This document shows, in pieces, positions 1-45,426 of a stretch of 45,426 bases of DNA. Source of the stretch: Anthoceros angustus (lineage: Eukaryota; Plantae; Anthocerotophyta); contig VJWM01000350.1 in assembly GCA_010909165.1 (NCBI GenBank), forward strand, positions 1 through 45,426. Direction: 5' to 3'. The translations under genes were made by a program, and so were the position numbers. The notes beneath the pieces are model-generated. The model made no database searches, was not told the DNA's origin, and worked only from the letters and a program-made list of their open reading frames with translations. How positions within the stretch are numbered: position 1 is the first letter of the stretch; every line of letters begins with the position of its first letter.

Positions 1-999
1 TAATAGCAATGAGTGAAAAGATTATCCCGGTATTCCTCCGACGAAACCGGCCCTCTCGATTCATTCTCGGCCCAAGAAGTAGTGAGAATTTCAAGCAAGA
101 GCTAAAGATCTTTGCAAAGATGGACTCGACCATGATATACTTGTAATTGGGCGGGAGCTGTGGATCACCTGTCTTGAAGATGGAATGGATGTCATTCCAG
201 CACCAAGCCTCGGGAAAGCCATGGACTAAAGCCTCATTGAACAAAGCTAAGGGAGGGCAATAGTAGTAGGAGCTGCATAGGAGAAAAGTTCTCCGGGATA
301 TCTGCAGGTCGAGGCTCTCCCATCCGAGTTTGTTGATGGCTGAGGATGAGGTCGAGTGAACATCTTGATCCGTGATCTTGAGACTAATCGGAGGAGGACA
401 GTTCCAGAAGAGGGTTTGCACATACTTGATAAGCTCGGAGGCCTCCAATAAGATTGTTCGATGAGAATGAAACTCCTTCCAAAAGCCGCACCACCGGGAT
501 TCCGAGAAGCCTCAAGAGGCGATCACGCTGGGAGGAGAAGAATGCAGACTTTTTGAGAGCAATAAGGGCTTTGTAAGGCTTGACAATTGCCTTATACAGT
601 GGGGAATGGTGGGACTTGGATGGGACATGGAGGGCACGGAGGCACTTGTGAGTGTGGAAGCGAAGGCGTTTGCATTCATCGTCAAACCAGGGGTGACGAG
701 GAGCAGTGTTGGAAAGTTTGACAGGATGAGAAGGTTTAGGGGGAAAGATTTCATGTGCGGAAGATAGCATGGCAGAAGTGAAAGCAGTGGCTTGTTGGGA
801 AAAGGGAAGGCCAGGAGGAATGATAGCCAGGGACTTTTTCAAGACAGAGGAGTATTGGGAAGCAAGACGATGGTTGAGGGAAAAGCGAACTCTAGAAGAC
901 TTGTGTGACTGGAGCATGACATCAGGTTTGTCATAAGAGATATGCCAAGAAGAAGACATGGTCGACTCAAGAGGCTTGAAGTCGAGACCGCAATTGGTG

Positions 1000-1712
1000 A
1001 GAGAAGAAAGGAAGCTTGTCCAATGACGTAATCAAAAGTTGACTGAGGAGCATAGTGGGTAATCCTCTCACTCCCGTGCCATTGAGGAAGTCCATTGAAT
1101 AAATAAGTTGTGACTCCACCGGTTGAGAAGAGCCACGCCAAAACATTAACTGGTGCGGATCATCGACCTTCTCGAGGCCAACCTCGGCAAGATCAAGTGG
1201 ATAACTTTGTGATGATCATCCGCATAGATAGGAGATTGCTCAGAGGAAGTCCAAGCATTAAAGTCCCCAACTAGCAAGATATCTCCCAGTGGCATAAAAT
1301 ACATGAGATCTTCTGAAAGGTCTTCAAATGTCATAGGAGGCTGGCCTTTCGCATGGGGAGAACCCTGAGGTGGAAAATAGCAACATGCTATGAATAAATG
1401 ACGGTTAGATGGAAGAATCATTGCCGAAACCCTGATCCACAAAACCCTCGCCAAAGAGTCCTCCCTTGCCACAGTGATGAATTGTGAGAGAGAAGATCGG
1501 TAAAAGCAAGCCACACCACCCGCAGCTTTGGGTGTCTTGGAAGAAACATAATTCCTAAATAAAGAGAAGGAAAGGAAATTGGAAAAAGTAGGGAGATTTC
1601 TGGCCTGGTGTTCATGAGTTTCCGTGAGAAAGATGAAGTCGTGGCCCGCTGTAAGGTGGAGCATACCACCTGGTTGTGCCCATAAAGATCCATTGCAATT
1701 CCAGGAGGCCAT
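1000..1712 (-). pseudogene. LINE ORF2 apurinic-like (EEP) endonuclease domain, frameshifted as given
   Basis: MASWNCNG...FIFLTETH...AGGVA...LWIRV...IACCYFPP...LLVGDFNA (ORF 1146-1712), continuing as LFNG...THY...DYVIG in ORF 839-1141. Confidence 0.9.
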
Positions 1713-1724
1713 CCTAAGGATGCC

Positions 1725-1905
1725 CCCAGAGTGGGCCTTGCGGGCCGCAGAACCTCATAACTCCGGAAACCCATCCTGCATTCGTGAGGCTTCCTTGATA
1801 ATAAGACGGTCACCATGAAAAAATGCTATCTTCCCGCGCCCGAGCCTCTCAAGGCGGGCATCCGGGCCCGGTCTTGACACGCATCTTAGTTAAATCATCG
1901 CGATA
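1725..1905 (-). pseudogene. C-terminal end of LINE ORF1 (L1-ORF1p/Tnp22-like)
   Basis: Manual translation across frameshifts gives ~FIADDLTK...ARMPAL.EARARGKIAFFHGDRLIIK, which resembles the [ED]DLT...AR..GK.A....LII C-terminus of Tnp22-type ORF1 proteins. Confidence 0.55.
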
Positions 1906-1913
1906 AAACCGGC

Positions 1914-1937
1914 CGTTGCCACTGGTATGACCGCACC
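1914..1937 (-). pseudogene. 5' fragment of a 5S rRNA gene (nt 1 to ~23-30) fused to the LINE 5' end
   Basis: Minus strand reads GGTGCGGTCATACCAG(T)GGCAACG-GCCGG and then LINE sequence. The normal upstream spacer and promoter follow at 1938 onward. Confidence 0.85.
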
Positions 1938-2142
1938 ACGCTCCTTCTCCTGTTGCACATGCCATATACCTCACATTGCTTCCACCCTCCACCGCAACCT
2001 CGCCGCGTCACGGTGCCCCTCTTTTCTCGCGGGCGGTCGCAGGGATGGTGGCCCTTTTTCATGCACGACAATTACTTCCAAGTATGATTTTGTTCGGAAT
2101 ATTAGGTTTTCGTTTGAGATCAGCGGTGCCCCTCGTGGCATG

Positions 2143-2346
2143 CCTCTTGATTTACCTTGTAATATGGGAGTCCGCCATGCTTTTGTTGCACTACCTCATG
2201 GCATGCCTCTTGGATTTACCTAGCAATATGGTAGTCTGCCATGGGAATCCATCTTCTCCAAACTTGTTTGGCCTATATATTGATGAGGTGGAATGAAGTT
2301 GGATTGCGGAGTGTGCAGATCGTGGCGGATGTATCATGGCACTTGG
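2143..2346 (+). mobile_element. Spacer-embedded LINE RT fragment (present in every unit; first copy given), with an internal ~50-bp duplication
   Basis: Translates to DLPCNMGVRH / HGNPSSPNLFGLYIDEVE*SWIAECADRGGCIMAL versus LINE copy 2 DLLCNLGVRQGDPSSPNLFGLFIDELESWIAESGDPGCLLSL. Confidence 0.9.
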
Positions 2347-2374
2347 GCGAGGCCGTAGAGTGCCAAAAAAAAGG

Positions 2375-2551
2375 GGTTTGGTTTGGTTTGGTTTGGTTTG
2401 GTTTGGTTTGGTTTGGTTTGGTTTGGTTTGGTTTGGTTTGGTTTGGTTTGGTTTGGTTTGGTTTGGTTTGGTTTGGTTTGGTTTGGTTTGGTTTGGTTTG
2501 GTTTGGTTTGGTTTGGTTTGGTTTGGTTTGGTTTGGTTTGGTTTGTTTGGT
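2375..2551. repeat. (GGTTT)n microsatellite, one per unit, usually ~110-250 bp
   Basis: Directly visible pentamer run; (AAACC)n in the inverted block. Confidence 0.98.
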
Positions 2552-2558
2552 GAGCTAT

Positions 2559-2613
2559 GCCTACCTATTTGACTACCCATTTGCCTACCTTTTTGTTGTT
2601 GACTACCTATTTG
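2559..2613. repeat. 12-bp minisatellite G(C/A)CTACCTATTT, ~4 copies per unit
   Basis: gcctacctattt-gactacccattt-gcctaccttttt...gactacctatttg. Confidence 0.85.
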
Positions 2614-2621
2614 TCCTATAC

Positions 2622-3154
2622 GGTCTCCTCTCTCCCTTACCCACTAAGTCAAGACCTACAAGCAGTTTTTCGCATCGTTTCCAAGTCCGGGAAACTGTGC
2701 TTCCTCTCTATCTTCGCACCCATGTGTCTTTCAAGCCTAATGAGGATGATTACGGGTCATCTTCGTGTTGGGTCTCAGTCGATTGAGGCGATAGATGGCT
2801 ACATCCAAAGCCGCCAAAAGGAGTCCAATTTGCGATTATGCAACAAGGGTGTTGAGGCGAAGAACACTTTGTGTTCCTCTGTCCCATTCATGATGTTTAT
2901 CAATCTATTTACAGCGGTCTTCACTTTGGGGTGGGTTTTCTCTTTTCGACCCTATTATTGCGGGAGGTTGCTTGAAACAAATGTGGGAAATAAGAACGCA
3001 ACATATTCAACTTTTCAACTGCCGGATATTTGATTGTGCTTCACACTAGTTTCAAGCGAGACTCAGAATAGCGGTTAATTGTCATAATGCCCTTAGTGTA
3101 ACTCTATCAAATGAGTGCCATGACGGAAATCCGTCCTTAGTGGACTTAAATAAA
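2622..3154 (+). mobile_element. Spacer-embedded LINE 3' fragment: ORF2 C-terminus (CCHC knuckle) plus 3'UTR (every unit)
   Basis: LRVGSHRLGIE...RWLHPKP...IC.LCNKGVE.EEHFVFLCPI read across frameshifts and unit copies; collinear with the reverse complement of 37503-38025 in LINE copy 2. Confidence 0.9.
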
Positions 3155-3311
3155 GTAAATTGTCGTTGTTCTATGCAGTTGTTAGCATGCATAAAAATTG
3201 GAGACCGAAAAGGGGGAAAGAAGAGTTTGCAAAGAACTCTCTCTAGAAGAAGAAGATGAAGAAGAAGAATTTTATTTAAGTCCACTAAGGACGGATTTTT
3301 GTCATGGCACT
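3114..3311. repeat. 41-bp inverted repeat (3114-3154 / 3271-3311), 116-bp loop, in every unit
   Basis: AGTGCCATGACGGAAATCCGTCCTTAGTGGACTTAAATAAA versus TTTATTTAAGTCCACTAAGGACGGATTTTTGTCATGGCACT, 39/41 complementary. Confidence 0.95.
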
Positions 3312-3358
3312 GATCCGACACATATATAGAGAGACTAGAATGAAATTTAACTGCTATT
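3246..3358 (-). mobile_element. Short LINE 3' end with (TTC)n tail just downstream of the 5S gene (every unit)
   Basis: Matches the terminus of LINE copy 2 (37488-37585): gaagaa...ttttatttaagtccactaaggacggattttgtcatggcac.gatccga...gacta.aatgaaatttaac.gctatt. Confidence 0.85.
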
Positions 3359-3377
3359 ATGAGGCTGGCGTAGCTTA

Positions 3378-3401
3378 AATAAAAGGAATTTTTATAGAAA
3401 A
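3378..3401 (-). terminator. Pol III oligo-T terminator after 5S (every unit)
   Basis: Minus strand after GCACCC reads TTTTCTATAAAAATTCCTTTTATTT. Confidence 0.85.
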
Positions 3402-3515
3402 GGGTGCAGCACCGGACTTCCGGAGGTCACCCATCCCAGTACTGATCCGGCCCAAGGGCGCTTAACTGCGGAGTTCTGATGGGATCCGGTGTCGTTGCCC
3501 TGGTATGACCGCACC
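3402..3515 (-). rRNA. 5S rRNA gene
   Basis: Plant-type 5S sequence; homopolymer indels. Confidence 0.95.
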
Positions 3516-3948
3516 ACGCTCCTTCTCCTGTTGCACATGCCATATACCTCACATTGCTTCCACCCTCCACACCGCGCGGCCCTCGCACGTCACGGTGCCC
3601 CTCTTTTCTCGCGCGCGGGCGGTCGCAGGGATGGTGGCCCTTTTCATGCACGACAATTACTTCCAAGTATGATTTTGTTCACGGAATATTAGGTTTTCGT
3701 TTGGAGATCGGTGCCCCTCGTGGCATGCCTCTTGATTTACCTTGTAATATGGGAGTCCGCCATGCTGCTTTTGACTACCTCATGGCATGCCTCTTGGATT
3801 TACCTAGCAATATGGTGATGCCATGGAATCCATCTTCTCAAACTTGTTTGGCCTATATATTGATGAGGTGGAATGAAGTTGGATTGCGGTGTGCGGATCG
3901 TGGCGGATGTATCATGGCACTTGGGCGAGGCCGTAGAGTGCCAAAAAG

Positions 3949-4649
3949 GGTTTGGTTTGGTTTATTGGTTTGGTTTGGTTTGGTTTGGTTTAGTTTGGTT
4001 TGGTTTATTTGGTTTGGTTGGTTTAGTTTGGTTGGTTTGGTTTAGTTTGGTTTGGTTGGTTTGGTTTGGTTTGGTTTGGTTTGGTTTGGTTTGGTTTGAT
4101 TTGGTTTGGTTTGGTTTGGTTTGGTTTGGTTTGGTTTGGTTGGTTTGGTTTGGTTTAGTTTGGTTTGGTTTGGTTTGGTTTGGTTTGGTTTGGTTTGGTT
4201 GGTTTGGTTTGGTTTGGTTGGTTTGGTTTGGTTTGGTTTAGTTTGGTTTGGTTTGGTTGGTTTGGTTTGGTTTATTTGGTTTGGTGGTTTGGTTTGGTTT
4301 ATGGTTTATTTGGTTTGGTTTTGGATTGGTTTGGTTTATTTGGGGTTTGGTTTGGTTTGGTTTGGTTTGGTTTGGTTTGGTTTGGTTTATTTGGGGTTTG
4401 GTTTTGGTTTGGTTTGGTTTGGTTTGGTTTGGTTGGTTTGGTTTGGTTTGGTTTGGTTTGGTTTGGTTTGGTTTGGTTTATTTGGTTTGGTTTGGTTTAT
4501 TTGGTTTTGGATTGGTTTGGTGGTTGGTTTGGTTTATTGGAGTTTGGTTTTGGGTTTGGTTTGGTTTGGTTTGGTTTGGTTTGGTTTGGTTTTGGGTTTG
4601 GTTTGGTTTGGTTTGGTTTGGTTTGGTTTTGGGTTTGGTTTGGTTTGGT
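3949..4649. repeat. Expanded (GGTTT)n tract, ~700 bp
   Basis: Makes this unit ~2.07 kb. Confidence 0.9.
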
Positions 4650-5474
4650 GAGCTATGCCTACCTATTTGACTACCTATTTGCCTACCTTTTTGTTGTTGA
4701 CTACCTATTTGTCCTATACGGTCTCCTCTCTCTCCCTTACCCACTAAGTCAAGACCTACAAGCAGTTTTTCGCATCGTTTCCAAGTCTGGGAAACGTGCT
4801 TCCTCTCTATCTTAGCACCCATGTGTCTTTCAAGCCTAATGAGGATGATTCGGGTCATCTTGTGTTGGGTCTCACCGTCTCGGGATTGAGGCGATAGATG
4901 GCTTCATCCAAAGCCGCAAAGGAGTCCGAATTTCAGTTATGCAACAAGGGTGTTGAGGCAAGAACACTTTGTGTTCCTCTGTCCCATTCATGATGTTTAT
5001 CAATCTATTTACGACTTGGTCTTCACTTTGGGGTGGGTTTTCTCTTTTCGACCCTATTATTGCGGAGGTTGCTTGAAACAAATGTGGGAAATAAGACGCA
5101 ACATATTCAACTTTTCAACTGCCGGATATTTGATTGTGCTTCACACTAGTTTCAAGCGAGACTCGAATAGCGGTTAATTGTCATAATGCCCTTAGTGTAA
5201 CTCTATCAAATGAGTGCCATGAAATCCGTCCTTAGTGGACTTAAATAAAGTAAATTGTCGTTGTTCTATGCATTGTTAGCATGCATAAAATTGGAGACCG
5301 AAAAGGGGAAAGAAGAGTTTGCAAAGAACTCTCTAGAAGAAGAAGAATTTTATTTAAGTCCACTAAGGACGGATTTTGTCATGGCACTGATCCGACATAT
5401 ATAGAGACTAGAATGAAATTTAACTGCTATTATGAGGCTGGCGTAGCTTAAATAAAAGGAATTTTTATAGAAAA

Positions 5475-5585
5475 GGGTGCAGCACCGGACTTCCGGAGGT
5501 CACCCATCCCAGTACTGATCCGGCCCAAGGGCGCTTAACTGAGTTCTGATGGGATCCGGTGTCGTTGCCCTGGTATGACCGCACC
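5475..5585 (-). rRNA. 5S rRNA gene
   Basis: Repeat copy. Confidence 0.93.
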
Positions 5586-7010
5586 ACGCTCCTTCTCCTG
5601 TTGCACATGCCATATACCTCACATTGCTTCCACCCTCCACACCGCGCGGCCTCGCACGTCACGGTGCCCCTCTTTTCTCGCGCGGGCGGTCGCAGGGATG
5701 GTGGCCCTTTTCATGCACGACAATTACTTCCAAGTATGATTTTGTTCACGGAATATTAGGTTTTCGTTTGGAGATCAGGTGCCCCTCGTGGCATGCCTCT
5801 TGATTTACCTTGTAATATGGGAGTCCGCCATGCTGCTTTTGACTGCACTACCTCATGGCATGCCTCTTGGATTTACCTAGCAATATGGTAGTGCCATGGA
5901 ATCCATCTTCTCAAACTTGTTTGGCCTATATATTGATGAGGTGGAATGAAGTTGGATTGCGGTGTGCGGATCGTGGCGGATGTATCATGGCACTTAGGCG
6001 AGGCCGTAGAGTGCCAAAAAAAGGGGTTTAGTTTGGTTTGGTTTGGTTTGGTTTGGTTTGGTTTGGTTTGGTTTGGTTTGGTTTGGTTTGGTTTGGTTTG
6101 GTTTGGTTTGGTTTGGTTTGGTTTGGTTTGGTTTGGTTTGGTTTGGTTTGGTTTGGTTTGGTTTGGTTTGGTGAGCTATGCCTACCTATTTGACTACCTA
6201 TTTGCCTACCTTTTTGTTGTTGACTACCTATTTGTCCTATACCGGTCTCCTCTCTCTCCCTTACCCACTGTCAAGACCTACAAGCAGTTTTTCGCATCGT
6301 TTCCAAGTCCGGGAAACTGCTTCCTCTCTATCTTAGCACCCATGTGTCTTTCAAGCCTAATGAGGATGATTACGGTCATCTTAGTGTTGGGTCTCACCGT
6401 CTCGGGATTGAGGCGATAGATGGCTACATCCAAAGCCGACAAAGGAGTCAATTTGCAGTTATGCAACAAGGGTGTTGAGGCAAGAACACTTTGTGTTCCT
6501 CATCCCATTCATGATGTTTATCAATCTATTTACGACTTGGTCTTCACTTTGGGGTGGGTTTTCTCTTTTCGACCCTATTATTGCGGAGGTTGCTTGAAAC
6601 AAATGTGGGAAATAAGAGCGCAACATATTCAACTTTTCAACTGCCGGATATTTGATTGTGCTTCACACTAGTTTCAAGCGAGACTCGAGAATAGCGGTTA
6701 ATTGTCATAATGCCCTTAGTGTAACTCTATCAAATGAGTGCCATGACGGAAATCCGTCCTTAGTGGACTTAAATAAAGTAAATTGTCGTTGTTCTATGCA
6801 TTGTTAGCATGCATAAAATTGGAGACCGAAAAGGGGAAAGAGTTTGCAAGAACTCTCTCTAGAAGAAGAAGAAGAAGAAGAATTTTATTTAAGTCCACTA
6901 AGGACGGATTTTTGTCATGGCACTGATCCGACACATATAGAGACTAGAATGAAATTTAACTGCTATTATGAGGCTGGCGTAGCTTAAATAAAAGGAATTT
7001 TTATAGAAAA

Positions 7011-7124
7011 GGGTGCAGCACCGGACTTCCGGAGGTCACCCATCCCAGTACTGATCCGGCCCAAGGGCGCTTAACTGCGGAGTTCTGATGGGATCCGGTG
7101 TCGTTGCCCTGGTATGACCGCACC
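7011..7124 (-). rRNA. 5S rRNA gene
   Basis: Repeat copy. Confidence 0.95.
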
Positions 7125-8650
7125 ACGCTCCTTCTCCTGTTGCACATGCCATACCTCACATTGCTTCCACCTCCACCGCGCGGCCCTCGCACGTCACGGT
7201 GCCCCTCTTTTCTCGCGCGGGCGGTCGCAGGATGGTGGCCCTTTTCATGCACGACAATTACTTCCAAGTATGATTTTGTTCATGGAATATTAGGTTTTCG
7301 TTTGGAGATCGGTGCCCCTCGTGGCATGCCTCTTGATTTACCTTGTAATATGGGAGTCCGCCATGCTGCTTTTGACTGCACTACCTCATGGCATGCCTCT
7401 TGGATTTACCTAGCAATATGGTGATACGCCATGGAATCCATCTTCTCAAACTTGTTTGGCCTATATATTGATGAGGTGGAATGAAGTTGGATTGGAGTGT
7501 GCGATCGTGGCGGATGTATCATGGCACTTAGGCGAGGCCGTGAGTGCCAAAAAAAGGGTTTAGTTTGGTTTGGTTTGGTTTGGTTTGGTTTGGTTTGGTT
7601 TGGTTTGGTTTGGTTTGGTTTGGTTTGGTTTGGTTTGGTTTGGTTTATTTGGTTTGGTTTGGTTTGGTTTATTTGGTTTGGTTTAGTTTGGTTGGTTTGG
7701 TTTGGTTTGGTTTGGTTTGGTTTGGTTTGGTTTGGTTTGGTTTGGTTTGGTTTGGTTGGTTTGGTTTGGTTTGGTTTGGTTGGTTTGGTTTGGTTTGGTG
7801 AGCTATGCCTACCTATTTGACTACCTATTTGCCTACCTTTTTGTTGTTGACTACCTATTTGTCCTATACCGGTCTCCTCTCTCTCCCTTACCCACTAAGT
7901 CAAGACCTACAAGCAGTTTTTCGCATCGTTTCCAAGTCCGGGAAACCTGTGCTTCCTCTCTATCTTCGCACCCATGTGTCTTTCAAGCCTAATGAGGATG
8001 ATTACGGGTCATCTTAGTGTTGGGTCTCACCGTCTCGGGATTGAGGCGATAGATGGCTACATCCAAAGCCGACAAAGGAGTCCAATTTGCAGTTATGCAA
8101 CAAGGGTGTTGAGGCGAAGAACACTTTGTGTTCCTCTGTCCCATTCATGATGTTTATCAATCTATTTACGACTTGGTCTTCACTTTGGGGTGGGTTTTCT
8201 CTTTTCGACCCTATTATTGGAGGTTGCTTGAAACAAATGTGGGAAATAAGAGCAACATATTCAACTTTTCAACTGCCGGATATTTGATTGTGCTTCACAG
8301 ACTAGTTTCAAGGCGAGACTCGAATAGCGGTTAATTGTCATAATGCCCTTAGTGTAACTCTATCAAATGAGTGCCATGACGGAAATCCGTCCTTAGTGGA
8401 CTTAAATAAAGTAAATTGTCGTTGTTCTATGCTTGTTAGCATGCATAAAATTGGAGACCGAAAAGGGGAAAGAAGAGTTTGCAAAGAACTCTCTCTAGAA
8501 GAAGAAGAAGAAGAAGAATTTTATTTAAGTCCACTAAGGACGGATTTTTGTCATGGCACTGATCCGACACATATATAGAGAGACTAGAATGAAATTTAAC
8601 TGCTATTATGAGGCTGGCGTAGCTTAAATAAAAGGAATTTTTATAGAAAA

Positions 8651-8762
8651 GGGTGCAGCAGGACTTCCGGAGGTCACCCATCCCAGTACTGATCCGGCCC
8701 AAGGGCGCTTAACTGCGGAGTTCTGATGGGATCCGGTGTCGTTGCCCTGGTATGACCGCACC
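8651..8762 (-). rRNA. 5S rRNA gene
   Basis: Repeat copy. Confidence 0.93.
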
Positions 8763-10223
8763 ACGCTCCTTCTCCTGTTGCACATGCCATATACCTCACA
8801 CATTGCTTCCACCCTCCACCGCGCGGCCCTCGCACGTCACGGTGCCCCTCTTTTCTCGCGCGGGCGGTCGCAGGATGGTGGCCCTTTTCATGCACGACAA
8901 TTACTTCCAAGTATGATTTTGTTCATGGAATATTAGGTTTTCGTTTGGAGATCGGTGCCCCTCGTGGCATGCCTCTTGATTACCTTGTAATATGGGAGTC
9001 CGCCATGCTGCTTTTGACTGCACTACCTCATGGCATGCCTCTTGGATTTACCTAGCAATATGGTAGTGCCATGGAATCCATCTTCTCCAAACTTGTTTGG
9101 CCTATATATTGATGAGGTGGAATGAAGTTGGATTGGAGTGTGCGGATCGTGGCGGATGTATCATGGCACTTGGCGAGGCCGTAGAGTGCCAAAAAGGGTT
9201 TAGTTTGGTTTAGTTTGGTTTGGTTTGGTTTAGTTTGGTTTGGTTTGGTTTGGTTTGGTTTGGTTTGGTTTGGTTTGTTTGGTTTGGTTTAGTTTGGTTT
9301 GGTTTGGTTTGGTTTGGTTTAGTTTGGTTTATTTGGTTTGGTTTGGTTTGGTTTGGTTTGGTTTGGTTTGGTTTGGTTTGGTTTGGTGAGCTATGCCTAC
9401 CTATTTGACTACCTATTTGCCTACCTTTTTGTTGTTGACTACCTATTTGTCCTATACGGTCTCCTCTCTCCCTTACCCACTGTCAAGACCTACAAGCAGT
9501 TTTTCGCATCGTTTCCAAGTCCGGGAAACTGTGCTTCCTCTATCTTCGCACCCATGTGTCTTTCAAGCCTAATGAGGATGATTACGGTCATCTTCGTGTT
9601 GGGTCTCAAATCTCGGGATTGAGGCGATAGATGGCTACATCCAAAGCCGAAAAGGAGTCAATTTGCAGTTATGCAACAAGGGTGTTGAGGCGAAGAACAC
9701 TTTGTGTTCCTCTGTCCCATTCATGATGTTTATCAATCTATTTACGACTTGGTCTTCACTTTGGGGTGGGTTTTCTCTTTTCGACCCTATTATTGCGGAG
9801 GTTGCTTGAAACAAATGTGGGAAATAAGAGCAACATATTCAACTTTTCAACTGCCGGATATTTGATTGTGCTTCACAGACTAGTTTCAAGCGAGACTCGA
9901 ATAGCGGTTAATTGTCATAATGCCCTTAGTGTAACTCTATCAAATGAGTGCCATGACGGAAATCCGTCCTTAGTGGACTTAAATAAAGTAAATTGTCGTT
10001 GTTCTATGCGGTTGTTAGCATGCATAAAATTGGAGACCGAAAAGGGGAAAGAAGAGTTTGCAAAGAACTCTCTCTAGAAGAAGAAGAAGAAGAATTTTAT
10101 TTAAGTCCACTAAGGACGGATTTTGTCATGGCACTGATCCGACACATATATAGAGACTAGAATGAAATTTAACTGCTATTATGAGGCTGGCGTAGCTTAA
10201 ATAAAAGGAATTTTTATAGAAAA

Positions 10224-10340
10224 GGGTGCAGCACCGGGACTTCCCGGGAGGTCACCCATCCCAGTACTGATCCGGCCCAAGGGCGCTTAACTGCGGAGTT
10301 CTGATGGGATCCGGTGTCGTTGCCCTGGTATGACCGCACC
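10224..10340 (-). rRNA. 5S rRNA gene (clean 117-nt copy)
   Basis: GGTGCGGTCATACCAGGGCAACGACACCGGATCCCATCAGAACTCCGCAGTTAAGCGCCCTTGGGCCGGATCAGTACTGGGATGGGTGACCTCCCGGGAAGTCCCGGTGCTGCACCC; A-box-like AGTTAAGCG and C-box GGATGGGTGACC present. Confidence 0.98.
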
Positions 10341-11827
10341 ACGCTCCTTCTCCTGTTGCACATGCCATATACCTCACACATTGCTTCCACCCTCCACACC
10401 GCGCGCGGCCCCTCGCACGTCACGGTGCCCCTCTTTTCTCGCGCGGGCGGTCGCAGGGGATGGTGGCCCTTTTTCATGCACGACAATTACTTCCAAGTAT
10501 GATTTTGTTCACTGGAATATTAGGTTTTTCGTTTGGAGATCAGCGGTGCCCCTCGTGGCATGCCTCTTCGATTTACCTTGTAATATGGGAGTCCGCCATG
10601 CTGCTTTTGACTGCACTACCTCATGGCATGCCTCTTGGATTTACCTAGCAATATGGTAGTCTGCCATGGGAATCCATCTTCTCCAAACTTGTTTGGCCTA
10701 TATATTGATGAGGTGGAATGAAGTTGGATTGCGGTGTGCGGATCGTGGCGGATGTATCATGGCACTTGGGCGAGGCCGTAGAGTGCCAAAAAGGGTTTAG
10801 TTTGGTTTGGTTTGGTTTGTTTGGTTTGGTTTGGTTTGGTTTGGTTTGGTTTAGTTTGGTTTATTTGGTTTGGTTTGGTTTGGTTTGGTTTGGTTTGGTT
10901 GGTTTGGTTTGGTTTGGTTTGGTTGGTTTATTTGGTTTGGTTTGGTTTGGTTTGGTTTGGTTTGGTTTGGTTTGGTTTGGTTTGGTTTGGTTTGGTGAGC
11001 TATGCCTACCTATTTGACTACCTATTTGCCTACCTTTTTGTTGTTGACTACCTATTTGTCCTATACAGTCTCCTCTCTCCCTTACCCACTAAGTCAAGAC
11101 CTACAAGCAGTTTTTCGCATCGTTTCCAAGTCCGGGAAACTGTGCTTCCTCTATCTTAGCACCCATGTGTCTTTCAAGCCTAATGAGGATGATTACGGGT
11201 CATCTTCGTGTTGGGTCTCACCGTCTCGGGATTGAGGCGATAGATGGCTACATCCAAAGCCGCAAAGGAGTCAATTTGCAGTTATGCAACAAGGGTGTTG
11301 AGGGAAGAACACTTTGTGTTCCTCTCCCATTCATGATGTTTATCAATCTATTTACGACTTGGTCTTCACTTTGGGGTGGGTTTTCTCTTTTCGACCCTAT
11401 TATTGCGGAGGTTGCTTGAAACAAATGTGGGAAATAAGAGCAACATATTCAACTTTTCAACTGCGGATATTTGATTGTGCTTCACACTAGTTTCAAGCGA
11501 GACTCGAATAGCGGTTAATTGTCATAATGCCCTTAGTGTAACTCTATCAAATGAGTGCCATGGAAATCCGTCCTTAGTGGACTTAAATAAAGTAAATTGT
11601 CGTTGTTCTATGCGGTTGTTAGCATGCATAAAATTGGAGACCGAAAAGGGGAAAGAAGAGTTTGCAAAGAACTCTCTAGAAGAAGAAGAAGAAGAATTTT
11701 ATTTAAGTCCACTAAGGACGGATTTTGTCATGGCACTGATCCGACACATATATAGAGAGACTAGAATGAAATTTAACTGCTATTATGAGGCTGGCGTAGC
11801 TTAAATAAAAGGAATTTTTATAGAAAA

Positions 11828-11939
11828 GGTGCAGCACCGGACTTCCGGAGGTCACCCATCCAGTACTGATCCGGCCCAAGGGCGCTTAACTGCGGAGTTC
11901 TGATGGGATCCGGTGTCGTTGCCCTGGTATGACCGCACC
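11828..11939 (-). rRNA. 5S rRNA gene
   Basis: Repeat copy. Confidence 0.93.
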
Positions 11940-12371
11940 ACGCTCCTTCTCCTGTTGCACATGCCATATACCTCACACATTGCTTCCACCTCCACACCGC
12001 GCGGCCTCGCACGTCACGGTGCCTCTTTTCTCGCGCGGGCGGTCGCAGGATGGTGGCCCTTTTCATGCGACAATTACTTCCAAGTATGATTTTGTTCACG
12101 GAATATTAGGTTTTCGTTTGGAGATCAGCGGTGCCCCTCGTGGCATGCCTCTTGATTACCTTGTAATATGGGAGTCCGCCATGCTTTTGACTGCACTACC
12201 TCATGGCATGCCTCTTGGATTTACCTAGCAATATGGTAGTCGCCATGGGAATCCATCTTCTCAAACTTGTTTGGCCTATATTGATGAGGTGGAATGAAGT
12301 TGGATTGCGGAGTGTGCGGATCGTGGCGGATGTATCATGGCACTTGGCGAGGCCGTAGAGTGCCAAAAAGG

Positions 12372-13079
12372 GGTTTAGTTTGGTTTGGTTTGGTTTGGTT
12401 TAGTTTGGTTTGGTTTGGTTTGGTTTGGTTTATTTGGTTTGGTTTGGTTTGGTTTGGTTTGGTTTGGTTTAGTTTGGTTGGTTTGGTTTGGTTTGGTTTG
12501 GTTTGGTTGGTTTGGTTTGGTTTGGTTTGGTTTGGTTTGGTTTGGTTTGGTTTAGTTTGGTTTTGGTTTGGTTTGGTTGGTTTGGTTTGGTTTGGTTTGG
12601 TTTGGTTTGGTTTGGTTTGGTTTGGTTTGGTTTGGTTTGGTTTGGTTTATTTGGTTTGGTTTGGTTTATTTGGTTTGGTTTGGTTTGGTTTGGTTTGGTT
12701 TTGGAGTTTGGTTTGGTTGGTTTGGTTGGTTTGGTTTGGTTTATTTGGTTTGGTTTGGTTTGGTTTGGTTTGGTTTGGTTTAGTTTGGTTTGGTTTAGTT
12801 TGGTTTGGTTTGGTTTGGTTTGGTTTAGTTTGGTTGGTTTGGTTTGGTTTGGTTTTGGGTTTGGTTTGGTTTGGTTTGGTTTGGTTTGGTTTGGTTTATT
12901 TGGTTTTGGGGGGTTTGGTTTTGGATTTGGTTTGGTTTGGTTTGGTTTATTTGGTTTGGTTTGGTTTGGTTTGGTTTGGTTTGGTTTGGTTTGGTTTTGG
13001 AGTTTGGTTGGTTTGGTTTTTTGGTTTGGTTTGGTTTTGGGGTTTGGTTTTGGAGTTTGGTTTTGGGGTTTGGTTTGGT
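12372..13079. repeat. Expanded (GGTTT)n tract, ~700 bp
   Basis: Makes this unit ~2.09 kb. Confidence 0.9.
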
Positions 13080-13914
13080 GAGCTATGCCTACCTATTTGA
13101 CTACCTATTTGCCTACCTATTTGACTACCTATTTGTCCTATACAGTCTCCTCTCTCTCCTTACCCACTAAGTCAAGACCTACAAAGCAGTTTTTCGCATC
13201 GTTTCCAAGTCCGGGAAACTGTGCTTCCTCTCTATCTTCGCACCCATGTGTCTTTCAAGCCTAATGAGGATGATTACGGGTCATCTTCGTGTTGGGTCTC
13301 ACCGTCTCGATTGAGGCGATAGATGGCTACATCCAAAGCCGCAAAGGAGTCAATTTGCAGTTATGCAACAAGGGTGTTGAGGCGAAGAACACTTTGTGTT
13401 CCTCTGTCCCATTCATGATGTTTATCAATCTATTCTGACGACTTGGTCTTCACTTTGGGGTGGGTTTTCTCTTTTCGACCCTATTATTGCGGAGGTTGCT
13501 TGAAACAAATGTGGGAAATAAGAGCGCAACATATTCAACTTTTCAACTGCGGATATTTGATTGTGCTTCACACTAGTTTCAAGCGAGACTCGAATAGCGG
13601 TTAATTGTCATAATGCCCTTAGTGTAACTCTATCAAATGAGTGCCATGGAAATCCGTCCTTAGTGGACTTAAATAAAGTAAATTGTCGTTGTTCTATGCA
13701 TTGTTAGCATGCATAAAATTGGAGACCGAAAAGGGGAAAGAAGAGTTTGCAAAGAACTCTCTAGAAGAAGAAGAAGAAGAAGAATTTTATTTAAGTCCAC
13801 TAAGGACGGATTTTTGTCATGGCACTGATCCGACACATATATAGAGACTAGAATGAAATTTAACTGCTATTATGAGGCTGGCGTAGCTTAAATAAAAGGA
13901 ATTTTTATAGAAAA

Positions 13915-14017
13915 GTGCAAGGACTTGGAGGTCACCCATCCAGTACTGATCCGCCCAAGGGCGCTTAACTGCGGAGTTCTGATGGGATCCGTGTCGTTGC
14001 CCTGGTATGACCGCACC
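13915..14017 (-). rRNA. 5S rRNA gene (many deletions as given)
   Basis: Repeat copy, error-rich 3' half. Confidence 0.85.
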
Positions 14018-15448
14018 ACGCTCCTTCTCCTGTTGCACATGCCATATACCTCACATTGCTTCCACCCTCCACCGCGCGCGGCCTCGCACGTCACGGTGCC
14101 CCTCTTTTCTCGCGCGGGCGGTCGCAGGATGGTGGCCCTTTTCATGCACGACAATTACTTCCAAGTATGATTTTGTTCACGGAATATTAGGTTTTCGTTT
14201 GGAGATCAGCGGTGCCCCTCGTGGCATGCCTCTTGATTTACCTTGTAATATGGGAGTCCGCCATGCTGCTTTTGACTGCACTACCTCATGGCATGCCTCT
14301 TGGATTTACCTAGCAATATGGTAGTCGCCATGGGAATCCATCTTCTCAAACTTGTTTGGCCTATATATTGATGAGGTGGAATGAAGTTGGATTGCGGTGT
14401 GCGGATCGTGGCGGATGTATCATGGCACTTGGCGAGGCCGTGAGTGCCAAAAAAGGGGTTTAGTTTGGTTTGGTTTGGTTTGGTTTGGTTTGGTTTGGTT
14501 TGGTTTGGTTTGGTTTGGTTTAGTTTGGTTTGGTTTGGTTTGGTTTAGTTTGGTTTAGTTTGGTTTGGTTTGGTTTGGTTTGGTTTGGTTTGGTTTGGTT
14601 TGGTGAGCTATGCCTACCTATTTGACTACCTATTTGCCTACCTTTTTGTTGTTGACTACCTATTTGTCCTATACGGTCTCCTCTCTCCTTACCCACTAAG
14701 TGAAGACCTACAAGCAGTTTTTTCGCATCGTTTCCAAGTCCGGGAAACTGTGCTTCCTCTCTATCTTAGCACCCATGTGTCTTTCAAGCCTAATGAGGAT
14801 GATTACGGTCATCTTCGTGTTGGGTCTCACCGTCTCGGGATTGAGGCGATAGATGGCTACATCCAAAGCCGCAAAGGAGTCCAATTTGCAGTTATGCAAC
14901 AAGGGTGTTGAGGCGAAGAACACTTTGTGTTCCTCGTCCCATTCATGATGTTTATCAATCTATTCTGACGACTTGGTCTTCACTTTGGGGTGGGTTTTCT
15001 CTTTTCGACCCTATTATTATTGCGGAGGTTGCTTGAAACAAATGTGGAAATAAGAACGCAACATATTCAACTTTTCAACTGCGGATATTTGATTGTGCTT
15101 CACACTAGTTTCAAGCGAGACTCGAATAGCGGTTAATTGTCATAATGCCCTTAGTGTAACTCTATCAAATGAGTGCCATGGAAATCCGTCCTTAGTGGAC
15201 TTAAATAAAGTAAATTGTCGTTGTTCTATGCATTGTTAGCATGCATAAAATTGGAGACGAAAGGGGAAAGAAGAGTTTGCAAAGAACTCTCTCTAGAAGA
15301 AGAAGAAGAAGAAGAAGAATTTTATTTAAGTCCACTAAGGACGGATTTTTGTCATGGCACTGATCCGACACATATATAGAGACTAGAATGAAATTTAACG
15401 CTATTATGAGGCTGGCGTAGCTTAAATAAAAGGAATTTTTATAGAAAA

Positions 15449-15562
15449 GGGTGCAGCACCAGGACTTCCGGAGGTCACCCATCCCGATCTTGATCCGGCC
15501 CAAGGGCGCTTAACTGCGGAGTTCTGATGGGATCCGGTGTCGTTGCCTGGTATGACCGCACC
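15449..15562 (-). rRNA. 5S rRNA gene (loop E variant)
   Basis: Repeat copy; GATCTT in place of AGTACT. Confidence 0.9.
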
Positions 15563-17032
15563 ACGCTCCTTCTCCTGTTGCACATGCCATATACCTCACA
15601 TTGCTTCCACCCTCCACACCGCGCGCGGCCCTCGCACGTCACGGTGCCCCTCTTTTCTCGCGCGGGCGGTCGCAGGATGGTGGCCCTTTTCATGCACGAC
15701 AATTACTTCCAAGTATGATTTTGTTCAGGAATATTAGGTTTTCGTTTGGAGATCGGTGCCCCTCGTGGCATGCCTCTTGGATTTACCTTGTAATATGGGA
15801 GTCCGCCATGCTGCTTTTGACTGCACTACCTCATGGCATGCCTCTTGGATTTACCTAGCAATATGGTAGTCGCCATGGAATCCATCTTCTCAAACTTGTT
15901 TGGCCTATATATTGATGAGGTGGAATGAAGTTGGATTTGGTTTTGGAGATCGTGGCGGATGTATCATGGCACTTAGGCGAGGCCGTGAGTGCCAAAAAAG
16001 GGGTTTAGTTTGGTTTGGTTTGGTTTGGTTTGGTTTATTTGGTTTGGTTTGGTTTGGTTGGTTTGGTTTGGTTTGGTTTGGTTTGGTTTGGTTTAGTTTG
16101 GTTTGGTTTAGTTTGGTTTGGTTTGGTTTGGTTTGTTTGGTTTGGTTTGGTTTATTTGGTTTGTTTGGTTTGGTTTGGTTTGGTTTGGTTTGGTGAGCTA
16201 TGCCTACCTATTTGACTACCTATTTGCCTACCTTTTTGTTGTTGACTACCTATTTGTCCTATACAGTCTCCTCTCTCCCTTACCCACTAAGTCAAGACCT
16301 ACAAGCAGTTTTCGCATCGTTTCCAAGTCCGGGAAACTGTGCTTCCTCTCTATCTTCGCACCCATGTGTCTTTCAAGCCTAATGAGGATGATTACGGTCA
16401 TCTTCGTGTTGGGTCTCACCGTCTCGGGATTGAGGCGATAGATGGCTACATCCAAAGCCGCAAAGGAGTCCAATTTGCAGATTATGCAACAAGGGTGTTG
16501 AGGCGAAGAACACTTTGTGTTCCTCTGTCCCATTCATGATGTTTATCAATCTATTTACGACTTGGTCTTCACTTTGGGGTGGGTTTTCTCTTTTCGACCC
16601 TATTATTGCGGAGGTTGCTTGAAACAAATGTGGGAAATAAGAGCAACATATTCAACTTTTCAACTGCGGATATTTGATTGTGCTTCACACTAGTTTCAAG
16701 CGAGACTCGAATAGCGGTTAATTGTCATAATGCCCTTAGTGTAACTCTATCAAATGAGTGCCATGGAAATCCGTCCTTAGTGGACTTAAATAAAGTAAAT
16801 TGTCGTTGTTCTATGCGGTTGTTAGCATGCATAAAATTGGAGACCGAAAAGGGGAAAGAAGAGTTTGCAAAGAACTCTCTAGAAGAAGAAGAAGAAGAAG
16901 AAGAATTTTATTTAAGTCCACTAAGGACGGATTTTGTCATGGCACTGATCCGACACATATAGAGACTAGAATGAAATTTAACTGCTATTATGAGGCTGGC
17001 GTAGCTTAAATAAAAGGAATTTTTATAGAAAA

Positions 17033-17143
17033 GGGTGCAGCAAGGACTTCCGGAGGTCACCCATCCCAAGATCGATCCGGCCCAAGGCGCTTAACTGCGG
17101 AGTTCTGATGGGATCGGTGTCGTTGCCCTGGTATGACCGCACC
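17033..17143 (-). rRNA. 5S rRNA gene (loop E variant)
   Basis: Repeat copy; AAGATC in place of AGTACT. Confidence 0.9.
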
Positions 17144-18627
17144 ACGCTCCTTCTCCTGTTGCACATGCCATATACCTCACACATTGCTTCCACCCTCCAC
17201 CGCGCGCGGCCCTCGCACGTCACGGTGCCCCTCTTTTCTCGCGCGGGCGGTCGCAGGGATGGTGGCCCTTTTCATGCGACAATTACTTCCAAGTATGATT
17301 TTGTTCACTGGAATATTAGGTTTTCGTTTGGAGATCGGTGCCCCTCGTGGCATGCCTCTTGATTTACCTTGTAATATGGGAGTCCGCCATGCTGCTTTTG
17401 ACTGCACTACCTCATGGCATGCCTCTTGGATTTACCTAGCAATATGGTGATACGCCATGGAATCCATCTTCTCCAAACTTGTTTGGCCTATATATTGATG
17501 AGGTGGAATGAAGTTGGATTGGTGTGCGGATCGTGGCGGATGTATCATGGCACTTGGCGAGGCCGTGAGTGCCAAAAAAAAAGGGGTTTGGTTTGGTTTG
17601 GTTTGGTTTGGTTTGGTTTGGTTTGGTTTATTTTTTTGGTTTGGTTTGGTTTGGTTTGGTTTGGTTTGGTTTAGTTTGGTTTGGTTTGGTTTGGTTTGGT
17701 TTGGTTTGGTTTGGTTTGGTTTAGTTTGGTTTGGTTTAGTTTGGTTTGGTTTGGTTTGGTTTGGTTTGGTTTGGTTTGGTTTGGTTTGGTTTGGTGAGCT
17801 ATGCCTACCTATTTGACTACCTATTTGCCTACCTTTTTGTTGTTGACTACCTATTTGTCCTATACAGTCTCCTCTCTCTCCCTTACCCACTAAGTCAAGA
17901 CCTACAAGCAGTTTTTTCGTTTCCAAGTCCGGGAAACTGTGCTTCCTCTCTATCTTCGCACCCATGTGTCTTTCAAGCCTAATGAGGATGATTACGGGTC
18001 ATCTTCGTGTTGGGTCTCACCGTCTCGGGATTGAGGCGATAGATGGCTACATCCAAAGCCGAAAAGGAGTCAATTTGCATTATGCAACAAGGGTGTTGAG
18101 GCAAGAACACTTTGTGTTCCTCTCCCATTCATGATGTTTATCAATCTATTTACGACTTGGTCTTCACTTTGGGGTGGGTTTTTCTCTTTTCGACCCTATT
18201 ATTGCGGAGGTTGCTTGAAACAAATGTGGGAAATAAGAGCAACATATTCAACTTTTCAACTGCGGATATTTGATTGTGCTTCACACTAGTTTCAAGGCGA
18301 GACTCGAATAGCGGTTAATTGTCATAATGCCCTTAGTGTAACTCTATCAAATGAGTGCCATGGAATCCGTCCTTAGTGGACTTAAATAAAGTAAATTGTC
18401 GTTGTTCTATGCATTGTTAGCATGCATAAAATTGGAGACCGAAAAGGGGAAAGAAGAGTTTGCAAAGAACTCTCTAGAAGAAGAAGAAGAAGAAGAAGAA
18501 TTTTATTTAAGTCCACTAAGGACGGATTTTGTCATGGCACCGATCCGACACATATAGAGACTAGAATGAAATTTAACTGCTATTATGAGGCTGGCGTAGC
18601 TTAAATAAAAGGAATTTTTATAGAAAA

Positions 18628-18739
18628 GGGTGCAGCAGGACTTCCGGGAGGTCACCCATCCCGATCTTGATCCGGCCCAAGGGCGCTTAACTGCGGAGTT
18701 CTGATGGGATCCGGTGTCGTTGCCTGGTATGACCGCACC
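18628..18739 (-). rRNA. 5S rRNA gene (loop E variant)
   Basis: Repeat copy. Confidence 0.9.
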
Positions 18740-20241
18740 ACGCTCCTTCTCCTGTTGCACATGCCATATACCTCACATTGCTTCCACCCTCCACCGCGCG
18801 CGGCCTCGCACGTCACGGTGCCCCTCTTTCTCGCGGGCGGTCGCAGGATGGTGGCCCTTTTCATGCGACAATTACTTCCAAGTATGATTTTGTTCATGGA
18901 ATATTAGGTTTTCGTTTGGAGATCGGTGGTGCCCCTCGTGGCATGCCTCTTGATTACCTTGTAATATGGGAGTCCGCCATGCTGCTTTTGACTGCACTAC
19001 CTCATGGCATGCCTCTTGGATTTACCTAGCAATATGGTAGTGCCATGGAATCCATCTTCTCAAACTTGTTTGGCCTATATATTGATGAGGTGGAATGAAG
19101 TTGGATTGCGGAGTGTGCGGATCGTGGCGGATGTATCATGGCATGCCTCTTGGATTTACCTAGCAATATGGTAGTGCCAAAAAGGGGTTTGGTTGGTTTA
19201 GTTTGGTTTGGTTTGGTTTGGTTTGGTTTGGTTTAGTTTGGTTTGGTTTAGTTTGGTTTGGTTTGGTTTGGTTTGGTTTGGTTTATTGGTTTGGTTTGGT
19301 TTGGTTTGGTTTGGTTTGGTTTGGTTTATTTGGTTTGGTTTGGTTTGGTTTATTTGGTTTGGTTTGGTTTGGTTTATTTGGTTTGGTTTGGTTTGGTGAG
19401 CTATGCCTACCTATTTGACTACCTATTTGCCTACCTTTTTGTTGTTGACTACCTATTTGTCCTATACGGTCTCCTCTCTCTCCTTACCCACTAAGTCAAG
19501 ACCTACAAGCAGTTTTTCGCATCGTTTCCAAGTCCGGGAAACGTGCTTCCTCTCTATCTTCGCACCCATGTGTCTTTCAAGCCTAATGAGGATGATTACG
19601 GTCATCTTCGTGTTGGGTCTCACCGTCTCGGGATTGAGGCGATAGATGGCTACATCCAAAGCCGCAAAAGGAGTCCAATTTGCAGTTATGCAACAAGGGT
19701 GTTGAGGCGAAGAACACTTTGTGTTCCTCATCCCATTCATGATGTTTATCAATCTATTTACGACTTGGTCTTCACTTTGGGGTGGGTTTTCTCTTTTCGA
19801 CCCTATTATTGCGGAGGTTGCTTGAAACAAATGTGGGAAATAAGAACGCAACATATTCAACTTTTCAACTGCGGATATTTGATTGTGCTTCACACTAGTT
19901 TCAAGGCGAGACTCGAATAGCGGTTAATTGTCATAATGCCCTTAGTGTAACTCTATCAAATGAGTGCCATGAAATCCGTCCTTAGTGGACTTAAATAAAG
20001 TAAATTGTCGTTGTTCTATGGGTTGTTAGCATGCATAAAATTGGAGACCGAAAAGGGGAAAGAAGAGTTTGCAAAGAACTCTCTCTAGAAGAAGAAGAAG
20101 AAGAAGAAGAATTTTATTTAAGTCCACTAAGGACGGATTTTGTCATGGCACCGATCCGACACATATATAGAGACTAGAATGAAATTTAACTGCTATTATG
20201 AGGCTGGCGTAGCTTAAATAAAAGGAATTTTTATAGAAAAA

Positions 20242-20362
20242 GGGTTTAGTTTGGTTTTGGATTTGGTTTTGGAGGTCACCCATCCCGATCTTGATCCGGC
20301 CCAAGGCGCTTAACTGCGGAGTTCTGATGGGATCCGGTGTCGTTGCCTGGTATGACCGCACC
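20242..20362 (-). pseudogene. 5S copy whose 3' ~25 nt are replaced by GGTTT-like sequence (possibly artefact)
   Basis: agggtttagtttggttttggatttggttttggaggtcacc at 20241-20280. Confidence 0.7.
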
Positions 20363-21824
20363 ACGCTCCTTCTCTGTTGCACATGCCATATACCTCACAT
20401 TGCTTCCACCTCCACACCGCGCGCGGCCCTCGCACGTCACGGTGCCCCTCTTTCTCGCGCGGGCGGTCGCAGGATGGTGGCCTTTTCATGCACGACAATT
20501 ACTTCCAAGTATGATTTTGTTCGGAATATTAGGTTTTCGTTTGGAGATCAGCGGTGCCCCTCGTGGCATGCCTCTTGATTACCTTGTAATATGGGAGTCC
20601 GCCATGCTTTTGAGCACTACCTCATGGCATGCCTCTTGGATTTACCTAGCAATATGGTAGTCCGCCATGGAATCCATCTTCTCAAACTTGTTTGGCCTAT
20701 ATTGATGAGGTGGAATGAAGTTGGATTGCGGAGTGTGCGGATCGTGGCGGATGTATCATGGCACTTGGGCGAGGCCGTAGAGTGCCAAAAAGGGTTTAGT
20801 TTGGTTTGGTTTGGTTTGGTTTGGTTTAGTTTGGTTTGGTTTGGTTTATTTGGTTTGGTTTGGTTGGTTTGGTTTGGTTTGTTTAGTTTGGTTGGTTTGG
20901 TTGGTTTGGTTTGGTTTGGTTTGGTTTATTTGGTTTGGTTTGGTTTGGTTTAGTTTGGTTTGGTTTGGTTTGGTTGGTTTGGTTTGGTGAGCTATGCCTA
21001 CCTATTTGACTACCTATTTGCCTACCTTTTTGTTGTTGACTACCTATTTGTCCTATACGGTCTCCTCTCTCCTTACCCACTAAGTGAAGACCTACAAGCA
21101 GTTTTTCGCATCGTTTCCAAGTCCGGGAAACGTGCTTCCTCTATCTTAGCACCCATGTGTCTTTCAAGCCTAATGAGGATGATTACGGGTCATCTTCGTG
21201 TTGGGTCTCACCGTCTCGGGATTGAGGCGATAGATGGCTACATCCAAAGCCGCAAAAGGAGTCAATTTGCAGTTATGCAACAAGGGTGTTGAGAAGAACA
21301 CTTTGTGTTCCTCTGTCCCATTCATGATGTTTATCAATCTATTCTGACGACTTGGTCTTCACTTTGGGGTGGGTTTTTCTCTTTTCGACCCTATTATTGG
21401 AGGTTGCTTGAAACAAATGTGGGAAATAAGGCAACATATTCAACTTTTCAACTGCCAGATATTTGATTGTGCTTCACAGACTAGTTTCAAGCGAGACTCG
21501 AATAGCGGTTAATTGTCATAATGCCCTTAGTGTAACTCTATCAAATGAGTGCCATGACGGAAATCCGTCCTTAGTGGACTTAAATAAAGTAAATTGTCGT
21601 TGTTCTGCACTTGTTAGCATGCATAAAATTGGAGACGAAAAGGGGAAAGAAGAGTTTGCAAAGAACTCTCTAGAAGAAGAAGAAGAAGAAGAAGAATTTT
21701 ATTTAAGTCCACTAAGGACGGATTTTTGTCATGGCACCGATCCGACACATATATAGAGACTAGAATGAAATTTAACGCTATTATGAGGTGGCGTAGCTTA
21801 AATAAAAGGAATTTTTATAGAAAA

Positions 21825-21932
21825 GGGTGCAGCAGGACTTCCGGAGGTCACCCATCCCAAGATCGATCCGGCCCAAGGCGCTTAACTGGAGTTCGATGGG
21901 ATCCGGTGTCGTTGCCCTGGTATGACCGCACC
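21825..21932 (-). rRNA. 5S rRNA gene (loop E variant)
   Basis: Repeat copy. Confidence 0.88.
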
Positions 21933-23402
21933 ACGCTCCTTCTCCTGCACATGCCATATACCTCACATTGCTTCCACCTCCACCGCGCGGCCCTCGCACG
22001 TCACGGTGCCCCTCTTTTCTCGCGGCGGTCGCGGGGATGGTGGCCCTTTTCATGCACAATTACTTCCAAGTATGATTTTGTTCACGGAATATTAGGTTTT
22101 CGTTTGGAGATCAGCGGTGCCCCTCGTGGCATGCCTCTTGATTACCTTGTAATATGGGAGTCCGCCATGCTGCTTTTGACTGCACTACCTCATGGCATGC
22201 CTCTTGGATTTACCTTGTAATATGGGAGTCCGCCATGGAATCCATCTTCTCAAACTTGTTTGGCCTATATATTGATGAGGTGGAATGAAGTTGGATTTGG
22301 TTTGGTTTTGGAGATCGTGGCGGATGTATCATGGCACTTGGGCGAGGCCGTAGAGTGCCAAAAAGGGTTTAGTTTGGTTTGGTTTGGTTGGTTTGGTTTG
22401 GTTTGGTTTGGTTTGGTTTGGTTTGGTTTAGTTTGGTTTGGTTTGGTTTAGTTTGGTTTGGTTTGGTTTGGTTTGGTTTGGTTTAGTTTGGTTTGGTTTA
22501 TTTGGTTTGGTTTTGGAGTTTGGTTTGGTTTGGTTTGGTTTGGTTTGGTTTGGTTTGGTTTGGTGAGCTATGCCTACCTGTTGACTACCTATTTGCCTAC
22601 CTTTTTGTTGACTACCTATTTGTCCTATACGGTCTCCTCTCTCCTTACCCACTGTGAAGACCTACAAGCAGTTTTTCGCATCGTTTCCAAGTCCGGGAAA
22701 CGTGCTTCCTCTCTATCTTAGCACCCATGTGTCTTTCAAGCCTAATGAGGATGATTACGGGTCATCTTGTGTTGGGTCTCACCGTCTCGGGATTGAGACG
22801 ATAGATGGCTACATCCAAAGCCGAAAAGGAGTCCAATTTGCATTATGCAACAAGGGTGTTGAGGCAAGAACACTTTGTGTTCCTCTCCCATTCATGATGT
22901 TTATCAATCTATTTACGACTTGGTCTTCACTTTGGGGTGGGTTTTCTCTTTTCGACCCTATTATTGCGGAGGTTGCTTGAAACAAATGTGGGAAATAAGA
23001 GCATAACATATTCAACTTTTCAACTGCCAGATATTTGATTGTGCTTCACAGCACTAGTTTCAAGCGAGACTCGAATAGCGGTTAATTGTCATAATGCCCT
23101 TAGTGTAACTCTATCAAATGAGTGCCATGGCGGAAATCCGTCCTTAGTGGACTTAAATAAAGTAAATTGTCGTTGTTCTATGCGGTTGTTAGCATGCATA
23201 AAATTGGAGACCGAAAAGGGGAAAGAAGAGTTTGCAAAGAACTCTCTCTAGAAGAAGAAGAAGAAGAAGAATTTTATTTAAGTCCACTAAGGACGGATTT
23301 TTGTCATGGCACTGATCCGACACATATATAGAGAGACTAGAATGAAATTTAACGCTATTATGAGGCTGGCGTAGCTTAAATAAAAGGAATTTTTATAGAA
23401 AA

Positions 23403-23500
23403 GTGCGACAGGACTTCCGGAGGTCACCCATCCGATCTTGATCCGGCCCAAGGCGCTTAACTGCGGAGTTCGATGGAAGAAGAAGAATTTTTATAACCGC
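23403..23500 (-). pseudogene. 5S copy with nt ~13-33 replaced by a LINE-tail-like (TTC)n piece
   Basis: gagttcgatgg|aagaagaagaatttt|tataaccgc. Confidence 0.7.
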
Positions 23501-24945
23501 TGCTCCTTCTCCTGCACATGCCATATACCTCACATTGCTTCCACCTCCACCGCGGCCCTCGCACGTCACGGTGCCCCTCTTTTCTCGCGCGGGCGGTCGC
23601 AGGGATGGTGGCCTTTTCATGCACGACAATTACTTCCAAGTATGATTTTGTTCACGGAATATTAGGTTTTCGTTTGGAGATCGGTGGTGCCCCTCGTGGC
23701 ATGCCTCTTGATTACCTTGTAATATGGGAGTCCGCCATGCTGCTTTTGCACTACCTCATGGCATGCCTCTTGGATTTACCTAGCAATATGGTAGTGCCAT
23801 GGAATCCATCTTCTCAAACTTGTTTGGCCTATATATTGATGAGGTGGAATGAAGTTGGATTGCGAGTGTGCGGATCGTGGCGGATGTATCATGGCACTTG
23901 GGCGAGGCCGTAGAGTGCCAAAAAGGTTTAGTTTGGTTTGGTTTGGTTTGGTTTGGTTTAGTTTGGTTTGGTTTGGTTTAGTTTGGTTTGGTTTGGTTTA
24001 GTTTGGTTTGGTTTGGTTTGGTTGGTTTGGTTTAGTTTGGTTTGGTTTGGTTTGGTTTGGTTTGGTTTGGTTTGGTTTGGTTTGGTTTGGTTTAGTTTGG
24101 TTTGGTTTGGTGAGCTATGCCTACCTATTTGACTACCTATTTGCCTACCTTTTTGTTGACTACCTATTTGTCCTATACGGTCTCCTCTCTCTCCCTTACC
24201 CACTGTCAAGACCTACAAGCAGTTTTTTCGCATCGTTTCCAAGTCCGGGAAACCTGCTTCCTCTCTATCTTCGCACCCATGTGTCTTTCAAGCCTAATGA
24301 GGATGATTACGGGTCATCTTCGTGTTGGGTCTCACCGTCTCGGGATTGAGGCGATAGATGGCTACATCAAAGCCGAAAAGGAGTCAATTTGCATTATGCA
24401 ACAAGGGTGTTGAGGCAAGAACACTTTGTGTTCCTCCCATTCATGATGTTTATCAATCTATTTACGACTTGGTCTTCACTTTGGGGTGGGTTTTCTCTTT
24501 TCGACCCTATTATTGCGGAGGTTGCTTGAAACAAATGTGGGAAATAAGAGCAACATATTCAACTTTTCAACTGCGGATATTTGATTGTGCTTCACACTAG
24601 TTTCAAGCGAGACTCGAATAGCGGTTAATTGTCATAATGCCCTTAGTGTAACTCTATCAAATGAGTGCCATGGCGGAAATCCGTCCTTAGTGGACTTAAA
24701 TAAAGTAAATTATCGTTGTTCTATGCGGTTGTTAGCATGCATAAAATTGGAGACCGAAAAGGGGAAAGAAGAGTTTGCAAAGAACTCTCTCTAGAAGAAG
24801 AAGAAGAAGAAGAATTTTATTTAAGTCCACTAAGGACGGATTTTTGTCATGGCACTGATCCGACACATATAGAGAGACTAGAATGAAATTTAACTGCTAT
24901 TATGAGGCTGGCGTAGCTTAAATAAAAGGAATTTTTATAGAAAAA

Positions 24946-25053
24946 GGTGCAGCACCGGACTTCGGAGGTCACCCATCCCGATCTTGATCCGGCCCAAGGG
25001 CGCTTAACTGAGTTCTGATGGGATCCGGTGTCGTTGCCTGGTATGACCGCACC
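24946..25053 (-). rRNA. 5S rRNA gene (loop E variant)
   Basis: Repeat copy. Confidence 0.88.
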
Positions 25054-26539
25054 ACGCTCCTTCTCCTGTTGCACATGCCATATACCTCACACATTGCTTC
25101 CACCCTCCACCGCGCGCGGCCCTCGCACGTCACGGTGCCCCTCTTTTCTCGCGCGGGCGGTCGCAGGATGGTGGCCCTTTTCATGCACGACAATTACTTC
25201 CAAGTATGATTTTGTTCAACTGGAATATTAGGTTTTTGGTTTTGGAGATCAGCGGTGCCCCTCGTGGCATGCCTCTTGATTTACCTTGTAATATGGGAGT
25301 CCGCCATGCTGCTTTTGACTGCACTACCTCATGGCATGCCTCTTGGATTTACCTAGCAATATGGTAGTCGCCATGGGAATCCATCTTCTCCAAACTTGTT
25401 TGGCCTATATATTGATGAGGTGGAATGAAGTTGGATTGCGGTGTGCGGATCGTGGCGGATGTATCATGGCACTTGGCGAGGCCGTAGAGTGCCAAAAAGG
25501 GGTTTAGTTTAGTTTAGTTTGGTTTGGTTTGGTTTATTTGGTTTGGTTTGGTTTGGTTTGGTTTGGTTTATTTGGTTTGGTTGGTTTGGTTTGGTTTGGT
25601 TTGGTTTGGTTTGGTTTGGTTTGGTTTGGTTGGTTTGGTTTGGTTTGGTTTGGTTTGGTTTGGTTTGGTTTGGTTTGGTTTGGTTTGGTTTGGTTTGGTT
25701 TGGTGAGCTATGCCTACCTATTTGACTACCTATTTGCCTACCTTTTTGTTGTTGACTACCTATTTGTCCTATACGGTCTCCTCTCTCCTTACCCACTAAG
25801 TCAAGACCTACAAGCAGTTTTTCGCATCGTTTCCAAGTCCGGGAAACTGTGCTTCCTCTATCTTAGCACCCATGTGTCTTTCAAGCCTAATGAGGATGAT
25901 TACGGGTCATCTTAGTGTTGGGTCTCACCGTCTCGGGATTGAGGCGATAGATGGCTACATCCAAAGCCGACAAAAGGAGTCAATTTGCAGTTATGCAACA
26001 AGGGTGTTGAGGCAAGAACACTTTGTGTTCCTCTGTCCCATTCATGATGTTTATCAATCTATTTACGACTTGGTCTTCACTTTGGGGTGGGTTTTCTCTT
26101 TTCGACCCTATTATTGCGGAGGTTGCTTGAAACAAATGTGGAAATAAGAGCAACATATTCAACTTTTCAACTGCGGATATTTGATTGTGCTTCACACTAG
26201 TTTCAAGCGAGACTCGAATAGCGGTTAATTGTCATAATGCCCTTAGTGTAACTCTATCAAATGAGTGCCATGGCAAATCCGTCCTTAGTGGACTTAAATA
26301 AAGTAAATTGTCGTTGTTCTGCATTGTTAGCATGCATAAAATTGGAGACCGAAAAGGGGAAAGAAGAGTTTGCAAAGAACTCTCTAGAAGAAGAAGAAGA
26401 AGAAGAAGAATTTTATTTAAGTCCACTAAGGACGGATTTTGTCATGGCACCGATCCGACACATATAGAGAGACTAGAATGAAATTTAACTGCTATTATGA
26501 GGCTGGCGTAGCTTAAATAAAAGGAATTTTTATAGAAAA

Positions 26540-26650
26540 GGGTGCAGCAGGACTTCCGGAGGTCACCCATCCCGATCTTGATCCGGCCCAAGGCGCTTAA
26601 CTGCGGAGTTCTGATGGGATCCGGTGTCGTTGCCCTGGTATGACCGCACC
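26540..26650 (-). rRNA. 5S rRNA gene (loop E variant)
   Basis: Repeat copy. Confidence 0.9.
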
Positions 26651-28053
26651 ACGCTCCTTCTCCTGTTGCACATGCCATATACCTCACATTGCTTCCACCT
26701 CCACACCGCGCGCGGCCCTCGCACGTCACGGTGCCCCTCTTTTCTCGCAGGCGGTCGCAGGGATGGTGGCCCTTTTCATGCACGACAATTACTTCCAAGT
26801 ATGATTTTGTTCACGGAATATTAGGTTTTCGTTTGGAGATCGGTGCCCCTCGTGGCATGCCTCTTGATTACCTTGTAATATGGGAGTCCGCCATGCTGCT
26901 TTTGACTGCACTACCTCATGGCATGCCTCTTGGATTTACCTAGCAATATGGTAGTGCCATGGAATCCATCTTCTCAAACTTGTTTGGCCTATATATTGAT
27001 GAGGTGGAATGAAGTTGGATTGGAGTGTGCGATCGTGGCGGATGTATCATGGCACTTGGGCGAGGCCGTGAGTGCCAAAAAAGGGGTTTAGTTTGGTTTG
27101 GTTTGGTTTGGTTTGGTTTGGTTTGGTTTGGTTTAGTTTGGTTTGGTTTGGTTTTGGTTTGGTTTGGTTTGGTTTAGTTTGGTTTGGTTTGGTTTGGTGA
27201 GCTATGCCTACCTATTTGACTACCTATTTGCCTACCTTTTTGTTGTTGACTACCTATTTGTCCTATACGGTCTCCTCTCTCTCCCTTACCCACTAAGTGA
27301 AGACCTACAAGCAGTTTTTCGCATCGTTTCCAAGTCCGGGAAACTGCTTCCTCTATCTTAGCACCCATGTGTCTTTCAAGCCTAATGAGGATGATTACGG
27401 GTCATCTTCGTGTTGGGTCTCACCGTCTCGGGATTGAGGCGATAGATGGCTACATCCAAAGCCGAAAAGGAGTCAATTTGCAGTTATGCAACAAGGGTGT
27501 TGAGACTGAAGAACACTTTGTGTTCCTCTGTCCCATTCATGATGTTTATCAATCTATTTACGACAGCTTGGTCTTCACTTTGGGGTGGGTTTTTTCTCTT
27601 TTCCTGACCCTATTGTTGCGGGAGGTTGCTTGAAACAAATGTGGGAAATAAGAACGCAACATATTCAACTTTTCAACCTGCCAGATATTTGATTGTGCTT
27701 CACAGCACTAGTTTCAAGGCGAGACTCAGAATAGCGGTTAATTGTCATAATGCCCTTAGTGTAACTCTATCAAATGAGTGCCATGGCGAAATCCGTCCTT
27801 AGTGGACTTAAATAAAGTAAATTGTCGTTGTTCTATGCGTTGTTAGCATGCATAAAAATTGGAGACCGAAAAGGGGAAAGAAGAGTTTGCAAAGAACTCT
27901 CTAGAAGAAGAAGAAGAAGAAGAAGAATTTTATTTAAGTCCACTAAGGACGGATTTTGTCATGGCACCGATCCGACACATATAGAGACTAGAATGAAATT
28001 TAACTGCTATTATGAGGCTGGCGTAGCTTAAATAAAAGGAATTTTATAGAAAA

Positions 28054-28166
28054 GGGTGCAGACCGGACTTCCGGAGGTCACCCATCCCAGTACTGATCCG
28101 GCCCAAGGGCGCTTAACTGCGGAGTTCTGATGGGATCCGGTGTCGTTGCCCTGGTATGACCGCACC
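28054..28166 (-). rRNA. 5S rRNA gene
   Basis: Repeat copy. Confidence 0.93.
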
Positions 28167-29604
28167 ACGCTCCTTCTCCTGTTGCACATGCCATACCTCA
28201 CACATTGCTTCCACCCTCCACACCGCGCGGCCCTCGCACGTCACGGTGCCCCTCTTTTCTCGCGCGGGCGGTCGCAGGATGGTGGCCCTTTTCATGCACG
28301 ACAATTACTTCCAAGTATGATTTTGTTCACGGAATATTAGGTTTTCGTTTGGAGATCATGGCATGCCTCTTGATTACCTTGTAATATGGGAGTCCGCCAT
28401 GCTGCTTTTGACTGCACTACCTCATGGCATGCCTCTTGGATTTACCTAGCAATATGGTAGTCCGCCATGGAATCCATCTTCCAAACTTGTTTGGCCTATA
28501 TATTGATGAGGTGGAATGAAGTTGGATTGCGGTGTGCGGATCGTGGCGGATGTATCATGGCACTTGGGCGAGGCCGTAGAGTGCCAAAAAGGGGTTTGGT
28601 TTGGTTTGGTTTAGTTTGGTTTGGTTTGGTTTGGTTTGGTTTGGTTTGGTTTGGTTTGGTTTGGTTTATTTGGTTTGGTTTGGTTTGGTTTGGTTTGGTT
28701 TGGTTTGGTTTGGTTTGGTTTGGTTTGGTTTGGTTTGGTTTGGTTTTGGTTTGGTTTGGTTTGGTTTGGTGAGCTATGCCTACCTATTTGACTACCTATT
28801 TGCCTACCTTTTTGTTGTTGACTACCTATTTGTCCTATACGGTCTCCTCTCTCTCCCTTACCCACTGTCAAGACCTACAAGCAGTTTTTCGCATCGTTTC
28901 CAAGTCCGGGAAACTGTGCTTCCTCTATCTTCGCACCCATGTGTCTTTCAAGCCTAATGAGGATGATTACGGGTCATCTTCGTGTTGGGTCTCACCGTCT
29001 CGGGATTGAGGCGATAGATGGCTACATCCAAAGCCGACAAAGGAGTCCAATTTGCAGTTATGCAACAAGGGTGTTGAGGCAAGAACACTTTGTGTTCCTG
29101 TCCCATTCATGATGTTTATCAATCTATTTACGACTTGGTCTTCACTTTGGGGTGGGTTTTCTCTTTTCGACCCTATTATTGCGGAGGTTGCTTGAAACAA
29201 ATGTGGAAATAAGAGCAACATATTCAACTTTTCAACTGCGGATATTTGATTGTGCTTCACAAAGACTAGTTTCAAGCGAGACTCGAATAGCGGTTAATTG
29301 TCATAATGCCCTTAGTGTAACTCTATCAAATGAGTGCCATGGCGAAATCCGTCCTTAGTGGACTTAAATAAAGTAAATTGTCGTTGTTCTATGCGTTGTT
29401 AGCATGCATAAAATTGGAGACCGAAAAGGGGAAAGAAGAGTTTGCAAAGAACTCTCTAGAAGAAGAAGAAGAAGAATTTTATTTAAGTCCACTAAGGACG
29501 GATTTTTGTCATGGCACTGATCCGACACATATAGAGACTAGAATGAAATTTAACTGCTATTATGAGGCTGGCGTAGCTTAAATAAAAGGAATTTTTATAG
29601 AAAA

Positions 29605-29719
29605 GGGTGCAGCACCAGGACTTCCGGAGGTCACCCATCCCAGTACTGATCCGGCCCAAGGGCGCTTAACTGCGGAGTTCTGATGGGATCCGGTGTCGTT
29701 GCCCTGGTATGACCGCACC
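29605..29719 (-). rRNA. 5S rRNA gene
   Basis: Repeat copy. Confidence 0.95.
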
Positions 29720-31132
29720 ACGCTCCTTCTCCTGTTGCACATGCCATACCTCACACATTGCTTCCACCTCCACACCGCGCGCGGCCCTCGCACGTCACGG
29801 TGCCCCTCTTTTCTCGCGGGCGGTCGCAGGATGGTGGCCCTTTTCATGCGACAATTACTTCCAAGTATGATTTTGTTCACGGAATATTAGGTTTTCGTTT
29901 GGAGATCAGCGGTGCCCCTCGTGGCATGCCTCTTGATTACCTTGTAATATGGGAGTCCGCCATGCTGCTTTTGACTGCACTACCTCATGGCATGCCTCTT
30001 GGATTTACCTAGCAATATGGTAGTCCGCCATGGAATCCATCTTCTCCAAACTTGTTTGGCCTATATATTGATGAGGTGGAATGAAGTTGGATTGCGGTGT
30101 GCGGATCGTGGCGGATGTATCATGGCACTTAGGCGAGGCCGTAGAGTGCCAAAAAGGGGTTTGGTTTTGGTTTGGTTTAGTTTGGTTTGGTTTGGTTTAG
30201 TTTGGTTTGGTTTGGTTTGGTTTGGTTTGGTTTGGTTTGGTTTGGTTTGGTTTAGTTTGGTTTGGTTTGGTTTGGTTTGGTTTGGTTTGGTGAGCTATGC
30301 CTACCTATTTGACTACCTATTTGCCTACCTTTTTGTTGTTGACTACCTATTTGTCCTATACAGTCTCCTCTCTCTCCCTTACCCACTAAGTCAAGACCTA
30401 CAAGCAGTTTTTCGCATCGTTTCCAAGTCCGGGAAACTGTGCTTCCTCTCTATCTTCGCACCCATGTGTCTTTCAAGCCTAATGAGGATGATTACGGTCA
30501 TCTTCGTGTTGGGTCTCACCGTCTCGGGATTGAGGCGATAGATGGCTACATCCAAAGCCGCAAAGGAGTCAATTTGCAGTTATGCAACAAGGGTGTTGAG
30601 GCGAAGAACACTTTGTGTTCCTCATCCCATTCATGATGTTTATCAATCTATTTACGACTTGGTCTTCACTTTGGGGTGGGTTTTCTCTTTTCGACCCTAT
30701 TATTGCGGAGGTTGCTTGAAACAAATGTGGAAATAAGAGCAACATATTCAACTTTTCAACTGCGGATATTTGATTGTGCTTCACACTAGTTTCAAGCGAG
30801 ACTCGAATAGCGGTTAATTGTCATAATGCCCTTAGTGTAACTCTATCAAATGAGTGCCATGGAAATCCGTCCTTAGTGGACTTAAATAAAGTAAATTGTC
30901 GTTGTTCTATGCGTTGTTAGCATGCATAAAATTGGAGACCGAAAAGGGGAAAGAAGAGTTTGCAAAGAACTCTCTCTAGAAGAAGAAGAAGAAGAAGAAG
31001 AATTTTATTTAAGTCCACTAAGGACGGATTTTTGTCATGGCACCGATCCGACACATATATAGAGACTAGAATGAAATTTAACTGCTATTATGAGGCTGGC
31101 GTAGCTTAAATAAAAGGAATTTTTATAGAAAA

Positions 31133-31244
31133 GGGTGCAGCAGGACTTCCGGAGGTCACCCATCCCAGTACTGATCCGGCCCAAGGGCGCTTAACTGCGG
31201 AGTTCTGATGGGATCCGGTGTCGTTGCCCTGGTATGACCGCACC
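31133..31244 (-). rRNA. 5S rRNA gene
   Basis: Repeat copy. Confidence 0.93.
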
Positions 31245-32703
31245 ACGCTCCTTCTCCTGTTGCACATGCCATATACCTCACATTGCTTCCACCCTCCACC
31301 GCGCGCGGCCCTCGCACGTCACGGTGCCCCTCTTTTCTCGCGCGGGCGGTCGCAGGGATGGTGGCCCTTTTCATGCGACAATTACTTCCAAGTATGATTT
31401 TGTTCCGGAATATTAGGTTTTCGTTTGGAGATCAGCGGTGCCCCTCGTGGCATGCCTCTTGATTACCTTGTAATATGGGAGTCCGCCATGCTGCTTTTGA
31501 CTGCACTACCTCATGGCATGCCTCTTGGATTTACCTAGCAATATGGTAGTGCCATGGAATCCATCTTCTCCAAACTTGTTTGGCCTATATATTGATGAGG
31601 TGGAATGAAGTTGGATTGCGGTGTGCGGATCGTGGCGGATGTATCATGGCACTTAGGCGAGGCCGTAGAGTGCCAAAAAGGGTTTAGTTTGGTTTGGTTT
31701 GGTTTGGTTTGGTTTGGTTTGGTTTGGTTTGGTTTGGTTTGTTTGGTTTTTGGTTTGGTTTGGTTGGTTTGGTTTGGTTTAGTTTGGTTTGGTTTGGTTT
31801 GGTTTGGTTTGGTTTGGTTTGGTTTGGTTTGGTTTGGTTTAGTTTGGTTTGGTTTGGTTTGGTGAGCTATGCCTACCTATTTGACTACCTATTTGCCTAC
31901 CTTTTTTGTTGTTGACTACCTATTTGTCCTATACAGTCTCCTCTCTCCCTTACCCACTAAGTGAAGACCTACAAGCAGTTTTCGCATCGTTTCCAAGTCG
32001 GGAAACTGTGCTTCCTCTCTATCTTAGCACCCATGTGTCTTTCAAGCCTAATGAGGATGATTACGGGTCATCTTCGTGTTGGGTCTCACCGTCTCGGGAT
32101 TGAGGCGATAGATGGCTACATCCAAAGCCGCAAAGGAGTCAATTTGCAGTTATGCAACAAGGGTGTTGAGGCGAAGAACACTTTGTGTTCCTCATCCCAT
32201 TCATGATGTTTATCAATCTATTTACGACTTGGTCTTCACTTTGGGGTGGGTTTTCTCTTTTCGACCCTATTATTGCGGAGGTTGCTTGAAACAAATGTGG
32301 GAAATAAGAGCATAACATATTCAACTTTTCAACTGCGGATATTTGATTGTGCTTCACACTAGTTTCAAGGCGAGACTCGAATAGCGGTTAATTGTCATAA
32401 TGCCCTTAGTGTAACTCTATCAAATGAGTGCCATGGCGGAAATCCGTCCTTAGTGGACTTAAATAAAGTAAATTGTCGTTGTTCTATGCATTGTTAGCAT
32501 GCATAAAATTGGAGACCGAAAAGGGGAAAGAAGAGTTTGCAAAGAACTCTCTCTAGAAGAAGAAGAAGAAGAAGAATTTTATTTAAGTCCACTAAGGACG
32601 GATTTTTGTCATGGCGATCCGACACATATATAGAGACTAGAATGAAATTTAACTGCTATTATGAGGCTGGCGTAGCTTAAATAAAAGGAATTTTTATAGA
32701 AAA

Positions 32704-32817
32704 GGGTGCAGCACCGGACTTCCGGGAGGTCACCCATCCCGATCTTGATCCGGCCCAAGGCGCTTAACTGCGGAGTTCTGATGGGATCCGGTGTCGTTGC
32801 CCTGGTATGACCGCACC
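32704..32817 (-). rRNA. 5S rRNA gene (loop E variant)
   Basis: Repeat copy. Confidence 0.9.
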
Positions 32818-34306
32818 ACGCTCCTTCTCCTGTTGCACATGCCATATACCTCACATTGCTTCCACCCTCCACACGCGCGGCCTCGCACGTCACGGTGCCC
32901 CTCTTTTCTCGCGCGGGCGGTCGCGGGGATGGTGGCCCTTTTCATGCACGACAATTACTTCCAAGTATGATTTTGTTCATGGAATATTAGGTTTTCGTTT
33001 GGAGATCAGCGGTGCCCCTCGTGGCATGCCTCTTGATTACCTTGTAATATGGGAGTCCGCCATGCTGCTTTTGACTGCACTACCTCATGGCATGCCTCTT
33101 GGATTTACCTAGCAATATGGTAGTCCGCCATGGAATCCATCTTCTCAAACTTGTTTGGCCTATATATTGATGAGGTGGAATGAAGTTGGATTGCGGAGTG
33201 TGCGGATCGTGGCGGATGTATCATGGCACTTAGGCGAGGCCGTGAGTGCCAAAAAAGGGGTTTAGTTTGGTTTGGTTTGGTTTGGTTTGGTTTGGTTTGG
33301 TTTATTTGGTTTGGTTTGGTTTGGTTTGGTTTGGTTTGGTTTGGTTTGGTTTGGTTTGGTTTGGTTTGGTTTTGGGTTTGGTTTGGTTTGGTTTGGTTTT
33401 GGAGTTTGGTTTGGTTTGGTTTGGTTTGGTTTGGTGAGCTATGCCTACCTATTTGACTACCTATTTGCCTACCTTTTTGTTGTTGACTACCTATTTGTCC
33501 TATACGGTCTCCTCTCTCTCCCTTACCCACTAAGTGAAGACCTACAAGCAGTTTTTCGCATCGTTTCCAAGTCCGGGAAACTGTGCTTCCTCTATCTTAG
33601 CACCCATGTGTCTTTCAAGCCTAATGAGGATGATTACGGTCATCTTCGTGTTGGGTCTCACCGTCTCGGGATTGAGGCGATAGATGGCTACATCCAAAGC
33701 CGCAAAGGAGTCAATTTGCAGTTATGCAACAAGGGTGTTGAGGCGAAGAACACTTTGTGTTCCTCTGTCCCATTCATGATGTTTATCAATCTATTTACGA
33801 CTTGGTCTTCACTTTGGGGTGGGTTTTCTCTTTTCGACCCTATTATTGCGGAGGTTGCTTGAAACAAATGTGGAAATAAGAACGCAACATATTCAACTTT
33901 TCAACTGCGGATATTTGATTGTGCTTCACAAGACTAGTTTCAAGCGAGACTCGAATAGCGGTTAATTGTCATAATGCCCTTAGTGTAACTCTATCAAATG
34001 AGTGCCATGGCGGAAATCCGTCCTTAGTGGACTTAAATAAAGTAAATTGTCGTTGTTCTATGCTTGTTAGCATGCATAAAATTGGAGACGAAAAGGGGAA
34101 AGAAGAGTTTGCAAAGAACTCTCTAGAAGAAGAAGAAGAAGAAGAATTTTATTTAAGTCCACTAAGGACGGATTTTTGTCATGGCATGCCTCTTGATTTA
34201 CCTAGCAATATGGTAGTCCGCCATGGAATCCATCTTCCAAACTTGTTTGGTTTGGTGAGCTATTATGAGGCTGGCGTAGCTTAAATAAAAGGAATTTTAT
34301 AGAAAA

Positions 34307-34417
34307 GGGTGCAGACCGGACTTCGGAGGTCACCCATCCCAGTACTGATCCGCCCAAGGGCGCTTAACTGCGGAGTTCTGATGGGATCCGGTGTCGTTGC
34401 CCTGGTATGACCGCACC
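34307..34417 (-). rRNA. 5S rRNA gene
   Basis: Repeat copy. Confidence 0.92.
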
Positions 34418-35857
34418 ACGCTCCTTCTCTGTTGCACATGCCATATACCTCACATTGCTTCCACCTCCACACGGTGCCCCTCGCACGTCACGGTGCCCCT
34501 CTTTTCTCGCGCGGGCGGTCGCAGGATGGTGGCCCTTTTCATGCACGACAATTACTTCCAAGTATGATTTTGTTCACGGAATATTAGGTTTTCGTTTGGA
34601 GATCAGCGGTGCCCCTCGTGGCATGCCTCTTGATTACCTTGTAATATGGGAGTCCGCCATGCTGCTTTTGACTGCACTACCTCATGGCATGCCTCTTGGA
34701 TTTACCTAGCAATATGGTAGTCCGCCATGGAATCCATCTTCTCAAACTTGTTTGGCCTATATATTGATGAGGTGGAATGAAGTTGGATTGCGGTGTGCGG
34801 ATCGTGGCGGATGTATCATGGCACTTAGGCGAGGCCGTAGAGTGCCAAAAAAAGGGGTTTAGTTTGGTTTGGTTTGGTTTGGTTTGGTTTGGTTTGGTTT
34901 GGTTTGGTTTGGTTTGGTTTAGTTTGGTTGGTTTGGTTTGGTTTGGTTTGGTTTGGTTTGGTTTGGTTTGGTTTGGTTTGGTTTGGTTTGGTTTGGTTTG
35001 GTTTGGTTTGGTTTGGTGAGCTATGCCTACCTATTTGACTACCTATTTGCCTACCTTTTTTTGTTGTTGACTACCTATTTGTCCTATACCTGGTCTCCTC
35101 TCTCTCCCTTACCCACTAAGCTGAAGACCTACAAACAGTTTTTTCGCATCGTTTCCAAGTCTGGGAAACCTGTGCTTCCTCTCTATCTTCGCACCCATGT
35201 GTCTTTCAAGCCTAATGAGGATGATTACGGGTCATCTTCGTGTTGGGTCTCACCGTCGGGATTGAGGCGATAGATGGCTACATCCAAAGCCGAAAAGGAG
35301 TCCGAATTTGCAGTTATGCAACAAGGGTGTTGAGGCGAAGAACACTTTGTGTTCCTCATCCCATTCATGATGTTTATCAATCTATTTACGACGGTCTTCA
35401 CTTTGGGGTGGGTTTTTCTTTTCCGACCCTATTATTGGAGGTTGCTTGAAACAAATGTGGGAAATAAGAACGCAACATATTCAACTTTTCAACTGCCGGA
35501 TATTTGATTGTGCTTCACACTAGTTTCAAGCGAGACTCGAATAGCGGTTAATTGTCATAATGCCCTTAGTGTAACTCTATCAAATGAGTGCCATGGCGAA
35601 ATCCGTCCTTAGTGGACTTAAATAAAGTAAATTGTCGTTGTTCTATGGGTTGTTAGCATGCATAAAAATTGGAGACGAAAGGGGAAAGAAGAGTTTGCAA
35701 AGAACTCTCTCTAGAAGAAGAAGAAGAAGAAGAATTTTATTTAAGTCCACTAAGGACGGATTTTTGTCATAGGATCCACATATATAGAGACTAGAATGAA
35801 ATTTAACTGCTATTATGAGGCTGGCGTAGCTTAAATAAAAGGAATTTTTATAGAAAA

Positions 35858-35969
35858 GGGTGCAGACCGGACTTCCGGAGGTCACCCATCCCAAGATCGA
35901 TCCGCCCAAGGGCGCTTAACTGCGGAGTTCTGATGGGATCCGGTGTCGTTGCCCTGGTATGACCGCACC
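35858..35969 (-). rRNA. 5S rRNA gene (loop E variant)
   Basis: Repeat copy. Confidence 0.9.
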
Positions 35970-37407
35970 ACGCTCCTTCTCTGTTGCACATGCCATATAC
36001 CTCACATTGCTTCCACCTCCACACCGCGCGCGGCCCTCGCACGTCACGGTGCCCCTCTTTTCTCGCGCGGGCGGTCGCAGGATGGTGGCCTTTTCATGCA
36101 CGACAATTACTTCCAAGTATGATTTTGTTCACGGAATATTAGGTTTTCGTTTGAGATCAGCGGTGCCTCGTGGCATGCCTCTTGATTACCTTGTAATATG
36201 GGAGTCCATGCTGCTTTTGACTGCACTACCTCATGGCATGCCTCTTGGATTTACCTAGCAATATGGTAGTCGCCATGGAATCCATCTTCTCCAAACTTGT
36301 TTGGCCTATATATTGATGAGGTGGAATGAAGTTGGATTGCGGAGTGTGCGGATCGTGGCGGATGTATCATGGCACTTGGCGAGGCCGTAGAGTGCCAAAA
36401 AAGGTTTATTTGGTTTGGTTTGGTTTGGTTTGGTTTGGTTTGGTTTGGTTTGGTTTGGTTTGGTTTAGTTTGGTTGGTTTGGTTTGGTTTGGTTTGGTTT
36501 GGTTGGTTTATTTGGTTTGTTTGGTTTGGTTTGGTTTGGTTTGGTTTGGTTTGGTTTGGTTTGGTGAGCTATGCCTACCTATTTGACTACCCATTTGCCT
36601 ACCTTTTTGTTGTTGACTACCTATTTGTCCTATACGGTCTCCTCTCTCTCCCTTACCCACTAAGTCAAGACCTACAAGCAGTTTTCGCATCGTTTCCAAG
36701 TCCGGGAAACCCGTGCTTCCTCTCTATCTTCGCACCCATGTGTCTTTCAAGCCTAATGAGGATGATTACGGTCATCTTCGTGTTGGGTCTCACCGTCTCG
36801 GGATTGAGGCGATAGATGGCTACATCCAAAGCCGAAAAAGGAGTCCGAATTTGCAGTTATGCAACAAGGGTGTTGAGGCGAAGAACACTTTGTGTTCCTC
36901 ATCCCATTCATGATGTTTATCAATCTATTTACGACTTGGTCTTCACTTTGGGGTGGGTTTTTCTTTTCCGACCCTATTATTGGAGGTTGCTTGAAACAAA
37001 TGTGGGAAATAAGAACGCAACATATTCAACTTTTCAACTGCCGGATATTTGATTGTGCTTCACACTAGTTTCAAGCGAGACTCGAATAGCGGTTAATTGT
37101 CATAATGCCCTTAGTGTAACTCTATCAAATGAGTGCCATGGCGAAATCCGTCCTTAGTGGACTTAAATAAAGTAAATTGTCGTTGTTCTATGCTTGTTAG
37201 CATGCATAAAAATTGGAGACCGAAAGGGGAAAGAAGAGTTTGCAAAGAACTCTCTCTAGAAGAAGAAGAAGAAGAATTTTATTTAAGTCCACTAAGGACG
37301 GATTTTGTCATGGCACTGATCCGACACATATATAGAGAGACTAGAATGAAATTTAACTGCTATTATGAGGCTGGCGTAGCTTAAATAAAAGGAATTTTTA
37401 TAGAAAA

Positions 37408-37487
37408 GGGTGCAGCACCAGGACTTCCGGAGGTCACCCATCCCGATCTTGATCCGGCCCAAGGGCGCTTAACTGCGGAGTTCATGG
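37408..37487 (-). pseudogene. 3' part of a 5S gene (nt ~34-117) directly after the LINE (TTC)n tail
   Basis: Minus strand: ...AAATAAAATTCTTCTTCTTCTT|CCAT--GAACTCCGCAGTTAAG... Confidence 0.88.
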
Positions 37488-37749
37488 AAGAAGAAGAAGA
37501 ATTTTATTTAAGTCCACTAAGGACGGATTTTGTCATGGCACCGATCCGAGATAAACAAAAGACTATAATGAAATTTAACGCTATTCACGCAGAGAATAGT
37601 CTTGTGAGGCATAATCAAATATCCGCAAGTTGAGAAGTTCAAGTTGGTTGGTCCTCATTTCATTTGTTTCAAGCAAACTCCGCAATAATAGGGTCGAAAA
37701 TTGAAAAAACCCCGAGTGAAGATCGTTGTAAATAGATTGATAAATGTAT

Positions 37750-37900
37750 GATATCTTCATATATGGGACAGGAAAACAAAGTGTTCCTCATTCTCAACAT
37801 CCTGTTGCATAACTGCATATTCGGGTCTCCTTAGGTGGCTTTGGACGAGCCATCTATCTCAACCACGAGATGGTGGGACCCACCAAGATGACCCATAATC
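37750..37900 (-). pseudogene. LINE ORF2 C-terminal CCHC zinc knuckle
   Basis: Manual translation allowing single-base indels: RWL.PKPPKETRIC.LCNR.VENEEHFVF.CPIYEDI. Confidence 0.8.
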
Positions 37901-38671
37901 ATCCTAAGCTTGAAGGACACATGGGTGCGGAGATAGAGAGGAAGCATTGGTTTCCCAGTTGGAGAGGATACGAAAAGTTGTTTGTAAGTTTCTAGCTTAG
38001 TAGGTAAGGGAGAGATAGGAGACCATCAAATAGGTAGTCAAATCAAGGCGGATGGACTTATTCGGAGGAGGGCGGAAGAGGGGTGGTGGAAGACTCTCCC
38101 ATCAAACTTCTCGGCCCAAGTAGTGAGAATTTCCAAGCATGCGCTAAAGATCTTGGCCTTCACCTTTTCATAGAGAACCATGGCATGCCTCTTGGATTTA
38201 CCTAGCAATATATACCAAGGAGGTATGAGGGAGTGGAGGTGGGGTGATTAGAATGGGCTTCTTCTAAAGAGTAAAGGCGGTATAGGAAGTTGGTTAGGCG
38301 AAATAGACCCTCAAGTTCAAGCGGGAAAGTGGCAAACTCTGCAAGAAAGATGGCAAGGGGGACAGACTTCTTACATGCAATGTGGGGCCGAAGAAAGGAC
38401 GTTTGAATCTCCTCCACCTTGCGCCAGTCATCGAGGGAGAGATAGGGTCCCCAAAACTCGGCTGCATACATAGCCAAGGAACAACAACTGTTGAAGAGCC
38501 ATTCTTGAGTGGGGATGTCCTTGATGTGCATCCTAGAGCACATCTCCGAACCCCTGGCGGATGCCACACCCTTGACAATGCGGAGAGCTTCCATCGAGTG
38601 TTGGGCCATAGAGTGCCTCAAGGTAGACATAAGATCGAACAACCTCCACAGTTCACCATTATAGAAGAACT

Positions 38672-39560
38672 TCAAATTGTCGACAGATCCCGGTTGAAAA
38701 ACATGACCTTGGTCTTCTTCAAGTTCACTTCCAAATCTCTTGCCGCGGAGAAGCGAGACAATGTGTCTAGTTGCTGTTGGAGGCCCTCAGGAGAATGGGA
38801 CAAAAGAGCAATGTCATCTGCATATAGGAGAATAGCAATATATACCAAGGAGAGGAGGCAGCCAGGGTCCCCAGACTCCGCAATCCAAGACTCCAGCTCA
38901 TCAATGAATAAGCCAAATAAGTTGGGAGAAGATGGATCTCCCTGCCGCACTCCCAAATTGCAAAGCAAATCCAAAAGGTCAAAAGCAGCATAGGGAGTGC
39001 GGATCTTGGCCTTCACCTTTTCATAGAGAACCTGTATGGCATGTAAAAGATGAGTAGGCAACCCCAACCTATGAAACCGGGCAAAGAGCTTCTCGCGGGA
39101 GATAGAGTCGAAAGCTCGCTTGAAATCAACAAAACAGACATAAACATGTCGATCGTCCCTCCGCTCGCTCTTGGCCTCCGAATAATAGCAATGAGTGTGA
39201 AAAGATTATCCCGAGTATTCCGGATGAAACCCAGCCTTGTGCTCGATCCCAGATTCTCGGCCCAAGTAGTAAGAATTTCCAAGCATGCGCTAAAGATCTT
39301 GGCGAAGATGGACTCAACCATGATATACCTGTAGTTGGGCGGGAGCTGTGGGTCACCTGTCTTGAAGATGAAATGGATGTCATTCCAACACCATGCCTCA
39401 GGAAAACCATGGACTAAAGCCTCATTGAACAAAGCAGCTAAGGGAGGGGCAATAACAGTAGGAGCTGCATAAGAGAAAAGTTCTCCAGGGATATCTGCAG
39501 GGTCAGAGGCTCTCCCAGATCTGAGTTTGTTGATAGCTGCCAGAATGAGGTCGAGGCTCT
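38672..39560 (-). pseudogene. LINE ORF2 reverse transcriptase domain, frameshifted as given
   Basis: AINKLRSGRASDPADIPGELF, IFKTGDPQLPPNYRYI, GVRQGDPSSPNLF, LLYADDIALL, LEVNLKKTKVM. Confidence 0.95.
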
Positions 39561-39836
39561 CCCGGATCCCGAGACGACAAGGGGAGCAGATTCCGGAAGA
39601 AGAGAGTTTGCACATACTTGATAAGCTCGAGAGGCCTCCAATAAGATTGTTCGATGAGTGAAACTCCTTCCAAAAAAGCAAGACCACCGGAGATTCTCGA
39701 GAAGCCTCAAGAGGCGATCGCGCTGGGAGGAAAAGAAAGCAGACTTTTTGACAGCAATGAGAGCCTTATAAGGCTTGACAATTGCCTTGTACAGCGGGGA
39801 ATGATGAGACTTGGATGGGACATTGAGAGCACGGAG

Positions 39837-40373
39837 GCACTTATGAGTATGAAAGCGGAGACGTTTGCATTCATCATCAAACCAAGGGTGGCGAGGAGCA
39901 GTGTTGGAGAGCTTGACAGGATGACAAGGTTTAGGGGGAAAGATTTTATGTGCAGAAGATAGCATGGCAGAAGTGAAAGCAGTGGCTTGTTGGGAGAAGG
40001 GAAGGCCAAGAGGAATGGCAGCCAAGGACTTTTTAGAAGAGAGGAGTATTGGGAAGCAAGACGATGGTTGAGGAAAAGTGGACTCTAGAAGACTTGTGGG
40101 ATTGGAGCAGGCACTTATGAGTATGAAAGCGGAGGCGTTTGCATTCATCATCAAACCAAGGGTGGCGAGGAGCGGTGTTGGAGAGCTTGACAGATGACAA
40201 GGTTTAGGGGAAAGATTTTATGTGAGAAGATAGCATGGCGAAGTGGCGTGGCTTGTTGGGAGAAGGGAAGGCCAAGAGGAATGGCCAAGGACTTTTTAGA
40301 AGAGAGGAGTATTGGGAAGCAAGACGATGGTTGAGGAAAAGTGGACTCTAGAAGACTTGTGGGATTGGAGCAG
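39837..40373. repeat. Tandem duplication inside LINE copy 2 (39837-40110 / 40111-40373)
   Basis: gcacttatgagtatgaaagcggag...gattggagcag occurs twice; single in LINE copy 1. Confidence 0.9.
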
Positions 40374-40713
40374 CATCGCTTGTCATAGGATATATGCCAA
40401 GAAATGAAGACATGGTCGACTCAAGAGGCTTGAAGTCGAGACCGCAATTGGTGGTGAAAAGAAAGAAAGGAAGCCTCTCCAATGACGTAATCAAGGACAG
40501 AAGTTGACCAAGGAGCATAGTGGGTAATCCTCTCGCTCCCGTGCCATTGAGGAAGTCCATTGAAAATAATAGGTTGTGCGACTCCAGTTGAGAAGAGCCA
40601 CCAAAAACATTTACAGTGCGGATCATCGGATGTCTCGAGGCCAACCTCAAGATCAAGCGAATAACTTTTGTTGGTCATCCGTTCTTACATTTGTTTCAAG
40701 CAACCTCCATAAT

Positions 40714-41470
40714 AATAGGGTCGAAAAGAGAAAAACCCACCCCAAAGTGAAGACCAAGGCGCCGTAAATAGATTGATAAACATCATGAATGGGACAGAGG
40801 AACACAAAGTGTTCTTGATCTCAACACCCTTGTTGCATAATGCAAAGGACTCCTTTTCTTTGGCTTTGGATGTAGCCATCTATCTCAATCACGACGGTGA
40901 GACCCAACGAAGATGACCGTAATCATCCTCATTAGGCTTGAAAGACACATGGGTGCGAAGATAGAGAGGAACGGGTTTCCCGGACTTGGAAACGATGCGA
41001 AAAAAGCTGCTTGTAGGTCTTGACTTAGTGGGTAAGGGAGAGAGGAGACGGTATGGGACAAATAGGTAGTCAACAACAAAAAGGTAGGCAAATAGGGTCG
41101 AAAAGAGAAAAACCCACCCCAAAGTGAAGACCAAGCTGTCGTAAATAGATTGATAAACATCATGAATGGGACAGAGGAACACAAAGTGTTCTTGATCTCA
41201 ACACCCTTGTTGCATAATGCAAATTCGACTCCTTTTCTTTGGCTTTGGATGTAGCCATCTATCGGTCAATCCCGAGACGGTGAGACCCAACACGAAGATG
41301 ACCGTAATCATCCTCATTAGGCTTGAAAGACACATGGGTGCGAAGATAGAGAGGAAGCACAGTTTCCCGGACTTGGAAACGATGCGAAAAACTGCTTGTA
41401 GGTCTTGACTTAGTGGGTAAGGGAGAGACCGTATGGGACAAATGGGTAGTCAACAACAAAAAGGTAGGCA
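40714..41470. repeat. ~380-bp tandem duplication of spacer (40714-41090 / 41091-41470)
   Basis: Junction ggtaggca|aatagggtcg uses AATAGG microhomology. Confidence 0.85.
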
Positions 41471-42142
41471 AATAGGTAGTCAAATAGGTGGGCATAGCTC
41501 ACCAAACCAAACCAAACCAAACCAAACCAAACCAAACCAAACCAAACCAAACCAAACCAAACCAAACCAAACAAACCAAACCAAACCAAACCAAACCAAA
41601 CCAAACCAAACCAAACCAAACCAAACCAAACCAAACCAAACCAAACCAAACCAAACCAAACCAAACCAAACCAAACCAAACCAAACCAAACCAAACCAAA
41701 CCAAACCAAACCAAACAAACCAAACCAAACCAAACCCTTTTTTGGCACTCTCGGCCTCGCCCAAGTGCCATGATACATCCGCCACGATACACTCTCCAAT
41801 CAACTTCATTCCACCTCATCAATATATAGGCCAAACAAGTTTGAGAAGATGGATTCCATGGCGGACTCCCATATTACAAGGTAAATCCAAGAGGCATGCC
41901 ATGAGGTAGTGCAGTCAAAAGCAGCATGGCGGACTCCCATATTACAAGGTAAATCCAAGAGGCATGCCACGAGGGCACCGATCTCCAAACGAAAACCTAA
42001 TATTCCGGTGAACAAAATCATACTTGGAAGTAATTGTCGTGCATGAAAAGGGCCACCATCCTGCGACCGCCCGCGCGAGAAAAGAGGGCACCGTGACGTG
42101 CGAGGGGCCGCGCGCGGTGTGGAGGGTGGAAGCAATGTGAGG

Positions 42143-42147
42143 TATAT
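42143..42147 (+). promoter_or_regulatory. TATA-like element ~-31 to -27 upstream of 5S (every unit)
   Basis: GAGGTATATGGC at the position known for plant 5S upstream TATA-like boxes. Confidence 0.6.
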
Positions 42148-42173
42148 GGCATGTGCAACAGGAGAAGGAGCGT

Positions 42174-42290
42174 GGTGCGGTCATACCAGGGCAACGACAC
42201 CGGATCCCATCAGAACTCCGCAGTTAAGCGCCCTTGGGCCGGATCAGTACTGGGATGGGTGACCTCCCGGGAAGTCCCGGTGCTGCACCC
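42174..42290 (+). rRNA. 5S rRNA gene (clean 117-nt copy)
   Basis: Same sequence as 10224-10340; followed by TTTTT. Confidence 0.98.
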
Positions 42291-43761
42291 TTTTTCTATA
42301 AAAATTCCTTTTATTTTAAGCTACGCCAGCCTCATAATAGCAGTTAAATTTCATTCTAGTCTCTCTATATATGTGTCGGATCAGTGCCATGACAAAAATC
42401 CGTCCTTAGTGGACTTAAATAAAATTCTTCTTCTTCTTCTTCTTCTTCTAGAGAGTTCTTTGCAAACTCTTCTTTCCCCTTTTCGGTCTCCAATTTTTAT
42501 GCATGCTAACAAGCATAGAACAACGACAATTACTTTATTTAAGTCCACTAAGGACGGATTTCCGTCATGGCACTCATTTGATAGAGTTACACTAAGGGCA
42601 TTATGACAATTAACCGCTATTCGAGTCTCGCTTGAAACTAGTGTGAAGCACAATCAAATATCTGGCGGGTTGAAAAGTTGAATATGTTGCGTTCTTATTT
42701 CCCACATTTGTTTCAAGCAACCTCCGCAATAATAGGGTCGGGAAAAGAGAAAAACCCACCCCAAAGTGAAGACCAAGTCACATTAAATAGATTGATAAAC
42801 ATCATGAATGGGACGGAGGAACACAAAGTGTTCTTGATCTCAACACCCTTGTTGCATAACTGCAAATTCTCCTTTTTGGCTTTGGATGTAGCCATCTATC
42901 GCCTCAATCACGGTGAGACCCAACACGAAGATGACCCGTAATCATCCTCATTAGGCTTGAAAGACACATGGGTGCGAAGATAGAGAGGAAGCAGTTTCCC
43001 GGACTTGGAACGATCGAAAAAGCTTGTAGGTCTTGACAGTGGGTAAGGGAGAGAGGAGACCGGTATGGGACAAATGGGTAGTCAACAACAAAAAGGTAGG
43101 CAAATAGGTAGTCAAATAGGTAGGCATAGCTCACCAAACCAAACCAAACCAAACCAAACCAAACCAACCAAACCAAACCAAACCAAACCAAACCAAACCA
43201 AACCAAACCAAACCAAACCAAACCAAATAAACCAAACCAAACCAAACCAACCAAACCAACCAAACCAACCAAACCAAACCAAACCAAACCAAACCAAACC
43301 AAACCAAACCAAACCAAACCAAACCAAACCAAATAAAAATTCCTTTTATTTTAAGCTACGCCAGTGCCATGATACATCCACGATCTGCACTCTTAATCCA
43401 ACTTCATTCCACCTCATCAATATATAGGCCAAACAAGTTTGGAAGATGGATTCCCATGGCGGACTCCCATATTACAAGGTAAATCCAAGAGGCATGCCAT
43501 GAGGTAGTGCAGTCAAAAGCAGCATGGCGGACTCCCATATTACAAGGTAAATCCAAGAGGCATGCCACGTGATCTCCAAACGAAAACCTAATATTCCGAT
43601 TGAACAAAATCATACTTGGAAGTAATTGTCGTGCATGAAAAGGGCCACCATCCTGCGACCGCCCGCGCGAGAAAAGAGGGGCACCGTGACGTGCGAGGCC
43701 GCGCGCGGTGGAGGTGGAAGCAATGTGTGAGGTATATGGCATGTGCAACAGGAAGGAGCGT

Positions 43762-43877
43762 GGCGCGGTCATACCAGGGCAACGACACCGGATCCCATCA
43801 GAACTCCGCAGTTAAGCGCCCTTGGGCCGGATCAGTATTGGGATGGGTGACCTCCCGGGAAGTCCCGTGCTGCACCC
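43762..43877 (+). rRNA. 5S rRNA gene (a few substitutions)
   Basis: GGCGCGGTCATACC...GCTGCACCC followed by TTTTT. Confidence 0.93.
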
Positions 43878-44850
43878 TTTTTCTATAAAAATTCCTTTTA
43901 TTTTAAGCTACGCCAGCCTCATAATAGCAGTTAAATTTCATTCTAGTCTCTCTATATATGTGTCGGATCAGTGCCATGACAAAATCCGTCCTTAGTGGAC
44001 TTAAATAAAAATTCTTCTTCTTCTTCTTCTTCTTCTAGAGAGAGTTCTTTGCAAACTCTTCTTTCCCCTTTTCGGTCTCCAATTTTTATGCATGCTGCTA
44101 TAGAACAACGACAATTACTTTATTTAAGTCCACTAAGGACGGATTTCCGTCATGGCACTCATTTGATAGAGTTACACTAAGGGCATTATGACAATTAACC
44201 GCTATTCGAGTCTCGCTTGAAACTAGTCTGTGAAGCACAATCAAATATCCGGCAGTTGAAAAGTTGAATATGTTGCGTTCTTATTTCCCACATTTGTTTC
44301 AAGCAACCTCCGCAATAATAGGGAAAAGAGAAGAAAAACCCACCCCAAAGTGAAGACCAAGGTCAGAATAGATTGATAAACATCATGAATGGGACGGAGG
44401 AACACAAAGTGTTCTTGATCTCAACACCCTTGTTGCATAATGCAAATTGGACTCCTTTTTGGCTTTGGATGTAGCCATCTATCGCCTCAATCCCGAGACG
44501 GTGAGACCCAACACGAAGATGACCCATAATCATCCTCATTAGGCTTGAAAGACACATGGGTGCGAAGATAGAGGAAGCGGGTTTCCCGGACTTGGAACGA
44601 TGAAAACTGCTTGTAGGTCTTCGACTTAGTGGGTAAGGGAGAGACCAGATTAGGACAAATAGGTAGTCAACAACAAAAAGGTAGGCAAATAGGTAGTCAA
44701 ATAGGTAGGCATAGCTCACCAAACCAAACCAAACCAAACCAAACCAAACCAAACCAAACCAAACTAAACCAAACCAAACCAAACCAAACCAAACCAAACC
44801 AAACCAAACCAAACCAAACCAAACCAAACCAAACCAAACTAAACCAAACT

Positions 44851-45426
44851 AAACCAAAAAAAAATAAAAGGAATTTTTATTTAAGTCCACTAAGGACGGA
44901 TTTTGTCATGGCACTGATCCGACACATATAGAGACTAGAATGAAATTTAAGCTATTATGAGGCTGGCGTAGCTTAAATAAAAGGAATTTTTATTTAAGTC
45001 CACTAAGGACGGATTTTGTCATGGCACTTGGGCGAGGCCGCGCGCGGCCCTCGCACGTCACGGTGCCCCTCGTGGCATGCCTCTTGGATTTACCTTGTAA
45101 TATGGGAGTCCGCCATGCTGCTTTTGACTGCACTACCTCATGGCATGCCTCTTGGATTTACCTAGCAATATGGTAGTGCCATGACAAAATCCGTCCTTAG
45201 TGGACTTAAATAAAGTAAATTGTCGTGCATGAAAAGGGCCACCATCCTGCGACCGCCGCGCGAGAAAAGAGGGGCACCGTGACGTGCGAGGCCGTAGAGT
45301 GCCAAAAAAGGGGTTTGGTTGGTTTGGTGGTTTGGTGGTTTGGTGAGCTATGCCTACCTATTTGCCTACCTATTTGCCTACCTATTTGCCTACCTATTTG
45401 CCTACCTATTTGCCTACCTATTTGCC
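44851..45426. other. Patchwork of short unit fragments in both orientations; probable consensus or correction artefact
   Basis: Pieces joined at shared short k-mers (catggcac, ttttattt, gtgccatga); ends in a looping (GCCTACCTATTT)n. Confidence 0.75.

Follow-up and report, generated by a model that had tools for sequence, protein, structure and literature searches.

Insertions of transposable elements into 5S rRNA gene spacers are described as "relatively frequent" in a 2024 review covering Allium, cereals, banana and fish (PMC10946416). Ty1/copia fragments in banana, a TE-bearing 5S family in Allium schoenoprasum, and LINEs and SINEs in fish all form part of the 5S spacer (PMC10946416). Mutsu, a LINE specific to the 5S gene, occurs in Hydra and zebrafish (Kojima & Fujiwara 2004; Locati et al. 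2017, PMC5340908), and the 5S arrays of Tribolium freemani combine a satellite DNA spacer with regular interruption by Jockey-like LINEs (PMC11202950). Our analysis of a hornwort 5S array, contained in a 45,426-bp stretch of DNA (hereafter the window), indicates that its spacer was very probably enlarged by at least two retrotransposition events of a single LINE family and then homogenised. No paper describing hornwort 5S spacers built from a LINE was found in our literature search.

The window contains 22 5S rRNA genes (Rfam), and self-comparison resolved a tandem 5S rDNA array with a unit of ~1.59 kb. The genes lie on the minus strand from 1927 to 37485, partial spacer pieces in inverted orientation occupy 40687-42184, and units with plus-strand 5S genes follow from 42173 onward. 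Every unit carries a (GGTTT)n array of 23-140 copies (TRF), and units vary in length mainly through this microsatellite, with ~140 copies in two units (3949-4649 and 12372-13079) versus 23-50 elsewhere. The 5S copies are 110-119 nt long and score 45-106 bits with Rfam. Many of the differences among them, for example between 3401-3516 and 10223-10341, concern homopolymer length (CTCCGGAAGTCCGG versus CTCCCGGGAAGTCCCGG), and are probably long-read assembly errors and not signs of pseudogenes. The spacer at 1927-3400 (1474 bp), next to the 5S gene at 3401-3516 (minus strand; Rfam RF00001, 99 bits), served as the reference.

Two LINE copies lie in the window, both on the minus strand and 85-86% identical to each other (blastn). 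Copy 1 (1-1816), identified by its sequence, its alignment to copy 2 and an endonuclease domain (Exo_endo_phos, E 3e-9), is the 5' part of an element that continues beyond the window; its endonuclease ORF begins ~100 bp in from the 5' terminus and is not preceded by an ORF1. Copy 2 (37486-40681), the comparison partner for the spacer, includes a reverse transcriptase (RT) domain (Pfam RVT_1, E 3e-15) and has its 3' end inside a 5S gene; its start matches position 1222 of copy 1, and it is therefore truncated at the 5' end. The LINE tail is of the (TTC)n type, found at the 3' end of copy 2 at 37489-37502. In an independent public run (X1), 60 contigs whose flanks differ terminate at 37487, which identifies this point as a true mobile-element terminus. 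In the same run the last ~44 nt of the LINE (37487-37530) are ~30 times deeper than the rest, and 69 contigs change over at 37530 to a different common sequence. Depth in X1 was rejected as proof of a multi-copy 3' region, since spacer-derived contigs may sit on conserved blocks, and on this point only the contig ends at 37487 were relied on.

Within the window, the LINE 3' region is known from copy 2 only, which is itself rearranged at 38100-38230. This stretch, between the thumb region and the C-terminal motif, is a patchwork of short duplicated RT pieces ('VLYEKVKAKI', 'FSACLEILTTWAE') that possibly arose by template switching or conversion with the spacer. All 33 of 33 bases at 38179-38211 are identical to spacer 2197-2229 in the opposite orientation (E 8e-9, blastn), a match showing that some sequence would also have moved between the spacer and copy 2, or been converted. 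The region between the endonuclease and RT domains contains, at 39835-40373, a tandem duplication of 263 bp (2.0 copies, 95% matches). At 40681-40687 copy 2, truncated at its 5' end, is joined to inverted spacer sequence (spacer position ~2984), with microhomology TAAGAACG; the array orientation flips exactly at this fusion, and in the adjoining DNA (40687-41096, 41091-42184) the coding part of a spacer segment described below (piece A) is present twice in tandem. This junction looks like a rearrangement or inversion associated with LINE insertion. Searches for another copy of the LINE 3' region, by exact-protein look-up and by word-based protein search, found none; the best representative, P0001, is encoded on a 1.66-kb contig from a distant relative (~70% DNA identity), with nothing similar beyond the thumb region. 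A LINE-like stretch at 44875-44956 was considered as a second 3' copy and rejected as merely scrambled spacer.

Alignment of copy 2 with the reference spacer (blastn) revealed three LINE-derived pieces. An RT-domain fragment at 2206-2326 (..GNPSSPNLFGLYIDEVE..; also found by tblastn) matches copy 2 at 38978-38861 with 76.9% identity (E 1e-21), and piece A, at 2599-3154, matches 38041-37503 with 75.0% identity over 581 columns (E 1.5e-96); both read in LINE sense on the plus strand, antisense to the 5S gene. The third, A', matches 37487-37585 over spacer 3255-3358 with 87.5% identity (E 1e-25), with the LINE on the minus strand, in the 5S direction. Dinucleotide-shuffled spacers (n = 100) gave at best 29 bits, against 334, 121 and 91.5 bits for the real pieces. 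Altogether ~853 of the 1474 spacer bases align strictly to copy 2, or ~900 with a 12-mer array included, which is ~60% of the spacer. An earlier note on this DNA had put the LINE-aligned part of 2143-3358 at about 850 of ~1450 spacer bases, in close agreement, and the RT fragment, the C-terminal/3'UTR fragment and the second short 3' end that it had named were all recovered by blastn, tblastn and profile searches. The BLASTN and TBLASTX comparisons that it had proposed yielded a significant collinear chain, the same in both and far above shuffles. The similarity extends beyond the RT motifs into the non-coding 3'UTR (73-81% to copy 2 at 2921-3154; 86-92% for A', within the 85-86% spread between copies 1 and 2), and by this DNA similarity the spacer pieces belong to the same family as the two LINE copies; the older piece may come from an earlier subfamily.

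The reference spacer begins with the 5S upstream flank (1927-2136, minus strand), which has no alignment to copy 1, copy 2 or 5S above shuffles. At 2143-2205 (plus strand) the beginning of the RT fragment is repeated in tandem, as supported by a local alignment of 2143-2177 to copy 2 at 38978-38942 whose score was reached by 0 of 200 shuffles, and by a direct repeat of 2149-2179 and 2213-2243 (87%, 64-bp spacing). The RT fragment and piece A are collinear, and 819 bp of LINE (38860-38042) are missing between them. In their place the spacer has 272 bp, made up of 48 unassigned bases with an A-run at the end (2327-2374), a (GGTTT)35 microsatellite (2375-2551, plus strand; TRF) and a 12-mer repeat (TGCCTACCTATT-like; 2552-2598, plus strand). 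The (GGTTT)n sequence is absent from both LINE copies and has no resemblance to 5S. The 12-mer motif is present once in copy 2, at ~38043-38026, in an alignment whose score is reached by 3 of 200 shuffles, and the repeat is read as an expanded LINE-internal motif. The earlier suggestion that (GGTTT)n and the 12-mer replaced this part of the LINE is thus borne out as to the loss and the substitution, and needs correction for the 12-mer, which is itself an expansion of LINE sequence.

Piece A opens with a decayed remnant of the ORF2 C-terminus (2599-2920, plus strand; RVGSHRLGIE ... EHFVFLCPIHDVY), collinear with copy 2 at 38041-37700 and recognised by profile, and continues as a LINE 3'UTR remnant (2921-3154, plus strand; ...GGACTTAAATAAA) aligned to 37700-37503. 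It stops exactly at the LINE body/tail boundary, and 37 of its last 40 nt are identical to copy 2. An unassigned stretch (3155-3245) separates the two LINE 3' ends. Beyond it, on the minus strand, are the (TTC)n tail of the young stub A' (3246-3269; read directly, and of the same type as the tail of copy 2), the stub itself, a heavily 5'-truncated LINE 3' end (3270-3358), and the 5S downstream flank with T-runs (3359-3400; read directly, and identical in 17 aligned units). A' consists of the last ~100 nt of the LINE plus the tail, which is retained in A' and of which none is left on A; an inverted repeat of 99 nt and 76% identity links A' to the end of A (3056-3154 and 3271-3369). No score above shuffles was obtained for 1927-2136, 2327-2374, 3155-3229 and 3359-3400 against LINE and 5S sequence, and a LINE origin of these parts was rejected because their scores fall within those of the shuffles. 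Once the LINE pieces and microsatellites are removed, 391 bp of spacer are left. A spacer of ~390 bp is usual among plant 5S units.

The composite structure is repeated throughout the array. The RT fragment, piece A and A' were found 24, 26 and 25 times, respectively: once per unit, at the same positions, and in both orientation blocks. Their identity to copy 2 is uniform over the units (76-82% for the RT fragment, 74-77% for A, 86-92% for A'), and in the alignment of 17 complete units the inter-unit substitution identity is 0.96-0.99 (~98%) in LINE-derived and other spacer parts alike, figures that are rough in their finer detail because the assembly has many homopolymer-type indels. Such indels make up most of the BLAST-level differences between units, and look like long-read errors. 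Since the pieces are in all units at the same places, and the units are ~98% alike as compared with 75-92% to the LINE, the insertions, the 819-bp deletion and the duplication would predate homogenisation. We infer that homogenisation was the mechanism by which the composite unit spread. The spread through the array claimed in the earlier note is supported by these data, in which 24-26 units have the same pieces at the same positions. In the independent run X1, the part of the spacer comprising A' and the downstream region was also at high depth. The last unit of the window (44859-45426) is scrambled, with pieces joined in new order at short shared words such as CATGGCAC; it contains two A'-like 3' ends, 5S-upstream pieces, the motif of the RT duplicate and a 12-mer array of six perfect copies.

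Protein-level comparisons bear on the direction of transfer. The thumb-region ORF of copy 2 retrieved 91 LINE-type relatives from other organisms (HMMER, 1.8 billion representative proteins). A dozen of these unrelated proteins match spacer 2216-2365 through their RT motif (tblastn), and P0054, P0004, P0006, P0009 and P0079 match the RT piece with E values of 2e-5 to 1e-3 (tblastn). The C-terminus of P0018 aligns with copy 2 at 38019-37711 (E 4e-5), including the "SSHxLxxExGR ... CxxC ... EEHFxxxCPxY" region. A profile built from the C-terminal region of five unrelated LINE proteins was compared with translations of piece A in which stops were read as X, and in many units it matched the sense frames, with a top score of 19.1 bits (E 4e-5), against at best 7.6 bits in shuffled DNA (540 frame translations) and 6.1 in antisense. 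The unit at 25752, for example, translates as "RMITGHLSVGSHRLGIEA...EHFVFLCPIHDVYQSIY". The motif 'EEHFVFLCP' is kept in the spacer and has decayed to 'EEHFVFLS' in copy 2, and this retention of Cys-Pro implies that the spacer descends from a once-functional relative, not from copy 2. At the level of sequence comparison, these results show that the common sequence is LINE coding sequence and that transfer ran from the LINE to the spacer.

The reverse course, in which the common 550 bp would be spacer DNA gained by copy 2 through 3' transduction, template switching or recombination, is very improbable. Copy 2 is indeed rearranged beside the common region, where the patchwork of RT pieces lies, holds a 33-bp stretch identical to the spacer, and is joined at its 5' end to inverted spacer DNA, as such a course might leave it. 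However, the common region encodes an ORF2 C-terminal motif that is present in unrelated LINEs, is spaced from the thumb region as expected, and terminates in the stem-loop of the family and a (TTC)n tail at the 5S target site, and the RT piece is plainly coding-derived. Transduction predicts spacer in the 5S direction, whereas piece A is antisense to 5S, and the LINE 3' end has 60 different genomic flanks in the independent run. Also to be weighed is the birth of the array itself from a single 5S gene that stood among LINE debris, or was moved there by the LINE, and was then amplified, so that the pieces would be founder sequence. Amplification from one founder also predicts the identical architecture of all units, and the LINE family targets 5S genes; moreover, hornworts are reported to have 5S genes separate from 45S, unlike other bryophytes, which would count in favour of such a birth. 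We nevertheless regard it as unlikely, given that the non-LINE remainder (391 bp plus the gene) resembles a normal small plant 5S unit, that the LINE pieces have no flanking 5S half-gene remnants, and that homogenisation of an existing array accounts for the same data.

Entry of LINE copies into an existing array, the reading that we prefer, would have started from an ordinary short plant-type 5S spacer, enlarged about threefold by LINE events, with microsatellite growth adding more. In an older event (~25% diverged), a copy 5'-truncated inside the RT domain would have inserted antisense to 5S; its start within the RT domain and its end at the body/tail boundary amount to 5' truncation with a retained 3' end. 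This copy would then have lost ~820 bp internally, where (GGTTT)n and the expanded LINE 12-mer are now found. A younger event (~8-14% diverged, within the spread of the present family) would have placed a ~100-nt stub, complete with (TTC)n tail, 30-40 bp behind the 5S gene, oriented in the 5S direction and tail-to-tail with the older copy. The composite unit may subsequently have become fixed through the array by unequal crossing-over and gene conversion, and the same LINE family, now inserting at ~nt 31-34 of the 5S gene, would later have re-entered the array. The spacer pieces are dead relics without coding capacity.

The two 3' ends are present in all units and differ in divergence: A' is 86-92% like copy 2, and the overlapping end of A is ~76% like both copy 2 and A'. 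Their overlap in LINE coordinates, combined with this difference, points to two events of different age, and on these grounds we infer the order and number of the insertion events. Twin priming was rejected for the inverted A/A' pair, because its two arms cover overlapping LINE coordinates and have diverged to different degrees (76% versus 86-92%). The RT fragment and piece A could represent two insertions instead of one with an internal deletion, but they are collinear, co-oriented and equally diverged, and their economical reading on sequence grounds would be one 5'-truncated insertion followed by internal deletion. A permissive Rfam search and local alignment with shuffles detected no 5S half-gene remnants adjoining the LINE pieces, by which relics of in-gene insertions would have been recognised, and this idea was dropped. 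Inspection by eye revealed no target-site duplications flanking A' or the block from the RT fragment to A, which is weak evidence because old or rearranged copies are expected to lack them. The module formed by 5S and A' was also considered as the progenitor of the 5S-headed SINE of this genome, and rejected because A' follows the LINE and not the SINE; in run X1, contigs sharing the LINE tail leave the LINE 44 nt from its end, into sequence unlike A'.

The family is also found within the 5S genes. The tail of copy 2 joins a 5S gene at ~nt 34 (3' junction 37485/37486), and copy 1 joins 5S at ~nt 31-33 (5' junction near 1816-1830). In a third broken 5S gene, at 23476-23502, only ~25 nt of LINE tail (..AAAAATTCTTCTTCTTCCATC) stand in place of the initial ~34 nt, at the junction site of copy 2. 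With both copies and a tail-only remnant inside 5S genes, the proposal in the earlier note that the element has built and re-invaded the array is supported, the builder of the spacer and the present invader of the 5S genes being the same LINE family.

The locus provides a base-by-base case of how the spacer of a tandem array may be made, with a short unit tripled by retrotransposon insertions and then homogenised. Relics at ~25% and ~10% divergence, along with recent in-gene copies, show that the association between LINE and 5S is old and repeated, in support of the separate claim that this LINE family specialises on 5S DNA in a plant. Every unit contains ~590 nt of LINE sequence antisense to 5S transcription, and the LINE 3' end is present in each as the 99-nt inverted repeat. 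Should the array give rise to read-through or Pol IV-type transcripts, hundreds of units would be a source of antisense or hairpin small RNAs directed at the same LINE that attacks the 5S genes. That the relics serve as a defence memory, a plant analogue of a piRNA-cluster trap within the target array, is nonetheless a speculative and quite unlikely role for them. The inversions and scrambled units of the window are likely to have had as their substrates the LINE-homologous and inverted-repeat stretches that each unit carries. Annotation of this genome should mask spacer ORFs and LINE matches within 5S arrays, treating them as relics.

Compared with Mutsu, the hornwort LINE similarly lives in 5S arrays and inserts at a constant position within the 5' half of the 5S gene, with truncated 5S remnants downstream (PMC5340908). 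Mutsu differs in that its whole or partial insertions lie between gene halves and that it has two ORFs and poly(A), and the zebrafish maternal spacer, of 57 nt, is not described as LINE-built; here, the endonuclease of copy 1 is preceded by no ORF1, the element ends in (TTC)n, and relics lie inside the repeating unit. The arrays of Tribolium freemani likewise unite 5S genes, a simple repeat and a LINE in a higher-order repeating structure (PMC11202950), but their LINEs are ~5 kb, fairly intact and periodic, whereas those described here are short dead fragments in every 1.6-kb unit. The closest parallel in outcome is with the TE-derived 5S spacers, in which a transposon in the spacer has decayed and been carried array-wide, giving a longer unit and a new unit type (PMC10946416). 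In contrast to those cases, ~60% of the hornwort spacer derives from at least two events of a single LINE family, and the spacer-building family also inserts into the 5S gene, a combination for which no report from a plant was found in the literature searched. Transposon-derived 5S spacers are already known, and the specific interest of this array is that the builder of its spacer and the present invader of its genes are one and the same LINE family.
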